In this document: piece after piece, positions 1 to 64,000 of the stretch | Layout: each line of letters begins with the position of its first letter | How positions within the stretch are numbered: the stretch's first letter is position 1 | Program-made: the position numbers and the translations under genes | Source of the DNA: a plasmid | DNA: 64,000 nucleotides | Direction: 5' to 3' (one strand) | NCBI RefSeq assembly: GCF_054482595.1 | Contig: NZ_JBTHVH010000001.1 | The notes under the pieces: model-generated | What the model was told of the DNA's origin: nothing | Database searches by the model: none | What the model saw: the letters and a program-made list of their open reading frames with translations, nothing else

Positions 1-538
<538 letters not shown>

Positions 539-577
539 TTGTCATTTGTGACAGTATGCTCGCAATCGTAGTGATTA

Positions 578-1117
578 CTACCACCAACTGCTAGCTTTCT
601 TCTCTCTAGCTTTTCCTTCGCTTTGCAGTAAATCTTTACTTCCTGTAGAAATATTTCTATTTGCATCAGCCTCAGACTGAATTACATCTGTCTTAGCTGC
701 TCTCTCCTTCAACTCCTGCTCTATAAAATCGTTTTCTCGCTGGACACGAGCCGCTTTTGCTTGCAGTTCGAGTTTCATGCTTTCGAGTTGCAGCTTGCGA
801 AGCTCATCCTCATAAGCTTGATCTCGCTTCTTGTCATTTGCTAGCTCGGCTTCTCGTTTCGCTCTACGTTCATTTTCTGCAGCAACACGCTGTTTTTCGC
901 GTGCAGCAGCGGCAGATGCTGCTTTTTCTCTTCTAATACGTTCAGCTTGTGCTTGTTGGCGAATAAGTTCTTTTCTGGCATCCTCAGCTTGCTGCTCTTT
1001 AGCTCGCCCTTCATTTTCCGCTTGAGCAATAGCAGCAATTTGACTTTGCAACGAGTTAGCCAAGGCAGTGCCTACACTAAACGTAGAAAAGATTAGAAAT
1101 AAAATAATTTTATTCAT
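578..1117 (-). CDS. secreted coiled-coil protein (N-terminal signal peptide, Ala/Glu/Arg/Lys/Gln-rich helical repeats)
   Basis: Hydrophobic N-terminus ending ALA-NS; heptad-like charged repeats. Confidence 0.5.
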   Translation of the reverse strand: MNKIILFLIFSTFSVGTALANSLQSQIAAIAQAENEGRAKEQQAEDARKELIRQQAQAERIRREKAASAAAAREKQRVAAENERRAKREAELANDKKRDQAYEDELRKLQLESMKLELQAKAARVQRENDFIEQELKERAAKTDVIQSEADANRNISTGSKDLLQSEGKAREKKASSWW

Positions 1118-1120
1118 AAA

Positions 1121-1642
1121 TTATTTCTTTTCTGGACAAGTAGCATTTGGCTGAATTCGAGTTTCATTATCTTTAGTTGAAATAAGCACAGCAAGCCCCG
1201 TTGTAAACTGGCATGCTTTACCAACTTGAGTTGAAGTGAACACCTTAGTTCCTTCTTTATAAGTCAGTGAAACACCTTCAACAATTGTTTTATCACTAAC
1301 CAAAGAACCAGCCGCTGCACCAAGAGCCGCACCACCAGTACCGCCAGCTACAGCACCCAGTGTCGATGTGCCTTTAACATTATAACCGGCAACGCCCCCA
1401 GCAACAGCTCCCAGTACCGCACCAAATGTCTGTGCCGCTTCTTTATTAGCTTTATTATCAACTTTCACTTTAGCTGGAAGCACAGAGATAATATTGACTG
1501 TCTTTGTTTCCTGCTTCGAATTCAATTGAGCGGTATCATAAACATCGGCAGCATAATCAGCACCGCTAGATTGACACCCAGAAAGAAGAATTGCAGATAC
1601 AACAAGAGCGCATAAAGTATACTTTTTAGACATAAGAATCAT
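1121..1642 (-). CDS. lipoprotein with glycine-zipper (GxxxG repeat) region
   Basis: Lipobox LSGC after signal peptide; GAVLGAVAGGVAG and GAVAGGTGGAALGAAAG repeats. Confidence 0.55.
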   Translation of the reverse strand: MILMSKKYTLCALVVSAILLSGCQSSGADYAADVYDTAQLNSKQETKTVNIISVLPAKVKVDNKANKEAAQTFGAVLGAVAGGVAGYNVKGTSTLGAVAGGTGGAALGAAAGSLVSDKTIVEGVSLTYKEGTKVFTSTQVGKACQFTTGLAVLISTKDNETRIQPNATCPEKK

Positions 1643-1924
1643 CCCAGAAAAACAAAAACCGGCGAGAAGTTACCACGAGAACGGAAAGTAAACAAGAATA
1701 CTCCCATTGACTTATATCAATTAATCAACTTTTTATAAGCTATCCCTAACTTATTGTGTATAGCTGAAAAGTCAGAGACAAGTTCACCATCTGCATTATT
1801 TCTTAAGTTAATAGTTTATTGCTAACTTAATTTATGTATCGACTATTGATATCCATCTTAAAGTTACAATATCCCTCTGCATTATTTTTCATCACAAATA
1901 ATATATCTATTGCACGACACTAAT

Positions 1925-1941
1925 CTGCTCTAATAAATTTG
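1925..1941 (+). promoter_or_regulatory. C1 repressor operator-like site upstream of immI module A (Op51 analogue)
   Basis: CTGCTCTAATAAATTTG matches the asymmetric P1 C1 operator consensus ATTGCTCTAATAAATTT. Confidence 0.6.
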
Positions 1942-2124
1942 TATTTTTAAGTCGCGAATGCTATCTTTTTGCATCATATTGACCTTTTAATCGTTCAGGC
2001 TTATAGTTTCGCCGTCGTAGCAAATTCTGCGACCGGGTTTAGCAGCCTGAATGATTGTGCGGACAGCCGCAGATATCCGATATTGCGGTATTTTTGTGTC
2101 CGTAAAACTGCGTTACGCCCAAAT

Positions 2125-2205
2125 TATGGTGGGGCGTGATGGGGAGGCTTCGGCCTGCTGGTTTCACAATCGCCAGTCTGCTAACCCCGTCACGTCCTGC
2201 CACCT
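2125..2205 (+). ncRNA. c4: c4-like antisense RNA of immI module A (approximate boundaries)
   Basis: Lies between target-like site a1 (GATTGTG, 2053-2059) and a2 (GATTGTGA, 2237-2244, overlapping the icd Shine-Dalgarno); contains the complementary element TCACAATC (2164-2171). Confidence 0.45.
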
Positions 2206-2254
2206 GTTTAGCAGCGGGTAGCAGGTTGTTAAACCTGATTGTGAGGCCGTAACT

Positions 2255-2476
2255 ATGGTTAATGCCAATCCTTGCGCACGCCAAGAATTCATCTGGCGTT
2301 TCTATTCCTGCAAAAAACACCACTATCACTTCGTCATCGCAGCAACAGAAGACGAAGCACGCTCTCAATTGCCTGATGGCCCCTGCATTTTTACTGCCCG
2401 TTTTTCAACTAACTCGCGCAATTCACTTAGTTACTGGAACCTCCCCTTCTCTTCCGACGTTCAGGGGGTTTTATGA
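2255..2476 (+). CDS. icd: Icd-like small protein (73 aa), translationally coupled to ant
   Basis: 73-aa ORF whose stop overlaps the ant start (ATGA); position and size match P1 icd. Confidence 0.65.
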   Translation: MVNANPCARQEFIWRFYSCKKHHYHFVIAATEDEARSQLPDGPCIFTARFSTNSRNSLSYWNLPFSSDVQGVL

Positions 2477-3516
2477 AAAAACCTCTCGTCACCCGTAATG
2501 ACATAGCCGAAGCGATCGCACTGCATACTGCCTGTATGCCGACACGGGAGATCCCCGGCGCAATTGCCAACTATTTCATGATAACCAGACGTTTTTATAC
2601 CCGAACAGATAAGGCTGTGATCAACAGGCTACTGATAGCCGAGATCAGGGATTATTTGATTGAACAAGGACGTCTACGTTACGCAACGGTGGCAGCAGAA
2701 ATGAGAAAGGAGGCACATAGAATGACCAGTAATAATTTGAATGTTAAAAAACCAGCATCTGTTGCTTCAGCTACGCCATCACCAGCTGTGAATGTTATCT
2801 CCAACACTGGAGACACAATCGACAGCCAGACGCTGTTAAAGATGGTCAATGAAGCGCGTAAGTTATGTGGGGAACCAGAGGTTCGGAACAACAAATTCAT
2901 CAAAAAAATACTCGACGAATTAGAAGGTGAGGACGGTTACACAAAAAGTGCAACCGTGCCGCCAGGTGGCGGTACGCCTATGGTTGTCATAACCATGACC
3001 TACAAACAAGCCCTGCGAGTCGCCGCGCGCGAGTCAAAAGCAGTCCGCCGTTCGCTGATCGACAAACTGGAAGAATTGCAGCAGGCAAACTCCCCTGCCC
3101 CATCGATCCCCCAAACATTACCAGACGCTCTACGCCTGGCTGCCGAGTTGGCAGAACAGAAAATGCAGTTGGAACAACAGCTGGTGGCCGCAGCCCCTAA
3201 AGTCGATTTTGCCGACCGGGTATCAGCGGCTAATGGAATCCTGATCGGGAACTTTGCAAAGGTCGTTGGACTTAAGCAAAACGCCCTTTTCTCATGGTTG
3301 CGCCAGAACGGCATTCTCATGGCTTTTGGTGCGCGCAAAAACGTACCGCGCCAGCAGTACATTAACGCCGGGTATTTCACGGTGAAAGAAGTGGTGCTGG
3401 ATGATGAAAATGGCTACCAGATACGGCTGACGCCCCAATTAACGGGTAAAGGCCAGCAGTGGTTAACTCGCAAGCTACTTGATGCTGGTTTGTTAAAACC
3501 AGTAGCAATAGGTTAA
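2473..3516 (+). CDS. ant: antirepressor Ant (C-terminal KilAC-type domain)
   Basis: 347 aa; C-terminal PKVDFADRVS...GNFAKVVGLKQN...YFTVKE motif block typical of phage antirepressors; sits downstream of c4/icd and upstream of kilA as in P1. Confidence 0.75.
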   Translation: MKKPLVTRNDIAEAIALHTACMPTREIPGAIANYFMITRRFYTRTDKAVINRLLIAEIRDYLIEQGRLRYATVAAEMRKEAHRMTSNNLNVKKPASVASATPSPAVNVISNTGDTIDSQTLLKMVNEARKLCGEPEVRNNKFIKKILDELEGEDGYTKSATVPPGGGTPMVVITMTYKQALRVAARESKAVRRSLIDKLEELQQANSPAPSIPQTLPDALRLAAELAEQKMQLEQQLVAAAPKVDFADRVSAANGILIGNFAKVVGLKQNALFSWLRQNGILMAFGARKNVPRQQYINAGYFTVKEVVLDDENGYQIRLTPQLTGKGQQWLTRKLLDAGLLKPVAIG

Positions 3517-3524
3517 CAAAAGAA

Positions 3525-3555
3525 AAAACCTGCCAGCAAACTGGCAGGTTTCTGA
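3525..3555 (+). terminator. rho-independent terminator after ant
   Basis: Hairpin CCTGCCAG-CAAA-CTGGCAGG followed by TTTCT. Confidence 0.6.
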
Positions 3556-3591
3556 GCAGATCGACCAACCCGATCTGGATCGAGTCAGAAA

Positions 3592-3610
3592 AATTTGCTC
3601 TAATAAATTT
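3592..3610 (+). promoter_or_regulatory. C1 operator-like site upstream of kilA-repL (Op53 analogue)
   Basis: ATTTGCTCTAATAAATTTC. Confidence 0.6.
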
Positions 3611-3679
3611 CGTTTTCTAAGTGCAAAGAATCACCATTTCGAGCTGGTGATTGAAGGTTGATGCAAATTTGGAGAAAAA

Positions 3680-4480
3680 ATGCAACAAACATTCAATGCG
3701 GATATGAATATATCAAACCTTCATCAAAATGTCGATCCTTCAACCACTCTGCCCGTTATTTGTGGTGTTGAAATTACGACCGACCGCGCTGGCCGTTACA
3801 ACCTTAATGCTCTACACAGAGCGAGCGGACTCGGTGCCCATAAAGCGCCAGCTCAATGGCTAAGAACGCTGTCAGCTAAACAGCTCATCGAAGAGCTTGA
3901 AAAAGAAACTATGCAGAATTGCATAGTTTCGTTCGAAGGCCGTGGCGGCGGCACTTTTGCCCATGAATTGCTCGCAGTGGAGTACGCTGGTTGGATTTCT
4001 CCCGCGTTTCGGCTGAAGGTAAACCAGACATTTATCGACTATCGAGCCGGAAGATTACAACCTGCTATTCCGCAGAGTCTCCCTGAAGCTCTCCGTTTGG
4101 CTGCCGACCTGGCAGAGCAAAAGCAACGGCTGGAACAAAAAATGCTTATGGATGCACCTAAAGTCGAATTCGCCGAACGCGTTGCTACCGCCAGCGGGGT
4201 TCTAATCGGCAACTATGCCAAAGTGCTCGGTCTGGGCCAAAACTATCTCTTCACCTGGTTGCGTGATAACGGAATTCTGATCGCAACCGGTGAACGCAGG
4301 AACGTCCCCAAACAAGAATACATATCCCGTGGGTATTTCACCCTTAAAGAAACCGTGATCGATACAAGCAATGGAAGCAGGATTTCTTTCACGACTCGTA
4401 TAACCGGCAAAGGTCAGCAGTGGCTGATGAAGCGATTGCTTGATACTGGTGTGCTGGTACCTGTCGCGGCAACGCGCTAA
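3680..4480 (+). CDS. kilA: KilA (KilA-N plus KilAC domains)
   Basis: 266 aa; C-terminus paralogous to the Ant C-terminal domain; position upstream of repL. Confidence 0.7.
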   Translation: MQQTFNADMNISNLHQNVDPSTTLPVICGVEITTDRAGRYNLNALHRASGLGAHKAPAQWLRTLSAKQLIEELEKETMQNCIVSFEGRGGGTFAHELLAVEYAGWISPAFRLKVNQTFIDYRAGRLQPAIPQSLPEALRLAADLAEQKQRLEQKMLMDAPKVEFAERVATASGVLIGNYAKVLGLGQNYLFTWLRDNGILIATGERRNVPKQEYISRGYFTLKETVIDTSNGSRISFTTRITGKGQQWLMKRLLDTGVLVPVAATR

Positions 4481-4509
4481 CAGACGTAGTAAGAACCACC
4501 AGCATTGTA

Positions 4510-5355
4510 ATGCTGGCTAAAGTCACTTTCCTGAGCTGTATAACGATGAGCGATTTTACTTTTTCTGGCTATGAATTGGCCTGCTTTGTAACACACTCCG
4601 GTCTATCCCGTAGCGCCGGGCATATCCTGTCGCAATGTGCAAATCTAGCGGCAACAACCAGTGAATACTTCATTCACAAGCCTCACCGCCTGATCGCGGC
4701 AGAAACTGGTTATAGCCAATCAACCGTCGTTCGTGCATTCCGTGAAGCTGTAAACAAAGGAATTCTGTCTGTAGAGATTGTTATCGGCGATCACCGTGAA
4801 CGTCGCGCTAACCTGTACCGGTTTACACCATCCTTTTTGGCCTTCGCACAACAAGCCAAAAATGCGCTGATTGAAAGCAAATTAAAGATCTCTTCAGCGG
4901 CAACCAAGGTTAAAGCTGTTCTCGCTAAGACATTGGCTTTATTTAATTTTTTATCCACACCCCCATGTCAAAATGATACCCCCTCCCCCTGTCAGGATGA
5001 CGTGGCAATAAAGAATAAGAAGTCACAAGTTAAAAAAACAAAAAGATCAGTTTCCGGCGGTGCCGGAACGACCAGACTCAAAAAATTGACTTCATGGATC
5101 GCTGAGGCAAAAGCAAAGGCTGACAATCTGCGGTTATCCAAAAAACGCGCTCAAAAACATGAGTTCAAGCAGAAAGTAGAGGCGGCAGCGCGGAAATATG
5201 CTTACCTGAAGAACAAGCGTTCTCCTGATATTGACGGGGTATCAAACTTCGATAATTTGCCGCATTGCATGACGGTAAACGAAGCTCTTAATGCGGTTTT
5301 AGCCAAAAATAAAGATAACGAACAATGGGGTATACCGGCAGGATTCAGAGGGTAA
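4510..5355 (+). CDS. repL: lytic replication initiator RepL-like protein (oriL expected inside)
   Basis: 281 aa, follows kilA downstream of a C1 operator as in the P1 lytic replicon. Confidence 0.6.
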   Translation: MLAKVTFLSCITMSDFTFSGYELACFVTHSGLSRSAGHILSQCANLAATTSEYFIHKPHRLIAAETGYSQSTVVRAFREAVNKGILSVEIVIGDHRERRANLYRFTPSFLAFAQQAKNALIESKLKISSAATKVKAVLAKTLALFNFLSTPPCQNDTPSPCQDDVAIKNKKSQVKKTKRSVSGGAGTTRLKKLTSWIAEAKAKADNLRLSKKRAQKHEFKQKVEAAARKYAYLKNKRSPDIDGVSNFDNLPHCMTVNEALNAVLAKNKDNEQWGIPAGFRG

Positions 5356-5523
5356 TGAATTGTTCTAATTATAACCATGCATACTTTCAACGCCTCTAGT
5401 TTGCCATGAGGCAAACTCATAGGCGTCCTGGTAAGAGGGCACTGTTGCCAAAACTGGACGTCCCATTATTGCAATTAATAAACAACTAACGGACAATTCT
5501 ACCTAACAATAAGTGGAGTTAAC

Positions 5524-6228
5524 ATGTTGAACCGAAGAACATTTAATGTATTCTGCGATGAATCCTGTCACCTACTAAATGATCATAATAAAGTCATGGT
5601 ATTGGGTGCGCTTTGGTGCCCTGGCACTATCACAAAAAAAATTGCTAGAGACATCAAGGAATTAAAATTAAAACACAATCTAAAACCTGATTTCGAAATC
5701 AAGTGGACTAAAGTATCTGCGTCCAAGGTTGAATTTTACTTAGATGTCGTAGATTACTTCTTCAGCAACCCAGCATTGCGCTTTAGAGGTGTTGTTGTTC
5801 CTGATAAAGAGCAACTGGACCATGCTCGATTCCATCAAGATCATAATACTTTCTATTATAAGATGTTTTTTTATGTCTTAAAAAACATAATAGAAAGTAA
5901 CAACACATACAATATCTACCTAGATATAAAAGATACTTTAGGTATTGAAAAAATTGAGAAATTAAGAGGAGTTCTTCACAATGATCGCTATGATTACAAT
6001 CATGAGTCGATAAACAGAATTCAACATATACGATCTCATGAAGTGCAACAATTGCAGCTAACGGATCTTTTCATTGGTGCGTTAGGCTACGTTCATCGAG
6101 GAATGAATAGCAACGCGGGAAAAATCCAAGTCATAAACAGGATAAAATCACATACAAACAGGGATTTACTAAAAAGCACTCTTCCAACAGAAAGTAAATT
6201 TAATATTTTCGTGTGGGAGGCTCGCTGA
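5524..6228 (+). CDS. hypothetical protein with N-terminal F-C-D-E-S motif reminiscent of DUF3800-type proteins; AT-rich accessory gene
   Basis: ATG with GGAG Shine-Dalgarno; markedly AT-rich versus flanks; motif NVFCDESCH near N-terminus. Confidence 0.55.
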   Translation: MLNRRTFNVFCDESCHLLNDHNKVMVLGALWCPGTITKKIARDIKELKLKHNLKPDFEIKWTKVSASKVEFYLDVVDYFFSNPALRFRGVVVPDKEQLDHARFHQDHNTFYYKMFFYVLKNIIESNNTYNIYLDIKDTLGIEKIEKLRGVLHNDRYDYNHESINRIQHIRSHEVQQLQLTDLFIGALGYVHRGMNSNAGKIQVINRIKSHTNRDLLKSTLPTESKFNIFVWEAR

Positions 6229-6692
6229 TGCTTCAAATGCCAGATTTATTGTACTTCAATGGAAGTTGGCAAGAGTATATAGACGATGTATATTATGTTG
6301 TCAGAGAAGACATTTTAATCTCTAATATAACGTTTAAGGGTCTCCCTGTTCGGTTACGTTATTCACCGGAATATGATGGGAAAGAGTTCGGATTTTGGCA
6401 TTTAGTATCAGAGGGAAAAATAGAAGAAGAACGAATACCTGATCTTGAACGGTGTAAGCGGATCCGCTGGATCGCGCATATGATAAGGAATTATAACCAT
6501 TCCGATATATCATGTTGGTCTGAAAGACGAGGACCAACTGAAGAATGGGTAATCTGGAACGAGTGTGAAAACTACGTTGTTGTGCTATCCGCACGTAGAG
6601 ACTATTGGCTTCTTAAAACAGCCTATGTTGTAACCTATAACAGTAAAATCAGAACACTCAAACAAAGCAGAAAAAGAGCGCTTGGGACATAA
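6228..6692 (+). CDS. hypothetical protein, translationally coupled partner of the 5524 gene
   Basis: ATG overlaps upstream stop (TGATG); same AT-rich composition; track start at 6213 is a GTG, ATG at 6228 preferred. Confidence 0.5.
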   Translation: MLQMPDLLYFNGSWQEYIDDVYYVVREDILISNITFKGLPVRLRYSPEYDGKEFGFWHLVSEGKIEEERIPDLERCKRIRWIAHMIRNYNHSDISCWSERRGPTEEWVIWNECENYVVVLSARRDYWLLKTAYVVTYNSKIRTLKQSRKRALGT

Positions 6693-6858
6693 AAAAGCTG
6701 AACCCGACACATATTGCTATGTATCGGGTTCGATCGCTCTTTCTACACATGGTAGATGAGTAAGGCAAATCTAACCGATCTACTTTAGCTTTTCAATAGC
6801 TAGCTATAACTTTCCGCACATATTCTTCTGATAATTCCAGTATGGCTGTTGGGTTTTC

Positions 6859-7155
6859 TTATGCTTTTCTGCGCAGAGGTGCACATTTATTCAGCAACAA
6901 TAAATGTAATTCTTTGTTATTCCTAAGTATTTCGACACACCAATATCGTAACGTGTTCACTTCAAGTGTAGCCAGCACCTTATGTCGAAGTCCTCCCTCC
7001 CCTGCACATAACGATGACTGACATTCTGCTAAGGCACATAACCATGTATTGGCATCATAGAGAATCCAATAATGCTCCTCTGAAATAGTTTTGCATCCAA
7101 TTATTTCGAATCTTCGTTCTATCGTTTCAGGAGAGTATGAAAAATCAATTTCCAT
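6859..7155 (-). CDS. hypothetical small protein (98 aa)
   Basis: ORF on minus strand between the AT-rich module and the late block. Confidence 0.4.
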   Translation of the reverse strand: MEIDFSYSPETIERRFEIIGCKTISEEHYWILYDANTWLCALAECQSSLCAGEGGLRHKVLATLEVNTLRYWCVEILRNNKELHLLLLNKCAPLRRKA

Positions 7156-7193
7156 AATATGCTCAAAATTTCGCTATACCAGCATAATTTAAG

Positions 7194-7223
7194 CACAAAA
7201 AAAGCTCCCGCAGGAGCTTTAAA
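7194..7223 (-). terminator. rho-independent terminator ending the minus-strand late operon
   Basis: Hairpin AAGCTCC-TGCG-GGAGCTT followed by T-run on the minus strand. Confidence 0.6.
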
Positions 7224-7239
7224 ATACAAGGGATGACTC

Positions 7240-7749
7240 TTAATCCCACTCAATCCAGTTGTAAACGATACGAAGTGACGGGCGCACAGCGGCAGTCACA
7301 TCTTCGGTACTAAAGTCGATTGCATCACTGTAGATTTTGCAGTCCAACATTTCAATTGTTGTAGCAGCTTTTGTCACAGCGTTAACCCCGGAAGATTTGG
7401 ATTCAGGGGTCGCAGCCATCGTGATATCAACATAGTCCTTCGCCGCAATGCGATCCTTGATGAACTGAAGAATATCGCCTTCGATAGTCTCCACGCACTG
7501 GACCTGGATTTCCCCAGAGTTTCGAATTGGTCCGTGCTGGTTGAACTTCACACCATTCGGACCATAGTCCTCCACATCCTCGCGGGTCATTTCAGGAATT
7601 TGCGACGTGCGAACCAGTACGCTGATATCTTCATGGCCTGCAAAAGTGAGCTGGAATTCAGAAGATACCAGTCGTTCGCCTTTGGCCGCGTTGGCAGTAT
7701 AGCGGCCCTTAATAAATTTACGGTTTCCCTTAGTGTTATTGTGCCCCAT
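7240..7749 (-). CDS. late virion/tail morphogenesis protein (169 aa)
   Basis: Last gene of the minus-strand late block downstream of the sheath-like gene. Confidence 0.45.
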   Translation of the reverse strand: MGHNNTKGNRKFIKGRYTANAAKGERLVSSEFQLTFAGHEDISVLVRTSQIPEMTREDVEDYGPNGVKFNQHGPIRNSGEIQVQCVETIEGDILQFIKDRIAAKDYVDITMAATPESKSSGVNAVTKAATTIEMLDCKIYSDAIDFSTEDVTAAVRPSLRIVYNWIEWD

Positions 7750-7760
7750 ATAAAATCCTT

Positions 7761-8342
7761 TTACTGGAACGCCCGAACAATATCGGAGCTGTTATATATC
7801 GAAGAACCGGTCAACTGGAGGTTGACGGTGTTTTTCAGGAAATGCCCATTGCTGTCCCTGGGCGCATCGAGATCGAAACTTATGTCCTGGATAGCGACAT
7901 CAATGATGTTGATCCGGCGACCAATGTTTAGCGTCACACGCTCCGGGATTCGACCACCAATACTGGCATCTTTAAGTTCCGGGCTAATCATCGCTGACAA
8001 TGCGGCGATAGCTCCTGAAACCTCCGTGAATGGGTCAAACAAAGCGATGAAAGTTACTGGCAGCGTGAAAGTCGGCGGTGTTCCCCCTTCCCAAACCATT
8101 AAGCTGTTCCAACGGGCAACCGACGTTGTTTCAGTACCAACCTGCGCAAAACCACTGAAGGCACCAGCAACAGATCCCATGGACATACCGGTAAACGGCG
8201 CTTCCCAATTCTGGGCCATGTTCATTGCCGCTCCCTGGCTGATATATCCGGTAACCTGGTACTGAGAGTTCGTTAAAGTAACTTTCAGATATGGCGATAC
8301 ACCGTCAGCCTGGCTGTAAACCCCATAAGGTATAGGTGCCAT
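7761..8342 (-). CDS. late virion/tail morphogenesis protein (193 aa)
   Basis: Tightly packed in the late operon. Confidence 0.45.
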   Translation of the reverse strand: MAPIPYGVYSQADGVSPYLKVTLTNSQYQVTGYISQGAAMNMAQNWEAPFTGMSMGSVAGAFSGFAQVGTETTSVARWNSLMVWEGGTPPTFTLPVTFIALFDPFTEVSGAIAALSAMISPELKDASIGGRIPERVTLNIGRRINIIDVAIQDISFDLDAPRDSNGHFLKNTVNLQLTGSSIYNSSDIVRAFQ

Positions 8343-8377
8343 TCAAGTTAAAGGCCGGAGTTCTCCGGCCTCCTCCT

Positions 8378-9193
8378 TTAGCCAAGGCGCTTACGGCGCA
8401 GTTTCATTGACTTTTTGCGGGCAAGTTTTGCCGCGCCGGTCTGGGCTTTTCGACGCGCTTTTTTCAGCGCCGATTTTTGAGCCGCAGTCAGACGTTTTTT
8501 ACGCAGGCGTTTACGGATGAGTTTGATCTCACCGTTACGAACAACCTTCTTAAATGCTTCAGTCAGCATTTCATCAGAAGTGCCAGCAACAACAAACGCC
8601 GCTTCCAGTTCGTCGCGGTCGTCGCTATCTAAACCAGCGATAGAGGCACCAACATCAGCAGCAGCGTCGTCGTCTTCATCGTCAGCCAGTGCTTCGATCA
8701 GGTCATCATCTACACCGCATGCTGCGAGGAAGTCAGCAACATTTGCCCATGCTTCGTTATAGGCATCGTCCTGTTCTTCTGTAACTTCGGAGTCGTCGTC
8801 ATCAGAGATACCAGCGATAGCCTGAACGAAACCATCAAGGGAGTCGAAAGTCAGATCACCGCTATCAGCCCAGGCGAAAACGGCGTCGGCCGCATCACTC
8901 AACGCATTCTGCATAGCACTTCGATTTGCAGCTTCCAGAATCATCTGGTGCGCCTGTTCGACGGTCCATTCTTTACCGTCTTTCCCTTCCAGGATTTGCT
9001 CAGGAGCCGGGGCAGATGGAACGTTATCGTTAGTCTGTGCCGCCGGTTCCGGATTATTATTAATAACCGGATCTGTTGGCGGTTCGGCGCTTGCTCGGGC
9101 AGACTCCATCAGCTGCACAGGATCAGAGTTCAAAGCGAAACGGGACAGTCCATTCCCCAAAAATGCCCCGGATTGAAAAAAGTTTTTGCTCAT
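8378..9193 (-). CDS. late protein with strongly acidic body and lysine/arginine-rich C-terminal tail (271 aa)
   Basis: Asp/Glu-rich runs followed by a basic C-terminal tail; directly downstream of the sheath-like gene. Confidence 0.45.
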   Translation of the reverse strand: MSKNFFQSGAFLGNGLSRFALNSDPVQLMESARASAEPPTDPVINNNPEPAAQTNDNVPSAPAPEQILEGKDGKEWTVEQAHQMILEAANRSAMQNALSDAADAVFAWADSGDLTFDSLDGFVQAIAGISDDDDSEVTEEQDDAYNEAWANVADFLAACGVDDDLIEALADDEDDDAAADVGASIAGLDSDDRDELEAAFVVAGTSDEMLTEAFKKVVRNGEIKLIRKRLRKKRLTAAQKSALKKARRKAQTGAAKLARKKSMKLRRKRLG

Positions 9194-9202
9194 TGTATTC
9201 CC

Positions 9203-10792
9203 TTACTTAATAAGCAGCGGTACGCCCTGGATACGACGGGCTACGCCAGTCGGGCAGCAGGCCCAGACTACTTCCCATTTATCGAATTCCGCCTGCGTAA
9301 CTTTCAGCACATACGGTTCTGTACCGTCAGCATCAGGATCACGAGGAGCCACCAGAGCGCCGGAGGCGACAAAGCGATCCAAAAGTTTGGTCATCCCTTT
9401 AGTCAGACCAGCGGCAGTAATACCGTCAGGGCTATGCTTCATCTGGCGGGCTAACTGGACAAAGAAACGGCTGATTGCATTCATCAGGGATGGGACGTGC
9501 TGGAAGTGCAGATAGTTATCCTGCGTGCAGCAAGTTAAAGCATCGTCGATGATCATCTGGCCAGAGGTGCCAACAGATACTTTATTGAGGCGGCCCTTAA
9601 CCATTGCTTCTTCGTCCGGGGTATCTTCCGGATACAGCGGTTGAATTGACGCACGAGCAATGACGGCACGTTCTTCACCAGCCGGTGAGTAATGCCAACC
9701 GCCGACATCAGAGTTTTTCTTGACGCCACGAGCTTTCGCCGCATACGCCGCGCCAGACAGACCGAAGACCACACGGGATTGGGTCCATTTGTCTTTGCAG
9801 GAGAACGGGAAGTGATAGACAGAACAGCTTACATAATCGGTACCAAGTAAACCGGTGCCCTCAACAGCTGTTAGTGCTTCTGCGTACCTTAATGTCGGTT
9901 TGACATCAAAGAAGCCATCAATCAGGCGATCAGAACAGATATTACCTAACGCAGTGATCGCCGCATTGTCATAGCACCCCAGGCCGAGAACAGCGGTGTA
10001 CATGTACGGCGCATTGTTCAGCACTTTCACCGCACGCAGGTACGCAGCGGTTGAGATTTTCGACTGATCGCCGTTGGTACCGCCAGTGAACGCCAACGAT
10101 TTTTTGTTTGTTACTTTCGCTGTCGAAATCAGCTCTTCATTAACAACCGCGCGCAGATATTTAGAACGGGCTTCCAGAGCCGTAGGCAGATAACACAAGC
10201 GGCCCATGTCATCTTTCGCTTCTTCCGCCAAAGACACAGTGTGTGTCTCCAGGGTCGTTACCACGCCGAGCGAAGTCGTCTGGGTCAGTTTTAAGAGGAA
10301 GCGTTCATTACCCGCGCTGTCCGCTGTTGCCGTTTCGATGGTTAACTCACGGGTAGGTGAAATACACGGATCACCATCATCAACGTAGATAGCAAAGGCT
10401 TCGCCACTATCAAGTTCAATTTCAGAACCGTATGGCAACGCACTGTAAGCCGGTTCGCCTGATTCATCGAACATAATAATCGGGAACTTCGCATCATCCG
10501 GAACAGCGCGAACAACATAACCAGACGTTTGCTGAATAGCTTCGTATACATGGCGAATTGGTTCGAACTGTGAGCCGGAAGACGGCTTCAGCGGTTCGCC
10601 GAGAACATCTTCGTAATTGGACTCAGTAACCGCAAGAACAGTAAACGGCTTGCCACGCGCAAATACGCCAATACCAGCCCACAAGCTGCTATTTAATGCA
10701 ACACCGGTAGATAACGTCGCATCGGCATTGATCGGGCTAACAGCGACGCCGGATGCATTACCTAATGACTGTTGAATTGAATATTGAGACAT
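9203..10792 (-). CDS. tail sheath-like protein (P1 gp22-like position and size)
   Basis: 529 aa, adjacent to the major-head-like gene in the block next to parS, matching P1 organisation. Confidence 0.5.
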   Translation of the reverse strand: MSQYSIQQSLGNASGVAVSPINADATLSTGVALNSSLWAGIGVFARGKPFTVLAVTESNYEDVLGEPLKPSSGSQFEPIRHVYEAIQQTSGYVVRAVPDDAKFPIIMFDESGEPAYSALPYGSEIELDSGEAFAIYVDDGDPCISPTRELTIETATADSAGNERFLLKLTQTTSLGVVTTLETHTVSLAEEAKDDMGRLCYLPTALEARSKYLRAVVNEELISTAKVTNKKSLAFTGGTNGDQSKISTAAYLRAVKVLNNAPYMYTAVLGLGCYDNAAITALGNICSDRLIDGFFDVKPTLRYAEALTAVEGTGLLGTDYVSCSVYHFPFSCKDKWTQSRVVFGLSGAAYAAKARGVKKNSDVGGWHYSPAGEERAVIARASIQPLYPEDTPDEEAMVKGRLNKVSVGTSGQMIIDDALTCCTQDNYLHFQHVPSLMNAISRFFVQLARQMKHSPDGITAAGLTKGMTKLLDRFVASGALVAPRDPDADGTEPYVLKVTQAEFDKWEVVWACCPTGVARRIQGVPLLIK

Positions 10793-10852
10793 AACTTTCC
10801 CTGTTATGCGCCCCGCACGGGGGCGCTATGTTAAACGGAGAACTTCCCCTGA

Positions 10853-12580
10853 TTACTCAGAGTCACCGGCATCAATCGTGTCGCCGCTTATGAAGTTAAG
10901 CCCGCCTTTTTTGGCCATTGTCAGCGTTACACGAGTGAAGTAATCAGCGCCGTTGCGTGGGTGCATATCATTGATAGCCGAACCCCACAGCGTGGTACGA
11001 TTGACCAGCGCCGGAGTGGTCGGATGCTGGAACGGGATGGCCGGGACAGCATCACCAGTCACGAAGCCTGCTTTACCCGGATTTTCATCACGGACGTAGC
11101 ACAGCACATCCATCGAGCTGAACTGAATGTTCTCTGTCGTTAAGTTCTTACAAATACCAGCAGGTACTTCGTACACTTTCACGTTACCGAACAGGGTACC
11201 GATGTAGTGAACATACGGAGTCTGGATATAGTCTTCGGCTGGCTGGAAGAAATCCTTCGGCAACTGTTTGAAGAAAGATGCTGCATCAGCACCAGCAAAC
11301 ATCCCCATCGCACCAGAAGATTTAACGCGCTCAATAATGTCGCGATATACAGTCTGGAATTTGCCACGAATGATGGTTGCCCATACATCAAAGGACTGGT
11401 TAACCGGCAGAGCGATGTCAAAGGTGTCGGTCGCAAGAGTGCGCCAGATCATGATGCGAAGACGCAGCATATCCTGTTCATGAGACAGGTATTCCTTCAG
11501 GGTGCGGAACTGTAGGGAACCCAGGTCCAGACCAAATTCACGCTGTGCTTCATACGCCGCCTGTACCGTGTGCTCAGCCGCGATAACGAACTGACTTGGG
11601 AACAGGGTGTATTTCTTCATTTCGTGGTTGATCAGCGGGATCAGCTCAGGAGCGGCTTCAATATTGATTTCCGTCTCAATTGCGATCTCAGTGCCTTTAT
11701 CCGGCGCTTTGGAGAACGACAGGGCAATCTGACCAATGTTGTAGTTCAGAGAGCAGGTAACAGTGATTTGCTCACCAGCAGCATTAGTAAACGAGTGAAG
11801 TAGGCTGCCGGAACCGTTATCAACAACAGACTTAATACGGTTAACGTAGATGTTAGTGCGACCTTTTCGGATTGGTACATTCCGGCCTTCGAAGTCTTCC
11901 ATCTTGAAGGTTGCGGTTTTGCTGGTGCCATCGGAGCTTGCCACCAGCACATAGCGGCGGCGTAACTGGCTGTACACACCGACGGATTGCATGTCCAGAA
12001 CATCACCAGCAGCATAAGAACCAAAAGAGGAACCTGCCACGTTAAAGACTTCATAGATGTCGGACTGGTCACGCGTAACCGGAATGAAGGTACACGCATC
12101 AGCGGTAGCTGCCCCCAACTGAACAGGCAGGATCATCGCGAGGAATAAAGGCAGACGCATAACACCGTCAGAAACGCTCATCATCTCTGCTGCGACGGAT
12201 TCCAGCATCGCTTTATTAGTGGCATCCATGCTGTTGCGGGTGGACTCAATCAGGCAGTTTTCCAGCGTCTGGTGGCAGGAGGCCAGAATTTCCGGACGCG
12301 GCATAGATTTATGTGCTGCGGCGTAGTCAGCCAGTGCACTTGCCCACGCTGTAGCGATTTGAGCGGTGGCATTATCAGAGATACCCGCAAAAATTGGGTC
12401 TTTACGTGCAGCTTCAAGGATAGATGCGGCACGCGCGGCATCATCTTTAATGAATTGGTTATCAGTACCGAACTGCGCAGTGCTTGCCCAGCCAAGCACA
12501 GCTTTAGAGCGTTTTGCGATATCTGCAATACGATTCTGGTATTCGCGTAAGTTACTCAATTTACTCTTCCTTAAACACAA
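10853..12580 (-). CDS. major head protein-like (P1 gp23-like position and size)
   Basis: 575 aa; track start is a TTG; an in-frame TTG at 12559 with an AAGGAAG Shine-Dalgarno is a better start. Confidence 0.5.
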   Translation of the reverse strand: MCLRKSKLSNLREYQNRIADIAKRSKAVLGWASTAQFGTDNQFIKDDAARAASILEAARKDPIFAGISDNATAQIATAWASALADYAAAHKSMPRPEILASCHQTLENCLIESTRNSMDATNKAMLESVAAEMMSVSDGVMRLPLFLAMILPVQLGAATADACTFIPVTRDQSDIYEVFNVAGSSFGSYAAGDVLDMQSVGVYSQLRRRYVLVASSDGTSKTATFKMEDFEGRNVPIRKGRTNIYVNRIKSVVDNGSGSLLHSFTNAAGEQITVTCSLNYNIGQIALSFSKAPDKGTEIAIETEINIEAAPELIPLINHEMKKYTLFPSQFVIAAEHTVQAAYEAQREFGLDLGSLQFRTLKEYLSHEQDMLRLRIMIWRTLATDTFDIALPVNQSFDVWATIIRGKFQTVYRDIIERVKSSGAMGMFAGADAASFFKQLPKDFFQPAEDYIQTPYVHYIGTLFGNVKVYEVPAGICKNLTTENIQFSSMDVLCYVRDENPGKAGFVTGDAVPAIPFQHPTTPALVNRTTLWGSAINDMHPRNGADYFTRVTLTMAKKGGLNFISGDTIDAGDSE

Positions 12581-12691
12581 GGCACTTGTGTGAATCCCTT
12601 TTCGGAAGAGATTTTATTGAAAGTCACTTGTTGACTTTCTCGTGACAAGCAATTTTTTTATTTTTTTCGGGAGTAGGGGAGGAAGGTAAAA

Positions 12692-12779
12692 TCCAAGGTG
12701 AAATCGTGGCGATTTCACCTTGAAATTTTAGAGGGATTTACTTTAAAAACAGTAGGTTAATAGTGAAATTTAAATGGCG
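12692..12779 (-). other. parS: parS partition site (IHF site flanked by heptamer ATTTCAC and hexamer TCGCCA boxes)
   Basis: Reverse complement reads TCGCCATTTAAATTTCAC...AAATTTCAAGGTGAAATCGCCACGATTTCACCTTGG, matching the P1 parS layout. Confidence 0.8.
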
Positions 12780-12784
12780 AAAGT

Positions 12785-13786
12785 TTAAGGCTTCGGCTTT
12801 TTATCGAGGCTCTTTCTAAGGATATGCCCAATCATCCTGTCGAGTTCTTCCTGTAGCTCTTTTGAAAGTCGATTAAACTCATAAGAAAATGCACGGCCTT
12901 TCACGCGCTTCCTTGCAAAGCGATCCTTGTCCTCAAATTTCCATAATTCAGTAACTACGGACTTATCTTTAGAACCTTTATCCGTGAGTAGTGAGGCTTC
13001 CTTTGTTATCAAGCGCAGGATTTTATTTTTAACTTCATCTTCGGCCATTTCTTCAATGGATAAGATGTCGTTTATTTCCGGGGATATGTTTTGAATAAGC
13101 TGATCAAACTCTAAATTCTTGTTCCCCATTTCGTCGCCAACAGCACAAAGCGTTTTGTAGTCCGAAAAGGTTAATTCCGACTGCACAGGGAAAAGGGCGA
13201 CTAATTCTTCCGGAGCACTCGCTGCCTGGAGAGCACGCGTGACCTTCGCCTGAGACAGCCCTTCTTTGGCTGCAATATCCTTCTGACTCATCCCATCATT
13301 TTTCATTCGCATCAAACGCAGACCTATTTCTCGAATGCTGTGCTGCAATGCTGTCTGAACGTCTTTCGCTAAATTTTGCGCTTCCTGAACGCTGATCTCC
13401 TGGTCCGTGACTAAAACCCGCAACCCTACGTTCTCTAAGATGGCAGAAGCTCGACGCCGGGAACCATCCAAAATTTCAATTTTCCCTGTAGCCCGTCTGA
13501 CACCTATTGCAGGGTAAAATTGCTGATGCTTAATAGTGCTTCGGATACTTTTTAATGATTTTGGCGTAAGAGATGCCTGGTCACGCCCGTTGTTATGCTG
13601 ATCAACAAAGGTATCGCTTTCTACCTGGTTCGGAGGTATTACCTCTTCAATAAATGTGGCCTGGCGACCAGTTGATAACTTGAATACCTGCTCGACTCGA
13701 TCGCCAGAGGCTGAAGAACTATCAAATCCGCTTAATATTGAAGGATTAAGGGTTCGCCCAATTGTTGGTCTGTTTTTCTTTGACAT
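12785..13786 (-). CDS. parB: partition protein ParB
   Basis: 333 aa, directly upstream of parS and downstream of parA. Confidence 0.8.
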   Translation of the reverse strand: MSKKNRPTIGRTLNPSILSGFDSSSASGDRVEQVFKLSTGRQATFIEEVIPPNQVESDTFVDQHNNGRDQASLTPKSLKSIRSTIKHQQFYPAIGVRRATGKIEILDGSRRRASAILENVGLRVLVTDQEISVQEAQNLAKDVQTALQHSIREIGLRLMRMKNDGMSQKDIAAKEGLSQAKVTRALQAASAPEELVALFPVQSELTFSDYKTLCAVGDEMGNKNLEFDQLIQNISPEINDILSIEEMAEDEVKNKILRLITKEASLLTDKGSKDKSVVTELWKFEDKDRFARKRVKGRAFSYEFNRLSKELQEELDRMIGHILRKSLDKKPKP

Positions 13787-13802
13787 GGGGGTTTCTTACT
13801 CC

Positions 13803-14999
13803 TCAGTTAGATCTGATAAATTCAATACGGTCAAAAACTGCTTTAGCAAAATCTTCCGCAGCAATTCGCGCGTTCTTCAATGCATCAGCACTACCAACAT
13901 ACGTTGCCGGGTTAGCTGAAATAACAGTGTCAAAAGACTCGCCGCAGCGTTCAAAACCGTCAAGGCGAGGGAGGACAACATCAAGCATATCCCCACCGAA
14001 CACTTCTTTAGCCAGGCTATGGCAATACTTATGGTCTGCCTTGTTACTCAACTTGGACATAAAACCAATGTTAGTTGCAAGCTGACACTCGCAGCCTTCA
14101 TCCGAAATGAGTTTCACCAACTCAGGAAGGCGGGCAACGTATTTAAGCGATGAGTGGAAATCAACCGTTGCAGGCGGCAGAGGTGTAAACAGTATATTGG
14201 CCGAGGCCAAAGCATTTTTCAGGAAGGCGTCAAGGTGAGGACCACTATCAACGAGGATAAAGTCATAATCGCTCTTCAGCTTATCAATCACATTCTCTTT
14301 CAGGACAGCATGGATGTTCTGACCCGGTAGATGCTCATTGCACAGCTCTCTCCAATCGGATGCAATAAAGGCATCGTCAATCGACGCAGGCATAACGTCA
14401 ACCCCAGGTACAACAGAAGGAACAATAAACTCCTCTAACAGCTCTTCACGGCTTACATTCTGCAACATAGCCTGTGCAGATGTTGCGTTTACGATACCAA
14501 TAGAGTGTTTATGGCTTAAAAACATCGTTGCTGAAGATTGCGGATCAAGGTCAATAACCAGAATCCTTAAATCTTCCATCAGAAGATGAGGGTGGGCACG
14601 CATTGCATGCGCCAGAGAAACCGTCGATACAGTTTTTGACACACCGCCTTTAAGATTGGAGATGAAAATCACATACGCTTCGCTGTAGCGATCCCGGTAT
14701 TTTGGCACTCCGCGATGTTCATATATGTCAATGATGTTCTGAATTGACATCGCATATTTCATTGAAGAGCCAGCAGGGCGTTTATCGAAAACATAACCCT
14801 TTTCTTCCATTTCACTTACGGCATAGTCAACGTTCGCACGAGTCAGTAGAGGCAATTTTGCCAGTGCCGCTTTCGCATAGACCTGGTAAAACTCGTTCGC
14901 GTGTAGCTCATCCTTTTGCAACTGTACTTGTTCAGTCAGAACATTGAGCATTCTATTTGCTCTTTGAGCAACCTTGTGAAGCTGGCTGGAATCACTCAT
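13803..14999 (-). CDS. parA: partition ATPase ParA
   Basis: 398 aa; deviant Walker A KGGVSKT; begins MSDSSQLHKVAQRANRMLNV as P1 ParA. Confidence 0.85.
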   Translation of the reverse strand: MSDSSQLHKVAQRANRMLNVLTEQVQLQKDELHANEFYQVYAKAALAKLPLLTRANVDYAVSEMEEKGYVFDKRPAGSSMKYAMSIQNIIDIYEHRGVPKYRDRYSEAYVIFISNLKGGVSKTVSTVSLAHAMRAHPHLLMEDLRILVIDLDPQSSATMFLSHKHSIGIVNATSAQAMLQNVSREELLEEFIVPSVVPGVDVMPASIDDAFIASDWRELCNEHLPGQNIHAVLKENVIDKLKSDYDFILVDSGPHLDAFLKNALASANILFTPLPPATVDFHSSLKYVARLPELVKLISDEGCECQLATNIGFMSKLSNKADHKYCHSLAKEVFGGDMLDVVLPRLDGFERCGESFDTVISANPATYVGSADALKNARIAAEDFAKAVFDRIEFIRSN

Positions 15000-15138
15000 C
15001 GAAAGTCATCCTTTATGCTGTATTTTTGAATTTAATTAAAAATGCTGCATAAAATAATAATGTATGCGTAGATGCTTGTACATAGCATTCTCTGCATGTT
15101 TGGTTCATTTTGCACGATTGAGAGTTACAAGGAGGGCA

Positions 15139-15161
15139 CAAAAAAGCCCCGTTCAGGGGCA
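15139..15161 (-). terminator. rho-independent terminator after the 15168 gene
   Basis: Hairpin GCCCCTGAACGGGGC followed by T-run on the minus strand. Confidence 0.55.
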
Positions 15162-15167
15162 TCAGTG

Positions 15168-15572
15168 TTATTTGCTAAGAGCAGCGAATAATCGTTCGAA
15201 ATCGATAGTATCTATAGCACGCGTAAGCGCCGGAAGTTCAGCCTCAAAGTACCCGTGTCGATCGTAAAAGAAGGGACCGAAGAGCGAGGCATGTTGGATT
15301 CTACTTCGCCCCAGCCCGGACACACAGTTAAGCCCATTACCGGCTAAAAGGCTAAAAAACTTCTCTGGATTATCGTGGTAAAGCTGGGAATCAATGGTGG
15401 CGGTTAACTCTTCCATAGGGAAGCACACCCGCCCTGTATCCCAGGGATATTTAGTCCGAAGCATAAACATTGCTTTCAGCAATTCACATTGAGCGCGGAT
15501 CGCGTCCGGTTCATAGCCAGATATGGAGACATAAGCCACGTCCCTCATTCCTGCGTCATCTTTGAAAGTCAC
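15168..15572 (-). CDS. hypothetical protein (134 aa)
   Basis: ORF with its own terminator; no recognisable motif. Confidence 0.45.
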   Translation of the reverse strand: MTFKDDAGMRDVAYVSISGYEPDAIRAQCELLKAMFMLRTKYPWDTGRVCFPMEELTATIDSQLYHDNPEKFFSLLAGNGLNCVSGLGRSRIQHASLFGPFFYDRHGYFEAELPALTRAIDTIDFERLFAALSK

Positions 15573-15698
15573 GATAGAAGTAACATCCAGCTCTTTTTCG
15601 AAAGAGCAAGCAGCATCTACTGGACGCTGAAGTAAATCATTCGACTTAATGCGCTCGAGAATCCCTCCCTACATATCATTTAGATATTCGATATGAGC

Positions 15699-15977
15699 CT
15701 AAACCTTATCAAGACACTCTCGTGTAAACCATTCAGTATGCCCGCCACCGGCGCTTTTCTCCCACGGCGCATTCCAGGGGAAAAAGGTTGCGTGTAAAGC
15801 CCGCTCAAGATTAACTATTGCCAAACGCGTACCACGATAGACCCGTGAAAGCGCAAAATCGGGACTCACTTGTAGCCCTTTAAACCGTGCCAATGGACCA
15901 CATGAAATGCCGATTTTAAAAGTATCTCCATTCTCCGGCACCAGAACGTAGAGGTAGTGTTGTTTCTCTTCTTGCAT
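15699..15977 (-). CDS. small standalone T5orf172/GIY-YIG-like domain protein (92 aa)
   Basis: YLYVL...KIGIS...GGHTEWF motif arrangement. Confidence 0.5.
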   Translation of the reverse strand: MQEEKQHYLYVLVPENGDTFKIGISCGPLARFKGLQVSPDFALSRVYRGTRLAIVNLERALHATFFPWNAPWEKSAGGGHTEWFTRECLDKV

Positions 15978-15984
15978 ATCAATA

Positions 15985-16240
15985 CCACTGCTTGATGAGA
16001 ACCGCGCAAATGTTGACTATGCGCGATGTGACTACAGTCAAAAGTTGACTGTAGTCGATTTAACTCCACCAAAGATCGACTATGTAAGATATTGTCGGGA
16101 GAAACGTTGACTATACGCGATGAAATGCCCCTAAAAGCCATCTCAATAGCGACTTGCAGAATATTGACGCCAGCAAAAATCCACCAGCGTCAACGAATGT
16201 CGCCTATAGTCAACTTCTCGCTATCGCATATAGTCAATAT
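15985..16240. repeat. incA: incA-like iteron array downstream of repA
   Basis: Multiple copies of the core (C/T)(A/G)TAGTCAA(C/T) in both orientations. Confidence 0.65.
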
Positions 16241-17124
16241 TATGGATTGCGCTTATGGATCTGGAAGCCGATTTTCCTGCCGTTTTTTATCTCTGAAAAT
16301 TTAAGATATTCAATAGCTTCCAAATCTTTCATGGCTTTTCTGATAACGCTATTTTGCACGCTAACGGATGATTTGAGATTAAGCCTCGCTCTAAGGCGCT
16401 CAATGCTGACAGGTGCCGGGTTGGCGGGTAGAGCCTCAAAGAATGTATACAGTACCTTGGCCGTCTCTTTGCGCCCTAGTTTATCCAGCATCTTCAGCTT
16501 CAGGATTCGCTTATAGTCAACATAGTAAAGTTCAGATAGCTGTTTCTGCGGCTGGATCTCGATAACATCAAGCTCGGTATTCAGGCTGCTATATGCCAAC
16601 AAGTTGACGTTAATGTTATTGAGATGACCTTTTGCCGCCGGGAAGCGGAATTTGACAACTGTCTGCTGAATGCGTGTCAGAGAGTCATCAATACTTTTAC
16701 GGAACGCCTTTGAAAGGCGCTTACGTGGATAGCCGCATCGATCGGCAAACTCGGAGAATGGCAGGGTGATTATGCCGTCATCATCAGGTGCGTAGTCAAA
16801 CAACGCGGAGGTTATGCCCACCCACACCTTAAAATCAGTATCCATATCCAGGCGTGGACCATGAATTTCAATTCCCTCATAGCCTTCCTGCTCAACAATT
16901 TTGAGGCTTGATAGTTCTTCAGTTGCGTTCGTTGTGTTTGTTGTAACTGACGATCCGCGACGTAGCGCCACATTGGTAGATTTTAAGGTTGGCACAAACA
17001 CACCTAAGCGCAACAAAGCGATGGGTTGTATAGTGCTGTTGTTATTGGGCTTCAGGCTGTGGATTTCTCCTGTATTTCCTGCAACTTCTTCAACGCTAAG
17101 GAAGCCTTTACTTTCTTCCGGCAT
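16240..17124 (-). CDS. repA: plasmid replication initiator RepA (iteron-binding), divergent from P1 RepA
   Basis: Flanked by iteron arrays; preferred ATG at 17124 with GGAG Shine-Dalgarno (track start 17160); blocks such as GPRLDMDTDFK and PLALLRLGVFVP resemble P1 RepA. Confidence 0.75.
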   Translation of the reverse strand: MPEESKGFLSVEEVAGNTGEIHSLKPNNNSTIQPIALLRLGVFVPTLKSTNVALRRGSSVTTNTTNATEELSSLKIVEQEGYEGIEIHGPRLDMDTDFKVWVGITSALFDYAPDDDGIITLPFSEFADRCGYPRKRLSKAFRKSIDDSLTRIQQTVVKFRFPAAKGHLNNINVNLLAYSSLNTELDVIEIQPQKQLSELYYVDYKRILKLKMLDKLGRKETAKVLYTFFEALPANPAPVSIERLRARLNLKSSVSVQNSVIRKAMKDLEAIEYLKFSEIKNGRKIGFQIHKRNP

Positions 17125-17164
17125 CACGGTTTCTCCATGTGTGGCGCGGCCTGACGTCAATTTG

Positions 17165-17440
17165 GATGGCTGTTATCAACAGCTGTGAATATTCAGACTC
17201 TAAAATCGCTTACAGTCAATGTTTCTGTCGCGTATAGTCAACAATAAATCGCGTGCAGTCAACAATAAATCGTGCACAGTCAACATAAAATCGCGTATAG
17301 TCAATGTTGATCCCATTTCAGGCCAGTAATGACGCGGCTTACAGCGATCCGGGATCTTCTTTGGATCTTCCTAGGTTCTCTTTAGGATCTGTTTATTGGA
17401 TCTATGCTGTGGATAAGTTGAATAAACCGGCCAACAAAGC
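17165..17440. other. oriR-like plasmid origin: five direct iterons, five GATC-containing heptamers, DnaA box
   Basis: Five repeats of AAATCG(C/T)G(T/C)A(T/C)AGTCAA 17195-17310; GATC sites 17345-17395; TGTGGATAA at 17411-17419. Confidence 0.7.
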
Positions 17441-17459
17441 CGGTTGGAAGGAAGTCATA

Positions 17460-17852
17460 TTATTCTACGCTTTCGATAAGAAGACCATGTTCATAACATT
17501 TAAGCTCATCGCCTTCGTACAGGAATTGGTATCCAATACCACCATTTTCATGGACATTAGGGAATAACTCATAACTCACTGAAGAGCAAATCACACCAAT
17601 GCAACGATCAACGCCTTCTCGTTCTTCAGTGCTGAAAAAATCCTCTTCGGTAAGAACATGAGTACATTGCTCATCAGCATAGGTCGGAAATACATGCTCG
17701 ATGCAATCCGGGTGTTTTAAACCAAGCTGATCGGCAAGCTCGAAAGCATGACGGTATTGTTCAGATCCTGGCTTGCCAACAGTGATGTGCTCAATTTTGT
17801 AGATTGAAGTCGCTTTGTTGATAGTTTGCTTTACTGTTACTTTATCAGACAT
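17460..17852 (-). CDS. hypothetical protein (130 aa)
   Basis: ORF immediately after oriR. Confidence 0.45.
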   Translation of the reverse strand: MSDKVTVKQTINKATSIYKIEHITVGKPGSEQYRHAFELADQLGLKHPDCIEHVFPTYADEQCTHVLTEEDFFSTEEREGVDRCIGVICSSVSYELFPNVHENGGIGYQFLYEGDELKCYEHGLLIESVE

Positions 17853-17863
17853 AAAAATCCCTT

Positions 17864-18115
17864 TTAGTTACCGCTGATAGCGCGGTTGTAATCATTAACG
17901 TTGCGATTCTTCCTGTTAATCCCCATCAGCATCGTTTCTGTATCGAGGATATACGCTGGCAGATCATCAAAATATTCACTGCTAAACTCTGGCATCCTGC
18001 ACATAAATGCACTTTTTGGGGCAGGGTGGTTAACCTTTGTCGGCGTCGGCGTTAAATTCGCTGATCGACTCCCGGAGCAACCGCTGAGTGTCAGCAGGAA
18101 TACGCTGGCGAACAT
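17864..18115 (-). CDS. outer-membrane lipoprotein, o-spanin-like (proline-rich after lipobox); start overlaps the upstream gene
   Basis: MFASVFLLTLSGC lipobox then Pro-rich segment; start lies inside the 3' end of the 18030-18452 gene in another frame. Confidence 0.5.
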   Translation of the reverse strand: MFASVFLLTLSGCSGSRSANLTPTPTKVNHPAPKSAFMCRMPEFSSEYFDDLPAYILDTETMLMGINRKNRNVNDYNRAISGN

Positions 18116-18452
18116 TACCCGCCGCAACCAGTTGTTTCTGAACTTCAGCTTTTCGTTCCATTTGCCTGTCAGCATATTTGGCTTGTTCTGATTCATTTTT
18201 CACTTCCTGGCTGTGAAAATGTTGCTCTGCTTTGTTCATCGTCTCAATGGTCTGGTTAAGATCCATTATTGACTTATCACGTTCCTTAACAGCCTGATCA
18301 AGACTGCCAATTTTCTCGATGGCTTGCTTTAGCTGATGACGTTCCCATGCAAACCCAGCACCAACAAGTGCGCAAATCAGAACAAGAACACCAGTAGCAG
18401 CAAGTTTCTCCTTCAAAGACAAAGCTGTTTTTAACGTAGAAAAGAATGACAT
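18030..18452 (-). CDS. i-spanin-like protein (N-terminal transmembrane helix plus periplasmic coiled coil)
   Basis: ATG at 18452 with AGGAGG Shine-Dalgarno; TM segment LAATGVLVLICALVGAGFAW. Confidence 0.5.
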   Translation of the reverse strand: MSFFSTLKTALSLKEKLAATGVLVLICALVGAGFAWERHQLKQAIEKIGSLDQAVKERDKSIMDLNQTIETMNKAEQHFHSQEVKNESEQAKYADRQMERKAEVQKQLVAAGNVRQRIPADTQRLLRESISEFNADADKG

Positions 18453-18491
18453 GTCTTCCTCCTGAAGAAAAATTATCAATGAAGTCCTTTG

Positions 18492-19280
18492 TTACTGTGC
18501 CGCTTTGTTTAATTCATCAAGAACAGAATCAGGAACCAAAGCAGCAACTGCGCTGGCTGTGCTGGCCTTATTTGCTGATGCTTCCGCAAGCGCAGTACCG
18601 ATAGCATGGTTATAAGCAGTTATGGCTACATTGGCGCTTTCATTCGCTCGTTCATACTGCTGTTGTAACGCAGTTGTGGGTGCTGTTGTCTGGTTGAAAA
18701 CAACCCCAAACTGTTCAGTTGCTACTTTCAGAGATTCAATTTGCTCTTCTGTTAGTGCTGGTGGGGGAGTGGCAGTGCCGCCGCCTGAACCAGAGCCTGA
18801 CGAGCTTCCTGAGCCAGTGTTAAGGGTCTGGTTAATCTCCCCCATAGCAGCGACTAAACTTGATGTATTAAGCGCGTTTACAGCGTCCTCAAGCGATTTA
18901 GTAATAGTCACATCACCAATGGCAATAGAGATCGGCAGTTCTGAAACTTCTCGCTCATTAGCACGACAGTAAACATCCCAACCAATATCGAGTTGAAGGA
19001 GCATTGACAGATCAGCATAACCAGCCAACAGGTCCGCGTGCTTAGTTGCCAGTTCTCCAATGTTCGTTAAGCCGGTTGTGGTTGTTCTGATCGTTGAAAC
19101 ATAGCTGGTAATAGTGTCGGGATAGACAATTGTATCCAGAATTAATCCGGTCAATTCTTCTGCAAGCAGTTTTGCTGTGTTAGCACTGTTTCGTGCCGAT
19201 GTTATGGCACCAGGTGTTTTCATCCCACCGGCGGCGGCCAATTTTTTATATGCGGATAACTGGTAGTCTTTTTCCAGCAT
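18492..19280 (-). CDS. hypothetical protein with Gly/Ser-rich linker
   Basis: ATG at 19280 with AGGAG Shine-Dalgarno (track start 19337 would overlap the upstream gene). Confidence 0.45.
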   Translation of the reverse strand: MLEKDYQLSAYKKLAAAGGMKTPGAITSARNSANTAKLLAEELTGLILDTIVYPDTITSYVSTIRTTTTGLTNIGELATKHADLLAGYADLSMLLQLDIGWDVYCRANEREVSELPISIAIGDVTITKSLEDAVNALNTSSLVAAMGEINQTLNTGSGSSSGSGSGGGTATPPPALTEEQIESLKVATEQFGVVFNQTTAPTTALQQQYERANESANVAITAYNHAIGTALAEASANKASTASAVAALVPDSVLDELNKAAQ

Positions 19281-19288
19281 GATATCTC

Positions 19289-19573
19289 CTAACTTACCTG
19301 AACCAGGCCGTCTCCGGACGCTACGGTAGATCCGCATGAAACAGGGTCACCAACGCATACGATCCCTTTACCATTGACGGTAAACCATGCCCTGGTTGAT
19401 ATAGCTTGCCCACCGTGCGTACTGTTTCCATCGGTATGCTGTGCATATTGCTTACCATCAACTAACACTTCGACTCCGTTGACTTTAAGTAGTGCTTCAC
19501 TCTCTACAGGAGGCCTGGATGGGAATCCTCCGTGCCCCGAACAAATGCTGTCTTTTGTTGCAATACTTGCCAC
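19289..19573 (-). CDS. small PAAR-like protein (candidate spike-tip)
   Basis: 94 aa with repeated Gly-His-Gly-Gly and Cys-containing motifs. Confidence 0.35.
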   Translation of the reverse strand: MASIATKDSICSGHGGFPSRPPVESEALLKVNGVEVLVDGKQYAQHTDGNSTHGGQAISTRAWFTVNGKGIVCVGDPVSCGSTVASGDGLVQVS

Positions 19574-19654
19574 GTTATCACCAATTATTTGCTCTGATTT
19601 TCGTTATTTTAACTCAGGTTGTTTGTGGTCTACATGGAGTTCAACTATTGCAAA

Positions 19655-19672
19655 ATTGCTCTAATAAATATT
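19655..19672 (+). promoter_or_regulatory. C1 operator-like site
   Basis: ATTGCTCTAATAAATATT. Confidence 0.6.
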
Positions 19673-19742
19673 GTTTTTTATGTCGTATTTTCGGTACCAT
19701 TCAGCCATCGCCCTTCAATGGGCATTTGTTTGGAGTCGTCAG

Positions 19743-20027
19743 ATGCAGATGGAGCTAATAAGCCGCAAAGAGTTCGATAGCCGTGTAACCAGCGGTGAAC
19801 TCGACAACTTGCAGGCTATCAAGGTGAAAGAAGGCTTTTGCCTCATTGGGAATCAGAGCGGAACAAATCGCGTTTTTATGCTTCGCCGTACGGATTTGAA
19901 GCCATTTGTCTGGAAGAACGAAATTGGTCCCAGCTCATACGCTCAAACGAGGGGGTGCCACAACCTGGCCTTTTTCTACAAAGACGAGCTTTCTGTGGTT
20001 GATATTCAAGGGTTACAACATGTTTAA
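19743..20027 (+). CDS. small protein upstream of hrdC
   Basis: ATG at 19743 with GGAG Shine-Dalgarno; stop overlaps the hrdC start. Confidence 0.4.
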
Positions 20028-20925
20028 GCACTGGAAAAACATTACTATTTATAAACTTTCTCGTGAGGCGGATCTGACCGACTTAGAAGATAAAAAGAAA
20101 ATGATCCTTTTCACACCATGCGGTAGTCAGGATATGGCCAAGTTCGGTTTTGTATCTCCATTTGGTGATAATTCCGAAGTTATCGCTATGCATGGAAATG
20201 GTTTTATCCTTGTTGAAGCAAAGCGCGAAACAAAAATTCTTCCCCCGCCGGTTATCCAGCGAGCTATTCAAGAAAAAATTGAAAAACTTGAGCAAGAACA
20301 AGCGCGTAAACTGAAGAAAACAGAGAAGGACTCCCTGAAAGACGAAGTTCTGCATTCTCTTCTGCCACGGGCTTTTTCAAAGTTTTCTGTTATCCAGGCG
20401 ATCTACGACGGTTCAACTAAACGTATCTATATCAATGCCAGCGCGCGGCAGGCAGAGGATATGCTCGCGCTTATGCGTAAGTCTCTGGGTTCTCTTCCTG
20501 TTGTTCCCCTGAGTGTTGAAAATCCCATTGAATTAACGCTGACCGACTGGGTACGTGATGGTAGTGCTCCACAGGGATTTCAAATGGGGGATGCGGCAGA
20601 ACTTAAGGCAGTGCTTGAGGATGGCGGTATTGCCCGAGTGAAAAAGCAGGATTTGGGAAGCGATGAAATTTCCACACACCTGGAAGCTGGCAAGCTCGTT
20701 ACTAAGTTGGCACTCGACTGGCAGAACCGCATTAAATTTACACTGGACCATAACTTCAGCCTTACCAGCGTCAAATTTGCGGATGAATTGCTTGAGCAGA
20801 ACTCTGATATTGATAGTGAAGATGTTGCGCAGCGACTGGACGCAGATTTCTTCCTGTTGACCAGTGAAATTTCGTGCCTGGTTGATGCTCTGGTAAATGC
20901 CCTTGGTGGAGAGGCTAAGCAGTGA
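20020..20925 (+). CDS. hrdC: RdgC-like recombination-associated protein
   Basis: 302 aa starting [16 protein letters not shown], resembling the RdgC N-terminus. Confidence 0.7.
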
Positions 20926-23186
20926 AAGAGCTGTGCTATGGATCTGTTTGCAGTGGAATTGAAGCCGCGAGTATTGCCTGGGAACCGTTGGGTATGCGTC
21001 CGGCGTGGTTTGCTGAAATCGAGCCTTTTCCATCTGCCGTTCTTGCGCACCGCTGGCCCCATGTCGCCAACCTTGGCGACATGACAAAACTTGCCAAAAA
21101 AGTCCTGGCTGAGGAAATCGAATCCCCTGATGTGCTCGTCGGGGGTACGCCTTGTCAGGCATTCAGTATCGCGGGCTTACGTGGTGGGCTTGATGATGAA
21201 CGCGGCGCGCTAACTTTGAAGTATGTGGAGCTTGCAAATGCAATTGACGACAAACGGTCTGAGTCCTTCCTCAAACCGACAGTTATCGTCTGGGAAAATG
21301 TCCCAGGAGTCCTGTCATCGGCAGATAACGCCTTCGGATGTTTCCTTGCCGGATTGGCTGGAGAAGATGCGCCATTCGAACCAGGTGATCGACCTGAATC
21401 AGGAAAAAGTAACTCGTTCTGGCGGTGGGATGTCAAAACCGGTTGCCATGCTCCAAAGTGGCCGCAGTGTGGTTGTATTTATGGACCGCAGCGAAAGGTG
21501 GCCTGGAGAATCCTTGATGCCCAATACTTCGGAGTGGCACAACGACGCCGACGCGTGTTTGTTGTCGCAAGTGCTCGAACAGACCTCGATCCCGCAACGG
21601 TACTTTTTGAGTTCGAAGGCGTGCGCCGGAATATTGCGCCGAGCCGAAAAAAGAAGGAAATCGCTTCCGCCATTATTGCAAATGGCGCTGCAATCAGTGG
21701 CGAAAGCCTAAATCCATGCCTACACGCTGACATGCCACCCGGTATGAAATCGACGAAAGCCGTAAACGCTTTCAGGATGGCAGCATTTGGGGAATATATT
21801 GACGATGAAACCGCATCGACAGTAAAGGCAAGAGATTTTAAAGATGCCACTGACCTTGCCGTTTTTAGCAGCACAGGAGCAGGTTTTTGGTCAGAAGGGC
21901 ATGGTACATTGCGGGCACGTGAGCAAGAAAGCCATGAGCATCTTGTTACATTGGCTTTTCCTGAGCGTATGAGCGGTACACAACATGCTGCAACTAAGAA
22001 TACTTCACCATCTCTAATGGCTAAAAATCCAACAGCTGTTTGCTATGAAGTAAGAAACGCAGAAGTAGCTGTCCGCCGTCTTACCCCTGTCGAATGTGAA
22101 AGGCTGCAAGGTTTTCCTGATGGGCATACGTTGATCCCGACGGAAAAGCGTAAAAAAGTTAATTCAGATGAACTGGCATATCTTCGCAATCACTATCCAG
22201 ATTTAAGCGAAGAAGAGGCCGCGATGCTTGCAGCTGACGGACCGCGTTACAAAGCGATCGGCAATAGTATGGCAATACCAGTAATGCGCTGGATTGGCGA
22301 TCGGATTACTAAGGCCGTATGTCGGCAGAAAGAAGGAAGTGAAACAAAAGAGCGAAAAGTTAAACCAGCGGCAGAATTCGAACGGTCCATATTCAAATGG
22401 GCTGGTGGAAAATTTGGTGTTCTGGAACAAATCTTTCGCTATTTGCCAGAAGGGAAGCGCCTGATTGAACCTTTCGTTGGTGGCGGAGCTGTCTTCATGA
22501 ATGCCGGATACCAGGAAAATCTGCTAAATGATGTGAATGCTGACCTGATTAACTTTTACAAGACTCTGCAACGCGAGGCGAATTCACTTATCACTCTGGC
22601 ACATCGTTTCTTCCAGGACTACAACACACAGGAAGGATACCTGGCAGTACGGAATGCGTTTAACAAACAAGTCTATGATGATTTACATCGCGCAGCGGCG
22701 TTTTTGTTCCTGAACCGACATTGTTTTAACGGATTGACGCGTTACAACCAGGCCGGTGAGTTCAATGTCGGTTATGGGAAGTATAAAACTCCGTATTTCC
22801 CATTACAGGAGATGGAAGCCTTCCTCGGTGCGGAAGGGCGGTCTGAGTTTGTATGCGGTGATTTTGCAGCGGTGATTGAAGCTGCCGGAGAAGGAGATGT
22901 TATCTTTTGCGATCCGCCGTATGAACCGCTTCCAAATACAGAGGGATTCACGAACTATTCCGGTCATGACTTTAAGTTTGAAGAGCAAAAACGCCTGGTG
23001 TCTCTGTTGACGGATGCTCATCGTCGAGGTGCAAAGGTTCTCATTACTAACAGTGGCGCGCCAAACATCAGAGAGCTTTATCATGACAGTGGCTTCAGAG
23101 TGGAACCTCTTTTTGCCAGACGTTCTGTGTCTTGTAAGGGGGACACTCGAGGTGTAGCTCATGACGTTTTGGGCATATTGCTCTAA
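20922..23186 (+). CDS. dmt: fused DNA methyltransferase: N-terminal C5-cytosine MTase-like, C-terminal Dam-like N6-adenine MTase
   Basis: 754 aa; [11 protein letters not shown] and ENVPG motifs, then KWAGGK and DPPY motifs. Confidence 0.8.
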
Positions 23187-23204
23187 TAAATTTATTAGTG
23201 TAAT
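23177..23204. promoter_or_regulatory. overlapping pair of C1 operator-like sites in opposite orientation
   Basis: ATTGCTCTAATAAATTT overlapping AAATTTATTAGTGTAAT. Confidence 0.6.
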
Positions 23205-23366
23205 ATCGCCCCAATGAATCGTGATTTATAGAGCGATTTAGCTGTTAGCCGCGACAGGCGCGGCGGTAAGCATGGCTGGGCCTAGTCCTCCCAGACAAAC
23301 CACCGAGTTGCCAGGTTGACCATGCGCCTAAGTGGCAACGCCGAAGTGCGTTACGAGCTTCCAGTT

Positions 23367-23392
23367 TGCCCATCTTCGGGTGGGCGTTTTTT
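23367..23392 (+). terminator. rho-independent terminator
   Basis: GCCCATC-TTCG-GGTGGGC followed by GTTTTTT. Confidence 0.6.
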
Positions 23393-23858
23393 CAGGGTTT
23401 TCGTCATGGTTAGCGACTTTGCGGCGGTTTAGAAACTGACCATTAAAGTAAATGCAAACGATGATCTGATGATGGTAGCGGCCTAAGAAACCAGATGCCA
23501 CGGGGTATGAGTCGTCCCCCGTCAAAAAAATCGACCGCAGAGTGTCCCCGTCTGTGTATTAGGGAACGGGGAGGCACAACAGGTAAGGGCGCTGGTGTGA
23601 TTAACCAGATGAACGAGAAGGGGCCATCTGTTGGTCAGCGTCCTTTCCTGTTGCGTTTTCTTTTCAGCGTAACAGCGGTGCTTAACAGCACTTTGGGTAC
23701 AGTTCCACGAATTTACGGGTATATCCCGTCATGCTGAAGGCGCTAATCACGCTGGAAGCCAGGGTTGTGCATCCCCTGTTACCGAATTGCAGCCAGGGCG
23801 CGGTGCGCCGAAAAGCATACGGAGGTGGAAGCCCTCGCCGGAGACGTACCCGGCAAGT

Positions 23859-23934
23859 GATGGTGTAGCTCAGCGGTTAGAGCGGTTGACTGTTAATCAA
23901 CGGGTCGATGGTTCAAATCCATCCACCATCGCCA
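23859..23934 (+). tRNA. tRNA-Asn (anticodon GTT)
   Basis: Manual cloverleaf: acceptor GATGGTG/CACCATC, D arm GCTC-AGCGGTTA-GAGC, anticodon loop CTGTTAA, T arm GATGG-TTCAAAT-CCATC, CCA encoded. Confidence 0.85.
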
Positions 23935-23936
23935 AT

Positions 23937-24012
23937 GCCGGTTTAGCTCAGTTGGTAGAGCGCCTGCCTTGTAAGCAGGATGTCAGCGGTTCGAGTCCGT
24001 TAATCGGCACCA
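23937..24012 (+). tRNA. tRNA-Thr (anticodon TGT)
   Basis: Acceptor GCCGGTT/AATCGGC (one G-U), anticodon loop CTTGTAA, T loop TTCGAGT, CCA encoded. Confidence 0.8.
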
Positions 24013-24014
24013 GC

Positions 24015-24100
24015 ACAACAGGTAAGGGTATTTTGCGACGTCGGAGATCGCCGAGCTTGGCAGAGGGTTCGAATCCCTACGAAGTACCCTTACCGTTGTG
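24015..24100 (+). other. structured tRNA-like element: about 16-bp stem enclosing a T-loop-like GGTTCGAATCC core; not a canonical tRNA
   Basis: CACAACAGGTAAGGGTA pairs with TACCCTTACCGTTGTG; starts immediately after tRNA-Thr. Confidence 0.4.
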
Positions 24101-24744
24101 ATGAAGTGCAGCTCTTTGAAGCAACCAGAAGATAAGCATCTGGCTTCACAACATAAACCGCAGGAACGACCAATAAACGGTAGTCCGTATGGAGAACACC
24201 CCGTTGAGGAAGAGGCCTGGCCGGAACCGTAACCGGCACTACAACGTTGAGAACACTGGCGTAACGGGGTCATATCCCAATCTACGAATAAATGTTGCGT
24301 TGCAGCGTGACAACCAGTGTTCTCAACATTGTGGTGAATGCACAGGCTGATGTGCCGCAACTACAGTAGTGCGCGCTTTGCGGGGCTTGCTACAACCCTG
24401 TGTCGGAGTTCAGCACCGACCATCACAGTTTGATTCTCTGGCATGAGCATAACGCTGAAATAAGTCCAGCCTGGTGCGGCCCGATCACCCGCCGTTAGCT
24501 CCACGAAACGGAGCACGTAACAGGTAAGAGCATTCTCCTGTAACGGGTTCATATCCCAATCTACAGGTCCACCAAGAATGCTCTTTCCGTTGCGGTGAAT
24601 GCGGCTAAGCACACGCGGGGAAATGGTTATATCAGTCCATTCATTTCTCCTTGTTTCCCCGTCCACGGTGGATAACCAGCCAAAGGACACCGGGAGGCAC
24701 CCGGCACCGCAGCTTTTTTATTCGTTAAATAATGGAGTGAGAGG

Positions 24745-24981
24745 ATGCAGAACAATCCGAACAAATGTCGAACGCTATGGGTGCGGTTATATATTTATGC
24801 CGTCCTCTGTTTGATTGTGTCACTGGTTCTGTATGTTTGGCTTTTGCCAAATATGATCTCATCTAACAGCACAATACTTGTATTGTTGGGAGTCCTTCTC
24901 GCGCTCATTTACCCGGCTTTCGCAGTAGTCTTTTTTCGTGAAAAAACCAGGAAATTAATTAATGAAAAAAACGTTGATTAG
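24745..24981 (+). CDS. small membrane protein (two predicted TM helices)
   Basis: 78-aa ORF overlapping the start of the SPFH lipoprotein gene. Confidence 0.4.
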   Translation: MQNNPNKCRTLWVRLYIYAVLCLIVSLVLYVWLLPNMISSNSTILVLLGVLLALIYPAFAVVFFREKTRKLINEKNVD

Positions 24982-25789
24982 TGCAGCGATTATTTTGGGT
25001 TCTTTATGTCTGACCGGATGCGATCGGGTAGAGCCAGGTAACGTAGGGATCAAAGTAAATAAGCTGGGGGATGATAAAGGTATCGGTGAAGTAGTTGGCG
25101 TTGGTCGCTACTGGACAGGCTTGAATACTGAAGTTTATATCTTCCCGACCTTTAAGCAAATGAAGACATACGATGAGCCGTTCAGCTTCCAGATGAGCGA
25201 CGGAACAACCATTGGTTACCACATCGGCGTAGCCTACAAGGTTGATCCAGCAAAAGTCACAACGGTATTTCAGACCTATCGCAAAGGTGTAGATGATATT
25301 ACTGATACCGATCTACGCCAGAAGGTTGCAGATGCTCTGAACCGGTTAGCCAGCAAAATGACCACCGACAAATTTATCGACGGTGGCAAATCTGAATTGC
25401 TTGATGCAGCCCTTAAAGACATTCAGGAAGAAATGACGCCAATCGGCATTCAGGTGATGAGCCTCTCTTATGTAGGTAAGCCAGAATACCCGCCAACAGT
25501 TATTGACAGTATTAACGCCAAAGTCACGGCAAACCAAAAAACCCTGCAACGCGAGCAAGAGGTCAAACAACGTGAAGCAGAGGCCAACATGCTGCGCGCG
25601 GAAGCTGCCGGACAGGCTGATGCTATTCGCACAAAAGCCCAGGCCGAAGCTGATGCCATTCGTTTACGTGGTGAAGCTCTGCGCCAGAACCCCGGTGTTA
25701 TGGAGTTGGAAGCGATCAACAAATGGAACGGTACATTACCGCAGTATATGACCAGTAATACCGCTGTTCCGTTTGTTCCGGTGAAATAA
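24962..25789 (+). CDS. SPFH/band-7-like lipoprotein
   Basis: Lipobox LTGC; Ala/Glu/Gln-rich coiled coil near C-terminus. Confidence 0.55.
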   Translation: MKKTLISAAIILGSLCLTGCDRVEPGNVGIKVNKLGDDKGIGEVVGVGRYWTGLNTEVYIFPTFKQMKTYDEPFSFQMSDGTTIGYHIGVAYKVDPAKVTTVFQTYRKGVDDITDTDLRQKVADALNRLASKMTTDKFIDGGKSELLDAALKDIQEEMTPIGIQVMSLSYVGKPEYPPTVIDSINAKVTANQKTLQREQEVKQREAEANMLRAEAAGQADAIRTKAQAEADAIRLRGEALRQNPGVMELEAINKWNGTLPQYMTSNTAVPFVPVK

Positions 25790-25816
25790 AAGCGTAAGCA
25801 AAATTGGCAGTAATCC

Positions 25817-25892
25817 GGCCCTTTAGCTCAGTGGTTAGAGCTGGCGACTCATAATCGCACGGTCACCGGTTCAAGTCCGGTAGGGGCCACCA
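25817..25892 (+). tRNA. tRNA-Ile2 (anticodon CAT, lysidine type; Met not excluded)
   Basis: Sequence closely resembles E. coli ileX as recalled; acceptor GGCCCTT/AGGGGCC, anticodon loop CTCATAA, T loop TTCAAGT. Confidence 0.75.
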
Positions 25893-26172
25893 TATTTGGT
25901 TGTAACACGGCGTCTGGCACATGCGTCGTTAGCGGTCTGGTGACGTTAAAAGGGGGGAACCTTGCCCCTAGCTCAGGCAACGAACCAGGTAGCCGGAATG
26001 TGCAAGCCACCGTTTGTTGTTTCTCGGGTAAAGGGATTCACCATCCTGGCGATTCGGTGTGACAGCCGGGAAAAGTCCGGCGCATTAATCCTGATTTTCT
26101 GGTGATGACTCATATCGTTAGGAGTGATTTGAGTATGCCGATTATATCTGACATTCAGCACGCCTGGGTGGA

Positions 26173-27543
26173 GTGCTAATGTCTGCATCCCCTCTTGAAT
26201 CCATGCCAAATTCCCTTAGTGCAGAACAAGCTGTACTTGGTGGCTTAATGCTTGATAACTGCCGCTGGGATGAAGTTGCAGATCGTATAGTTGCTGATGA
26301 TTTTTATACCAGTGCTCATCGTGAAATTTTCAGTGAGATGGAGAGGTTATTAAGTCATGGCAAACCGATTGATTTGATAACACTTGCTGAAGCACTTGAA
26401 CAGAACGGTAAATTAGAACGCGCCGGTGGTTTTGCGTACCTTGCGGAGATGTCAAAGAACACGCCCAGCGCGGCAAATATTTGTGCTTATGCGGATATCG
26501 TTCGTGAACGCGCGGTTGTTCGTGAAATGATTTCCGTCGCAAATGAAATAGCCGAAGCTGGATATGCGCAGGATGGCAGGGGCAGCAATGAATTGCTGGA
26601 TATGGCCGAGCGTCGCGTTTTTGAAATAGCTGAAAAACGACAAAAGAGCGGTAGTGGTCCAAAAGATATCGCCAGCATTCTCGATGCGACGGTATCTCGC
26701 ATAGAAGAGTTGTTTCAGCGACCACATGATGGTGTAACGGGGCTTGATACGGGATTTACCGATCTCAATAAGAAGACGGCAGGGCTTCAGCCGTCCGATC
26801 TCATCATTGTCGCCGCCCGCCCATCTATGGGGAAGACCACGTTTGCGATGAATCTCGTCGAAAATGCCGCAGTTCGTAACGATAAGCCCGTATTGGTTTT
26901 TAGCCTTGAGATGCCGAGCCACCAGCTGATGATGCGCTCACTGGCTTCTCTTGCACGCGTTGATCAGACTCGTATTCGGACAGGGCAACTTAACGACGAG
27001 GATTGGGCGCGGGTTTCTGGCGCAATGGGTATTCTGTTGGACAAGCAGAATATTTTTATTGATGACTCAAGCGCCCTGACGCCGACAGAGCTACGTTCCC
27101 GCGCTCGTCGTGTTTATAAAGAAAATGGTGGTTTGAGCATGATTATGATCGACTACCTGCAACTTATGCGCGTCCCCGAGCTGCAAGATAACCGAACGCT
27201 GGAAATTGCCGAGATTTCTCGCTCACTGAAGGCGTTGGCGAAGGAATTACAAGTACCGGTGGTGGCATTGTCACAACTTAATCGATCGCTTGAACAGCGT
27301 GCGGACAAACGACCGGTAAATTCAGATTTACGTGAATCAGGAGCAATTGAGCAGGACGCAGACCTGATTATGTTTCTGTATCGCGACGAAGTTTATCACC
27401 CGGATAGCGAAATGAAGGGCATTGCCGAGGTAATTATCGGAAAGCAACGAAATGGCCCAATTGGCACGGTGAGATTGGCTTTTAACGGCCAATACTCACG
27501 GTTTGATAACTATGCCGGTGCTGACTGGCAAGAGGATTATTAA
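26173..27543 (+). CDS. ban: DnaB-like replicative helicase
   Basis: 456 aa; Walker A GKTTFA; DnaB-family C-terminal block. Confidence 0.85.
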   Translation: MLMSASPLESMPNSLSAEQAVLGGLMLDNCRWDEVADRIVADDFYTSAHREIFSEMERLLSHGKPIDLITLAEALEQNGKLERAGGFAYLAEMSKNTPSAANICAYADIVRERAVVREMISVANEIAEAGYAQDGRGSNELLDMAERRVFEIAEKRQKSGSGPKDIASILDATVSRIEELFQRPHDGVTGLDTGFTDLNKKTAGLQPSDLIIVAARPSMGKTTFAMNLVENAAVRNDKPVLVFSLEMPSHQLMMRSLASLARVDQTRIRTGQLNDEDWARVSGAMGILLDKQNIFIDDSSALTPTELRSRARRVYKENGGLSMIMIDYLQLMRVPELQDNRTLEIAEISRSLKALAKELQVPVVALSQLNRSLEQRADKRPVNSDLRESGAIEQDADLIMFLYRDEVYHPDSEMKGIAEVIIGKQRNGPIGTVRLAFNGQYSRFDNYAGADWQEDY

Positions 27544-28541
27544 TGCAATGGAATGAGGAAAAGCCGATGAACATCCTGATCATTGGGCGAAAATTTGCAG
27601 CCATCAGTGATGTGAAAACATATACGGAAATGTGGTCTTATAACCTGGCCTGCGCCTTTAGTGAGGCAGGGGTAACATTGCAATACCATCGTCCATATTC
27701 CCCTGGCGTCGAAAGCCCCGAGGATTATGTTGAAGCTGTGTTGACTGCTGCGACAGCATGTTCTGCGAAGGCCATTTTGGCACCAGGATTGAGGTATTTT
27801 ACTACGGTACCCAGGGAAATAGGCATGCAACTGTGTCGCCGATTCTCTGGATGGGTAGCCCAGGTATATGACGGTTCTATGCTGGATTCGGCACCAGTCG
27901 ATATTACTTTTACTGTCCGCGATGATACCTGGCGGTACCTGGATAATCCAGGCAGGTTAGAGCGTCATAATCGTTTTAACAAACATGTTGGATGGGCAGC
28001 GAATCAGGATCTGTTCCATCTGGAAACCAAAACAGACGATGTTCTGCGTATTTTTGTAGACCACGCTGCATTTGATGTTAGTGGTTTTGATCACTCCTTA
28101 AGTATCCTTATGAACCTTCAGCGTCTGACCGTTCCGTATGAGGCCAGAACGTTGACTGATGACGGATTGGTTACCATTGATCCGGGGAATATTTCGGTAA
28201 CTCCATACAGGCGGACGCCGGTGCCAGCAACCGAATTTGCAGCTGAATTGCGTAAGAGTGACGTTTTTATCGTTACGCATCCCGAAAGCCTTGGATTAAC
28301 TGTTCTTGAGGCGGCAATGTGCGGGGCGTTGGTATTAACGCCTCCCGATTGCCTTCCGCCAGATCGCCTGGCTTTGGTGAACCATATGGTTATCAAGTCG
28401 CGGATTGATTGGGATGAGGTTATTGCTCGCGTTGATCGCGTGAAAAATGCTGAAAAGGTCCAGTGTCACACCTGGTCGGCAATTGCGGAAAAGATGCTTG
28501 AGACGTTTATCACGCAGAAACCGTCGTGCGGTAACGGATAA
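27543..28541 (+). CDS. glycosyltransferase-like protein (GT-B type C-terminal motif)
   Basis: ESLGLTVLEAAMCGALVL resembles the E-x7-E region of family-1-type glycosyltransferases. Confidence 0.4.
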   Translation: MQWNEEKPMNILIIGRKFAAISDVKTYTEMWSYNLACAFSEAGVTLQYHRPYSPGVESPEDYVEAVLTAATACSAKAILAPGLRYFTTVPREIGMQLCRRFSGWVAQVYDGSMLDSAPVDITFTVRDDTWRYLDNPGRLERHNRFNKHVGWAANQDLFHLETKTDDVLRIFVDHAAFDVSGFDHSLSILMNLQRLTVPYEARTLTDDGLVTIDPGNISVTPYRRTPVPATEFAAELRKSDVFIVTHPESLGLTVLEAAMCGALVLTPPDCLPPDRLALVNHMVIKSRIDWDEVIARVDRVKNAEKVQCHTWSAIAEKMLETFITQKPSCGNG

Positions 28542-28562
28542 AAAATTGAACCCGTCATAACA

Positions 28563-28587
28563 GAAAAGCCCGAACGCCGGGCTTTTC

Positions 28588-28590
<3 letters not shown>
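28563..28590. terminator. bidirectional rho-independent terminator between convergent genes
   Basis: AAAGCCCG-AACG-CCGGGCTTT with flanking T/A runs. Confidence 0.6.
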
Positions 28591-31734
<3,144 letters not shown>

Positions 31735-42420: not shown

Positions 42421-42936
42421 ATGGCGTTAACACACCGCGAACTCTGTCAGATTGCGTACAAGTTCCTTAAGCGCAACGGGTTCAAGGTTTGTTTTCATGA
42501 CCGCTTTATAGCTGTAACCAGTACCGGAGAACAGCCAGATGCTATGGGATTCAGAAATTCAGCATCATGCCTGATAGAGGCGAAATGTTCTCGTGCTGAC
42601 TTGTTGGCAGATAGAAAAAAGCGTTTTCGTAAAAATCCGTCTCTTGGAATGGGCGACTGGCGATTCTTTATTAGTGAGCCGGGAATTATTTCAATTGAGG
42701 ATTTACCACCTGGCTGGGGATTACTTCACGTTGTTAACGGAAGAGTACGGAAAGTACATGGGTGGCCCAAGGGTAATTGCTGTTGGGGTAATCCTGACGA
42801 TAAGCCATTTACTGGAAATAAGCAGGTTGAATGCGATTACATGTTATCTGCATTAAGGCGCATGGAGTTAAGAGGGCACCTTAATGAAATATATGACGGT
42901 GTAATTGTTAATAAGAAAGAAGGAAACGCGGCATGA
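42421..42936 (+). CDS. putative PD-(D/E)xK-type nuclease-like protein
   Basis: ATG at 42421 with GGAG Shine-Dalgarno; EQPDAMGF...CLIEAKCSRADL spacing. Confidence 0.35.
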   Translation: MALTHRELCQIAYKFLKRNGFKVCFHDRFIAVTSTGEQPDAMGFRNSASCLIEAKCSRADLLADRKKRFRKNPSLGMGDWRFFISEPGIISIEDLPPGWGLLHVVNGRVRKVHGWPKGNCCWGNPDDKPFTGNKQVECDYMLSALRRMELRGHLNEIYDGVIVNKKEGNAA

Positions 42937-43841
42937 TCACTATTACCAAAGAGCGACTACTGACAATCAAGCAGTGGCGCGAAACATACGGACCTGGTAG
43001 CAACGTTGTACTGCCAGCAGAAGAAGCGGAAGAACTGGCACGAATTGCTCTGGCATCGCTGGAGCAGAATGTACTATCGGGCAACTCTCCGCTTATTCCT
43101 GGTGAAGTGTTGTCCGCAATCCGGGAGGTTGCCAGGATTCGTGCCGATTTCGATGATTTTGACGGTGACAGGCGAGGTATCGGTGATTGTCTGGATGAGG
43201 CCGAGCAAGAGCTTATCGTTACCATTAACAAATATGCCAGTCAGTTGGCAGCAGAACCGATAGCGACTAATGACGTTCGAGAGCAAACAGCCGTTCCGCC
43301 AATACAGGCTGATGTCGCGCAAGCAATTGAAAATCTCAAGCAGAAGTTAGTGGAATGCAATCGCTATAACTACTGCGCAGATGCAGTGAAGAACGTAGAG
43401 GATGCCTGCCGTGCTGTTAGCTATAGCCAAGCCGACAATCAGCCAGCATCTGGCAACCAGGCTGCCGAATCCAATCGCGGTAATGAGTGGACTGGCAATC
43501 CTGATATTGATAACGCCATCATCATGCTCGACCGCATAGATACGCTGGAAAATTGCGATGATGACCGTATTGAGGCTGTTAAGGCTGTTTTGCGTAGACT
43601 GGCTGGCAACTCTCCGGTAACTCCGGATGGTTGGATAAGCTGTAGTGAGCGAATGCCGGATACCAAAACAGCCGTTCTTGTTGCCAGGGAGTTTGACAGG
43701 AAAGGTGACTGGCGAATGAAATGGGCGACTTACATCCCGGGGCATCCTGACGCTAATGATGGGTGGGTAATACCTGGTGCGTCGTGGATTCCATCACACT
43801 GGATGCCGCTACCAGAACCGCCGCAGGAGGTGAATCAATGA
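42933..43841 (+). CDS. hypothetical protein with DUF551-like C-terminus
   Basis: WISCSERMP...VLVA...WMPLPEPP block. Confidence 0.4.
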   Translation: MITITKERLLTIKQWRETYGPGSNVVLPAEEAEELARIALASLEQNVLSGNSPLIPGEVLSAIREVARIRADFDDFDGDRRGIGDCLDEAEQELIVTINKYASQLAAEPIATNDVREQTAVPPIQADVAQAIENLKQKLVECNRYNYCADAVKNVEDACRAVSYSQADNQPASGNQAAESNRGNEWTGNPDIDNAIIMLDRIDTLENCDDDRIEAVKAVLRRLAGNSPVTPDGWISCSERMPDTKTAVLVAREFDRKGDWRMKWATYIPGHPDANDGWVIPGASWIPSHWMPLPEPPQEVNQ

Positions 43842-43905
43842 GCTGGCCTGAAGCATTCACCACGGTAGGAATTGTGATGGCGGCAGCACTGGGTTTGTAT
43901 TCAAT

Positions 43906-44157
43906 TTGTCGCTGGTGGTAACGATGGGAAAAATAACTTTTGTAGTCGAATTTGAGGATGGCAAAGAGCCACCTGTTAGCGCCAATCTTGATGTTGCTGG
44001 TGGCAGGCTTGTTTCGGTTCTATTTGGTGACTACCGAGATGACTTCTTCCAACCAGAAGAAGTTGATGTAGTGCGAGAGGCATTAAACGAGTTAAGTGTT
44101 GATAACGATGATGCTCATGCGGAAATCATCCAAAAAATGGAACTGCTAACTCACTAA
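43906..44157 (+). CDS. hypothetical small protein
   Basis: TTG start in track; ATG at 43924 possible. Confidence 0.3.
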   Translation: MSLVVTMGKITFVVEFEDGKEPPVSANLDVAGGRLVSVLFGDYRDDFFQPEEVDVVREALNELSVDNDDAHAEIIQKMELLTH

Positions 44158-44335
44158 ATTATCAATTATGGTGCTATCACCTACGACACCGAGAGAAAAT
44201 TTATAATGTCAAAAGTAAATGTTTTGATTTTTTCAGCAATTGTTGGCTTTGGTTTTACTGCCGGAGTGCAGATTTATATTACGTGGGAAAAAATCATCAA
44301 CTACGCATGGAGTTGTTTTATTAAGTGAGGTAAGT

Positions 44336-44629
44336 ATGTGGAGAGGTAATAGTCATGGCAAAAGCCAGATGATACTTACCGAATATCAGTTTGACCATAA
44401 AACCAATAAATCACGTTCAGTATATTTGCTTCGGCACAATAGCCGCGTAAGGAATACCGTGCTGGAGCAAAATCTGACTGTTGAAATAGATAGTTACGGG
44501 GGCTTCAAGCCAACAATTTCGCTTGATGATTTTCCTCGTGGTTTAAGCGAAAGAGAAGCAATGCTGAAATTAGCAGAATGGCTACAAAGATTAAGCATTG
44601 CTATTGAAGATAACTGGTCTGAACCTTAA
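44336..44629 (+). CDS. hypothetical protein
   Basis: ATG at 44336 preferred over track TTG start at 44240. Confidence 0.35.
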   Translation: MWRGNSHGKSQMILTEYQFDHKTNKSRSVYLLRHNSRVRNTVLEQNLTVEIDSYGGFKPTISLDDFPRGLSEREAMLKLAEWLQRLSIAIEDNWSEP

Positions 44630-44635
44630 ATTTAT

Positions 44636-45010
44636 ATGATGACACTAAAACATTTTCTTGACCGCCCATTATGGGCGGCAGCCGCAGGCTATGACTTTAA
44701 TTATATGGATTGCATGTCTTATACCGCCAATGCATACGACTATTCCTTCAGTCTGCTGCTTAATTCTTTAAGAATATTGCCGCAAACAGAAGTTGGAGAG
44801 CTTCATTTATGGCTATTGGGCTTTATCGCGGCTGTCGTTGGTATTGCTGTATGGCCTTTTATTTTCTGGCTGGTGGCTGTTGTAGTGTGGTTTAAGTGCA
44901 AGACATACCGGAAAAAGTATTTCTTAGGTGATGGAATGACTGATATTGCCAAAATGAACATTGAAGAATGGACTAAGGAATGTGAAAAGAAATGGCGCAA
45001 AAAGAAATGA
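44636..45010 (+). CDS. membrane protein (two TM helices)
   Basis: Hydrophobic segments. Confidence 0.4.
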   Translation: MMTLKHFLDRPLWAAAAGYDFNYMDCMSYTANAYDYSFSLLLNSLRILPQTEVGELHLWLLGFIAAVVGIAVWPFIFWLVAVVVWFKCKTYRKKYFLGDGMTDIAKMNIEEWTKECEKKWRKKK

Positions 45011-45849
45011 CCAGAATAACTGAAGAGCGCATATCAGAGATTATTTCCCGTATCGAAATGTATGGTCACGGTGCTGGATATACGGCAGATGAAGGATTGG
45101 AAATAGCCCAGCAGATGCTGGCCTTGAGACAAAAAGAGCAACATGAAAGTAATACGTGTAGATTGAATTTTGAGCATTGGCTGGAACAGCAACGCGGAAA
45201 AATCGATGTGGACTGTGGTTGTGTGTCCACTGAAACATTCATGCACTGGCTGTGGGTAGCTTACGAGGCTGGCAACTATCCGGATATTCCGGATAGTTCG
45301 GTGCCAGCGCCAGGAAAGGGCGTCACCGGTGAACGTATCCGCATTAAGCCGCATGTTTATCGCGAACTGGTTAACCGTCTCCACGATACAGCGATCAAGT
45401 GTGCTGGCACCCAGCAATTACGAGAAAGAATTAGCCGTGTTTTGGGCGACGTTATTACACCAGATCATCATAAACAAGCCGAGAAAAGTGACCTGGAAAG
45501 GTGTCACCTTGAGGCGGCATTAAACATTAAGCCGGGGCATACGCTTGGCATTATTGATGCACTATTGGTTCATAAGATGGCCAGGGCTTTATTGCCGCTG
45601 GTGGCTGAAAAAGAGAACGCGAGCCTCAAAAAAATGCTGTCGCGGGCGGAAAGGGAATTATCAGGCAAATTATTGCCAGAAGAACTGCCACCAGCAGATA
45701 TACCAGATCGAGTGTCCCAGTGGATGAAGTCTTTTGGTTTGCCGTGGGAGGCTTTTTGGTGCTACGACCATCGCAGATGGTGTGATGAACTTGATAGCAA
45801 TTTTCCCTACTTTGCGGAAGGGAACACCTGCCCTCAATGCAGGGGATAG
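44992..45849 (+). CDS. hypothetical protein (285 aa)
   Basis: ORF in the plus-strand early/accessory block. Confidence 0.4.
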   Translation: MAQKEMTRITEERISEIISRIEMYGHGAGYTADEGLEIAQQMLALRQKEQHESNTCRLNFEHWLEQQRGKIDVDCGCVSTETFMHWLWVAYEAGNYPDIPDSSVPAPGKGVTGERIRIKPHVYRELVNRLHDTAIKCAGTQQLRERISRVLGDVITPDHHKQAEKSDLERCHLEAALNIKPGHTLGIIDALLVHKMARALLPLVAEKENASLKKMLSRAERELSGKLLPEELPPADIPDRVSQWMKSFGLPWEAFWCYDHRRWCDELDSNFPYFAEGNTCPQCRG

Positions 45850-46216
45850 CATTTGACGAAATCGATCACCCTATCCTGAACTTCAGAAAGAAGGTCTTTT
45901 TCACGCGCCAGGACGTCAGGATATTGACGTTCTGGCCTTACCAGATGCCGGAGCTTCCCATTAAGCAGAATGGCCTCAGAAAACACTTTTACGCTGTGCT
46001 TTATCCCCTCTGTTTCACTTTTCAGCGTCAAAATAAAGCGCAATTGCTTATTAGCCTGATTCGGATTCAATACACGAATTTGCAGTTCGTCTATGCTGTT
46101 TCGCAATGGGATTGATGCCACCACACTGGTGCAGTCTCTGATTGTCTGAATTGAACGGCTAACATTGAGAACGTTATTGTGCATGTGCCTGATCCACTAA
46201 CTCCTGGAGGTTTCTT

Positions 46217-46468
46217 GTGTCAGATCGAAATATAGCAGCTAAAAGCCAGGAAGAGCGAGACAAGGTGAACGTAGACCTTGCCGCCAGCGGCGTTGCTTAC
46301 AAAGAACGGCTGAATATACCTGTGATTGCAGAGCAGGTGGCCCGTGAGCAACCGGAAAACCTGCGCGCCTATTTCATGGAACGGCTACGGCACTACCGGC
46401 AGTTAAGCCTCCAGTTGCCAAAAGGGAGCGATCCGGTGTATCAGAACGAGGATGCACCAAAAAAATAA
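46217..46468 (+). CDS. hot: DNA polymerase III theta subunit homologue
   Basis: 83 aa; [33 protein letters not shown] resembles HolE. Confidence 0.7.
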
Positions 46469-46553
46469 CGGCAAGATGGGGGAGAAATGTGATTAGCCCC
46501 CAGCGTGGCGCGCCTACAAACCCCGCTTTCACAAACTATGCCTTTTCAATGTA

Positions 46554-46573
46554 TACTGTATGAATAAACAGTA
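46554..46573 (+). promoter_or_regulatory. LexA box (SOS operator) upstream of humD
   Basis: TACTGTATGAATAAACAGTA fits CTGT-N8-ACAG. Confidence 0.75.
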
Positions 46574-46591
46574 TCATTGAGGTAAAACGCT

Positions 46592-46981
46592 ATGGGCTTC
46601 CCTTCTCCTGCGGCGGATTATGTTGAAAGCCGAATTTCTCTTGATCAGCAGATAATTAGACATCCTTCAGCGACCTACTTCATGCGGGCAGCTGATAGCC
46701 ATCACCGTGAGGGAATATTGCAGGGTGCTTTGCTGGTGGTTGATTCCTCGCTTACTCCGGTTGATGGTTCTCTGCTTGTGTGCGCTATGGAGGGTGAATA
46801 TCGCATAAAGAGATACAGGAAGTATCCGCGCCAGCACCTGGAGGACTTAAGCACCGGGAAGAAAGAGGCGTTACCAGTAGATGACGATGGATACACGGGC
46901 AGTAATGCTGTTTTTGGTGTGATCACTCATGTCATCAATGATGCCCGAAGTGGGGAATTTGATGATTGTCCGGTTATTTAA
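46592..46981 (+). CDS. humD: UmuD-like protein
   Basis: 129 aa; UmuD'-like core; preceded by LexA box. Confidence 0.75.
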   Translation: MGFPSPAADYVESRISLDQQIIRHPSATYFMRAADSHHREGILQGALLVVDSSLTPVDGSLLVCAMEGEYRIKRYRKYPRQHLEDLSTGKKEALPVDDDGYTGSNAVFGVITHVINDARSGEFDDCPVI

Positions 46982-47047
46982 GCTGCAAAGTGCTGGTGCT
47001 TTATGCCTGTGAAGTTTATAATTGTGTACACATAACGAGTACACGAG

Positions 47048-47275
47048 GTGTTTATGCAATCCATTAACTTCCGTACCGCGCGTGGCAACCTTTCTGAAGT
47101 GCTCAACAATGTTGAAGCCGGGGAAGAGGTTGAAATCACCCGCAGAGGCCGTGAGCCAGCAGTAATTGTCAGCAAGGCTACTTTCGAAGCCTACAAAAAA
47201 GCGGCGCTGGATGCTGAATTTGCATCCCTGTTTGACACCCTGGACTCCACCAACAAGGAACTGGTTAACCGATAA
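47048..47275 (+). CDS. phd: Phd antitoxin
   Basis: 73 aa [39 protein letters not shown]... matches P1 Phd. Confidence 0.9.
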
Positions 47276-47655
47276 TGAGGCATATATCACCGGAAGAACT
47301 TATTGCGCTTCATGATGCGAATATAAACCGCTACGGCGGCCTGCCGGGAATGTCAGATCCGGGTAGGGCAGAGGCCATTATCGGGAGAGTTCAGGCCAGA
47401 GTTGCCTACGAAGAGATCACCGACCTTTTCGAAGTCTCCGCCACCTACCTGGTGGCTACAGCGAGAGGGCATATATTCAATGATGCCAATAAGCGTACCG
47501 CGCTAAACAGCGCGCTGCTATTTCTACGCCGTAACGGGGTGCAGGTATTTGATTCACCTGAACTGGCAGACCTTACTGTAGGCGCTGCGACTGGCGAGAT
47601 ATCTGTATCTTCTGTCGCCGACACGTTACGTAGATTGTATGGTTCTGCGGAGTAG
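47275..47655 (+). CDS. doc: Doc toxin (Fic-fold kinase)
   Basis: 126 aa, start overlaps the phd stop; [11 protein letters not shown]ic-like motif. Confidence 0.9.
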
Positions 47656-47659
47656 ATTA

Positions 47660-47839
47660 ATGGCACGCAAATACAACAAATTGTCCCGTGAAGCGTTAAA
47701 GATGCTTCTTGATGGCGTGAGTCGCCGCAAGGTAAAGCAATACCTGGTTGGTAAGCAAATTGGAGTCAGGACCGCTATTGCTGTGTTATGCCGTCAGGAA
47801 ATGGTTGTGCTTAAACAGAGAATGCCGGGCAGCAGATAA
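47660..47839 (+). CDS. small protein downstream of doc
   Basis: ATG at 47660 preferred. Confidence 0.35.
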   Translation: MARKYNKLSREALKMLLDGVSRRKVKQYLVGKQIGVRTAIAVLCRQEMVVLKQRMPGSR

Positions 47840-47866
47840 AGCCCAATCAGTGATTAAAGGTGTGAT

Positions 47867-48910
47867 GTGAAAGCCGTAATTACTCCCTTTGTACAGAAAG
47901 AGCTTGGCCTCGCCACGTTCAAAGTGGATCAGGAGGTCAGAAAGCTGGTGGAGGCTGGCCGTAAATTTATTATGGAGCCGGTGCCGCGTGAGTTAATCGA
48001 GCACATGGAAGACGGCCTCGTTGTTACCGAGCAAACCATGGCAACAAATGAGGCGTTGCAGCCGTTTTTTAACAGCGATGAACTGTTTCGCCGTATTGGT
48101 GGAATTGACGCGCTGGTGGCGTGGTTGCGTAGGAAAGAGAGTCAATGCCAGGCCGCAGATCGTAGTTGGTGTGACAACCATATTGTCCACGCTGAACGAG
48201 ACAATAGCGCGGTGTTGTTGTGCTGGCATCACGATAACCATTACCGGATGCGTGGTTTTAATGAGCTGAAAGAAACGCTGCACAATAATCGCGTTAACTG
48301 GATACTGGATGTCGCCCGTCAGGAAATGGGCCTTTCAAATAGCCATGATTTAAGTATTCAGGAGTTGTGCTGGTGGGCTTTCATGCGCAACATGATGCAC
48401 CTGATGCCGGAAGAAGTCTGCCGCATATCAATAAATAAGATGAAGGCTACTCCGCAGGATAGCGGACCTCTGAAAGAGGCGGATATTCGCCCGTATGACG
48501 ATCGCGCTACAGCATATGTTCAGATGATGGAAGAACGCGCCGCGCCGATGCGTGCAAAAGTATGCCCTGTGGATGTTGACTCCGACCCTGGCATGGCGCA
48601 TTTCAAAATACCAAAACTGCAATCGCTAAAATTACCTGAGTACATGGACTTTGTTGCTTCCCGTCCATGCTGTGGGTGTGGAGCGGCGGGAGCTGGCGCT
48701 CACATTACGCCTTATATCGTTCGTCATAGTCGATTATGCGCGCATGACATTTACGCAATTCCTCTGTGCCAGTCATGCCAGCGTGATATTGAGCGTGACC
48801 GCGATAATTGGGAGAAGACGCACGGTAGGCTGGCGATGCATCAACGATTGTTCTTTGATTACGCGCTTGGAGTCGGCGCTATCACAAGTTACTCGTCGAG
48901 TGTTAGATAA
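47867..48910 (+). CDS. hypothetical Cys-rich protein (347 aa)
   Basis: [12 protein letters not shown] and C-x2-C clusters. Confidence 0.45.
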
Positions 48911-48998
48911 AATTACTCTAATATATTGCTATTTCTTTAATCGATGGTATTATATTCCACGTTGATTAGTTGACATGAGCTAATCAGTAGGTGACAGG

Positions 48999-49451
48999 AT
49001 GTTACTTAACTGGCAGGGACGCCACTTCATGGAAATAAATCACTCACGAATAACATCGTACGAGATTGCGGATTACATGATCCGCACTAAATCTCTTCTA
49101 TCAGCGAAAGAACTCGCAGCAATTCTTGAAAAGGAATACCCGCATCTGGATGTCGATAAGCGCGATGTTTATCTGCGCTTAAAGGCTATCGCTGTGTCTA
49201 AGTATTCGTCTGTTTTGATTGATGACAGTACACGCCCACGTAGATTTCAGATCCACTCTCTGAATCCTGAATTCTTTCGCCGTAGCCGCGCTCCGCGCCG
49301 GTTTGATGAAAAACTCCAGAACGAACTCTATATGACGCAGGACGAAAAGGAACGCCGGGAGCACCAGCCTTGGGTAATGGCGCGTCAACTTTTCAATAAG
49401 GTGGCCCGTCAGCACCGTCATTACGGTAATGCCACATCCGCACGTATCTGA
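48999..49451 (+). CDS. lpa: late promoter activator Lpa-like protein
   Basis: About 150 aa immediately upstream of pacA as in P1. Confidence 0.55.
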   Translation: MLLNWQGRHFMEINHSRITSYEIADYMIRTKSLLSAKELAAILEKEYPHLDVDKRDVYLRLKAIAVSKYSSVLIDDSTRPRRFQIHSLNPEFFRRSRAPRRFDEKLQNELYMTQDEKERREHQPWVMARQLFNKVARQHRHYGNATSARI

Positions 49452-49536
49452 TTGATTGCTTGCCCGTTCCGGGCCTTTTGACATGTGACTTTCGTTACCC
49501 TCGCGTCAAAAAGAGTTTTTACGAAAGGAAGCATAA

Positions 49537-50730
49537 GTGACCTGGGACGATCACAAGAAGAATTTTGCTCGCCTGGCGCGAGATGGTGGTTACACCATCG
49601 CACAGTATGCCGCCGAGTTTAATCTTAACCCTAATACTGCACGTCGTTATCTCCGTGCCTTCAAAGAAGACACCAGGACAGCGGACAGCCGCAAGCCAAA
49701 TAAGCCAGTCAGGAAGCCACTAAAAAGCATGATCATTGATCACTCTAATGATCAACATGCAGGTGATCACATTGCGGCTGAAATAGCGGAAAAACAAAGG
49801 GTTAATGCCGTTGTCAGTGCCGCAGTCGAGAATGCGAAGCGCCAAAATAAGCGCATAAATGATCGTTCTGATGATCATGACGTGATCACCCGCGCCCACC
49901 GGACCTTACGTGATCGCCTGGAACGCGACACCCTGGATGATGATGGTGAACGCTTTGAATTCGAAGCTGGCGATTACCTGATAGATAACGTTGAAGCGCG
50001 GAAGGCCGCTCGCGCTATGTTGCGTCGGTCCGGGGCCGATGTTCTGGAAACCACTCTTCTGGAAAAGTCTCTTTCTCATCTCCTTATGCTGGAGAACGCC
50101 AGGGATACGTGTATTCGTCTGGTGCAGGAAATGCGCGATCAGCAAAAAGACGATGATGAAGGGACTCCGCCTGAATATCGTATCGCGAGCATGCTAAACA
50201 GCTGTTCCGCGCAGATAAGCAGCCTGATCAACACCATTTACAGCATCCGGAATAACTATCGAAAAGAAAGCCGGGAGGCGGAAAAGCACGCTTTATCTAT
50301 GGGGCAAGCTGGCATTGTTAAGCTGGCATACGAACGAAAGCGTGAAAATAACTGGTCAGTGCTGGAAGCAGCTGAATTCATCGAGGCGCATGGCGGAAAA
50401 GTGCCGCCCCTGATGCTGGAGCAAATCAAAGCCGATCTGCGTGCTCCTAAGACCAATACCGATGATGAGGAAAGGCAAACAGCCGTCGGTGGCCCTTCTC
50501 TTGAAGATCTGGACAAAGTTGCGCGAGAACGGGCCGCCAACCGCCGCGCCGATGCCGCATTGTGGATTGAGCAGCGTAGGGAAGAAATCGCCGATATCGT
50601 TGATACAGGCGGTTATGGAGATGTTGATACTGAAGGTGCATCAAACGACCCATGGCTGGAACAAGACCTGGACGAAGACGAGGAGGAAGACGAAGAAGTT
50701 ACCCGCAAGCTATACGGGGATGATGATTAA
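49537..50730 (+). CDS. pacA: terminase small subunit PacA (pac site embedded)
   Basis: 397 aa, GTG start; contains the hexamer cluster; acidic C-terminus. Confidence 0.8.
49725..49900 (+). other. pac: pac packaging site: two clusters of TGATCA/G hexamers carrying Dam GATC sites
   Basis: ATGATCATTGATCACTCTAATGATCAACATGCAGGTGATCAC and TGATCGTTCTGATGATCATGACGTGATCACC. Confidence 0.8.
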
Positions 50731-52214
50731 TGGCCAGAAGTTGCGTAACGGATCCACGTTGGCGCGAGCTGGTGGCGCTATATCGTTATGACTGGATTGC
50801 TGCCGCTGATGTTTTGTTCGGCAAAACACCTACCTGGCAGCAGGATCTGATTATTGAGTCTGTGCAGGAACAGGGTAGCAAGACATCTGTTTCGTCTGGT
50901 CACGGTACCGGGAAATCAGACATGACTTCTATCATGATCATGTTGTTCATAATCATGTATCCCGGTGCCCGCGCCATTATCGTTGCGAACAAAATTCAGC
51001 AGGTAATGACCGGTATATTCAAGTACATCAAGATAAACTGGGCTACTGCCACCAGCCGTTTTCCATGGCTTGCTGATTATTTTGTTCTGACAGAAACCGC
51101 TTTCTATGAGGTTACTGGTAAAGGTGTATGGACTGTAGTACCGAAGGGCTTTCGTCTGGGAAGTGAAGAAGCTCTCGCCGGTGAACACGCAGATCATCTT
51201 CTGTATATTATCGATGAAGCCTCCGGTGTCAGTGATAGAGCTTTCGGTATCATCACCGGTGCTCTTACCGGACAGGATAACCGCATCTTATTACTGTCAC
51301 AGCCTACACGCCCAAGCGGCTATTTCTACGATACTCATCATAAACTGGCCAAGCGTCCTGGTAACCCTGATGGCGTTTATACGGCGATCACGCTTAACAG
51401 TGAGGAATCACCGCTGGTAACGCCAGCATTTATCAAAATGAAGCTGGCGGAGTACGGCGGGCGCGATAACCCTATGTACATGATTAAGGTACGCGGCCTA
51501 TTCCCTAAATCACAGGATGGCTTCCTTCTTGGACGTGATGAGGTTGAACGTGCAACGCGGCGGAAAGTCAAGATTGCCAAAGGATGGGGCTGGCTTGCAT
51601 GTGTGGACGTTGCTGGTGGTACGGGAAGGGATAAGTCCGTTATCAATATCATGATGGTGTCCGGCCAGAGAAATAAACGCCGTGTAATCAACTATCGAAT
51701 GCTGGAATACACAGACGTTACAGAAACGCAGCTTGCCGCCAAAATTTTCGCAGAATGTAATCCTGAGCGATTCCCAAATATCACCATAGCGATAGACGGC
51801 GATGGGCTGGGTAAAGCAACAGCGGATCTGATGTACGAGTATTATGGTATTACCGTACAGCGTATACGCTGGGGTAAAAAGATGCATAGCCGTGAAGATA
51901 AGAGCCTGTACTTTGATAAACGTGCTTATGCCAACGTTCAAGCCGCAGAGGCCGTAAAATCTGGTCGTATGAGACTGGATAAGGGTAATGAAACTATTGA
52001 GGAAGCGTCGAAAATCCCTGTAGGGATTAACTCCGCAGGTCAATGGAAGGTGATGAGTAAGGAGGATATGAAGAAAAAACTCAACCTGCACTCACCAGAC
52101 CATTGGGATACATATTGTTTCGCTATGCTGGCGGATTATGTTCCCCAGGACGAAGTGCTTAGCGTCGAAGACGAAGCGCAGGTTGATGAAGCTCTGGCAT
52201 GGCTTAATGAATGA
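50730..52214 (+). CDS. pacB: terminase large subunit PacB
   Basis: 494 aa; Walker [16 protein letters not shown] Walker B-like. Confidence 0.8.
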
Positions 52215-52216
52215 AC

Positions 52217-52234
52217 ATTTGCTCTAATAAATTG
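52217..52234 (+). promoter_or_regulatory. C1 operator-like site upstream of immI-like module B
   Basis: ATTTGCTCTAATAAATTG. Confidence 0.6.
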
Positions 52235-52424
52235 TGTTTTTTAACTACCGATGTTACATTGAACCTGACCTCTTGCGCCTTGAGGCATTTTCGGTTTATG
52301 CTTATCAGGCACCTCAGTAAAACGGGTGCCGGGATTGGCCTCCCGCTTAAGTCTAAGGCGATACAGACGCCGCTCGCGTCTTTTTTTTGTATCGGCGTAC
52401 ACGCACACCTCTACAATGGTGGGC

Positions 52425-52497
52425 TGTATGGGGCTACCTTCGGGTAGGCTGGTTACCTTGGACGCCAGTAAGGCCAACTCCGTACAGTCCACCGCCA
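52425..52497 (+). ncRNA. c4-like antisense RNA of module B (approximate)
   Basis: Alignable with module A c4 region; specificity element ACCTTGGAC (52455-52463) complementary, with one G-U, to GTCTAAGG at 52351-52358 and 52535-52542. Confidence 0.4.
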
Positions 52498-52553
52498 GCA
52501 AGATTGGTCTCTTCTGCGGTGGTTACATACCAACGTCTAAGGAGGCTGCCAAT

Positions 52554-52775
52554 ATGGCTACTATCCCTACCCCAACTCATCCTGAATTTATCTGGCGCTT
52601 TTACTCCTGCCAAAAACGTCACTATCACTTCGTTATTGCACCGACAGAAGATGAGGCACGTTCTCAGCTTCCTGACGCCCCATGTATTTTCTCTGCCCGT
52701 TTTTCCACTGATTCACGCAATTCTCTCAGTTACTGGTGCCTCCCTGTTAACGCTTCTGCTCAGGAGGGACTATGA
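52554..52775 (+). CDS. Icd-like protein, module B
   Basis: 73 aa; paralogue of icd; stop overlaps ant-B start. Confidence 0.6.
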   Translation: MATIPTPTHPEFIWRFYSCQKRHYHFVIAPTEDEARSQLPDAPCIFSARFSTDSRNSLSYWCLPVNASAQEGL

Positions 52776-61814: not shown

Positions 61815-64000
61815 TTATGCGTATTGTTGGATGACGGCCAGAACGTCCGCCACGTTGTGTTTTGTCTCGATAATCCACCAGTTACCCGGGAAATCGCTGT
61901 TCTTTGCCTTCGCTGGCAGCCAGCGAGCGCCGAATTTCGCCTTGATTGCGTCTTTCGCACGGAAAAGAATGCCTTTCATGCCGGACGCCTCCTGAAGCCC
62001 AAATACCTCGCCAGCGGCGAATTTTGGTGCGTACATCATCTTCAGGTCGGCGGTGGATACGCGATAATTCAGACCAAGAGACTGAGCTATGCTGGTGGCA
62101 TCACCCTGTATTGATGATAACTCTTCTTGTTTCTCGTTTCTGGCGGCAATTTCTTCCTCCGTGATGTTGCCAAGGGCCAGGTTTATCCGATCAGCGTCGG
62201 CCTGTTTCTCTTCATCGGTGCGCCCGGCAAGAACCGTGTTAATTCTCTGCAATATCTCCACATGATTCTTGCGCATGCTGAGCAATTCCGGCGTAACCTC
62301 GTTAAGATCCACCAGCCCAAGGATGGCAAGGTCGGAAAACATTGATACCAGGTTGTAGGTCATGCGATAGCTGAGTTGGCCATAGGCTGATGGCAACTGC
62401 ACCGCATCCATTTTATAGGCATCCATAAATTTAGAGCCGTCGTTTACGACATCCGCAATTGCCGGTGTGATTTTCCCTGTGGTGGCGGCCTCCCTGATTG
62501 CTGTTACCCACGATTGAGTCAGTGCGGCGACTGCATGATTCAGATTGGCTTCCCGTTCTGCTGCGATGCGCGCGCTTGCTGCGTCCATTGCCTGCTTGAT
62601 CTCGGCTTTATTGCTGTAAATGCCAATGGTGCCAAACTGTGCTGTGGTGATCTCATAATCTGACGCCCGGAACTCATGGGTACCGAAAATGGCATTGGTG
62701 ACCTCAAGTTCAGAATCCCCGTTACGAGTAGCCCCCTGGCTTGTTTTCTCCGGCATTCTGGCGATCGCATCCGCTATTTTCTCCTGAATTGCTTCAGGGG
62801 ATAGCGTATCTCCATATGACGCGATTACATCGCCATAATTGGAGCCAAACAGTTCAGTCAGGAATACTTCTGCCAAACGGACCTGGCGGTTATTCCCTTC
62901 AGACATCATACCAAGCACCCATTTTGCAATTGACGACTTCAGCGCGCCGTCACGGCGATCCGGGTAAACCGCATGCTTCAGTGGGTCCGTATAGGTACCA
63001 ACAAAATCAATGCTATAGCCTGACTCTGTAGTCTGAACGCCGTATGAGTCAGTGATTTTGATCATGCCGCGCTGCTGGAAACGGTAGAAATCGTCACAGG
63101 AAATGATGTCGTTAATCCCGGCGATGGAGACGCCACCACTGATTTTCTGCATAACAGCATCTTCATCGGGAGTTACATCCACCTGTTTATCCAGCGTCTT
63201 CACATCCCAGTTACCCGATTTGGTGCCTCTTAAGGTAAAGATGATCTCCACGTCTGCGCGCTGGCTGTCGAAGTCCAGCGACTTAATGCGAACGATATCA
63301 CCGGCACAATCGTAGTATTGGCCTACACGCCATGAGCGATCGCCGATAACAAGGAACTCATTCGCATGGTTAACCAGATCAGGATCAACATCCAGAATGC
63401 CTTTATTTATTGCATCCTCCACCAGCGGGCGCAGGCGTTTGATATCCGTCGCGGCCTTCTGAGTACGGTTCAATAATTTCTCATAGCGGGAGATGGCCTG
63501 AGAGATATTAGCCTTGCGCTGAATGGCGCTTTTCAACGACGCGCGATACTGTGCTAACAACATACGGTCTGTGTGATGGACACTCCCCCAGCGGGCCTTC
63601 CAGTCTGCGTTATCCGCTGCCTTGGCCATTGCCGCCTGTTTGAATTTAGCTACCTCGGCGGTGGTCTTTTCAAGTTCCGCTTTGCTTCGCTCTAATTCAG
63701 CGGTAAGTACCTCCACATCCTCGCCAGCTGCGTGCTGCGCCTTGATGTAGTTCTGAAGGTCGATAGTAGCCTGTTCTTTCTGGCGAGCGCGTTTCGCAGC
63801 TTTCGCCTTATCCATTTGAACCTGCATCATTGCCAGACGTTCGCCGTCATCCTTCGCGGTATACATCTGCATTTCGATCATGTCATTGGCGTCGGCGTTC
63901 TCCATTTCTGACTTATCTGAACGGAGGATATCGGAGATCCAGCCTGCTTTACGCTTCAGCGTCTTCAGTCGGTATTCATCGAAAGACCCCTTGCCGCAGT
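61815..64000 (-). CDS. large hypothetical protein, N-terminally truncated by the window edge (at least 728 aa)
   Basis: Reading frame remains open from 63905 to 64000; coiled-coil-rich; no Walker A or methyltransferase motifs in the visible part. Confidence 0.45.
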   Translation of the reverse strand, partial: CGKGSFDEYRLKTLKRKAGWISDILRSDKSEMENADANDMIEMQMYTAKDDGERLAMMQVQMDKAKAAKRARQKEQATIDLQNYIKAQHAAGEDVEVLTAELERSKAELEKTTAEVAKFKQAAMAKAADNADWKARWGSVHHTDRMLLAQYRASLKSAIQRKANISQAISRYEKLLNRTQKAATDIKRLRPLVEDAINKGILDVDPDLVNHANEFLVIGDRSWRVGQYYDCAGDIVRIKSLDFDSQRADVEIIFTLRGTKSGNWDVKTLDKQVDVTPDEDAVMQKISGGVSIAGINDIISCDDFYRFQQRGMIKITDSYGVQTTESGYSIDFVGTYTDPLKHAVYPDRRDGALKSSIAKWVLGMMSEGNNRQVRLAEVFLTELFGSNYGDVIASYGDTLSPEAIQEKIADAIARMPEKTSQGATRNGDSELEVTNAIFGTHEFRASDYEITTAQFGTIGIYSNKAEIKQAMDAASARIAAEREANLNHAVAALTQSWVTAIREAATTGKITPAIADVVNDGSKFMDAYKMDAVQLPSAYGQLSYRMTYNLVSMFSDLAILGLVDLNEVTPELLSMRKNHVEILQRINTVLAGRTDEEKQADADRINLALGNITEEEIAARNEKQEELSSIQGDATSIAQSLGLNYRVSTADLKMMYAPKFAAGEVFGLQEASGMKGILFRAKDAIKAKFGARWLPAKAKNSDFPGNWWIIETKHNVADVLAVIQQYA

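Follow-up and report, generated by a model that had tools for sequence, protein, structure and literature searches.

The window, by which we mean the whole 64-kb stretch of plasmid DNA analysed here, carries between its repL and bplB backbone blocks a gene pair that is P1's own rlfA/rlfB, named and long known, followed immediately downstream, on the opposite strand, by a small RNA (sRNA) gene that is without annotation in the P1 and P7 records. The features of the region and the basis on which each was placed are:

5358-5374, plus strand: weak C1 repressor operator, the equivalent of P1 Orlf/Op55, ATTGTTCTAATTATAAC (P1/P7 annotation and alignment)
5370-7196, no strand: replaceable AT-rich cassette flanked by the repL and bplB backbone blocks, comprising rlfA, rlfB, the sRNA gene and pmgF
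5469-5497, plus strand: PrlfA, predicted sigma-70 promoter, TTGCAA-17-GACAAT (P1 GenBank annotation transferred by alignment)
5524-6228, plus strand: rlfA, 234 aa, DUF3800 protein
6228-6692, plus strand: rlfB, 154 aa counted from the ATG, partner of RlfA
6690-6761, minus strand: unannotated sRNA gene of about 60-70 nt, convergent with rlfB (terminator scan, folds, covariation, covariance model)
6760-6737, minus strand: conserved 5' hairpin of the sRNA, CUCAUCUACCAUGUGUAGAAAGAG (RNA folds)
6731-6700, minus strand: terminator hairpin of the sRNA, separated from the 5' hairpin by a 5-nt linker (terminator scan)
6699-6690, minus strand: U-run of the sRNA, overlapping the rlfB stop codon
6768-6796, minus strand: sigma-70-like promoter of the sRNA, TTGAAA-17-TAGATT, with 7 nt between the end of its -10 element and the hairpin (promoter scan)
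6859-7155, minus strand: pmgF, 98 aa (P1 annotation)

The interval 5300-7000 aligns with P1 rlfA/rlfB and P7 rapA/rapB over 99-100% of its length at 96.9-97.5% DNA identity (megablast), and the gene order repL, operator, rlfA, rlfB, pmgF, bplB is the same as that annotated in both phages. The initial annotation had placed two open reading frames of 234 and 154 aa at 5524-6692, which is exactly where they lie, and had read their junction as a TGATG coupling; the junction is GCTCGCTGATGCTT, in which one base is common to the TGA stop and the ATG start, and the P1 annotation has the same 1-nt overlap. An alternative in-frame GTG at 6213, upstream of the ATG, would extend RlfB to 159 aa. The AT-richness that had been judged by eye was also borne out by a windowed GC and GC3 analysis: the G+C content is 0.350 in rlfA, 0.389 in rlfB and 0.366 (36.6%) for the pair, compared with 0.452 in repL, 0.484 in bplB, about 0.51 in gp21 and gp22, and a mean of 0.476 (47.6%) for the 64 kb, in which only 0.36% of all 1169-nt windows are equally AT-rich. 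GC3 is 0.34 in both genes versus 0.43-0.54 in their neighbours. The AT-rich tract reaches to about position 7196 and takes in pmgF, giving the cassette as a whole a G+C content of 0.375.

An optional cassette of P1-like elements

Around the cassette, homology to the P1-like elements phi456, RCS47 and 673R5 is confined to 4400-5369 and 7197-8400 (blastn), which sets the edges of the cassette at 5369/5370 and 7196/7197. In these three elements the slot is either empty, occupied by an insertion sequence and an ORF, or occupied by a different ORF, and phi456, which does without the cassette, is an isolated phage. It corresponds to what the literature calls variable region 5 of the P1-like phage-plasmids (PMC9603915), the slot being a known site of variation. 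Among the plasmids of PLSDB the rlfAB pair was found in 101, compared with 516 for repL, which corresponds to approximately 20% of the repL carriers, and among phage records in 8 of 19; the pair is thus not common to all P1-like genomes. Nearly all unrelated rlfAB loci are moreover AT-richer than the DNA of their host. The horizontal acquisition proposed from composition therefore finds support in relatives that lack or have replaced the cassette, and rlfAB is optional, horizontally mobile cargo, not backbone.

The gene pmgF travels as a passenger in the P1 cassette and lies outside the module that is conserved elsewhere, because DNA homology stops before it, at 6761 in an Enterobacter prophage module and at 6775 in a second locus (L027). 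A PADLOC search with pmgF returned no match.

The left edge of the cassette coincides with the core of the C1 operator. All P1-like elements have ...GATTGCTCTAAT in common, diverging right after it, and homology to the cassette-less phages stops at 5369. The operator is a weak backbone feature, present also where the cassette is missing. Its copy in the window carries a C-to-T change, a single base of the core in a locus with no material difference from P1 and P7, and gave no match to the operator consensus at up to 3 mismatches. The predicted promoter PrlfA is kept in P1 and P7 and does not overlap the operator. The upstream C1 operator might make rlfAB expression mainly lytic, which would favour a benefit to the phage over protection of the lysogen.

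Two proteins and a conserved small RNA

RlfA carries the F-C-D-E-S motif seen in the initial annotation (residues 10-14), and the resemblance to DUF3800 proteins suggested there is confirmed by a Pfam match (PF12686, E = 5.2e-14, residues 8-189). The fold of RlfA is RNase HII/H2-like (RNase H-like), and its invariant residues are D12 E13 ... D134 (K136 D137) ... Q178xxD181, of which D12-E13 and Q178-L-T-D181 do not vary among 37 homologues. Residues D12, E13, D134 (and D137) and D181, candidates for the four active-site carboxylates (DEDD) of RNase H2/HII enzymes, sit on the expected secondary-structure elements, a correspondence at the level of secondary structure. RlfA is probably an RNase HII-like, metal-dependent predicted nuclease. 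In PADLOC the protein returned only PDC-M04A and PDC-S51. NCBIfam and PDB sequence searches returned nothing usable.

RlfB, in which the initial annotation had recognised no motif, likewise stays without a Pfam match when the threshold is relaxed to E <= 10, and a Foldseek search against the PDB yielded nothing usable. Its fold is alpha/beta, with N-terminal helices, a four-stranded antiparallel sheet and a C-terminal helix, and its conserved polar core, traced over 147 diverse representatives, consists of an invariant histidine (H58) and three conserved arginines (R69, R75 and R78). The best structural neighbours, all weak, are tRNA- and mRNA-cleaving toxins (RelE/colicin-D-type, BECR-fold RNases). 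The family comprises 1829 clusters at 50% identity and spans more than 15 phyla; RlfB carries the label 'replication protein' in PHROG and RefSeq, and its database labels also include 'oxidoreductase'. RlfA is encoded directly upstream of RlfB at every locus retrieved through either protein. At decayed loci rlfB has a nonsense mutation or is truncated while rlfA is intact (L008/L009, L028/L029). Fusions of the two proteins were considered as evidence of interaction and set aside as too thin, consisting of one deletion that joins RlfA residues 1-113 to RlfB (L037) and one fragment in which the RlfA C-terminus is in frame with RlfB (P0304).

The initial annotation described a two-gene module and overlooked a third component, the conserved sRNA gene. 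The 24-nt 5' hairpin of this RNA is almost invariant between bacterial phyla, in contrast to the sequence on either side of it; in the alignment 98.5% of cells are paired, four of the eight base pairs show compensatory changes, and none of 500 shuffles scored as high. A promoter at the same position was found at 67 of 92 distinct RlfAB-linked RNA loci versus 4 of 92 shuffled controls, the promoter sequences themselves being different, and a terminator is present at 71 of the 92. By its compensatory changes, its positionally conserved promoter and its terminator, the predicted sRNA is a real RNA gene.

The linkage of the RNA to the two proteins is strict. A covariance model of the sRNA (R1) has a single match in the 64-kb window (43.9 bits), matches beside rlfB at every RlfAB locus searched, and has no match in P1-like elements without rlfAB. 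When bacterial genomes were scanned with the hairpin only, 80 of 102 decidable matches lay at a median distance of 36.5 nt from the 3' end of rlfB, and these span more than 15 phyla. The RNA may face either way with respect to rlfB, convergently in 68 of 78 genome loci, and is always adjacent. The module thus has three parts and not two: RlfA, the translationally coupled RlfB, and a separately transcribed predicted sRNA. Rfam gave no match to the sRNA, either in a cmscan of 5000-7400 at E <= 10 or at gathering score in 11 RlfAB loci; the Rfam 15 library searched does contain such models, DUF3800-VIII and skipping-rope having been detected with it elsewhere.

Hairpin RNAs of this kind also occur as orphans, since 53 of 66 decidable matches in IMG/VR are in phages without RlfAB. 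They are found in phage tRNA/sRNA arrays, where they abut tRNA genes and adjoin the Rfam DUF3800-VIII RNA, and they have no common protein neighbour beyond what the relatedness of the phages themselves would give. Two other readings of the hairpin were rejected: a small ORF starting at an AUG in the loop (the AUG is not conserved) and a Shine-Dalgarno function of its AAGGAG (enterobacterial copies have AAAGAG, and no start codon follows). Mimicry of an anticodon arm was considered as well; the loop has no tRNA-like features.

Defence context and function of the module

Both proteins have full-length matches in PADLOC, to PDC-M04A (1.2e-95) and PDC-M04B (2.5e-51), from adjacent genes. The rlfAB module is PADLOC's defence candidate PDC-M04 and hence already listed, although PDC-M04 is defined by two proteins, without the RNA component of the module described here. 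The literature searched contained no experimental test of PDC-M04 or rlfAB; other PADLOC candidates have failed on testing (PMC12409345). Type I restriction-modification genes lie within 5 kb of rlfAB at no fewer than 21 of 53 bacterial loci. Single loci are situated between hsdS or hsdM and hsdR, beside AbiP2 and pAgo, beside SoFic, or with integrases at prophage ends. The association with defence that had been suggested for the pair is thus upheld by the neighbours of its homologues and by the PDC-M04 match. The description of the pair as an undescribed system has to be divided: the genes are those of P1 and are already listed as PDC-M04, and it stands in so far as rlfAB is not found in all P1-like genomes and has no tested housekeeping role.

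Four groups of known systems bear on the module. In ToxIN and other type III toxin-antitoxin systems, our working analogy, a protein nuclease is restrained by an adjacent small RNA, the genes travel on mobile elements, and phages escape by encoding just the RNA (pseudo-ToxI). The type III antitoxin, however, is a tandem-repeat RNA encoded upstream of the toxin with a terminator in between, whereas here one hairpin RNA that has a promoter of its own lies downstream, mostly convergent, and accompanies two proteins of which one is RNase H-like; the searches gave no sequence match and no significant fold match to toxins of the ToxN type. RNases of the PrrC/RloC type are embedded in type I restriction-modification loci, a setting that recalls the repeated occurrence of rlfAB homologues within hsd operons, and they cleave RNA, as do the weak structural neighbours of RlfB. 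The present module differs from them in having no sequence similarity, no ATPase domain and an RNA partner, and in P1 it is not accompanied by a type I system.

The DUF3800-associated RNA motifs (DUF3800-I to -XI, drum, skipping-rope) are likewise small structured RNAs that end in an intrinsic terminator and are encoded beside a DUF3800 gene, facing either way (Weinberg et al. 2017, PMC5737381), and DUF3800-VIII shares the phage sRNA arrays with the hairpin RNA. The sRNA described here differs from DUF3800-VIII in its much simpler structure, corresponds to none of the Rfam 15 models, and is tied to a two-protein module instead of to DUF3800 alone. The eleven motifs that were associated with DUF3800 genes in 2017 had no explanation (PMC5737381), and no subsequent paper on what these RNAs do was found. 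Retrons of type VII (RT + DUF3800) also combine a DUF3800 RNase H2-like protein having an N-terminal D-E motif with a non-coding nucleic acid (PMC7736814). In contrast, the cassette has no RT ORF and matched no PADLOC retron model, and the QxxD motif kept in RlfA is missing from retron-linked DUF3800 proteins (PMC7736814). An Algoriphagus homologue was considered as a type VII retron effector and rejected, the upstream RT being AbiP2, a stand-alone system.

We tentatively favour, at slightly less than even chances, an RNA-controlled toxin-antitoxin-like or abortive-infection module acting in defence or addiction. The constitutive sRNA would bind the RlfA/RlfB pair through its conserved hairpin, either keeping the pair silent or determining its specificity. 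This balance would be upset by infection or when the element is lost, and the nuclease activity on RNA or RNA-DNA hybrids freed in this way would block a competing phage or kill the cell after plasmid loss. The protein-less hairpin RNAs of phage tRNA/sRNA arrays would be decoys that hold the system off. The analysis establishes the identity of the genes, their accessory status, the fold of RlfA, the strict linkage of the three parts, the structure and transcription signals of the RNA and the defence-island setting; we infer the toxicity, the binding of the RNA by the proteins, the trigger, the substrate and the function of the phage copies as decoys. Against this reading, many phages that lack RlfAB have the hairpin RNA, whose role could be a general one with no connection to the two proteins; and known RNA antitoxins differ from a single-copy RNA that has its own promoter and is encoded downstream, usually convergently. 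A more specific formulation, that RlfA (an RNase H/PIWI-like nuclease), RlfB (its His/Arg partner) and the hairpin sRNA, universally conserved and in control of both, form an undescribed ribonucleoprotein immune module, countered by phages with protein-less copies of this RNA and of other DUF3800-linked RNAs such as DUF3800-VIII in their tRNA/sRNA arrays, we regard as doubtful, with perhaps one chance in four.

Alternative readings and their weight

A role in replication, with RlfA and RlfB aiding RepL-driven lytic replication, for instance by processing the oriL-activating transcript or R-loop, would suit the location of the genes right after repL/oriL with a C1 operator in front, the match of the RlfA fold to RNase H-type enzymes, which process RNA-DNA hybrids, the induction of rlfA and rlfB together with repL in P1vir infection (bioRxiv 10.64898/2025.12.28.696737), and the PHROG and RefSeq label of RlfB. 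Yet the name, like the description 'possibly associated with lytic replication', derives from position only, the operator belongs to the backbone with or without the cassette, about 80% of repL-carrying plasmids and also plaque-forming P1-like phages are without rlfAB, and a CRISPRi screen of P1 classed both genes as non-essential (PMC10695390). No unrelated locus examined in detail adjoins a replication gene, restriction-modification operons or prophage ends being found instead, and we consider a replication role very improbable. Almost equally improbable is that the downstream element is a mere transcription terminator or recombination boundary, beside a plain two-protein system. The second hairpin is indeed a typical intrinsic terminator, which in P1 would also stop transcripts of pmgF or of late genes, and the hairpin occurs at many sites without RlfAB; but a bare terminator requires neither a conserved 24-nt 5' hairpin with compensatory changes between unconserved flanks, nor a sigma-70-type promoter at a fixed position, nor constant adjacency to rlfB in either orientation.

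Each of two further explanations we rate as unlikely. As a counter-defence system, an early lytic nuclease pair and its sRNA would destroy or titrate a component of host immunity (retron msDNA, guide RNAs or signalling nucleic acids), and the orphan hairpin RNAs of other phages would do likewise. This would accord with the early-region position downstream of a C1-controlled operon, with the abundance of the hairpin RNA in phage genomes, tRNA arrays included, such arrays having been linked to the evasion of tRNA-targeting defences, and with the DUF3800 domains of retron type VII and Cas12a2-associated proteins, which bring this domain into contact with immune nucleic acids. Most protein-plus-RNA modules, however, are found in chromosomes and metagenome-assembled genomes of many phyla, often in type I restriction-modification operons or defence islands, settings that gather defence and not anti-defence genes and from which PADLOC derived PDC-M04. 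Pure addiction, in which RlfAB would be a stable toxin with the sRNA as its labile antitoxin, and together they would maintain the P1 prophage plasmid and other mobile elements by post-segregational killing, with no anti-phage role, draws on the toxin-antitoxin-like layout with an independently transcribed (predicted) sRNA, on carriage by plasmids, prophages and islands, and on the loci with inactivated rlfB and intact rlfA. Against it, addiction is not obviously needed for the many copies inside chromosomal restriction-modification operons, and P1 already carries phd-doc. Both phd and doc are among the conserved P1 genes (PMC9603915). Since addiction and defence are not mutually exclusive, this explanation is in part a sub-case of the RNA-controlled module that we favour.

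The genes rlfA and rlfB have long stood in the P1 record (AF234172) under a name implying a replication role that nobody tested; they are optional cargo, of a type usually encoding immunity or addiction, and belong to a very widespread family, and the small RNA that accompanies them is new, being absent from the examined records and from Rfam. The P1 cassette brings a partnership of DUF3800 protein and RNA into E. coli on a well-studied phage-plasmid, where it is directly testable. If the immune-module reading is true, it would provide a first function for the DUF3800-associated RNAs and define a class of phage anti-defence RNA decoys, and if the orphan phage RNAs are such decoys, this would help to explain some of the non-tRNA genes in phage tRNA arrays.

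The rlfAB pair and its replaceable slot

The sequence belongs to a P1-like phage-plasmid. Its region 5300-7000 shows 96.9-97.5% identity to P1 rlfA/rlfB, P7 rapA/rapB and phage JL22, and the gene neighbours are those of P1 (ant, kilA, repL, C1 operator, rlfA, rlfB, pmgF, bplB). The two ORFs, which the initial annotation had located exactly, are:

5524..6228, plus strand: rlfA, 234 aa
6228..6692, plus strand: rlfB, 154 aa

They are translationally coupled, as had been proposed, by one A common to the TGA stop and the ATG start. The AT-richness that had been judged by eye was confirmed: the pair has a G+C content of 36.6%, whereas the window averages 47.6%. Windows of the same size that are equally AT-rich make up only 0.36%, and the third-position G+C (GC3) is 0.34, versus 0.43-0.54 in the neighbouring genes.

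The pair is cargo and not backbone. This repL is present in 516 PLSDB plasmids and rlfAB in only 101, and the stretch common to 11 of the 19 matching phage records consists of the last 70 nt of repL only. Homology to phi456, RCS47 and 673R5 ends at 5369 and restarts at 7197, and in these elements the slot contains either approximately 0.7 kb with just two short annotated ORFs and no homologues of rlfAB or pmgF, an IS with an unrelated ORF, or a different ORF. The left breakpoint (window 5358-5370) directly follows the C1 operator core ATTGCTCTAAT, which is kept at the repL end in every P1-like element and is degenerate in the window. It follows that the operator belongs to the backbone and is no regulator that came with rlfAB; any cargo in the slot sits behind a repressor-binding site. 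Earlier work (PMC9603915, PMC6906374) had recognised the rlfAB-pmgF stretch of P1-like elements as variable and low in GC. The suggested novelty of the pair is not refuted on this count, since P1-like genomes do not all carry rlfAB and no housekeeping function has been assigned to it.

Elsewhere in the window, the Ant-like (2473-3516) and KilA-like (3680-4480) proteins, both encoded on the plus strand, have closely related C-terminal halves (…LPEALRLAA(E/D)LAEQK…GILI…GKGQQWL…), which suggests that part of the immI/kilA region was duplicated internally or that the two proteins share a domain. Three C4 antisense RNA genes, two a1/b1 target sites and an isrK-like RNA were also found (2122-2207 and 52412-52499, plus strand; 58868-58953, minus strand; also 52309-52386, plus strand). 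The P1 immI region has one c4, and the three C4 genes suggest that the window holds additional immunity/antirepressor modules or a second element. The three tRNA genes (23859-24009; 25817-25889, plus strand) are expected in a P1-like genome.

RlfA, RlfB and their genomic company

The N-terminal F-C-D-E-S motif noted in RlfA is real, and the protein matches Pfam DUF3800 at 5e-14. Residues D12, E13, D134, D137, Q178 and D181 are invariant among 37 homologues (52-87% identity), a pattern that fits the D-E ... QxxD signature given for DUF3800; it also agrees with a report that retron type VII proteins resemble RNase H2 (PMC7736814). A search for the family gave 5461 matches, and identity exceeds 50% between phyla.

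RlfB, in which no motif had been recognised, matched no Pfam family. Its structure was predicted with very high confidence (pLDDT 92.4) and shows helices at the N-terminus, an antiparallel sheet of four strands and a helix at the C-terminus; 'RNase-toxin-like' is a lead for this fold rather than a finding. At 50% identity the family numbers 1829 representatives, nearly all of them stand-alone proteins of 150-180 aa; among 147 representatives, H58 is conserved in 100%, R75 in 98%, and F56, P5, W97, W81, R69 and R78 each in more than 90%. Public annotations call RlfB an 'oxidoreductase' (NCBI) or a 'replication protein' (RefSeq, PHROG 16230), names for which we looked for evidence and found none. 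Decayed copies include an in-frame stop within rlfB in Methylomonas (L008/L009, 8633-9175) and P1-like copies in which rlfB is cut at residue 82 (L028/L029). A deletion joins RlfA residues 1-113 to RlfB at L037:6695-7555, and in a metagenomic fragment (P0304) the RlfA C-terminus runs in frame into RlfB.

At every locus retrieved via either protein, rlfA is directly followed by rlfB, and the two ORFs overlap or abut. The pair adjoins an island integrase in Burkholderia and lies immediately behind the integrase at a prophage end in Enterobacter, between hsdS and hsdR in Methylomonas, and in the order hsdM, AbiP2, RlfA, RlfB, hsdR, unknown gene, pAgo in Algoriphagus. On IMG/VR contigs it is attached to type I restriction-modification operons or lies within them (hsdR-hsdS-hsdM-RlfAB, L034; immediately behind hsdS, L031), or it adjoins SoFic plus an integrase, or serine/tyrosine integrases. 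In a separate sample of bacterial genomes, type I restriction-modification genes were found at most 5 kb away in 21 of the 53 loci with enough flank; the count was made by crude BLAST, using nine reference proteins, and is a lower bound. In nearly all loci rlfAB is AT-richer than its host contig, a signature of mobile defence cargo. On the Enterobacter ludwigii chromosome (L003:9451-9741), a prophage with an 87%-identical module ends beside a three-tRNA cluster, in the order integrase, RlfAB, sRNA, tRNAs.

Both proteins match, over their full length, the PADLOC candidate defence system PDC-M04, of which no mention was found in the literature searched; of other PADLOC candidates, some were protective when tested and some were not. 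The initial annotation was right on horizontal origin and on the probable class of function; its 'undescribed system' was already catalogued, and it had missed the RNA part.

A conserved small RNA gene beside rlfB

Between P1 and a 73%-identical Enterobacter module, DNA homology extends from 10 nt 5' of the rlfA start to about 70 nt 3' of the rlfB stop, and this 3' tail aligned across very distant loci, indicating a conserved element. It corresponds to a predicted small RNA (sRNA) gene oriented opposite to rlfAB:

6796-6768, minus strand: predicted sRNA promoter, sigma-70-type TTGAAA-17-TAGATT
6760-6737, minus strand: 24-nt sRNA hairpin, CUCAUCUACCAUGUGUAGAAAGAG, followed by a 5-nt linker
6731-6700, minus strand: GC-rich sRNA terminator hairpin, its U-run overlapping the rlfB stop codon

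Pairing in the hairpin reaches 98.5% across 17 RlfAB-linked sequences, with compensatory changes in four of eight pairs; none of 500 shuffles paired as highly, and slid controls collapsed. A covariance model of the hairpin gave a single match in the 64-kb window and, in each RlfAB locus searched, a single match beside rlfB; P1-like elements without the cassette gave none. At 67 of 92 distinct loci, compared with 4 of 92 shuffled controls, a predicted promoter (at least 9/12 consensus matches) ends 7-9 nt 5' of the hairpin. A terminator is present at 71 of the 92, and the RNAs have a median length of about 61 nt. The P1 and P7 records carry no annotation of this sRNA, and no Rfam 15 family matched it.

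Scanning one genome per bacterial species with the hairpin pattern alone gave at least 120 matches, those listed including Chloroflexota, Bacteroidota, Nitrospirota, Planctomycetota, Chlamydiota, Proteobacteria, Spirochaetota, Firmicutes, Actinobacteria, Omnitrophota, Verrucomicrobiota and others. Among the matches listed, 80 of the 102 whose flanks were long enough for a decision lie beside rlfB (median 36.5 nt from its 3' end), 68 being convergent and 10 co-directional with it. Given this variable orientation, what is conserved is the hairpin and its position next to rlfB, and not an antisense overlap.

The pattern also occurs in at least 120 IMG/VR contigs, where RlfAB adjoins it in 13 of the 66 decidable matches among those listed. 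A common protein neighbour of the orphan hairpin RNAs was sought and none was found; several abut tRNA genes in phage tRNA arrays (L052, L055, L063, L070/L077, L086, L094, L105), some beginning 2-10 nt past the tRNA 3' end. SPbeta-like contigs of about 125 kb (L045, L072, L113, L057, L108 and others; e.g. L045:203-451) carry a small-RNA gene array with two tandem RlfAB-type hairpin RNAs, each with its own terminator, 100-170 nt 5' of an Rfam DUF3800-VIII RNA, whose structure differs from that of the rlfAB hairpin RNA. No DUF3800 protein was found within about 5 kb of these arrays, and L113 gave a weak skipping-rope match. Eleven unrelated RNA motifs have been described that adjoin DUF3800 genes in either orientation, often with terminators, and were left unexplained (Weinberg et al., PMC5737381); no later paper on their function was found in the literature searched. 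In its behaviour the rlfAB sRNA resembles a twelfth motif of this series, one linked to the RlfA subfamily and its partner RlfB.

Predicted role of the module

The module has three components: RlfA, which is RNase HII-like and retains its acidic motif; the coupled RlfB, with its His/Arg core; and a conserved sRNA with its own predicted transcription signals. It is mobile and found among defence genes. We consider it likely that the two proteins and the sRNA together form mobile defence or addiction cargo. A fuller reading, in which the RNA controls a toxic nuclease activity, is tentative and has somewhat less than an even chance. The sRNA would bind the protein pair and restrain or direct RlfA/RlfB. 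If infection, a shut-off of transcription or loss of the element disturbed this balance, the nuclease activity would be freed, and abortive infection or post-segregational killing would result. The phage orphan RNAs, including the arrays mixing two DUF3800-linked classes, are decoy-like and fit this mechanism, and a broken rlfB beside an intact rlfA is expected if RlfB supplies the harmful activity; both points are circumstantial.

The P1 record describes rlfA/rlfB only as 'possibly associated with lytic replication', and no functional study of them was found in the literature searched; both genes were non-essential in a genome-wide P1 CRISPRi screen (PMC10695390), and we regard a replication helper as very improbable. 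That the element 3' of rlfB is a meaningless terminator is likewise very improbable: a terminator hairpin is indeed present, together with the covarying hairpin and the predicted promoter. Phage counter-defence appears unlikely for genes also lying within bacterial restriction-modification loci, and pure addiction, conceivable for a plasmid-borne pair, is given an equally low probability beside the same defence-gene company.

By its anatomy the module is neither a type III toxin-antitoxin system nor a type VII retron, and its sRNA fails every Rfam DUF3800 model; it is therefore placed with the toxin-antitoxin/abortive-infection kind, in no named family and in no new category. Already known are the gene names (P1 rlfAB) and the listing as an untested candidate (PDC-M04), while the sources searched gave no account of where the cassette begins and ends, of how RlfB is assigned structurally, or of the obligatory sRNA gene and the orphan copies carried by phages. 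The conserved RNA partner ties the open question of DUF3800-linked RNAs to a tractable E. coli system.

Follow-up and report, generated by a model that had tools for sequence, protein, structure and literature searches.

The segment at positions 15168 to 15977 of the window (the whole 64,000-nucleotide stretch of plasmid DNA analyzed here, from contig NZ_JBTHVH010000001.1) is one gene, not two, and it is a pseudogenized copy of a gene for a 269-amino-acid (aa) protein. Sequence comparison indicates that this fast-evolving gene is a constant part of the p0111 replicon cassette. For the tail of the intact protein, an initiator-like winged helix is possible, and the protein would then have an architecture like that of Odn or of a homing endonuclease. 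These are the new points; that the replicon had been swapped and that the open reading frame (ORF) exists was already known from the literature and from annotation. On balance, we lean towards reading the locus as a p0111-cassette pseudogene whose intact protein is a site-specific endonuclease, homing-endonuclease-like or Odn-like, and inactive in this plasmid.

The features of the locus are as follows.

17325..17440: GATC-rich part of the origin and right edge of the replicon swap, where similarity to P1 oriR gradually returns
17201..17325: origin iterons, five copies at 21-bp spacing, upstream of rep
17124..16240, minus strand: rep, 294 aa, p0111-type RepB/Rep_3-family initiator (RefSeq annotation of relatives)
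16008..16240 (about), both orientations: downstream iteron array, 3' of rep, an analogue of incA with iterons other than those of P1 (iteron scan)
15168..15977, minus strand: T5orf172-protein pseudogene, 269 codons plus the terminal stop (translation and alignment with the intact homologue)
15977..15699, minus strand: 92-aa ORF (fragment 1), N-terminal T5orf172/GIY-YIG-superfamily domain
15572..15168, minus strand: 134-aa ORF (fragment 2), C-terminal domain with an internal GTG start
15140..15160, minus strand: intrinsic terminator, hairpin GCCCC-TGAAC-GGGGC at 15160..15146 followed by TTTTTT
15054..15102, minus strand: P1-type par promoter region, left edge of the replicon swap (P1 alignment)
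14999..13803, minus strand: parA, P1-type, 99% identity to P1; context, outside the cassette
13786..12785, minus strand: parB, P1-type, 99% identity to P1; context, outside the cassette

A single gene interrupted by two amber codons

The sequence-only reading had described this segment as two genes, a standalone minimal nuclease of 92 aa and a partner of 134 aa, followed by their own terminator. Both ORFs are present on the minus strand at the positions listed above, and so is the terminator, the hairpin of which begins 8 nt past the stop codon of the 134-aa ORF and is followed by a T run. The two ORFs lie in the same frame. Translation of 15977..15168 yields a single frame of 269 codons, and the only interruptions are a TAG at codon 93 (15701..15699) and a TAG at codon 103 (15671..15669). 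DNA alignment with relatives showed that codon 93 was changed from TTG to TAG, the altered base being window position 15700, where the relatives have A on the plus strand. Codon 103 was changed from TGG to TAG at window position 15670, and the tryptophan lost there is invariant in a homologue that is 44% identical to the protein. Because of these two amber mutations, the window's copy is a pseudogene, and the proposed nuclease and partner are two fragments of it.

The intact counterpart in relatives is one 269-aa coding sequence (CDS) from the same 810 bp, WP_029402478.1, which is annotated as a "GIY-YIG nuclease family protein"; the window gene is an allele of it with two premature ambers. 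PHROG 2876 ("unknown function") matched the protein over its full length (E = 6e-194). The region is 99.6 to 99.8% identical in hundreds of plasmids from Escherichia coli, Salmonella, Shigella, and Klebsiella, and the phages SJ46, RCS47, JL22, and phi456 share it at the same level of identity. When a 61-nt probe covering both mutated sites was used, the double-amber allele was found in 7 of 391 plasmid records. Among the other 384, 383 had neither stop and one had a single mismatch, and the reading frame is uninterrupted in about 98% of plasmid records. Of the seven double-amber carriers, six were from one study of pigs in Quebec and the seventh was from farm soil in the UK. Since NZ_CP020522 has W103* without L93*, W103* is probably the older of the two stops.

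In the double-amber plasmids, RefSeq annotates a 92-aa "GIY-YIG nuclease family protein" and a 126-aa "hypothetical protein." The 92-aa and 126- or 134-aa CDSs in some records are thus fragments of a pseudogene and not a gene pair. The 134-aa ORF is what remains when reading starts at the first in-frame GTG beyond the second amber, and this GTG falls within a predicted beta-hairpin, so the "partner" gene is an artifact of ORF calling on a pseudogene. We infer that the window's copy is inactive, as its N-terminal fragment would be devoid of the DNA-binding tail and its C-terminal fragment has no obvious translation start.

The gene belongs to the p0111 replicon cassette

Identity to P1 (99%) spans parB, parA, and the par promoter and ends near position 15100 of the window, about 45 bp past the terminator. 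From about 17340 to 17440, within the GATC-rich segment of the origin, it gradually returns, and in upfA it is fully restored. The 2.3 kb between these two edges contains the origin iterons, rep, the downstream iterons, the T5orf172 gene, and the terminator. Thus, what had been described as an insert of about 800 bp in the plasmid-maintenance core is part of a 2.3-kb replicon replacement. The ORFs do lie between parA and an iteron array, as first described, and P1 itself has no gene at this position according to its annotation. The identification of the array as P1 incA did not hold, as neither P1 RepA nor the 19-bp iterons of P1 were found. The cassette Rep is 42% identical to P1 RepA (E = 9e-71), and the iteron consensus, which is common to the origin and downstream arrays, is ATCGCGTATAGTCAAC.

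The p0111 replicon has already been described as an alternative to IncY in P1-like phage-plasmids. On the alignments obtained here, the p0111 cassette replaces the oriR-repA-incA segment of P1 IncY in a large P1-like lineage that includes SJ46, RCS47, JL22, and pO111, and the T5orf172 gene is, by its position, the last gene of this cassette and not an insertion into the P1 replicon. The general layout, with origin iterons, rep, downstream control iterons, and then parAB, is shared with P1 IncY and with RepFIB-type replicons. Compared with P1 IncY, the Rep is homologous, whereas the iteron sequence differs. In addition, the control iterons of p0111 are followed by a nuclease-like gene and a terminator before the par promoter is reached, whereas P1 has about 190 bp of noncoding DNA there. 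For another element, pSvP1 (MN510446), two ORFs inserted between repA and parA have been reported.

The downstream iteron array stops about 30 bp short of the start codon of the T5orf172 gene. No promoter-like or terminator-like site was predicted on the coding strand between rep and the T5orf172 gene, and the first predicted terminator 3' of rep is the hairpin at 15160..15146, the sequence of which is identical in relatives in the DNA alignment. Because no predicted terminator or promoter separates the two genes, the T5orf172 gene is probably cotranscribed with rep. The terminator would then probably end the rep/T5orf172 transcription unit just ahead of the par promoter region, in which a promoter-like site lies at 15082..15054. 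Relative to most relatives, one 30-bp iteron unit is missing between positions 16011 and 16012 of the window. A connection between this deletion and the loss of the gene was considered and rejected, as plasmids with an intact gene share the deletion.

A tblastn search located the T5orf172 gene in 401 enterobacterial records of PLSDB, all at least 90% identical, and the p0111 Rep clade was found in 398 PLSDB records, a gene-to-Rep ratio of about 1:1. When an artificial junction between the iterons and the par promoter was used as the query for an empty site, none was found among the approximately 398 p0111 records. Of 5426 complete E. coli genomes, 411 (7.6%) also had the gene, almost always on plasmids. 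Across these records, all p0111-type replicons have the gene, and the IncY-type P1 and P7 do not. The sequence-only reading had treated the segment as unusual for a P1-like replicon; universality holds for the p0111 type (401 gene records against 398 Rep records) and fails for the IncY type. P1-like phage-plasmids of the p0111 type are a common group, and ESBL or mcr resistance genes are frequently found on them. In the literature, the T5orf172 gene of the p0111 cassette appears merely as an "unknown protein."

A T5orf172 nuclease-like domain at the N terminus

The intact protein consists of a T5orf172 domain at residues 8 to 85, a low-confidence linker of about 35 aa at residues 95 to 134, and a C-terminal domain of about 140 aa. 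The likeness of the N-terminal piece to T5orf172/GIY-YIG proteins, first noticed from its Y-x-Y, KIG, and EWF residues, was confirmed by a Pfam search. T5orf172 (PF10544) matched residues 8 to 85 of the 92-aa fragment with an E value of 1.6e-6 (29.0 bits) and the intact 269-aa protein with an E value of 1.6e-5. In addition, phrog_681 ("endonuclease") matched the N-terminal domain (E = 4.8e-9). The sole PDB match in the profile search was to the GIY-YIG protein 1ywl. It was weak (E = 0.72), and in this weak alignment Y8-L-Y10, K21-I-G23, and R31 fall on the positions of the GIY-YIG motif.

The motif residues in the window are Y8-L-Y10, K21-I-G23, R31, H62, and E82-W-F. The 44%-identical homologue has kept Y8, Y10, K21, I22, G23, R31, H62, and E82 unchanged. 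We take E82 to be the catalytic glutamate, by equivalence to E75 of I-TevI and E180 of Odn. The order of strands and helices in an AlphaFold2 (AF2) model fits the GIY-YIG alpha/beta fold, at a pLDDT of about 45 to 57 in the N-terminal domain. A Foldseek search of the PDB with the full-length AF2 model (pLDDT 52, built on a three-sequence alignment) returned no significant match. By its profile matches and motif residues, the N-terminal piece is a nuclease-like domain of the T5orf172/GIY-YIG superfamily.

A predicted winged helix at the C terminus

While the N-terminal 85 residues fit the T5orf172 profile, the C-terminal 140 to 170 aa fall outside the described families. For the C-terminal region (about residues 95 to 269), no family was found in Pfam, NCBIfam, or PADLOC, and NCBIfam had no family for the whole protein or for the Rep. 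A phmmer search with the C-terminal domain against 1.84 billion representative sequences returned fragments of its own family and one homologue at 34% identity. Similarly, a word-indexed search of 5.8 billion proteins gave only five clusters. When IMG/VR was scanned with degenerate peptide patterns, 44 loci were retrieved, and because all of these were at least 94% identical, no deeper alignment was gained. A comparison of the C-terminal domain with the cassette Rep and with P1 RepA by BLASTP and hhalign revealed no similarity, and an Odn-like link to Rep at the sequence level was therefore rejected.

The C-terminal 153 aa modeled alone with AF2 gave a pTM of 0.63 and a pLDDT of 62 overall (76 to 88 in the core), from an alignment of only two effectively distinct sequences. 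The model shows the helix-strand order of a winged helix, and the model of the protein in the AlphaFold database superposes poorly on it (TM 0.24). In structural comparisons with replication initiators, the values obtained for the C-terminal model were as follows.

MSBI1.176 Rep (6h24): 5.6; 105/129
pPS10 RepA (1hkq): 5.2; 104/125
RepE (2z9o): 5.1; 103
RctB: 4.9; 97
Pi: 4.3; 90

Among the top 50 matches of a Foldseek search of AFDB50, the annotated ones were mostly plasmid initiators (RepB/Rep WH1, RepFIB, and TrfA), and these initiator matches were weak, with E values of 0.008 to 0.5 and TM values of 0.35 to 0.5. The modeling moderately supports the assignment of the C-terminal domain as a winged-helix DNA-binding tail. 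Derivation of this tail from the WH1 domain of an iteron-binding type of initiator would be a lead from the same models.

The gene is old, diverges rapidly, and is repeatedly lost

The only distant homologue, protein P0004, was found on a 95.7-kb contig (Logan, ERR2144811) from a diverged P1-like element. The gene order there is as in the window, with rep, iterons, the T5orf172 gene, parA, parB, and gp23, and the T5orf172 gene is a single uninterrupted ORF. The iterons of the element have the same consensus as those of the window. The identities between the proteins of the two elements are as follows.

ParA: 89%
Rep: 84%
gp23: 80%
ParB: 67%
T5orf172 protein, whole: 44%
T5orf172 protein, N-terminal domain: 64%
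T5orf172 protein, C-terminal domain: about 31 to 34%

Because this element keeps the gene order, the full ORF, and the motif residues, the T5orf172 gene is an old and real coding gene, coinherited with Rep. It diverges much more rapidly than the genes around it, most of all in its tail. The tail has diverged while Rep and the iterons have not, which argues against a tail that reads the iterons of its own cassette. On these identities, the divergence could reflect an external target that changes, or merely a relaxation of constraint.

Selection was estimated from 43 sequences of the E. coli population, taken from IMG/VR and from the loci retrieved in this analysis. The pN/pS ratio was 0.33 for the T5orf172 gene, 0.16 for rep, 0.07 for parB, and 0.00 for parA, and the pooled pairwise dN/dS of the T5orf172 gene was 0.32. 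At least four independent nonsense alleles were observed, namely L93*, W103*, S112* (at five loci), and Q228*, besides truncations. From its fast evolution and recurrent nonsense alleles, we infer that the gene is dispensable for plasmid maintenance; as these sequences indicate, it is constrained and yet repeatedly lost.

Proposed role of the intact protein

In the preferred reading, the T5orf172 head of the intact protein would cut DNA, and the winged-helix tail, joined to it by the linker, would choose the DNA site. Because the gene is dispensable, fast evolving, and repeatedly knocked out, the protein would act for the cassette when it comes into conflict with other DNA, and not in replication or partition. 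A search of the literature on GIY-YIG and T5orf172 proteins of phage-plasmids found no functional study of this gene, and two kinds of known systems serve for comparison.

Free-standing GIY-YIG homing endonucleases such as I-TevI consist of a nuclease head, a linker, and a DNA-binding tail. The p0111 protein would resemble I-TevI and the T4 Seg proteins in its N-terminal catalytic domain of about 90 aa, its flexible linker, and its C-terminal DNA-binding domain (predicted here). The gene resembles theirs in being intergenic, in having its own terminator, in its location in a phage genome, and in its repeated degeneration. It lies in one of two alternative alleles of otherwise 99%-identical genomes, which may be a further likeness to homing endonuclease genes. 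The P1-type genomes with IncY have no such gene and the p0111-type genomes have it, with flanks that are 99% identical; the whole replicon differs between them too. In contrast to I-TevI, the p0111 gene belongs to the T5orf172 branch and not to the canonical GIY-YIG branch. In contrast to homing endonucleases in general, every p0111 cassette has the gene, and it has been coinherited with Rep down to 84% Rep identity.

Odn (Gp88) of the vibriophage ICP1 is a T5orf172 nuclease with an initiator-like domain and cuts the origin of a rival at its iterons (PMC8263062). The likeness lies in the combination of a T5orf172 domain with an initiator-like DNA-binding domain (predicted here) and in a possible conflict over iteron replicons. 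The DNA-binding domain of Odn is N-terminal and 42% identical to the RepA_N of PLE, whereas that of the p0111 protein is C-terminal and its resemblance to a Rep_3-type WH1 is at the fold level. Moreover, Odn is encoded by the attacker, whereas the p0111 gene is carried on the replicon itself. ICP1 also has putative homing endonucleases of the T5orf172 type and the domesticated, noncutting CapR (PMC8096241). Should the p0111 protein prove to cut DNA site-specifically by means of an initiator-like tail, the Odn principle, in which a nuclease borrows the logic of a replication initiator, would have a second case that was assembled independently. If true, this could explain the exchange or displacement of whole replicons between otherwise identical phage-plasmids.

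A more specific version, in which the nuclease is directed at iterons in a competition between replicons, has an outside chance of being right. Here, the tail would read the iterons of a rival, the head would cut, and the p0111 cassette would be copied in. The candidate target would be the IncY oriR/incA of P1, which is at the exactly homologous position, or alternatively RepFIB-type plasmids. After the cut, repair from a p0111-type genome would swap the replicon of the rival for the cassette, including the nuclease gene, and such repair would be possible because the flanking parA and upfA are about 99% identical. A drive of this homing-endonuclease-like kind would explain why the replicons of P1-like phage-plasmids have been swapped so cleanly. 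After fixation in a lineage, the nuclease gene would decay, as in the window.

A site-specific endonuclease acting for its own cassette has to be weighed against other functions. One of them, a defense nuclease that benefits the host and is carried as cargo against incoming phages or plasmids, is unlikely. T5orf172/GIY-YIG domains are known from conflict systems, fast divergence together with dispensability is typical of conflict genes, and the gene is present in the 7.6% of complete E. coli genomes given above. However, none of the 5027 models of PADLOC-DB 2.0 matched at E ≤ 1, and the gene stands alone, without a sensor or a partner. It also occurs strictly with a single replicon type and not with the variable cargo regions known from P1-like elements, and the predicted tail resembles an initiator domain rather than a phage sensor.

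It is rather improbable that the intact protein is a domesticated, noncutting regulator, with a WH1-like tail that binds the iterons or the WH1 of Rep and tunes replication, copy number, or par expression. The gene does sit between the control iterons and the par promoter, it is probably cotranscribed with rep, its predicted tail is WH1-like, and WH1 is also the dimerization domain of Rep proteins. Moreover, CapR, derived from T5orf172 homing endonucleases, provides a precedent (PMC8096241). Against such a regulator, none of the nuclease motif residues has changed in the distant homologue, and conservation is highest in the nuclease domain (64% versus about 31 to 34% in the C-terminal domain). 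The tail is down to about 34% identity, whereas Rep is still at 84% and the iteron consensus is unchanged. In addition, knockout alleles persist in circulating plasmids, and selection on the gene is much weaker than that on rep and par.

Even less probable is a decaying relic that is functionless in every lineage and in which the T5orf172 similarity is a leftover. Such a relic would account for the recurrent nonsense alleles and for a pN/pS above that of the neighboring genes. However, about 98% of plasmid records have an unbroken ORF, and the full-length ORF and the motifs are retained in the distant homologue. A pN/pS of 0.33, far under 1, together with an ORF conserved at 44% identity, makes this explanation unlikely.

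Finally, the two-gene addiction or exclusion module proposed in the sequence-only reading, a 92-aa T5orf172 nuclease with a 134-aa antitoxin or specificity subunit, can be set aside with near certainty because both ORFs are fragments of one gene: ORFs of both sizes exist and RefSeq calls two CDSs in the seven plasmids with the same allele, but only two ambers separate them within one frame, 384 of 391 records do not have the double-amber allele, the sampled relatives and the 44%-identical homologue have a single ORF, the 134-aa ORF begins at an internal GTG in a predicted beta-hairpin, and PADLOC gave no match.

Probable phage-plasmid identity of the window and gene order in a diverged relative

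P1-like phages matched window positions 20000 to 44000 at about 98-99% identity, a result consistent with the entire window being a phage-plasmid of the Punavirus type. The following tRNA genes were called in this part of the window:

Three genes at 23859-25892: tRNA-Asn (GTT), tRNA-Thr (TGT) and one with a CAT anticodon called as Met

The order rep, iterons, T5orf172 gene, parA and parB, as found in the window, was also found at positions 9006-13338 of Logan ERR2144811 contig 21 (L004), which is a diverged P1-like phage-plasmid. When its proteins were compared with those of the window, identity was 84% for Rep, 89% for ParA, 67% for ParB and 80% for gp23, and only 44% for the T5orf172 protein. 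The T5orf172 open reading frame (ORF) of this contig was called as 311 amino acids, as the gene caller had read through the iterons and thereby lengthened the ORF.

Variation in iteron copy number

At window position 16011/16012, a 30-bp iteron unit, GTTGACTATGCGCGAAGGTTAATGTGAATA, was absent, while most relatives have that unit. The deletion point lies between two direct repeats of GTTGACTATGCGCGA. This loss is independent iteron copy-number variation, because the same deletion was found in other plasmids in which the T5orf172 gene was intact. An extra iteron-like copy, ATTCGCTTATAGTCAAC, with 82% identity to the reference iteron copy, was present within the rep coding sequence at window positions 16505-16521.

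Chimeric, split and chromosomal copies of the T5orf172 gene

In an E. coli plasmid protein from NCBI (P0005; locus tag ABN773_26325), 197 amino acids long and chimeric, residues 80 to 197 matched a portion of the T5orf172 protein's C-terminal domain with no differences, and the N-terminal 79 amino acids were unrelated. Such a structure suggests that the plasmid has undergone a rearrangement or an insertion. In phage vB_EcoM-673R5 (ON470615.2, positions 3968-4775), the gene carried two single-base deletions, both in homopolymer runs, resulting in two overlapping coding sequences, one of which was labelled "T5orf172 domain-containing protein." These deletions look like sequencing errors, not real frameshifts.

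As reported previously, another P1-like element, pSvP1 (MN510446), has "2 orfs inserted between repA and parA" (PMC6906374). These could be the T5orf172 gene mis-split or a different insertion at the repA-parA junction. In the survey of complete E. coli genomes, the T5orf172 gene was located on the chromosome, not on a plasmid, in 7 of 420 places, which may represent integrated or mis-assembled P1-like elements.

Follow-up and report, generated by a model that had tools for sequence, protein, structure and literature searches.

P1-like phage-plasmids disseminate resistance genes (among them CTX-M, SHV-2 and mcr-1) and are tracked by replicon type. The stretch of plasmid DNA analyzed here, 64,000 nucleotides in length and hereafter called the window, carries P1-type partition genes on one side of its replication gene and the P1 gene upfA on the other. 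The locus in between raises two questions: which replicon drives this P1-like backbone, and what does that replicon mean for incompatibility with P1 itself?

We compared the window with the annotated P1 genome (NC_005856). Homology to P1 at 99% identity spans gp23, parS, parB, parA and the promoter Ppar, up to the left junction listed in Table 1. Within parS, the four A boxes and two B boxes were all identical to those of P1, the differences being confined to the spacers and the IHF site. The system thus shows both marks of P1-type partition, namely the A and B boxes of parS (box B2 included) and the ParB discriminator, with six identical boxes and a fully identical ParB. Farther along the window, Cre was 100% identical to its P1 counterpart at the amino acid level and an exact loxP site was located at position 55476. 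Phd was likewise 100% identical and Doc differed by one residue, in a phd-doc block of approximately 93% nucleotide identity, while C1 differed by two residues and c1 was 96.7% identical at the nucleotide level. The backbone was collinear with P1 through cre/loxP, c1, phd-doc and the structural genes, in blocks 93-99% identical, as expected of a Punavirus. The earlier note on this DNA, made from the letters alone, had described par, cre-loxP, c1 and phd-doc as identical to P1 or nearly so; near-identity is correct, and identity is too strong a word for c1 and phd-doc. The paper on SJ46 relays that ParA and ParB of RCS47 match P7 and not P1, and states that SJ46 has the same Par proteins as RCS47 (PMC5241659). 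In our alignments, for which SJ46 alone was used, its ParA and ParB were of P1 type (397/398 and 332/333 aa).

Several other segments of the window also departed from P1. The tciA-tciC region was replaced (24712-25807) by a gene encoding an SPFH/Band 7 protein (24962-25789), and a 5.2-kb non-P1 block in the pmgT-pmgV region (40067-45260) encoded PAPS-reductase-like, Ead/Ea22-like and DUF551 proteins. A 1.7-kb insertion between pacB and c1 (52217-53923) encoded a protein of the Ash family together with an ORF6N/KilAC antirepressor. The P1 ref region was replaced (57548-60111) by a KilAC antirepressor-like gene on the minus strand together with a gene whose product has a metallo-beta-lactamase fold.

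Between the two junctions, only two stretches could be aligned with P1: a 59-bp patch in repA and a segment containing GATC sites and a DnaA box, which is homologous to the Dam-site region of P1 at approximately 74% identity with indels. Because this segment still aligns to P1, we placed the right junction at ~17416-17440 and not within the iterons. As judged from the alignment, the cassette is the segment from ~15099 to ~17416-17440, and it stands in place of P1 positions 61313 to ~62900.

The initiator encoded in the cassette is clearly related to P1 RepA (42% identical and 60% similar over 272 aa, E = 1e-70), and tblastn gave the same identity, 42.3%, to the RepA proteins of both P1 and P7. 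For its start codon we followed the NCBI PGAP call in near-identical plasmids such as NZ_CP062833.1, although the open reading frame extends to a TTG at 17160 (306 aa, 16240-17160, minus strand). In Pfam, the window RepA matched Rep3_C with 27.1 bits (cut-off 21.1) and fell just under the cut-off for Rep3_N (21.8 bits, cut-off 22.4). P1 RepA presented the mirror pattern of scores for these two models, and both proteins appear to contain the Rep_3 domains WH1 and WH2. No NCBIfam model matched either RepA or the T5orf172 protein encoded next to it.

To describe the iterons, we searched the 64-kb window with the 15-mer TCGCGTATAGTCAAC, allowing up to three mismatches, and added a position-weight scan. 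The 15-mer gave 13 matches compared with 1.18 expected from shuffled sequence, and 11 of the 13 fell within 16012-17305, which amounts to 11 iterons in 1.3 kb. Their consensus, aATCGCgTAtAGTCAACaTT, shares 10 of 24 positions in the best ungapped register with the consensus TtTCCCTCCAGCACACATc derived from the fourteen annotated P1 iterons. The P1 iteron GATGTGTGCTGGAGGGAAA had no match at three or fewer mismatches in the 64-kb window, and no window-type iteron was found in P1 56-66 kb. In plasmids with proven P1 incompatibility (IncY), the RepA proteins reach 72-73% identity to that of P1, and the iterons are nearly identical (PMC10999674). Neither of the sequence marks of IncY, P1-type 19-bp iterons and a RepA at least 72% identical to that of P1, was present in the cassette, where RepA identity is 42% over the 272 aligned residues. 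The divergent RepA and the departure from the 19-bp P1 iteron, both claimed in the earlier note, were therefore borne out, neither element being near-identical to P1 on alignment. The mosaic that it proposed is also right: a divergent RepA/iteron cassette lies between a P1-type par locus and P1-type upfA with the backbone downstream.

The internal anatomy of the cassette (Table 1) is that of a repA gene flanked by iterons on both sides, as the earlier note had it, and this arrangement is far beyond chance; the coordinates 15985-17440 given there delimit the span from incA to oriR well. Tandem repeats beside rep in numbers beyond chance, together with a DnaA box, are as expected of an iteron-controlled Rep_3 theta replicon. 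The proposed core, AAATCG(C/T)G(T/C)A(T/C)AGTCAA, was exact in two of the five origin copies, and the other three departed from it at one to three positions. In the control array, the distal group includes a degenerate fourth copy near 16075, and the last iteron of the proximal group overlaps the repA stop codon. Every iteron in the window contains a TTGACT hexamer, which resembles a -35 element. A sigma-70 consensus scan of the iterons, within which the P1 repA promoter lies, yielded no minus-strand candidate, and hence no repA promoter is claimed. An iteron-like site within the repA coding sequence has the orientation of the origin copies, and P1 is without an annotated counterpart. We also observed an inverted repeat at 16027-16061, GACTACAGTCAA-AAG-TTGACTGTAGTC, in which a control iteron is faced by a partial copy.

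Table 1. Features of the replicon cassette and of its P1-type flanks, with positions in the window.
Feature	Position	Strand	Description
parS centromere, P1 type (incB determinant)	12698-12780	-	94% nt identity to P1 parS
parB, P1 type	12785-13786	-	Protein 100% identical to P1 ParB
parA, P1 type	13803-14999	-	1 aa different from P1 ParA
Ppar promoter and ParA operator	14997-15082	-	86/86 nt identical to P1 61211-61296
Left cassette junction	15099-15102		P1 homology (99%) stops at 15098-15101 = P1 61312-61315
Terminator-like hairpin after T5orf172 gene	15146-15160	-	GCCCCTGAACGGGGC followed by a T run; consensus match only
T5orf172/GIY-YIG-family gene, pseudogene in this copy	15168-15977	-	Pfam T5orf172, 29.2 bits (cut-off 20)
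incA-like control array, distal group	16009-16123	-	Three iterons (16012, 16044, 16106), 31-32 bp spacing
incA-like control array, proximal group	16197-16241	+	Two iterons (16200, 16224), origin orientation
repA, p0111 type	16240-17124	-	294 aa from ATG 17124
Iteron-like site within repA	16504-16524 (15-mer 16507-16521)	+	TCGCTTATAGTCAAC, 1 mismatch to the 15-mer
DnaA-box-like site between iterons and repA	17173-17181	+	TTATCAACA, 8/9
Five origin iterons (incC equivalent)	17203-17308	+	Direct copies, 21-22 bp spacing, just upstream of repA
Origin GATC cluster	17309-17402		Six sites in 94 bp; window background 4 per kb
DnaA box, outer end of the origin	17408-17416	-	TTATCCACA, perfect, 9/9
Right junction zone and hairpin after upfA	17417-17447		P1 identity climbs from ~74% to ~96%
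upfA, where the P1 backbone resumes	17460-17852	-	96.4% nt; 126/131 translated codons (stop included) as in P1 UpfA

The earlier note had suggested replicon typing and had treated the combination as a possible novelty. Typing assigned the replicon to the well-known p0111 type. Compared with plasmid pO111_2 (NC_013370.1), repA was identical at 873 of 885 nucleotides (98.6%) and RepA at 292 of 294 residues (99.3%), where the typing level is a repA nucleotide identity of at least ~95% over most of the gene. The record NC_013370.1 is the RefSeq twin of AP010962, the p0111 typing reference named in PMC11165635. A MOB-suite label of "IncHI1B", attached in PLSDB to the near-identical plasmid NZ_CP062833.1, is at odds with the repA comparison and seems to be an artefact of typing; it was set aside because the comparison with pO111_2 is direct. 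The region as a whole was 97.7-99.9% identical to phi456, SJ46, RCS47, JL22 and Ro157c2YLVW. In PLSDB, 404 plasmids carried the cassette, as did 418 of the 5,426 complete E. coli genomes; with the p0111 assignment, the element falls into an existing and very common class that roughly 8% of such genomes contain.

The cassette is thus already known, and the exchange of repA(p0111) for repA(IncY) in P1-like phage-plasmids is already published. SJ46 was reported to have a RepA 42% identical to that of P1 and to be untypeable by PCR replicon typing (PMC5241659). In JL22, repA'(p0111) and an unknown gene, gp57, were described in place of repA(IncY), and p0111 was found in 24 of 55 P1-like elements (PMC9603915). 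Among Salmonella phage-plasmids, 132 were p0111 and 94 IncY, with ~17 switches on a core-gene tree (PMC11165635). Our literature search found no paper on the p0111 iterons. What we add to the published descriptions is anatomical only. The swap changes RepA and the iterons, which are the specificity parts, and keeps the architecture of the P1 replicon; the right junction falls at the origin's outer edge; and P1 parS/ParB and C1 are kept, so that a different Inc type does not equal coexistence with P1. Taken together, we are highly confident that the region is the low-copy theta prophage replicon of a p0111-type P1-like phage-plasmid, a homologue of the P1 R-replicon with changed specificity that arrived as a cassette.

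On the sequence anatomy, homology, junctions and type assignment observed here, a working scheme can be drawn up by analogy with the P1 replication-control model, as summarized in PMC10999674. RepA monomers would occupy the origin iterons and, together with DnaA of the host and the Dam-methylated GATC sites, would open the origin for theta replication. Binding at the iterons, which would overlap the repA promoter region, would at the same time repress repA. The downstream array would titrate RepA and pair with, or "handcuff," the origin, keeping the copy number at about one per chromosome. Read in the direction of repA, the cassette runs through a DnaA box, the six GATC sites, the five iterons, repA, the control array, the T5orf172 gene and the terminator-like hairpin, the control array itself consisting of two iterons in origin orientation followed by three or four in the opposite one at ~31 bp spacing. 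RepA-iteron binding, autorepression and handcuffing are what we infer from this analogy.

The copy in the window has two features of its own. First, where SJ46, pO111_2 and most relatives have a further 30-bp incA iteron unit, at ~16012 (site 16009-16029), this copy has none; the loss is a deletion between two identical GTTGACTATGCGCGA repeats. This short form is rare, with about 2 of the 54 full-length PLSDB matches listed and none of the approximately 25 full-length E. coli genome matches listed, as scored by span and piece count. With one unit missing, copy control may differ slightly from that of the common allele, and the short allele may raise copy number. It is also conceivable that loss or gain of 30-bp incA units acts as a natural copy-number dial. 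The other feature concerns the T5orf172 gene, which corresponds to PHROG phrog_2876 (profile and full length, 269 aa). Relative to SJ46, codons 93 (15700) and 103 (15670) of the window gene are amber stops; the domain match passes its cut-off, but the reading frame of the would-be GIY-YIG/T5orf172 nuclease is broken. Both the short incA allele and the two-amber gene are shared with NZ_CP062833.1. The gene is truncated elsewhere too, by another stop in pO111_2 (codon 112) and by one early in the frame in SJ46. The T5orf172 protein is essentially confined to the p0111 cassette, with only 5 protein clusters found among 5.8 billion.

The closest relatives of the window RepA are variants of 84-94% identity within punavirus-like elements, and no relative was found between 53% and 84% identity. 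Three RepA variants are 84-85% identical to one another: that of the window, that of D6-like elements (NZ_CP085065.1) and that of a distant P1-like contig (L013). The replicon on NZ_CP085065.1 (L006 3700-5130) and on five similar E. coli and E. marmotae plasmids is of the p0111 family, with RepA at 85% and nucleotide identity at 77%. Like the window, the replicons of NZ_CP085065.1 and L013 have five iterons at 21 bp, a GATC cluster and DnaA boxes; at the nucleotide level they are just 71-77% identical to it. The D6-like elements carry the replicon at a different genomic position, between transglycosylase and tail genes, and without a T5orf172 neighbor. In L013 the order repA-T5orf172-parA-parB is that of the window, and the replicon looks native there, because the entire L013 backbone is about 70% identical. 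As the iteron core TTGACTAT(A/G)(C/T)GCGAT is retained in all three variants, the p0111 family seems to be native to the broader group of punavirus-like elements. From there, recombination in conserved flanking sequence probably carried the p0111 replicon into P1-proper backbones.

Two other accounts of how the cassette came to lie in a P1 backbone were weighed against that recombination. One is that nothing was replaced, the cassette being the P1 (IncY) replicon itself after gradual drift. Such drift would explain the shared overall architecture, the homologous origin segment and a RepA whose homology to that of P1 is clear (E = 1e-70), but we regard it as extremely improbable. The flanks are 96-99% identical to P1, and the cassette between them cannot be aligned at the nucleotide level save for the 59-bp patch and the ~74% GATC segment; this combination argues for replacement and not for gradual drift. 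Moreover, proven IncY replicons keep a RepA identity of 72-73% and near-identical iterons (PMC10999674), against 42% and 10/24 here, and typing schemes hold IncY and p0111 apart (PMC9603915, PMC11165635). The other account accepts replacement and ascribes it to the T5orf172/GIY-YIG gene, as a homing-type endonuclease that cut the IncY locus, co-converted the neighboring replicon and later decayed. The confinement of the gene to the cassette speaks for homing, as do its same position in L013, with T5orf172 44% identical while RepA is 84% identical, and its independent inactivations in the window (codons 93 and 103), pO111_2 (codon 112) and SJ46 (early stop). The ~17 reported replicon-type switches (PMC11165635) fit as well, and, if true, T5orf172 homing would explain the many IncY/p0111 switches together with the repeated later inactivation of the gene. 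The nuclease function is backed solely by the T5orf172 domain match, however, and the swaps are explicable by homologous recombination in the conserved flanks with no nuclease needed. The related D6-like replicon also does without the gene, and the 269-aa full-length form, with 1,241 members, predominates, which speaks against general decay. We therefore consider homing very unlikely, and continue with a replicon exchanged as a cassette, probably through its conserved flanks.

What the exchange means for incompatibility depends on the determinant. Iterons determine the replication incompatibility of P1, and box B2 with ParB sets its P1-specific partition incompatibility, the second determinant of P1 (PMC10999674). 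Because RepA is 42% identical and the iteron sequence is different, cross-reaction with P1 RepA and iterons is unlikely; we infer that it has been lost, and replication incompatibility (incA/incC) should differ from that of P1. The earlier note had concluded that the element has a different incompatibility specificity, which on this evidence is reasonable for the replication determinants only. The partition determinant (parS/ParB) and C1 immunity are still of P1 type, and therefore a change would be expected only in replication-control incompatibility. For the same reason, P1 and the whole element should still be incapable of stable coexistence. Taken in its strong form, the inference of the earlier note would be that the replicon swap suffices for both prophages to coexist, making the whole element compatible with P1. 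This supposition draws on the different replication determinants (RepA 42%, iterons 10/24) and on the published view that the p0111 and IncY types "can theoretically be compatible" (PMC11165635). Against it, no parS A or B box differs from P1 and the ParB proteins match at 100%, box B2 and ParB being what sets partition incompatibility (PMC10999674). Superinfection immunity would also be common to both elements, since C1 differs by just 2 aa. In addition, the literature searched contained no report of IncY-type and p0111-type P1-like elements residing together. The same literature yielded no experiment on incompatibility, RepA-iteron binding or copy control of the p0111 replicon. Overall, compatibility of the whole element with P1 has, in our judgment, only a very small probability, and the reading we retain is a change limited to the replication determinants.

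Among known systems, the p0111 phage-plasmids pO111_2, SJ46, RCS47, JL22 and phi456 have the same gene order as the window, parB-parA-T5orf172-incA-repA-oriR-upfA. RepFIB-type replicons, found in IncF and SSU5-like plasmids, belong to the same Rep_3 initiator clade with RepA proteins 44-49% identical, which is why some records name the gene "RepFIB replication protein A." They constitute, however, a separate replicon type on other backbones, and the window RepA is no closer to them than to P1 RepA. With the P1/P7 (IncY) replicon, the cassette has in common an initiator that appears to be of the Rep_3 family, its location in the genome, with parA on one side and upfA on the other, and five origin iterons at 21-22 bp spacing beside a GATC cluster and a DnaA box. 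The five origin iterons of the window align in register with P1 iterons 10-14. Both replicons also have a downstream control array in two orientations with ~31 bp spacing, the last copy abutting the repA stop codon. In P1 this array consists of six plus three iterons in the two orientations, and the proximal group of the window is laid out like P1 incA iterons 7-9. The differences lie in the number of control iterons (five or six in the window, nine in P1), in the outer DnaA box (one in the window, two tandem boxes in P1) and in the extra T5orf172 gene between incA and Ppar, which P1 and P7 do not have. Judged by these comparisons, the cassette replicon is a homologue of that of P1 in which the specificity parts have been exchanged, and not an unrelated replicon.

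Follow-up and report, generated by a model that had tools for sequence, protein, structure and literature searches.

At the replication origin of a plasmid, two reading frames lie partly one across the other, and the question they raise is whether they encode an Rz/Rz1-type spanin pair, as an earlier note on this DNA had proposed, in a place where no other lysis gene is recognisable. The answer depends on what the region is, on where the second gene begins, on whether both frames are really translated and on how the two products are related to spanins of other phages. These points are considered here for the window, i.e., the whole 64-kb stretch that was analysed.

The locus on the P1 map

The DNA of the region is 95.8–98.9% identical to P1, P7 and other P1-like phage-plasmids, and it is found in 763 plasmid records. 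By its sequence, the window is a P1/P7-type phage-plasmid and the pair of ORFs represents ppfA and mlp of P1, the PpfA protein being 100% identical to that of P1 in a tblastn comparison. In P1 and P7, ppfA (gp064, Upf62.7) and mlp (gp063, Upf62.4) have the same neighbours and the same overlap as in the window (Table 1), so the pair itself shows no substantive difference. What differs is the adjacent replicon: repA and the iterons (15101–17322) represent an allele other than that of P1, and no blastn match to P1 was obtained for them.

According to the P1 annotation, the normal order of genes is repA-oriR-upfA-mlp-ppfA-upfB-upfC, followed by the divergent uhr-hrdC-dmt. The position of the pair beside the plasmid origin, which the earlier note had pointed out, is therefore correct and simply reproduces the P1 map. 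The two genes upstream of ppfA in the same operon are connected with the virion: UpfC is a PAAR-like spike tip equivalent to gp5.4 of T4 (PMC9024508, PMC12810830), and UpfB is the tail-tip “tripod” protein that is attached to the UpfC spike tip in P1, as seen by cryo-EM (PMC12810830).

Table 1. Features of the ppfA/mlp locus in window positions, in the order of transcription of the operon
Feature	Position	Strand	Description	Basis
upfC	19289..19573	−	First gene of the operon	PAAR motif matches; PMC9024508, PMC12810830
upfB	18492..19337	−	Upstream gene of the same operon	P1 annotation; phrog_1559; cryo-EM, PMC12810830
Shine-Dalgarno of ppfA	18458..18463	−	AGGAGG, 5-nt spacer to ATG 18452	Sequence; also printed in SpaninDB
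ppfA	18030..18452	−	Predicted Rz equivalent (i-spanin) of 140 aa, anchored as a type II protein in the inner membrane	ORF; phrog_89; SpaninDB P1 gp064
PpfA transmembrane helix	18348..18404	−	Residues 17–35 (LAATGVLVLICALVGAGFA)	Kyte-Doolittle; helical in the AF2 model
Shine-Dalgarno of mlp	18203..18208	−	AGGAAG inside ppfA codons Q82-E83-V84, 6-nt spacer to ATG 18196	
mlp	17864..18196	−	Predicted Rz1 equivalent (o-spanin), a lipoprotein precursor of 110 aa read in the +1 frame with respect to ppfA	ORF; phrog_30284; LysC similarity; P1 annotation
Dual-coding overlap	18030..18196	−	ppfA codons 86–140 plus stop; mlp codons 1–55	
TTG, possible second start	18125..18127	−	Mlp codon 24, aligned with Met1 of P2 LysC	BLASTP
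ATG used as start in the earlier note	18113..18115	−	Mlp codon 28; other lineages encode A, V or L	
Mlp lipobox	18077..18088	−	L37-S38-G39-C40	Regex and PROSITE-like pattern; SpaninDB “TLSG↓C”
upfA	17460..17852	−	Last gene of the operon, phrog_1453 (unknown function)	P1 annotation
Terminator-like hairpin and T-run	17431..17447	−	Directly after upfA, before the iterons	Consensus scan only
Origin iterons	17201–17325		5 copies of TCGCGTATAGTCAAC, 21-nt spacing	Sequence

The start and the coding status of mlp

The 3′ end of ppfA is indeed overlapped in another frame by a lipoprotein gene, as had been claimed: the +1-frame ORF ends at 17864. Its beginning has to be revised. The earlier note placed it at ATG 18115, giving a protein of 83 aa, and this codon occurs in the P1 lineage only, the relatives having RAF, QVL, RAL or SLV at the corresponding site. 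The comparison included eight lineages, namely the P1 lineage of the window, six with PpfA about 60% identical to that of the window (the Cronobacter phage JK004 and the contigs L004, L005, L007, L008 and L009), and L011 (31–33%). An ATG equivalent to 18196 is present in all eight and opens an ORF of 108–110 codons; it stands one or two codons past an in-frame stop in seven lineages and 14 codons past it in L004. A Shine-Dalgarno sequence, AGGAAG or CAGGAGG, precedes it in each of the eight. The PpfA residues encoded over this ATG vary (NE, DD, ND) and the ATG itself is kept, which points to selection on the mlp start as such.

We take ATG 18196 as the conserved start of mlp and the 110-aa protein as its putative precursor. 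An 83-aa Mlp was rejected as the principal form because ATG 18115 is not conserved and ATG 18196 is kept in the eight lineages; the downstream codon is unlikely to serve as the main start. Since the conserved start lies at 18196, the overlap measures 167 nt (18030–18196) in place of the 86 nt that follow from the start at 18115, and in the relatives its length is 164–179 nt. The mlp codons situated within it encode the signal peptide and the first 15 residues of the mature protein.

Is the mlp frame a gene at all, or a chance ORF laid over ppfA as the only real gene? The latter possibility could appeal to the behaviour of routine pipelines, which call a 46-aa fragment of mlp or nothing (PGAP in the RefSeq plasmids names both proteins “hypothetical” and cuts mlp to 46 aa), as well as to the dN/dS above 1 shown by the mlp frame inside the overlap. 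Yet in this very stretch the h-region and the lipobox core LLTL-x-x-C are invariant. Outside the overlap, in mlp codons 56–110, pN is 0.13–0.18 vs pS of 0.57–0.86 in the comparison with the relatives of about 60% identity, and dN/dS does not exceed 0.13 where dS is unsaturated; as judged from these ratios, purifying selection acts strongly on this half of mlp. Moreover, the ATG, the Shine-Dalgarno sequence, LLTL, the lipobox Cys, Cys66 and INRKN are kept in all lineages including L011, and the product is significantly similar to LysC of phage P2 (see below). The chance origin of the mlp frame may thus be regarded as effectively refuted by the sequence comparisons.

Within the overlap it is the ppfA frame that dominates. 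Its dN/dS there is 0.15–0.26 vs the relatives of about 60% identity and 0.42 vs L011, and its pS falls to 0.48–0.63 from 0.65–0.87 outside the overlap, a reduction of synonymous divergence that is expected for dual coding. The whole overlapped arrangement recurs in L011, in spite of PpfA being only 31–33% identical there. The Shine-Dalgarno sequence of ppfA reads GGGAGG in L011 and AGGAGG in the other seven lineages.

The conserved start gives Mlp an unusually long signal peptide of 39 residues. The curators of SpaninDB commented on the 110-aa o-spanin of P1 in the same sense: the signal sequence is too long, the start may differ, and LipoP makes no call. Six of the eight lineages have a potential start at mlp codon 23/24 that lacks a Shine-Dalgarno sequence; it is a TTG in the window and in L011 and an ATG in the other four. 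A shorter precursor beginning at this codon is possible, and the mature lipoprotein would be the same either way.

One can also suggest that the long basic N-terminal extension of the precursor is a regulatory device and not an annotation quirk, an idea that we regard as unlikely. If it were true, the extension could yield two precursor forms by a dual-start logic like that of lambda S107/S105; alternatively, it could slow down the export and so time the maturation of the o-spanin relative to the i-spanin and the SAR endolysin.

Membrane topology and relationship to known spanins

The 140-aa protein with one N-terminal transmembrane helix that had been described at 18030–18452 is present as an ORF and has one hydrophobic segment. 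This segment, residues 17–35, reaches a Kyte-Doolittle mean of 2.35 over 19 residues and is the sole one above 1.6; the net charge on its N-terminal side is +2. The AlphaFold2 model of PpfA (mean pLDDT 75) consists of a continuous helix 13–110, a break with Gly and Pro at 111–119 and a second helix 120–139. From hydropathy and this model, PpfA is predicted to have the single N-terminal transmembrane segment, the N-in/C-out orientation and the mostly helical periplasmic domain that characterise an i-spanin. The coiled coil assigned to it in the earlier note holds as far as a long helical periplasmic part is concerned; the coiled-coil matches in Pfam are all below threshold. PpfA has no periplasmic Cys.

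The second product was correctly recognised as a small lipoprotein with a proline-rich segment. The lipobox pattern, which had been proposed as a check, matches at LSG↓C40 with Ser at +2, and a Pro/Thr-rich stretch lies downstream. The predicted site of lipidation is Cys40, and from Ser at +2 sorting to the outer membrane is expected. Mlp thus combines, by pattern match, the small size, the lipobox Cys and the lack of a Lol-avoidance residue at +2 that are looked for in an o-spanin. In a six-frame scan of the 64-kb window, five ORFs carry a lipobox vs about 1.1 in shuffled sequences.

The mature Mlp comprises 71 aa, is Pro/Thr-rich after Cys40 with four Pro within its first 25 residues, and contains one further Cys, Cys66. 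None of nine sequences departs from LLTL or from the lipobox Cys, and the two residues before the Cys vary as SG, SA, NG, NA or GG. Cys66 and the motif INRKN.N.N are invariant in the aligned Mlp sequences, and FMC.MP and DDLP.Y are kept in every database sequence except P0007. At least one periplasmic Cys suited for a homotypic disulfide is present in 507 of the 528 published spanin systems; in the ppfA/mlp pair it is provided by the invariant Cys66 of Mlp.

The closest ties outside the P1-like phages lead to the spanins of P2, and they are of different firmness for the two proteins. Mlp belongs to phrog_30284, “Rz-like spanin” (E 3.1e-57), and weakly matches phrog_456 (E 8.4e-5); LysC of P2 has its best match in phrog_456 and matches phrog_30284 as well. 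A direct comparison of Mlp and LysC is significant both in BLASTP (E 1e-7, 37% identity over 68 residues, with L24 of Mlp aligned to M1 of LysC) and in hhalign run with the Mlp alignment (probability 93%, E 2.6e-7, 65 columns), and the alignment spans the signal peptide, the lipobox, the PTP linker and the PK..C.MP motif. PpfA, in turn, matches phrog_89, “Rz-like spanin” (E 5.1e-25, residues 21–139), which is also the best match of P2 LysB (E 5.8e-61). Neither BLASTP nor hhalign gave anything significant between PpfA and LysB, so their connection consists in the common PHROG.

The top NCBIfam matches are phage_LysB and P2_Rz1, both far under the curated cut-offs: PpfA scores 18.2 bits vs TIGR03495 (phage_LysB; cut-off 92.75) and Mlp 14.7 bits vs NF038368 (P2_Rz1; cut-off 27). 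Since the pairwise alignments with LysC are significant and the NF038368 score is below the cut-off, Mlp is best described, as far as such alignments can tell, as a distant homologue of LysC and not as a member of the equivalog. A Pfam scan returned sub-threshold coiled-coil noise for PpfA, nothing for Mlp and no match to Rz (Phage_lysis) or Rz1, and a sequence search of the PDB gave no match.

PpfA has a narrow distribution. A phmmer search of 1.84 billion representatives revealed, besides low-complexity coiled-coil matches, full-length relatives only from P1-like phage-plasmids, the most distant of them being P0106 with 33% identity and the same synteny; tblastn against a phage collection found only P1-like phages and the Cronobacter phage JK004. 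By this search, the PpfA family is essentially confined to P1-like phage-plasmids. Because all its relatives come from this group, no independent “guilt by association” can be obtained from the lysis cassettes of other phages. On the similarities found, the ppfA/mlp pair is distantly related to the overlapped spanins of P2 and makes up a family of its own, which is how it is filed in SpaninDB.

Comparison with three well-known systems specifies this position. In P2, the lipoprotein gene begins within the 3′ portion of the gene for the membrane protein and extends beyond its end, as in the window, and the sizes of LysB/LysC (141/96 aa) are near to those of PpfA/Mlp (140/110 aa); however, the P2 pair directly follows holin Y, endolysin K and lysA, whereas the window pair is unlinked, and Mlp is longer by some 23 residues at the N-terminus and has a different helix, itself conserved, at the C-terminus (INRKNRNVN.YN). 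In common with lambda Rz/Rz1, the pair has an inner-membrane protein of type II whose periplasmic part contains two helical segments, a small Pro-rich outer-membrane lipoprotein in the +1 frame and the predicted role, disruption of the outer membrane by membrane fusion. The differences are that the lambda Rz1 gene is fully embedded in Rz instead of merely overlapping it, that periplasmic Cys occurs in both lambda subunits and here in the o-spanin only (C66), and that sequence similarity is lacking, there being no Pfam Rz or Rz1 match. T4 PseT.3/PseT.2 resemble the window pair in the location of the spanin genes away from holin and endolysin (Kongari 2018), in an i-spanin devoid of periplasmic Cys and in an o-spanin with a predicted C-terminal helix; they differ in that the T4 genes are separated, the o-spanin has two essential Cys and the sequences are unrelated.

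The overlapped Rz/Rz1-type interpretation put forward in the earlier note thus gains support from PMC9025707, from the “ovl” class of SpaninDB, from the PHROG families, from the homology to LysC and from the topology signals.

Predicted role in lysis

The absence of a holin or endolysin near the pair, also remarked in the earlier note, is borne out for the P1 set: when P1 Lyz and LydA-E were used as queries, neither tblastn nor blastn found a homologue in the 64-kb window. In P1 these genes occupy positions 20–31.5 kb and mlp/ppfA 63.4–63.9 kb, i.e., they are about 32–43 kb apart. The ppfA/mlp pair therefore lacks the location in a lysis cassette, which is usual for spanin genes and not obligatory; unlinked spanins have a precedent in T4 (Kongari 2018).

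The timing of expression agrees with that of lysis genes. In published RNA-seq data for P1vir, the log fold change of the five genes upfC-upfA is 4.1–5.6 at 10 min and 10.5–11.2 at 30 min, and the corresponding values rise from 6.1 to 11.3 for lyz, from 5.2 to 11.8 for lydA and from 3.4 to 11.0 for lydB. The structural genes also resemble this pattern. For the flanking uhr, hrdC, dmt, parA and parB, values of 8.6–9.5 have been reached by 10 min, the first three of them standing at 8.6–9.4. The upfC-upfB-ppfA-mlp-upfA operon thus has a late pattern in the literature data. Upstream of the operon, a search for the Lpa-type late promoter motif of P1, as built from the LPlyz and LPdar annotations, gave no match at ≤2 mismatches.

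We consider it likely that ppfA and mlp encode a two-component spanin of the P1-type phage-plasmid that acts by the standard spanin mechanism. This view is based on gene structure, topology signals, conservation and homology to the P2 LysB/LysC family from the present analysis and on the late timing from the literature; the PpfA–Mlp complex and the membrane fusion are proposed by analogy with lambda Rz/Rz1. PpfA, the i-spanin, would use its N-terminal helix 17–35 as the anchor in the inner membrane and would project a mostly helical domain of about 100 residues into the periplasm. Mlp, the o-spanin, would be synthesised from ATG 18196 as the 110-aa precursor. After export it would receive its lipid on Cys40 and lose the signal peptide to signal peptidase II; having Ser at +2, it would then be passed by Lol to the outer membrane, into the inner leaflet, where two copies are probably joined by a disulfide between their Cys66 residues. 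From there the flexible linker, rich in Pro and Thr, and the conserved helix at the C-terminus of Mlp would extend to PpfA, so that the C-terminal parts of both proteins meet and the complex spans the periplasm through the peptidoglycan mesh. Lyz and LydA are encoded elsewhere in the genome; once the holin LydA has released the SAR endolysin Lyz and the latter has degraded the murein, the complexes may collapse and fuse the inner and outer membranes, which would remove the last barrier to phage release.

In an AlphaFold2 model of the fused PpfA periplasmic domain, linker and mature Mlp (pTM 0.51), Mlp residues 41–62 form a disordered Pro-rich linker and the C-terminal helix of Mlp has a pLDDT of 75–88; the five models, with mean pLDDT of 45–70, are too variable for a conclusion on the interface to be drawn.

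Several observations speak against the spanin function: the absence of a Pfam match, the sub-cut-off NCBIfam scores, the non-significant comparison of PpfA with LysB, the lack of linkage to holin and endolysin, the 39-residue signal peptide, the missing Lpa motif and the result of a CRISPRi knock-down, in which the efficiency of plating was 0.24 for mlp and 1.3 for ppfA and both were scored as non-essential, lambda Rz being scored as essential in the same study. Such a result, with no plaquing defect, would also suit a role of PpfA and Mlp in tuning the timing of lysis, e.g., via the holin or the SAR endolysin, with no disruption of the outer membrane. P2 LysB/LysC were originally annotated in this way, their record noting “nonessential; affects timing of lysis” and “regulation of lysis”, and the P1 note on mlp reads “possibly involved in regulation of lysis (by homology)”. 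However, P2 lysB/lysC are now classed as Rz/Rz1-type spanins in product names and PHROG families, an inner-membrane coiled-coil protein combined with an outer-membrane lipoprotein is the defining topology of spanins, and spanin defects are known to look mild in shaken laboratory culture (PMC9025707). We find a purely timing function decidedly improbable.

The dispensability for plaquing, together with the operon shared with the spike-tip gene upfC and the tripod gene upfB, could also fit an envelope-spanning complex that serves infection, DNA entry or superinfection exclusion, altering the envelope vs an incoming phage. Outer-membrane lipoproteins encoded by phages, e.g., Cor and Llp, act in exclusion, which speaks for this idea. 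Nevertheless, the expression is late-lytic and not lysogenic, and the homologies lead to P2 LysC and to the PHROG of LysB, both members of a lysis cassette. The main text and the accessible supplement of the P1 proteome study by LC-MS/MS mention neither PpfA nor Mlp, and the same is true of the main text of the cryo-EM paper (PMC12810830). An exclusion or entry complex seems very improbable to us, even more so than a timing function, and the two-component spanin is retained as the preferred interpretation.

The ppfA/mlp pair as such is already known, having been predicted to encode spanins since 2007 and catalogued in SpaninDB. In their abstract, Summer and co-workers are said to have placed P1 among the classic phages with newly found Rz/Rz1 equivalents.

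PMC9025707 describes the P1 spanin genes ppfA and mlp as partly overlapping members of an operon that is not linked to the remaining lysis genes, and it draws their identity from predicted features, citing Summer et al. 2007; the i- and o-spanin labels are swapped in this paper. The tables of SpaninDB (Kongari et al. 2018) file P1 and P7 in the “ovl” class, and the P1 entries contain the exact i-spanin sequence of the window and a 110-aa o-spanin with the Shine-Dalgarno sequence AGGAAG and the lipobox TLSG↓C. The Shine-Dalgarno sequence and the ATG that open the N-terminal extension of this o-spanin are kept in every lineage compared here, though they lie inside ppfA codons. The RefSeq product name of P1 mlp is “Rz-like spanin”, and several GenBank records name the products Rz and Rz1. 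A literature search under the name ppfA alone returned, among the matches listed, unrelated acronyms only.

The discovery value of the locus is small, as the pair was recognised in 2007 and stands in a curated spanin database; what the present analysis adds is the corrected start of mlp, the evidence for coding, the homology of Mlp to LysC and the context of a late operon. At the same time, what we take to be a true overlapped spanin pair was recognised from the sequence alone, though the standard pipelines annotate it poorly, and it may be used as a positive control for finding such pairs.

The replicon and the nuclease gene

The replicon at 15101-17322, in which a RepA gene is accompanied by iterons and related copies (see the table), has no blastn similarity to P1 repA/incA/incC, although the DNA on either side is 97-99% P1-like. 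A replicon swap seems to have taken place here, in a region known to vary among P1-like phage-plasmids. Two in-frame stop codons interrupt the window's copy of the nuclease gene that lies between parA and repA, whereas a 99%-identical copy in the plasmid pPC6-mcr1 (NZ_CP080254) is intact and encodes 269 aa; in the window's element this gene is probably a pseudogene.

Coordinates of the features discussed
Feature	Position	Strand	Remark
173-aa ORF	1121-1642	-	clean lipoprotein signal …AILLSG|C
GIY-YIG / T5orf172-family nuclease gene	15168-15977	-	between parA and repA
Copies related to iterons TCGCGTATAGTCAAC	16008-16238		part of replicon
RepA, RepB/RepFIB-type	16240-17160		part of replicon
Iterons TCGCGTATAGTCAAC	17201-17325		part of replicon
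46-aa mlp fragment	17864-18004		compared with sequences L017 (3305-3445) and L002 (1965-2105)
tRNA genes Asn-GTT, Thr-TGT, Met-CAT	23859-25892	+	three genes
P1 late-promoter motif matches	4510, 12549, 12611, 31664, 49483, 60262		at most 1 mismatch

A possible lipoprotein gene and the tRNA genes

The 173-aa ORF, which by coordinate offset lies roughly where P1 has its sim (superimmunity) genes, gave weak, sub-threshold TraT and glycine-zipper Pfam matches, and it may encode an exclusion or serum-resistance-type lipoprotein. The three tRNA genes are in line with expectation for a P1-type genome.

Probable late promoters and annotation of mlp

The six matches to the P1 late-promoter motif (0.9 expected by chance) are probably late promoters of morphogenetic operons. 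Published P1 RNA-seq indicates late expression of the upfC-upfB-ppfA-mlp-upfA block. Upstream of it (stretch considered: 18400-19850, minus strand), the Lpa-type motif AAGTNACTT-N4-TANNNT has no match at up to 2 mismatches, and only a weak sigma-70-like site (19612-19584) was found.

In PGAP output and in some GenBank records, automated annotation labels both ppfA and mlp as hypothetical and cuts mlp to a non-overlapping 46-aa fragment starting at an internal Met. Kongari et al. (2018) described a systematic annotation bias against overlapped o-spanin genes, and the truncation of mlp is the same bias.

Follow-up and report, generated by a model that had tools for sequence, protein, structure and literature searches.

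The gene at positions 19289..19573 of the stretch of DNA analysed here (64,000 nucleotides, referred to as the window) is, with a probability of roughly 96%, upfC of a P1-like phage-plasmid, encoding a PAAR-repeat tip that caps the gp5 spike with a metal-held apex. Gene identity, homology, fold and the conserved ligand residues are established by the present analysis. The position of the protein in the virion and its dispensability are established in the literature and not from the present sequence, and we infer the bound metal, a role in fitness and the anchoring of UpfB by analogy with gp5.4 of phage T4. The features referred to throughout are as follows.

19289..19573, minus strand: upfC, 94-aa PAAR-like spike-tip protein, GTG start, TAG stop
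19281..19291, minus strand: junction of the upfC stop and the upfB ribosome-binding site, TAG-GAGATATC-ATG, read from the sequence
18492..19280, minus strand: upfB, 262-aa all-helical protein directly downstream of upfC, reported as a 'tripod'
28588..29220, minus strand: gene 5, 210-aa trimeric spike, PHROG_430 at E 1.3e-51
29213..30229, minus strand: gene 6, baseplate hub carrying the gp5 spike, PHROG_1390 tail protein at E 1.8e-158

The open reading frame lies where the initial annotation had placed it, on the minus strand and with a length of 94 aa. Its product is identical to UpfC of phage P1 (YP_006534; PDB 9VYI chain A) at 92 of 94 residues (98%), the only two substitutions relative to P1 being A27 for P and S86 for A, both at positions that are variable in the family. 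The GTG-started product has the same length as P1 UpfC and the same N-terminus, MASIATK. Judged from its sequence, the frame is not a chance ORF, given the identity to P1 UpfC, the match to a PDB chain and the existence of a conserved family; two opposite-strand ORFs that overlap it are spurious and have no family matches. The window belongs to a P1-like phage-plasmid (Punavirus). Over the 4 kb surrounding upfC, DNA identity to P1, P7, RCS47 and related records is 96-98.5%, and the genes are arranged as in P1: parB, parA, repA, the oriR iterons, upfA, mlp/ppfA, upfB and upfC, with the synteny from repA to upfC being the same as in P1. Beyond the minus-strand upfC follows the divergent uhr-hrdC-dmt operon, again as in P1. 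Window coordinates correspond to P1 coordinates (NC_005856) minus approximately 45,485.

The initial annotation had noted a resemblance to PAAR repeats and suggested that the protein could be a spike tip, and both points are borne out by profile matches, by matches in the PDB and by the fold. An HMM search returned the Pfam family PAAR_motif (PF05488) at E 7.6e-6, although the score of 26.5 bits lies 0.5 bit under the gathering score of 27.0 and the match covers residues 51-91 only. Apart from a chance DUF2396 match, PAAR_motif was the only Pfam family found in UpfC at E<=10, and precomputed PF05488 matches are present in most UpfC homologues. Residues 1-93 are matched by the PHROG_281 profile 'PAAR motif' at E 3.7e-30. 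UpfC lacks the literal P-A-A-R tetrapeptide, the positions in question being occupied by VLVD and IVCV. Searching the PDB by phmmer recovered P1 'UpfC' itself (9VYI_A, E 2e-59), followed by a baseplate chain of Klebsiella phage KP1 (9F4B_BA, E 2.4e-10), T4 gp5.4 (E 4.6e-8) and the Vibrio cholerae type VI secretion system (T6SS) PAAR protein VCA0105 (E 6.3e-5). An AlphaFold2 model of UpfC based on 25 homologues consists of strands only and is predicted to be all-beta with a mean pLDDT of 96.2. Foldseek comparison of this model with the corresponding chain of the cryo-EM structure of the P1 baseplate (9VYI) gave a TM-score of 0.95 and an rmsd of 0.7 Å. Matches with a probability of 1.00 were obtained to T4 gp5.4 (4KU0_D, TM 0.91), VCA0105 (4JIV_D, TM 0.88) and Escherichia coli c1882 (4JIW_D, TM 0.91), followed by phiKZ gp163.1 (6P1Z_D, TM 0.66); matches weaker than the latter are noise.

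The repeated Gly-His-Gly-Gly and Cys motifs from which the PAAR resemblance was originally deduced were roughly rightly described, but the exact tetrapeptide occurs only once. UpfC contains G-H-G-G at residues 13-16, T-H-G-G at 52-55, a third histidine at position 46 and cysteines at positions 11, 73 and 80. No variation is seen at H14, H46, H53 and C80 among 25 homologues sharing 40-83% identity with UpfC, and C11 and C73 are variable in the same set. In pairwise alignments, the four invariant residues align with His and Cys residues of T4 gp5.4. The metal site of gp5.4 is formed by three histidines and one cysteine and binds Fe, and its H14A mutant loses the ability to bind the spike (PMC12407873). 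UpfC has the 3-His/1-Cys ligand residues of the tetrahedral metal site close to the apex of PAAR tips, as read from these alignments, and the metal itself is predicted.

The gene could alternatively encode a bacterial T6SS-type PAAR protein or 'moron' cargo of the phage-plasmid that works inside the host cell, for instance on the host's VgrG spike or as a membrane protein, and not in the virion. This reading, to which we give very little credence, is prompted by database labels and by genomic position. PHROG_281 falls into the category 'moron, auxiliary metabolic gene and host takeover' and carries the description 'PAAR motif of membran proteins', JGI labels homologues as 'Zn-binding protein involved in type VI secretion', and the neighbors of upfC are plasmid-maintenance and accessory genes rather than a tail block. 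Against it, cryo-EM places UpfC on the P1 spike, and the nearest solved relatives after P1 are the phage spike tips of KP1 and T4, which precede the T6SS PAAR proteins. Neither Pfam, PHROG nor structural alignment revealed the extension or toxin domain of effector-carrying ('evolved') T6SS PAAR proteins in UpfC; all 94 aa represent PAAR core, with the PHROG match spanning residues 1-93 and structural alignments covering 92-97 columns. The family, whose members share 40-98% identity and are found in many Enterobacteriaceae elements, consists mostly of proteins of about 94 aa, many of them encoded on phage-plasmid-sized contigs of 80-100 kb. Further, a distant homologue with 43% identity is located inside a P2-like baseplate cluster, between a gpV-like spike gene and the gpW/J/I baseplate genes.

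The partner spike of UpfC is encoded by gene 5. In addition to its PHROG match, the gene 5 product contains the Pfam domain Phage_base_V (OB domain, E 1.1e-4) and matches 'Gp5' in the PDB (9VZK_q) at E 1.6e-136. gp5 combines an OB fold with a beta-helix, has no lysozyme domain and is capped by UpfC at its blunt end. An HxH motif was not found near the C-terminus of gp5, and a separate tip protein is therefore to be expected. The adjacent gene 6 product is the hub (PMC9024508, PMC12810830). The initial annotation had described upfC as lying next to the origin and away from the main tail block, which agrees with the map of the window. The oriR/incC iterons, spaced at 21 bp, are located at 17201-17325, about 1.85 kb from upfC. 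The tube gene, pmgG, gene 21 and the sheath gene occupy 7240-10792, about 8.5 kb away, and the spike gene 5, hub gene 6 and genes 24, 7 and 25 occupy 28588-32952, with gene 5 about 9 kb from upfC. In 83-kb P1-like elements of the Serratia type (L006/L007), the order upfC-upfB-spanin is kept and a gp5-like gene lies 7 kb upstream of the upfC homologue. A 226-aa ORF of the same elements (7321-8001) was considered as a gp5-like spike and rejected, as BLASTP returned no similarity and there was no PHROG match. This ORF abuts the upstream side of the upfC homologue and has no counterpart there in the window.

The presence of UpfC in virions, which the initial annotation had implied, is documented for P1. 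UpfC has been built into a cryo-EM map of the P1 baseplate, where a monomer caps the trimeric gp5 spike (PDB 9VYI)(PMC12810830). The same placement was reported in an independent preprint, in which an unrefined AlphaFold2 prediction, superimposed on the map, serves as the spike-tip model (bioRxiv 2025.07.21.665459).

A second alternative regards upfC as a dispensable remnant of evolution: the PAAR-fold gene would be kept by linkage, and its product would be not incorporated or not functional in most particles. Deletion of P1 upfC leaves plaques normal (PMC9024508), and CRISPRi knock-down results in an efficiency of plating (EOP) of 1.1 (PMC10695390). UpfC also went undetected in LC-MS/MS analysis of purified P1 virions, an observation that speaks against the spike-tip reading as well and that the authors attribute to its being one small copy per virion (PMC9024508). 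In addition, the region upstream of upfC contains no recognisable late promoter of the Lpa type. The annotated LP23 and LP26/LPpmgL, three sites only, yielded a pattern for such promoters, AAGTNACTT-N4-TANNNT. It recovers LP23 (12611-12629) and LP26 (33369-33387) and has no match with up to 2 mismatches in 17825-22156; given that it is built on only three sites, this negative result is weak. A sigma-70 scan upstream of upfC yielded only a weak TTAAAA-17-AATAAT at 19612..19584, the number of sigma-70 hits around the gene is no higher than in shuffled sequence, and the P1 record annotates no upfC promoter. What speaks against a leftover, which we consider highly improbable, is the strict conservation of the metal ligands in a family that spans 40-98% identity across many Enterobacteriaceae elements, together with two independent maps in which density was modelled as UpfC. 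Further, the T4 counterpart is likewise called 'non-essential' and yet matters: gp5.4 is not required for assembly but is necessary for fitness and for infecting LPS mutants of the deep-rough type. Finally, upfC DNA is present at >=90% identity in 575 of 5,426 complete E. coli genomes, about one in ten, and 567 of its 579 places in these genomes are on plasmids.

UpfC belongs to the PAAR-repeat spike-tip proteins and is closest in kind to T4 gp5.4 (4KU0_D, 5IV5). The two proteins are of similar size (94 and 97 aa), share the conical PAAR-repeat fold and have three His and one Cys ligands that align. In each case a monomer, the product of a separate small gene, sits on a trimeric gp5 beta-helix and is dispensable for plaques. 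They differ in that sequence identity is only about 27-31%, and T4 gp5 has a lysozyme domain that P1 gp5 lacks. The gp5.4 gene is located in the segC-gp6 intergenic region according to its PDB molecule name, near baseplate genes, whereas about 9 kb separate upfC from gene 5. Unlike T4, P1 is reported to carry an additional UpfB tripod on its tip (PMC12810830), and both the metal and a conditional phenotype have been demonstrated for T4 gp5.4 only. The T6SS PAAR proteins VCA0105 and c1882 resemble UpfC in fold (TM 0.88-0.91) and, for VCA0105, in sequence (E 6e-5), and they likewise cap a beta-helix of the VgrG/gp5 type; in contrast to them, UpfC is a phage virion part with no effector extension, has degenerate PAAR tetrapeptides and is just sub-threshold in Pfam. 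Spikes of the P2 gpV type also end the central spike in a metal-stabilised sharp point. There, however, the apex is an iron-loaded HxH motif inside the trimeric spike polypeptide, whereas the apex in P1 is a separate monomeric protein.

UpfC is thus best explained as a cone-shaped PAAR-repeat protein of 94 residues, all-beta in fold. At the baseplate centre, a single copy sits where the beta-helical spike formed by the gp5 trimer ends distally in a flat face. In analogy to T4 gp5.4, H14, H46, H53 and C80 would hold a buried metal ion that joins the tips of the hairpins and gives a rigid sharp apex. Upon sheath contraction, the assembly of tube, hub, spike and tip is expected to cross the outer membrane, after which the spike complex including the tip would be shed. 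UpfC may in this way sharpen the spike and aid envelope penetration, although published reports describe no phenotype for P1 upfC mutants. It is not required for particle assembly or for plaques on standard laboratory hosts. Again by analogy, it probably anchors the UpfB 'tripod' around the tip.

UpfB is encoded directly downstream of upfC, and its start in the P1 record (ATG at 19337, 281 aa) is probably placed 57 nt too far upstream, judging from the following sequence features. The annotated start results in a 49-nt overlap with upfC. The ATG at 19280 is preceded, at a distance of 5 nt, by a TAGGAG Shine-Dalgarno sequence overlapping the upfC stop, and the full PHROG_1559 profile corresponds to residues 20-281 of the long form. 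In the Serratia-type elements, M1 of the UpfB homologue aligns with M20 of the long form, and an in-frame stop is located 8 codons upstream of the homologue's ATG. Full-length UpfB homologues (>=93% query coverage) are mostly 240-262 aa long. In L006/L007, upfC and upfB overlap as TGATG behind GGAGG. Taken together with the arrangement of the upfC stop and upfB start in the window, this overlap in a relative suggests that tip and tripod are translationally coupled.

The assignment of UpfB as a tripod goes back to an AlphaFold3 model fitted into medium-resolution density (PMC12810830). The model predicted here is an elongated all-alpha helical bundle (pLDDT 87) in which residues 158-169 form a putatively disordered Gly/Ser-rich linker. 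UpfB has no Pfam domain and no sequence match in the PDB, and Foldseek returned no significant fold relative, the best match having an E-value of 0.011 at TM 0.16. ClyA/SmhA pore toxins were considered as relatives and dismissed, as matches at E about 1 and TM <0.2 are generic helical-bundle noise. UpfB homologues among the matches listed are from Enterobacteriaceae (Escherichia, Salmonella, Enterobacter, Citrobacter), typically on contigs of about 90 kb. The order upfC-upfB is the same in distant P1-like elements. We tentatively consider, as a possibility that is less probable than its opposite, that UpfC is more than a sharpener and also serves as a docking adaptor for UpfB. If so, the pair would be a phage counterpart of the T6SS arrangement in which a PAAR protein carries cargo. 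It might then be conditionally required for certain cell envelopes, as is T4 gp5.4 on deep-rough hosts, and could add to the broad host range of P1.

The spike-tip role of UpfC is already known, and there is nothing new in the finding as such. The P1 reference record annotates UpfC as having 31% identity to T4 ORF5.4, and the RCS47 record names it 'UpfC (PAAR motif)'. The role as spike tip was proposed in 2022 from an HHpred assignment, the authors of the T4 gp5.4 study highlighted a BLAST link to UpfC, and cryo-EM baseplate models containing UpfC date from 2025-2026. The practical value of the present analysis lies in annotation hygiene, with upfC going uncalled, being misnamed 'alanine racemase' or being filed as a host-takeover moron. 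Five of the six best RefSeq matches to upfC have no feature annotated at its position, which indicates that the GTG-started gene is often not called. Homologues in NCBI and UniRef are widely named 'alanine racemase' (P0006, P0009, P0012, P0013, P0015, P0026, P0036 and P0042). Alanine racemase is a PLP-dependent enzyme of about 360 aa; UpfC has 94 aa and the Pfam scan detected no racemase domain, so that the name is an annotation error. Both this name and the host-takeover label of PHROG_281 are misleading for a virion spike tip.

A number of further features of the window were observed. The upfC/uhr intergenic region contains a C1-operator-like site, ATTGCTCTAATAAATAT, at 19655-19671, corresponding to Op68/Odmt of P1. 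On the minus strand at 17864-18479, ppfA and the embedded mlp match the Rz-like and Rz1-like spanin families PHROG_89 and PHROG_30284, which points to a lysis spanin pair directly downstream of upfB and before oriR. The mechanically called repA ORF (16240-17160, minus strand) has 306 aa from a TTG start, compared with the 286-aa RepA annotated in P1, and is flanked, as in P1, by incA iterons (about 16008-16238) and by the incC/oriR iterons. A loxP-like site with inverted ATAACTTCGTATA arms at 55474-55511 surfaced as chance matches to the late-promoter pattern. Just downstream of it lies a 343-aa ORF (55928-56959) with the size and position of cre. The loxP-like site and the cre-sized ORF indicate that the window continues past the point where the linear P1 record ends and takes in its beginning.

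Follow-up and report, generated by a model that had tools for sequence, protein, structure and literature searches.

Introduction

The best described relative of the locus analysed here is dmt of phage P1 (gene earlier named P1 dam). Its product (AAQ14041, GenBank AF234172) is annotated in the GenBank P1 record as a bifunctional methyltransferase (MTase) acting on adenine in GATC and 'perhaps' on cytosine at C5. PMC12707154 states that pac has to be methylated at GATC in P1 and that the phage cannot do without dmt in Dam- hosts; PMC11437467 and PMC7253447 agree on this Dam/pac role of P1 dmt. Only the Dam/pac role turned up in the literature that we searched, in which neither a measured C5 activity of Dmt nor a P1 methylome was found.

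Each half of such a protein can also be set beside enzymes of a single type: E. coli Dam and DpnM for the adenine-specific half, and M.HhaI and M.HaeIII for the cytosine-specific half. The Bacillus phages SPR, phi3T and rho11s carry multispecific orphan C5-MTases, which have a conserved core, modular and exchangeable target-recognition (TRD) segments and an anti-restriction role. Multispecific Bacillus phage C5-MTases are also mentioned in PMC12707154.

Identity and organization of the dmt locus

The DNA stretch that was analysed as a whole (the window) comprises 64,000 nucleotides of a plasmid. At 20922-23186 on the plus strand the ORF listing gives exactly one open reading frame, which starts with GTG and codes, stop codon included, for 754 aa. 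A sequence-only reading of the window had proposed that a single 754-aa polypeptide fuses a C5-cytosine-type and a Dam-type MTase, with PCQ, ENV, KWAGGK and DPPY motifs in one frame. This proposal holds: the motif positions taken from the translation all lie in the one frame, and Pfam profiles place PF00145 (E=2.5e-36, 126.2 bits, cut-off 22) before PF02086 (E=1.6e-56, 192.3 bits), in agreement with the deposited P1 Dmt annotation.

The gene is 99.2% identical in nucleotides to P1 dmt, and 746 of the 754 residues of the product are the same as in P1 Dmt, which has the same length; the remaining eight are substitutions. In both elements dmt occupies the same place in the same operon, the GTG start overlaps the end of hrdC and the stop codon overlaps Op72ab. 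In the window the first overlap reads GTGA, the hrdC stop codon being included, and a GGAGAGG Shine-Dalgarno sequence lies about 8 nt upstream of dmt. The neighbours (Op68, uhr, hrdC, dmt, Op72ab, tRNA-Asn and tRNA-Thr) are shared by the window and P1, and near-identity together with this synteny identifies the product as the orthologue of P1 Dmt. Judged from its sequence, the locus is dmt of a P1-family (Punavirus) phage-plasmid, a gene already known; the dual-methyltransferase finding is likewise not new, because GenBank annotates P1 Dmt as bifunctional. The fused C5-Dam architecture is catalogued as phrog_116 and occurs in at least eight separate 50%-identity clusters, and dmt is carried by 498 plasmid records. 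The calculated size of full-length Dmt, from 754 aa, is about 85 kDa.

The replicon of the window is pO111/SJ46-like, in contrast to the repA arrangement of P1. A GATC cluster at 17.3 kb was considered as a P1 oriR and rejected, as it lies upstream of a minus-strand Rep3-type repA of this pO111/SJ46-like replicon.

Upstream of dmt, the C1 operator Odmt (former Op68; 19655-19671, plus strand; ATTGCTCTAATAAATAT) has one mismatch to the C1 consensus and is annotated in P1 as the operator of uhr-hrdC-dmt. The promoter Pdmt, transferred from P1 Odmt/Pdmt (65145-65190) with an offset of 45490, has its -35 at 19671-19676 and its -10 at 19695-19700. The first gene of the operon, uhr (19743-20027, plus strand, 94 aa), follows the P1 annotation and matches phrog_2213, with no Pfam match. 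It is followed by hrdC (20020-20925, plus strand), an RdgC-family recombination-associated gene in the P1 annotation and by its product's match to PF04381 (E=5.6e-98).

The sequence-only reading had also placed a pair of C1 operators at the 3' end of dmt. The pair is there and is annotated in the P1 record as Obana/Obanb, formerly Op72ab: Op72a (23177-23193, plus strand; ATTGCTCTAATAAATTT) matches the consensus with 0 mismatches and overlaps the dmt stop codon, and its inverted partner Op72b (23188-23204, minus strand) has two. Together they form the bivalent operator Obanab (23177-23204), which also overlaps the promoters P1ban and P2ban. The site scan found 15 operator-like C1 sites within three mismatches in the window, against 0.28 expected by chance. 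Going by the P1 annotation, Op72ab controls the downstream ban operon and not dmt, whose own control region is Op68/Pdmt, some 1.25 kb further upstream. A simple sigma-70 scan missed the annotated Pdmt and Pban, so the promoter assignments rest on the P1 annotation.

Downstream of dmt, an Rfam search at the gathering threshold found tRNAs only and no DicF. No nuclease gene adjoins dmt, the neighbours being HrdC, Uhr and tRNA genes; with no restriction endonuclease beside it, dmt codes for an orphan MTase, unlike M.HhaI and M.HaeIII, which have a partner endonuclease.

The Dam-type half and the pac site

The Dam-type (D12 class, alpha) N6-adenine MTase domain (22386-23183, plus strand) is preceded by a Lys/Glu-rich interdomain linker of approximately residues 465-488 (22314-22385, plus strand), which lies between the Pfam envelopes and falls below pLDDT 50 at aa 472-481. 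The domain has the motif order of the alpha class: the KWAGGK loop (aa 492-497; 22395-22412, plus strand), the FxGxG AdoMet motif as FVGGGAVF (aa 518-525) and DPPY (aa 664-667; 22911-22922, plus strand), the last being present in 121/121 homologs. It scores 249.1 bits with the NCBIfam dam subfamily profile TIGR00571 (cut-off 114.85), can be aligned over its full length with E. coli Dam (2g1p, E=1.8e-58) and DpnM, and in the predicted model superposes at TM 0.90 on 4rtn and 2g1p (Foldseek). The alignment shows that K9, N120, L122, R124 and Y138 (E. coli Dam numbering), which we take to be the GATC-contact residues of E. coli Dam, are kept; the substitutions in the recognition hairpin are Y119F, P134G and R137K. 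Dmt thus has in common with E. coli Dam and DpnM (2g1p, 4rtn, 2dpm) the fold, KWAGGK, FxGxG, DPPY and most GATC-contact residues, and is unlike them in that its Dam module is fused to a C5 module. With the host-Dam equivalog profile NF008152 it reaches 245.2 bits against a cut-off of 441. By these comparisons the Dam half is classified as a member of the Dam subfamily and not as a host dam gene.

The candidate cis substrate of this half, the pac site, was located inside pacA (49730-49890, plus strand) by a scan for GATC clusters and by its match to P1. It consists of four TGATCA hexamers (at 49730, 49737, 49749 and 49764) and three TGATCR hexamers (at 49860, 49872 and 49883), and the region is 98.7% identical to P1 90642-90942, which bears the annotated pac cleavage site. 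The sequence-only reading had suggested that dual methylation would service the GATC methylation of pac; PMC12707154 and PMC11437467 give this role of the Dam half as established for P1, and the window itself contains the site.

The C5-cytosine methyltransferase half

The N-terminal half is made up of a catalytic core with motifs I-VIII (aa 1-242; 20922-21647, plus strand), a TRD block and a segment with motifs IX and X (22070-22313, plus strand), the latter two separated by an insertion of about 35 aa. The delimitation of the core and of the last segment is supported by alignment with M.HhaI, homologue conservation and AF2 models, and that of the core also by PF00145 and Foldseek. PCQ of motif IV (aa 77-79; 21150-21158, plus strand) contains the catalytic Cys78, ENV of motif VI is found at aa 125-127 (21294-21302, plus strand) and motif VIII reads QRRRRVF. 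The order of the motifs is canonical, with the TRD between VIII and IX, and GNSMAIPV aligns to M.HhaI. The NCBIfam profile TIGR00675 of the dcm superfamily matches at 117.6 bits (cut-off 100.65). In the AF2 model the core has pLDDT above 90, and its predicted class I MTase fold is matched by Foldseek with probability 1.00 to M.HhaI, M.HaeIII and DNMT1.

A set of 121 close homologs has motifs I, II, III, IV, VI, VIII, IX and X with hardly any variation; of these motifs, the catalytic Cys, ENV and QxRxR are kept in 121/121 or nearly so. Across 114 representatives of 45-66% identity the motifs are at least 90% conserved. M.HhaI and M.HaeIII agree with Dmt in the order of the ten motifs and in the place of the TRD, between VIII and IX, and share the PCQ cysteine, ENV, QxRxR and GNS. 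However, the C5 half of Dmt is only about 15-20% identical to such prokaryotic enzymes, has a phage-type motif I (CSGIEA, where M.HhaI-like enzymes have FxGxG) and has additional sequence inserted between motifs VI-VIII and IX-X. An orthologue of E. coli Dcm was considered and rejected (NF007772, 23.6 bits against a cut-off of 710). As the C5 half is not a copy of Dcm, CCWGG specificity cannot be assumed for it.

The catalytic cysteine is also the insertion point of an intein. In 133 of 498 plasmid copies (about 27%) an intein lies exactly at this residue, relatives carrying 1023 bp of intein between codons 77 and 78 (Pro and Cys). The same junction in the window (21152-21153, plus strand) is an empty homing site, GGTACGCCT on its left and TGTCAGGCA on its right, and the product does not belong to the RCS47-type allele, with its Hint + LAGLIDADG insert at Cys78, since GGTP runs uninterrupted into CQAFS. 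No Dmt intein was reported in the literature that we searched, in which the only methylase inteins found were those of actinophages. An intein at this position would be a rare example of one circulating in Enterobacteriaceae.

An exchangeable target-recognition cassette

The TRD block of the window, between motifs VIII and IX (aa 243-383; 21648-22069, plus strand), is of the P1 type and was delimited by blastn breakpoints, which are common to P7 and pEC190329, and by comparison of alleles. At least four TRD alleles exist among dmt relatives. That of the window shows no difference from pE2863-2 over 429 nt (0/429) and is unrelated to the P7 allele (dN 0.90, dS 0.97). P7 Dam (AAQ07538) and the 862-aa plasmid allele (e.g. 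WP_032333498) have the same Dam half and genome position as dmt of the window, and outside the TRD their framework is about 97% identical in nucleotides. By contrast, the P7 TRD is about 59 aa long and unrelated to the P1 type, and that of the 862-aa allele is about 250 aa long and shares only a central block with it, at about 74% nucleotide identity. Such replacement of the TRD implies different cytosine targets. These comparisons identify the TRD block as an exchangeable cassette, swapped at fixed breakpoints among relatives; in some of them, the 710-aa and 992-aa forms, the TRD bears deletions.

In its phage origin, its orphan m5C type, its conserved core and its exchangeable TRD, Dmt resembles the enzymes of SPR, phi3T and rho11s. 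In contrast to these multispecific enzymes, there is no evidence in Dmt for several tandem TRDs: self-BLAST found no internal repeats in the P1-type and 862-type blocks, which leaves tandem multispecific TRDs unsupported. In the AF2 model built from a 114-sequence alignment, residues 238-379 fall below pLDDT 50, so that no specificity can be deduced from structure.

Is the C5 half active?

Compared with P7, RCS47, pE2863 and pPSS10, the C5 core has a dN/dS of 0.116-0.223; that of the Dam half is 0.07-0.15. Over short distances, where the number of differing sites is very small, the ratio carries no information or is high: 1.27 between the C5 cores of the window and the P1 reference, from 5 nt only, and 0.64 in the motif IX-X segment of P7, from 8 nt only. 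The core is, by these ratios, under purifying selection, though part of this selection might be due to structural support of the fused Dam half and not to catalysis. Both sequenced laboratory P1 strains have a tryptophan at position 74, near the catalytic cysteine (WGTPCQ), whereas natural copies have glycine; the window has G74 (GGTPCQ), the family consensus. Another substitution, G64E, is private to the window; in the wider family R, D, E and M are all accepted at this position. An active C5 module in the Dmt of the window is made likely by the purifying selection on the core, the invariance of the motifs and the exchange of TRDs.

The C5 half might nevertheless be catalytically silent, a vestigial or purely structural DNA-binding domain that assists the Dam half, perhaps as its tether to DNA, the protein being functionally Dam only. 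Its documented function is indeed Dam/pac only, databases label the protein 'Dam family', W74 beside the catalytic loop of the laboratory strains has no known phenotype, and the relatives with TRD deletions would fit. A dead enzyme, however, would hardly explain why precisely the TRD is replaced as a cassette; the invariance of the catalytic residues and the core dN/dS of 0.12-0.22 speak against it as well, as does a wider stand-alone family, 55-70% identical in the core, that is without any Dam half. We consider a silent C5 half improbable.

An active C5 half could instead be regulatory or epigenetic, timing replication, packaging or gene expression and not counteracting restriction. Such a role, which the Dam half already has, would suit an orphan MTase coded in a C1-controlled early operon beside replication and recombination genes. 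Yet an enzyme and its regulatory site should co-evolve and stay conserved, and the TRD is swapped between near-identical elements instead, which fits diversifying selection of the host-range type better; no clustered candidate target is known. This alternative, too, has a low probability in our view.

Quite improbable is a fusion that is only genetic, with a Dam-only product made from an internal start or promoter, or by proteolysis of the predicted flexible linker. In its favour are the in-frame Met435, Met450 and Met455 ahead of the Dam domain, LPdam2, a late promoter predicted within the gene in the P7 record, and the relative 673R5, in which separate genes are annotated. But the -22 box of LPdam2 differs at 2/9 positions in the window and P1, the detailed P1 annotation is without such a promoter, and the split in 673R5 coincides with a 2-nt length difference, that is, a frameshift. 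Moreover, thousands of copies and at least eight divergent clusters retain the single ORF. The internal late promoter, predicted in the P7 record only, was accordingly rejected.

Proposed function of Dmt

The preferred reading is a protein of two active modules. Dmt would be one polypeptide in which a flexible linker of roughly 20 aa connects two independent S-adenosylmethionine-dependent MTase modules. Its gene, the last of uhr-hrdC-dmt, would be silenced by C1 at Op68 in the prophage and switched on early in lytic growth, as in the P1 annotation, conserved here. The C-terminal module probably methylates adenine in GATC, as the literature describes for P1 and as 99% identity suggests here. 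Its key job would be to keep the seven GATC-containing pac hexamers methylated, so that pacase cuts and headful packaging starts; by methylating its own pac through Dmt, the phage would be independent of host Dam.

The N-terminal module would most likely methylate phage DNA at a short sequence, as an active orphan m5C enzyme. We infer that the C5 half would thereby shield this DNA in new hosts against Type II restriction, a protection that the sequence-only reading had ascribed to dual methylation, and that a swap of the TRD cassette would reset its specificity in relatives. The operator pair at the 3' end is that of the ban operon, the transcription unit that follows dmt. The overall account, namely a P1-family dmt with two MTase modules, the Dam module servicing pac, the C5 module a likely active orphan and the 3' operators those of ban, appears to us highly probable.

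A bolder proposal is tentative, and we think it rather doubtful as a whole: in natural P1-family elements, the window included, the C5 half would be an active m5C methylase and have its specificity reset by TRD swaps of 0.2-0.75 kb at fixed breakpoints, an anti-restriction 'specificity shuffling', and G74W next to the catalytic cysteine would cripple the activity in laboratory P1, which would have let it go unnoticed for decades.

Significance

As the re-identification of a textbook gene, the finding of dmt in itself changes nothing. P1-like phage-plasmids do, however, commonly carry resistance genes in Escherichia, Salmonella and Klebsiella, and must evade restriction in order to enter new hosts. 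Should the C5 half be active and the TRD set its target, laboratory P1, with its W74, would be a poor model for the restriction-evasion trait, and typing of TRD alleles would predict the restriction barriers that each element crosses.

Organization of dmt

The dmt gene occupies window 20922–23186 on the + strand and encodes one polypeptide of 754 aa, exactly as the sequence-only reading had proposed. The four motifs said to share a reading frame, PCQ (aa 77–79, 21150–21158), ENV (aa 125–127, 21294–21302), KWAGGK (aa 492–497, 22395–22412) and DPPY (aa 664–667, 22911–22922), all lie in that of dmt on the + strand. The start codon, GTG, overlaps the stop codon of the preceding gene (GTGA) and follows a ribosome-binding site, GGAGAGG, ~8 nt 5' of it. 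The earliest in-frame ATG is codon 25; since C5 motif I (aa 8–17) lies upstream of it and is kept in 117/121 homologs, the GTG start is right. Matches to PF00145 (C5 cytosine methylase, E=2.5e-36) and PF02086 (D12 N6-adenine methylase, E=1.6e-56), together with NCBIfam dcm superfamily and dam subfamily models, both above curated cut-offs, bear out the proposed fusion of a C5-cytosine-type and a Dam-type methyltransferase. The observation is thus confirmed and its interpretation supported.

This gene is already known. Its DNA is 99.2% identical to that of phage P1 dmt (746/754 residues of the proteins in common), and because the P1 GenBank record already annotates a 'bifunctional DNA methyltransferase', acting on N6 adenine in GATC and 'perhaps' on C5 cytosine, our finding is a re-discovery. 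The record of the relative P7 describes its Dam in the same way.

The order around dmt is also that of P1: Op68/Odmt (a C1 operator site, 19655–19671), Pdmt, uhr (19743–20027), hrdC (20020–20925; RdgC family, E=5.6e-98), dmt, Op72ab with P1ban/P2ban, a dicF-like region, tRNA-Asn and tRNA-Thr. No endonuclease gene adjoins dmt, which is therefore an orphan methylase. Uhr, of 'unknown function' in the P1 record, has no Pfam match and matches phrog_2213 (E=7.9e-64), labelled nucleoside triphosphate pyrophosphohydrolase, a label that may simply be inherited within PHROG. The dicF-like region annotated in P1 corresponds to window 23301–23402, which scores below the gathering score of Rfam DicF and is closed by a strong terminator-like hairpin (23364–23386) and a T-run, ~180 nt 3' of dmt.

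The C1 operator pair expected at the 3' end of dmt was found there. The consensus ATTGCTCTAATAAATTT occurs without mismatch at 23177–23193 (+), overlapping the dmt stop codon, and pairs with an inverted partner at 23188–23204 (−); with up to 3 mismatches allowed, the window holds 15 such sites where chance would give 0.28. Because the neighbourhood matches that of P1, with Op68 before uhr-hrdC-dmt and Op72ab after them, the pair serves as control region for the ban operon that follows (Op72ab, P1ban/P2ban), and dmt itself would be repressed from Op68, ~1.25 kb upstream.

The Dam half and GATC methylation

Over their full length, residues 489–754 align with E. coli Dam (E=1.8e-58) and with DpnM (E=2e-44), and the predicted structure superimposes on E. 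coli Dam–DNA complexes with a TM of 0.90. Among the E. coli Dam residues with roles in GATC contact, K9, N120, L122, R124 and Y138 have conserved counterparts in the alignment, while Y119F, P134G and R137K are substitutions. The Dam half is not the host dam equivalog itself (NF008152, 245 bits against a cut-off of 441).

That this half services GATC methylation of the pac site agrees both with what is known of P1, in which packaging needs pac GATC methylation and dmt is essential in Dam- hosts (reviews PMC12707154, PMC11437467, PMC7253447), and with the pac hexamers of the window. These, four TGATCA and three TGATCR in the canonical 4+3 arrangement, lie at 49730–49890 inside pacA, in a stretch 98.7% identical to P1 90642–90942 inside pacA, which bears the annotated pac cleavage site. 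An eighth hexamer, TGATCG, is found nearby at 49911.

Two further GATC features were seen. The GAT codon of DPPY and the following base form a GATC site (GATCCGCCGTAT, 22911–22914), placing the target of the Dam half on the codons of its own catalytic motif, probably by coincidence. Six GATC sites within ~100 bp (17309–17400), followed by a DnaA-box-like TGTGGATAAG, lie just upstream of a Rep3-family repA (16243–17160, −) of a pO111/SJ46-like replicon, which is unlike the classical repA arrangement of P1. This region is a likely origin of the plasmid, and its methylation, too, would be governed by Dam or Dmt.

An exchangeable target-recognition domain

dmt is present in 498 plasmid records (455 Escherichia, 33 Salmonella and 8 Klebsiella among them), and both Pfam domains are kept in all of the top 120 Dmt protein clusters. 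Lengths fall into classes of 672, 710, 735, 754, 762, 822, 856–862, 960, 992, 1013 and 1095 aa, and alignment places the differences mostly in one block between motifs VIII and IX, where the target-recognition domain (TRD) classically lies. DNA identity of the window gene to P7 (97%) and pEC190329_2 (99%) ends at a common base, 21647, and resumes at 22070–22074, so delimiting an exchangeable cassette with fixed breakpoints (21648–22069). At least four alleles occur among relatives: P1-type (141 aa), P7-type (~59 aa), 862-type (~250 aa) and 822-type. The TRD moves as a cassette between backbones, because the window and pE2863-2 share this block without a single difference over 429 nt although their Dam halves differ at 260 nt, and the P1-type block shows no relationship to the P7-type one (dN 0.90, dS 0.97).

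The C5–Dam fusion, catalogued as phrog_116, is found in no fewer than eight distinct clusters at 50% identity. Stand-alone C5 methyltransferases of the same large family, in which TRD length ranges from ~60 to 410 aa, contain sub-segments of the P1-type TRD at 60–80% identity. Shuffling of the TRD on a conserved core is to be expected if an anti-restriction methylase is selected for host range, and this pattern is the main new argument, an inferential one, for the proposal of the sequence-only reading that methylation would protect against restriction. In phage vB_EcoM-673R5 (501–2763 of the compared sequence), dmt is 2 nt shorter and annotated as three ORFs (C5 methyltransferase, hypothetical protein and Dam); it is either a frameshifted pseudogene or the product of a sequencing error.

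An intein at the catalytic cysteine of relatives

A 1023-bp insert at dmt codon 77|78 is carried by 133/498 plasmid records. In RCS47 (732–1754 of the compared sequence) it encodes a 341-aa class-1 intein placed exactly at the catalytic Cys of PCQ. This intein begins with Cys1, contains block-B TNDH and a pair of LAGLIDADG motifs, and ends in HN; the Cys+1 that comes next is the catalytic Cys of the methylase itself. The intein occurs on both P1-type and P7-type TRD backgrounds, stand-alone C5 methyltransferases of the wider family have inteins at the equivalent site, and the 960-aa form of Dmt is without most of the intein endonuclease region. The site is empty in the window (21152|21153). 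Our literature search found no published report of a Dmt intein in the P1 family.

State of the C5 half

Aligned with M.HhaI, the C5 half has motifs IV, VI, VIII, IX and X in canonical order, and motifs I–III can be recognised in their phage-type forms, CSGIEA, AEIEPF and GDM. For the catalytic core, the predicted structure has pLDDT above 90 and a fold matching M.HhaI, M.HaeIII and DNMT1. The motifs are essentially invariant among 121 close homologs and at least 90% conserved in 114 representatives of 45–66% identity. By the Nei–Gojobori method, dN/dS of the core (aa 2–240) is 0.177 against P7, 0.153 against RCS47, 0.116 against pE2863-2 and 0.223 against pPSS-10_3, values of the Dam half being 0.07–0.15. 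These ratios show purifying selection on the C5 module, which makes a dead domain unlikely. The C5 half is not a copy of Dcm (NF007772, 23.6 bits against a cut-off of 710), and a CCWGG target therefore cannot be assumed. A literature search found no paper measuring Dmt C5 activity; we consider it fairly probable that the C5 half is active. The window has a private G64E change (GGG to GAG, 21111–21113) at a codon that is Gly in nearly all relatives and at which R, D, E and M are tolerated in the wider family.

Both sequenced laboratory P1 strains, AF234172 and AF234173, carry TGG at codon 74 (W74 in V-W-G-T-P-C-Q; 3220–3222 of compared sequence L001). The window has GGG (Gly, 21141–21143), as do P7, RCS47 and 121/121 close homologs at the protein level; the wider family shows only G (105) or A (7), and a 61-nt laboratory-P1 probe has exact matches in 0/353 plasmid copies. 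The window, the close homologs and the probe thus indicate that natural dmt copies carry Gly at 74. W74 lies four residues before the catalytic Cys, immediately before the GTPCQ loop, where a bulky Trp might impair the C5 module of laboratory P1. If it does, negative results from laboratory P1 would not be applicable to the G74 allele of the window.

Follow-up and report, generated by a model that had tools for sequence, protein, structure and literature searches.

Three tRNA genes in the ban operon of a P1-like phage-plasmid and their likely part in decoding A/U-ending codons

Phage-borne tRNA genes raise the question of what they are for. Here we address it for a locus with genes for tRNA-Asn, tRNA-Thr and a tRNA with a CAU anticodon, found in a 64-kb window, which is the whole stretch of plasmid DNA that was analysed. 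Are these genes new, from which promoter would they be expressed, which codons do they serve and is the CAU tRNA an isoleucine or a methionine tRNA?

The tRNA genes and their place in the ban operon

Screening of the whole window with ARAGORN identified exactly three tRNA genes, all on the plus strand (Table 1). The tRNA covariance model of Rfam, RF00005, recovered each of them from the same 64 kb with 64.7 to 74.5 bits (gathering score 29 bits) and with E-values from 1.8e-14 to 9e-12, which is far beyond chance. A preliminary description had proposed a phage-borne set consisting of tRNA-Asn(GUU), tRNA-Thr(UGU) and, some 1.8 kb further on, an Ile2-type tRNA(CAU), all with a cloverleaf fold and an encoded CCA, and this is borne out. 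The Asn and Thr genes are separated by a spacer of 2 nt (AT) and the CAU gene starts 1804 nt past the end of the Thr gene. The CCA can be read directly in all three sequences, where it follows G73 in tRNA-Asn (G73-CCA at 23931-23934) and A73 in both tRNA-Thr (24009-24012) and the CAU tRNA (25889-25892). In addition, tRNA-Thr has the pairs G1-C72 and C2-G71. Compared with their E. coli counterparts asnT and thrU, tRNA-Asn differs at 28 and tRNA-Thr at 14 of the 76 positions, each with an identical anticodon loop. A weak match to Rfam family YrlA (Y-RNA-like) at 23879-23996 was rejected because it merely overlaps the Asn and Thr tRNAs, and weak matches to microRNA and plastid families were considered noise.

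The window comes from a P1-like phage-plasmid, whose tRNA genes match trnA, trnT and trnI of reference P1 (NC_005856, trnA-trnI at 69348-71008) at 76 out of 76 positions each. The same genes are found in RCS47, P7, SJ46 and D6, bar the Thr gene of P7, with one change, and the CAU gene of D6, with two. Judged by this identity the three are genes already known, long annotated in P1 with the Ile2 assignment included, since the P1 record labels trnI as "tRNA-ile2 (CAT), 89% identical to ileX". In some P1 relatives a gene for tRNA-Tyr(GUA) adjoins that for tRNA-Asn. Relatives, as well as other phage contigs that bear the hairpins described below, have extra tRNAs with the anticodons Ser-UGA (codon UCA), Arg-UCU (AGA) and Gly-UCC (GGA).

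Table 1. Features of the ban operon region, in window coordinates.
Feature	Coordinates	Strand	Evidence
C1 repressor operator Oban (divalent), overlaps P1ban/P2ban promoters	23177..23204	+	Alignment to P1
'dicF-like' stretch (P1 label), ends in terminator-like hairpin and T-run 23364-23396	23301..23402	+	P1 annotation transfer
Hairpin h0, leader, upstream of tRNA-Asn	23574..23660	+	Inverted and direct repeats; RNAfold -43.6 kcal/mol, z = -5.5
tRNA-Asn(GUU) = P1 trnA	23859..23934	+	ARAGORN; Rfam 74.5 bits; 100% identity to P1 trnA
tRNA-Thr(UGU) = P1 trnT	23937..24012	+	ARAGORN; Rfam 72.9 bits; 100% identity to P1 trnT
Three-hairpin array	24013..24600	+	RNAfold; 98.4% identical to P1 plp/upl region
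Hairpin h1, directly after tRNA-Thr CCA	24013-24100	+	RNAfold z = -5.6
Hairpin h2	24237-24340	+	RNAfold z = -6.5
Hairpin h3	24515-24600	+	RNAfold z = -5.8
Structured segment, sub-threshold STnc100 (Rfam sRNA)	24591..24711	+	35.9 bits vs gathering score 47, E = 1.9e-5
Hydrophobic 78-aa ORF, P1-variant-specific cargo	24745..24981	+	ORF list; 'membrane protein' in Ro157c2YLVW
SPFH/Band-7 lipoprotein gene, 275 aa	24962..25789	+	Pfam Band_7 E = 9.7e-31; SPFH label in 99.9%-identical records
tRNA-Ile2 type (CAU) = P1 trnI	25817..25892	+	ARAGORN (CAT); Rfam 64.7 bits; 100% identity to P1 trnI
ban, DnaB-like replicative helicase, operon namesake	26179..27543	+	100% protein identity to MH422554 helicase; P1 annotation

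The window is colinear with P1 and MH422554, and the tRNA genes lie downstream of dmt and Oban and upstream of ban. The sequence ATTGCTCTAATAAATTT aligns with the annotated P1 operator at 68667-68694, in a region that is ~99% identical to NC_005856. On the plus strand, no annotated promoter other than P1ban/P2ban with Oban precedes the tRNAs; all parts from promoter to ban lie on a single strand, and in the P7 record control of the tRNA genes is ascribed to Op(ban). By homology with P1, the tRNA genes are assigned to the early, C1-repressed ban operon and not to a late promoter. A scan for sigma-70-like promoters between 22500 and 26500 called none and missed the known Pban as well, which makes it uninformative for this region. 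According to a P1vir RNA-seq preprint, trnA and trnI are among the expressed P1 genes. The Rfam DicF model gave no match in the 'dicF-like' stretch, even at E<=5. Between the Thr and CAU genes, the product of the 78-aa ORF is probably a membrane protein; the SPFH/Band-7 lipoprotein gene that follows sits where reference P1 has tciA-tciB-tciC, and this cargo variant is common to many P1-like plasmids and phages.

Codon usage and the role of the tRNAs

The genes are trnA, trnT and trnI of a P1-type phage-plasmid, spread over the leader and the body of its ban operon, and we consider it likely that they boost the decoding of A/U-ending codons. When lytic growth starts, C1 would leave Oban and a single long transcript would be made from Pban. 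Host enzymes would then excise the tRNAs, with RNase P generating the 5' ends, endo- and exonucleases the 3' ends, and the CCA pre-encoded. Host AsnRS would charge tRNA-Asn(GUU) and host ThrRS tRNA-Thr(UGU); the CAU tRNA would require that host TilS first turns C34 to lysidine, after which IleRS could charge it and AUA could be read. The trio would thereby add decoders for AUA, ACA and AAU, which are overused across all genes of the AT-richer element, and may in this way increase its fitness.

Codon usage was determined for 11,245 window codons and compared with 20,279 E. coli codons. Gene sets were defined by annotated E. coli CDS coordinates and by P1 genes mapped by tblastn; naive longest-ORF calls were discarded except for Tyr, since around the E. 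coli ribosomal-protein genes they took antisense ORFs (yielding for instance AGG at 4.1 per 1000). The window covers about two thirds of the element and the tail-fibre, lysis and dar genes fall outside the count. ATA occurs at 8.8 per 1000 codons in the window versus 2.7 in E. coli (OR 3.3, p = 4e-13), ACA at 13.6 versus 6.6 (OR 2.1, p = 8e-10) and AAT at 22.7 versus 15.3 (OR 1.5, p = 4e-6). Total Asn codons amount to 45.5 per 1000 in the window versus 38.6 in E. coli (p = 0.003). The enrichment of AUA and ACA fits codon compensation well. The codons of the extra Ser, Arg and Gly tRNAs of the relatives are also enriched in the window, which we count in favour of compensation. Other observations argue against it. 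AAC, the cognate codon of GUU, shows no enrichment (0.98x), hence tRNA-Asn is weakly explained by codon demand, and E. coli itself encodes Asn tRNAs in several genes. Furthermore AGG (6.5x), AGA (4.2x) and CGA (2.2x) are all enriched above ACA, in a window that has no Arg tRNA.

The preliminary description had also suggested that the set supports late-gene codon usage, to be seen in a comparison with the host for AAC/AAU, ACA and AUA. What stands is the excess over E. coli of AUA, ACA and AAU; AAC does not take part in it, and the connection with late genes is not supported. ATA (OR 1.08, p = 0.82) and ACA (OR 0.85, p = 0.37) show no difference in use between late and early genes. The capsid, sheath and tube genes, which encode the most abundant late proteins, nearly avoid AUA with a single ATA in 1368 codons, versus 19 in 799 codons in the baseplate genes gp5, gp24, gp7 and gp26. 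Both the lack of a late/early difference and the AUA-poor top late genes are counted against the proposed explanation and make the size of any translational benefit hard to judge. The idea that the tRNAs serve late genes thus fails in detail: the excess of these codons extends over the whole genome, their tRNAs have a promoter that is by homology early and repressor-controlled, and codon demand does not account for tRNA-Asn.

The Asn gene also favours another role, namely that the phage tRNAs replace host tRNAs lost to anticodon nucleases or tRNA-targeting toxins instead of matching codons, which we regard as improbable. Besides tRNA-Asn, which compensation explains poorly, it could accommodate the adjoining tRNA-Tyr of some relatives, given that Tyr codons reach ~1.1x in rough, naive longest-ORF gene calls. 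tRNA-Asn and tRNA-Tyr both belong to the queuosine tRNAs (Tyr, His, Asn and Asp), which are cleaved by colicin E5-type enzymes. That phage tRNAs counter host tRNA depletion is a general published hypothesis, for which altered anticodon loops form the escape signature (PMC10264068). The anticodon loops found here, CUGUUAA, CUUGUAA and CUCAUAA, are those of asnT, thrU and ileX, so the escape signature is absent and a nuclease that attacks the anticodon loop would cut the phage tRNAs too. Codon compensation, on the other hand, accounts well for the enrichment of AUA and ACA.

Hairpins around the tRNA genes

The hairpin upstream of tRNA-Asn belongs to a family, CACAAC-A-GGTAAG...CCGTTG, that recurs downstream of tRNA-Thr. 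Family members have a constant stem of ~20 bp, CACAAC-A-GGTAAGAGCATT ... AGTGCUCUUUCC-G-GUUGUG, in which a U-U mismatch is conserved; the apex, 40-55 nt long, is hypervariable. Compensatory stem changes are found between the paralogues as well as among P1, P7 and Ro157c2. In the stretch of h1-h3 the P1 annotation places the ORFs plp and upl on the minus strand; neither matches a Pfam family. At least 120 viral contigs contain the hairpin, which without exception shares the strand of nearby tRNA genes and in many cases adjoins them directly; phage lambda has the same hairpin right behind tR' in its late leader. The possibility that the arms are flanks of a slot that holds a tRNA was rejected, as they are ~50-100 nt apart in 125 of 146 cases, pair at that distance and have no tRNA between them. 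The 3' arm UGCUCUUU resembles rrn boxA, but its reading as a boxA site is not supported, since the sequence is not conserved in the paralogues h0, h1 and h2. The P7 homologue of the STnc100-like segment that follows the array scores 43 bits, against the gathering score of 47.

The hairpin family is uncatalogued, and none of the papers searched has its stem sequence. Tentatively, the hairpins might be functional RNA elements, either signals for processing or stability or landing pads for the exchange of tRNAs and small cargo between temperate phages; if true, the P1 'genes' plp and upl are not genes. That a tRNA-flanking hairpin family is common to the ban leader of P1 and to lambdoid late leaders is a lead worth following.

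The hairpins bring up a further role for the tRNAs, that of punctuation: together with the long hairpins they would mainly be cleavage signals for RNase P, RNase E or RNase III in the Pban transcript, with decoding secondary. The tRNAs do lie within one operon that runs from promoter to ban, a ~20-bp hairpin stands directly 3' of tRNA-Thr with more along the leader, and this hairpin also adjoins the tRNA genes of other phages, each time on their strand. We nevertheless judge it very unlikely that punctuation is their main function, and equally so that it serves to release the DicF-like RNA, the cargo mRNA and the ban mRNA as separately stable pieces. In all three genes the identity sets are complete, CCA is encoded and stem changes are compensated, all of which suggests use as tRNAs, and the anticodons in the family follow the enriched codons, where punctuation alone would need no particular anticodons.

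The CAU tRNA and comparison with known systems

The CAU tRNA is of the Ile2 type. With E. coli K-12 ileX it has 68 of 76 positions in common (89.5%, 8 differences), in line with the close resemblance noted beforehand; metT/metU (elongator) and metZ (initiator) are more distant, with 22 and 32 differences. Its acceptor stem GGCCCUU/AGGGGCC contains C4-G69 and C5-G68, the pairs needed by E. coli TilS (PMC1635315, PMC11947777), where metT has U-A and A-U. Initiators are marked by a C1xA72 mismatch, A11-U24 and three G-C pairs 29-31/39-41 (GGG/CCC) (PMC1635315); the CAU tRNA has G1-C72, C11-G24 and CGA at 29-31. RefSeq labels identical copies tRNA-Ile, as do the P1 and P7 records. Together, the Ile2-like sequence, the TilS pairs, the lack of initiator marks and the RefSeq label speak against an elongator or initiator Met, an identity that would have refuted the preliminary description. 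tRNAscan-SE 2.0 has isotype-specific models that tell Ile2, Met and fMet apart (PMC8450103).

No TilS homologue is encoded in the window. The best tblastn hit for a phage TilS, the ORF at 40104-40982 (E = 0.12), was rejected since it has a PAPS_reduct domain and belongs to another PP-loop family. Reliance of this Ile2-type tRNA on host TilS, as had been anticipated, is therefore a sound inference, and lysidinylation is predicted. Its efficiency may be reduced: anticodon-stem changes are said to impair E. coli TilS (PMC11947777), and the G27-A43 mismatch of the CAU tRNA is for that reason counted against the proposed explanation.

A tRNA-Met identity of the third gene, elongator or initiator, is scarcely credible, for although ARAGORN calls it Met from the anticodon, the RCS47, Ro157c2YLVW and 813R1 records carry that label and an unmodified fraction would act as tRNA-Met (PMC1635315), the sequence differences, the TilS pairs and the P1, P7 and RefSeq labels contradict it. 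The 'tRNA-Met' labels for trnI in several phage records are explained as artefacts of tools that see only the anticodon.

The closest host counterparts are E. coli ileX and ileY, with which the CAU tRNA shares the anticodon loop, pairs 28-42 to 31-39, C4-G69, C5-G68, U12-A23, C29-G41 and A73. It differs from ileX by U6-G67 instead of C6-G67, by U26 and C44, and by a G-A mismatch at 27-43 where ileX has G-U. In the T-stem G49-C65 is replaced by A-U and U51-A63 by C-G; that both sides of these two pairs are altered shows selection for the fold. Moreover, ileX and ileY are under host promoters whereas the CAU gene is phage-borne and C1-controlled.

The locus follows the P1 ban operon in the order dmt, Pban/Oban, leader, Asn, 2 nt, Thr, hairpins, cargo, Ile2, ban and dbn. 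It differs in the cargo, a small membrane ORF and an SPFH lipoprotein in place of the tciA-tciB-tciC of P1.

Lambdoid Stx prophages also are temperate enterobacterial phages that have an Ile2-type CAU tRNA and further rare-codon tRNAs in a leader transcribed on induction. Their tRNA genes, ileZ-argN-argO between Q and stx/S, are in the late pR' leader with Arg partners, whereas those of P1 are in the early ban operon with Asn and Thr. A similarity search matched prophage tRNA-Ile/tRNA-Arg pairs, with ~72% similarity to the P1 Asn-Thr pair, and the hairpin family that flanks the P1 tRNAs is also present in lambdoid late leaders. In T4 and T5, too, host RNases release the clustered tRNAs from polycistronic transcripts, and codon compensation is the usual account. 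These clusters comprise 8 or >20 tRNAs in lytic phages, in contrast to the three genes described here, which are split by cargo, reside in a plasmid prophage and would be repressed in the lysogen.

The tRNA genes and the operon that carries them

ARAGORN finds exactly three tRNA genes in the whole 64-kb window, all on the plus strand, and the Rfam tRNA covariance model accepts their folds (64.7-74.5 bits, where the gathering score is 29; E-values 1.8e-14 to 9e-12). A permissive Rfam scan of 22900-26400 gave no tRNA beyond these. Each gene encodes CCA after the discriminator, which is G73 in tRNA-Asn and A73 in the other two, and the Asn and Thr genes are 2 nt apart. The preliminary description had placed three cloverleaf genes with encoded CCA here and was correct in every detail.

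These genes are an already annotated, known P1 feature that was correctly rediscovered. In the annotation of reference P1 (NC_005856) trnA is tRNA-Asn, trnT is tRNA-Thr and the third gene, trnI, bears the note 'tRNA-ile2 (CAT) gene; 89 pct identical to ileX gene of Escherichia coli'; all 76 positions of each window gene are as in the P1 gene. The sequences are also common to RCS47, P7, SJ46 and D6, except that the Thr gene has one change in P7 and the CAT-anticodon gene two in D6. A preprint of 2025 on P1vir RNA-seq takes trnA and trnI to be expressed genes of P1. The element is a P1-type phage-plasmid, because window 23500-26300 has 99.9% identity to several phage records, 'Punavirus P1' and P1-like, P1-like genome MH422554 is colinear with the window from position 1 to ~48 kb, and beyond ~48 kb the window has the usual P1-type pdcA/pdcB-lpa-pacA-pacB-c1-cre region. 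Among plasmids, region 23500-26300 matches 1013 records, most of which come from Escherichia, Klebsiella and Salmonella.

All parts, from the end of dmt through ban and dbn, lie on one strand. The slot that holds tciABC in reference P1 is taken in the window by an SPFH lipoprotein gene preceded by a 78-aa membrane ORF. Because of the order of these parts, and since the P7 record has the tRNA genes controlled by Op(ban), the tRNA set is predicted to be part of an early repressor-controlled operon and not to be under a late (Lpa-dependent) promoter.

Features in and next to the ban operon in window order
Feature	Position	Strand	Remarks
End of dmt	to 23186		
P1ban/P2ban promoters with divalent C1 operator	23177-23204		~99% identity to P1
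'dicF-like' stretch (P1's label)	hairpin 23364-23396		terminator-like hairpin
Leader with long hairpin	hairpin 23574-23660		followed by Asn, then Thr tRNA
tRNA-Asn(gtt)	23859-23934	+	ARAGORN; Rfam model 74.5 bits
tRNA-Thr(tgt)	23937-24012	+	ARAGORN; Rfam model 72.9 bits
Hairpin region	3' of Thr tRNA		~700 nt
Hairpin	24013-24100		
Hairpin	24237-24340		
Hairpin	24515-24600		
78-aa membrane ORF	between hairpin region and SPFH gene		
SPFH lipoprotein gene	3' of 78-aa ORF, 5' of CAT-anticodon tRNA		Pfam Band_7, E = 1e-30
CAT-anticodon tRNA	25817-25892	+	ARAGORN; Rfam model 64.7 bits
ban, then dbn	3' of CAT-anticodon tRNA		

Elsewhere in the window there are three C4-type antisense RNA genes, at 2001-2207 (+), 52309-52499 (+) and 58868-59074 (-). 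Two of them have a1/b1 target sites and stand in inverted orientation ~57 kb apart; the third has as its neighbours an isrK-like RNA and, between pacB and c1, an extra icd/roi module, and since these are present the element has several immI-like modules. Relative to MH422554, 40104-42230 is an insertion, containing a 292-aa ORF with a PAPS-reductase (PP-loop) domain (40104-40982) and an Ead/Ea22-like ORF (41411-42058).

Codon usage and the tRNA sets of relatives

Codons were counted in 49 P1-type genes mapped by tblastn plus one window ORF (11,245 codons). Two comparison sets were used: 63 annotated genes of E. coli K-12 (20,279 codons) and 30 genes for ribosomal proteins and elongation factors. 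Among the codons proposed for comparison with the host, ATA (8.8 versus 2.7 per 1000 in E. coli; odds ratio 3.3, p = 4e-13), ACA (13.6 versus 6.6; 2.1, p = 8e-10) and AAT (22.7 versus 15.3; 1.5, p = 4e-6) are enriched and AAC is not (22.9 versus 23.2; 0.98, p = 0.84); total Asn stands at 45.5 versus 38.6 per 1000 (p = 0.003). Strong enrichment is seen as well for AGG (6.5x), AGA (4.2x) and CGA (2.2x), whose matching tRNAs are absent from the window. Support of late-gene codon usage, the role first suggested for the set, finds no support in the form stated, late structural and early/lysogenic genes showing no difference (ATA odds ratio 1.08, p = 0.82; ACA 0.85, p = 0.37). Within the late class ATA accounts for 1 of 1368 codons in capsid, sheath and tube genes and 19 of 799 in baseplate genes 5, 24, 7 and 26. 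Because of these odds ratios and the late/early comparison, codon compensation for AUA and ACA holds across the whole AT-richer element (G+C 47.6% versus 52.0%), is weak for Asn and is not late-specific.

tRNA content differs between relatives. In Ro157c2YLVW and pE2865-1 the Asn and Thr alleles are diverged and a tRNA-Tyr(GUA) is inserted between them; P7 and D6 have an added class II tRNA-Ser(UGA) in the hairpin region, and in some viral contigs (L021 7193-7269; L054 4790-4866) a tRNA-Arg(UCU) occupies the Asn slot. The latter has the acceptor stem (GATGGTG/CACCATC), G73 and flanks of P1 tRNA-Asn with different D, anticodon and T arms, and resembles a tRNA gene in which the inner part has been exchanged. 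Compensation fits as a general theme of these sets, since the codons enriched in the window include UCA and AGA.

The extra class II tRNA of P7 (locus L014, 2959-3046) and D6 (locus L013, 3474-3560) has anticodon UGA and is called Ser by ARAGORN; on the Rfam tRNA-Sec model it reaches 46.6 bits, just below the gathering score of 47, and in the D6 record its amino acid was not called by tRNAscan-SE.

tRNA-Asn has a GUU anticodon and G73, and tRNA-Thr has G1-C72, C2-G71, G35 and U36, the known identity elements for E. coli AsnRS and ThrRS, respectively. They differ from host asnT at 28 and from thrU at 14 of 76 positions, with the same anticodon loops. A counter-defence or replenishment role for phage tRNAs (PMC10264068) has appeal for Asn and Tyr only, whose tRNAs codon demand explains poorly, but the published escape signature is absent, because the phage anticodon loops equal the host ones. 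A pure role in processing punctuation would leave the complete identity sets and the particular anticodons unexplained.

A hairpin family beside the tRNA genes

Window 24013-24744 consists of long hairpins whose folding energies are lower than those of shuffled controls by 5.6 to 6.5 standard deviations, and the hairpin in the leader (23574-23660) is related to them. The hairpins share the frame CACAAC-A-GGTAAGAGCATT...AGTGCTCTTTCC-G-GTTGTG, then GTGAATGC, and enclose unrelated apices: a constant stem of ~20 bp is capped by a hypervariable apex, 40-55 nt long, that in some cases contains a T-arm-like GGTTCGAATCC. Stem changes are compensated between paralogues and between P1, P7 and Ro157c2, and the G-U pairs are on the transcribed strand. 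In IMG/VR a pattern built from the frame, so that stem conservation is partly built in, is found in at least 120 contigs (loci L019-L138), with 86 different hairpin sequences in the 123 matches listed. Among these listed matches 30 of the 123 hairpins have a tRNA gene no more than 400 nt away (chance expectation 5.6) and 12 have one no more than 25 nt away (chance expectation 1.5), hairpin and nearby tRNA are on the same strand in 30 of 30 cases, and most tRNAs of the contigs are Arg-UCU, CAU, Thr-UGU, Asn-GUU, Ser-UGA and Gly-UCC. In the late leader of phage lambda such a hairpin (NC_001416, ~44789-44861) directly follows tR', the terminator of 6S RNA. The family, which has no Rfam entry and whose stem sequence was not found in the literature searched, might be new and is the only lead of that kind.

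P1 plp and upl, minus-strand ORFs of 125 and 109 aa here (23983-24690), are wholly antisense to the hairpin array; they have no Pfam family, upl varies in length between records, and both may be annotation artefacts. A sub-threshold match to STnc100, an sRNA family of Rfam (24591-24711; 35.9 bits, gathering score 47) starts at the GGTGAATGC motif following the hairpins, just upstream of the cargo genes, and its P7 counterpart (L014 3156-3271) scores 43 bits.

Identity of the CAT-anticodon tRNA

The proposal that the third tRNA is of Ile2 type and close to ileX is supported by its sequence features. In alignments with genes of E. coli K-12 it shows 8 differences from ileX, 22 from elongator metT/metU and 32 from initiator metZ. 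A73, C4-G69, U12-A23, C29-G41, A37 and A38, positions reported to be IleRS identity elements, are all as in ileX. Identical plasmid copies are labelled tRNA-Ile in RefSeq, and NCBI's pipeline uses tRNAscan-SE 2.0. In that program Ile2, Met and fMet are told apart by isotype-specific models (PMC8450103). Pairs C4-G69 and C5-G68, for which metT has U4-A69 and A5-U68, are the two acceptor-stem pairs on which E. coli TilS relies (PMC1635315; PMC11947777). Having G1-C72, C11-G24 and CGA at 29-31, the tRNA is therefore without the initiator marks C1xA72, A11-U24 and GGG/CCC (PMC1635315). A tRNA-Met reading was rejected on the alignment differences and the lack of initiator marks; the label 'tRNA-Met', given by ARAGORN and by some phage records, derives from the anticodon alone. 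Since two T-stem pairs are altered on both sides relative to ileX (G49-C65 to A-U, U51-A63 to C-G), the fold is under selection.

As tblastn found no TilS homologue in the window (best E = 0.12, an ORF with a PAPS_reduct domain), the tRNA may soundly be expected to depend on host TilS. An unmodified fraction would simply behave as tRNA-Met (PMC1635315). A caveat comes from the anticodon stem, since substitutions there can impair E. coli TilS (PMC11947777): its first pair, 27-43 (window 25843 and 25859), is mismatched as G-A in all the P1-family copies that were examined. Compared with E. coli ileX, the P1 tRNA shares the CUCAUAA anticodon loop and pairs 28-42 to 31-39, but has G27-A43 where ileX has G27-U43.
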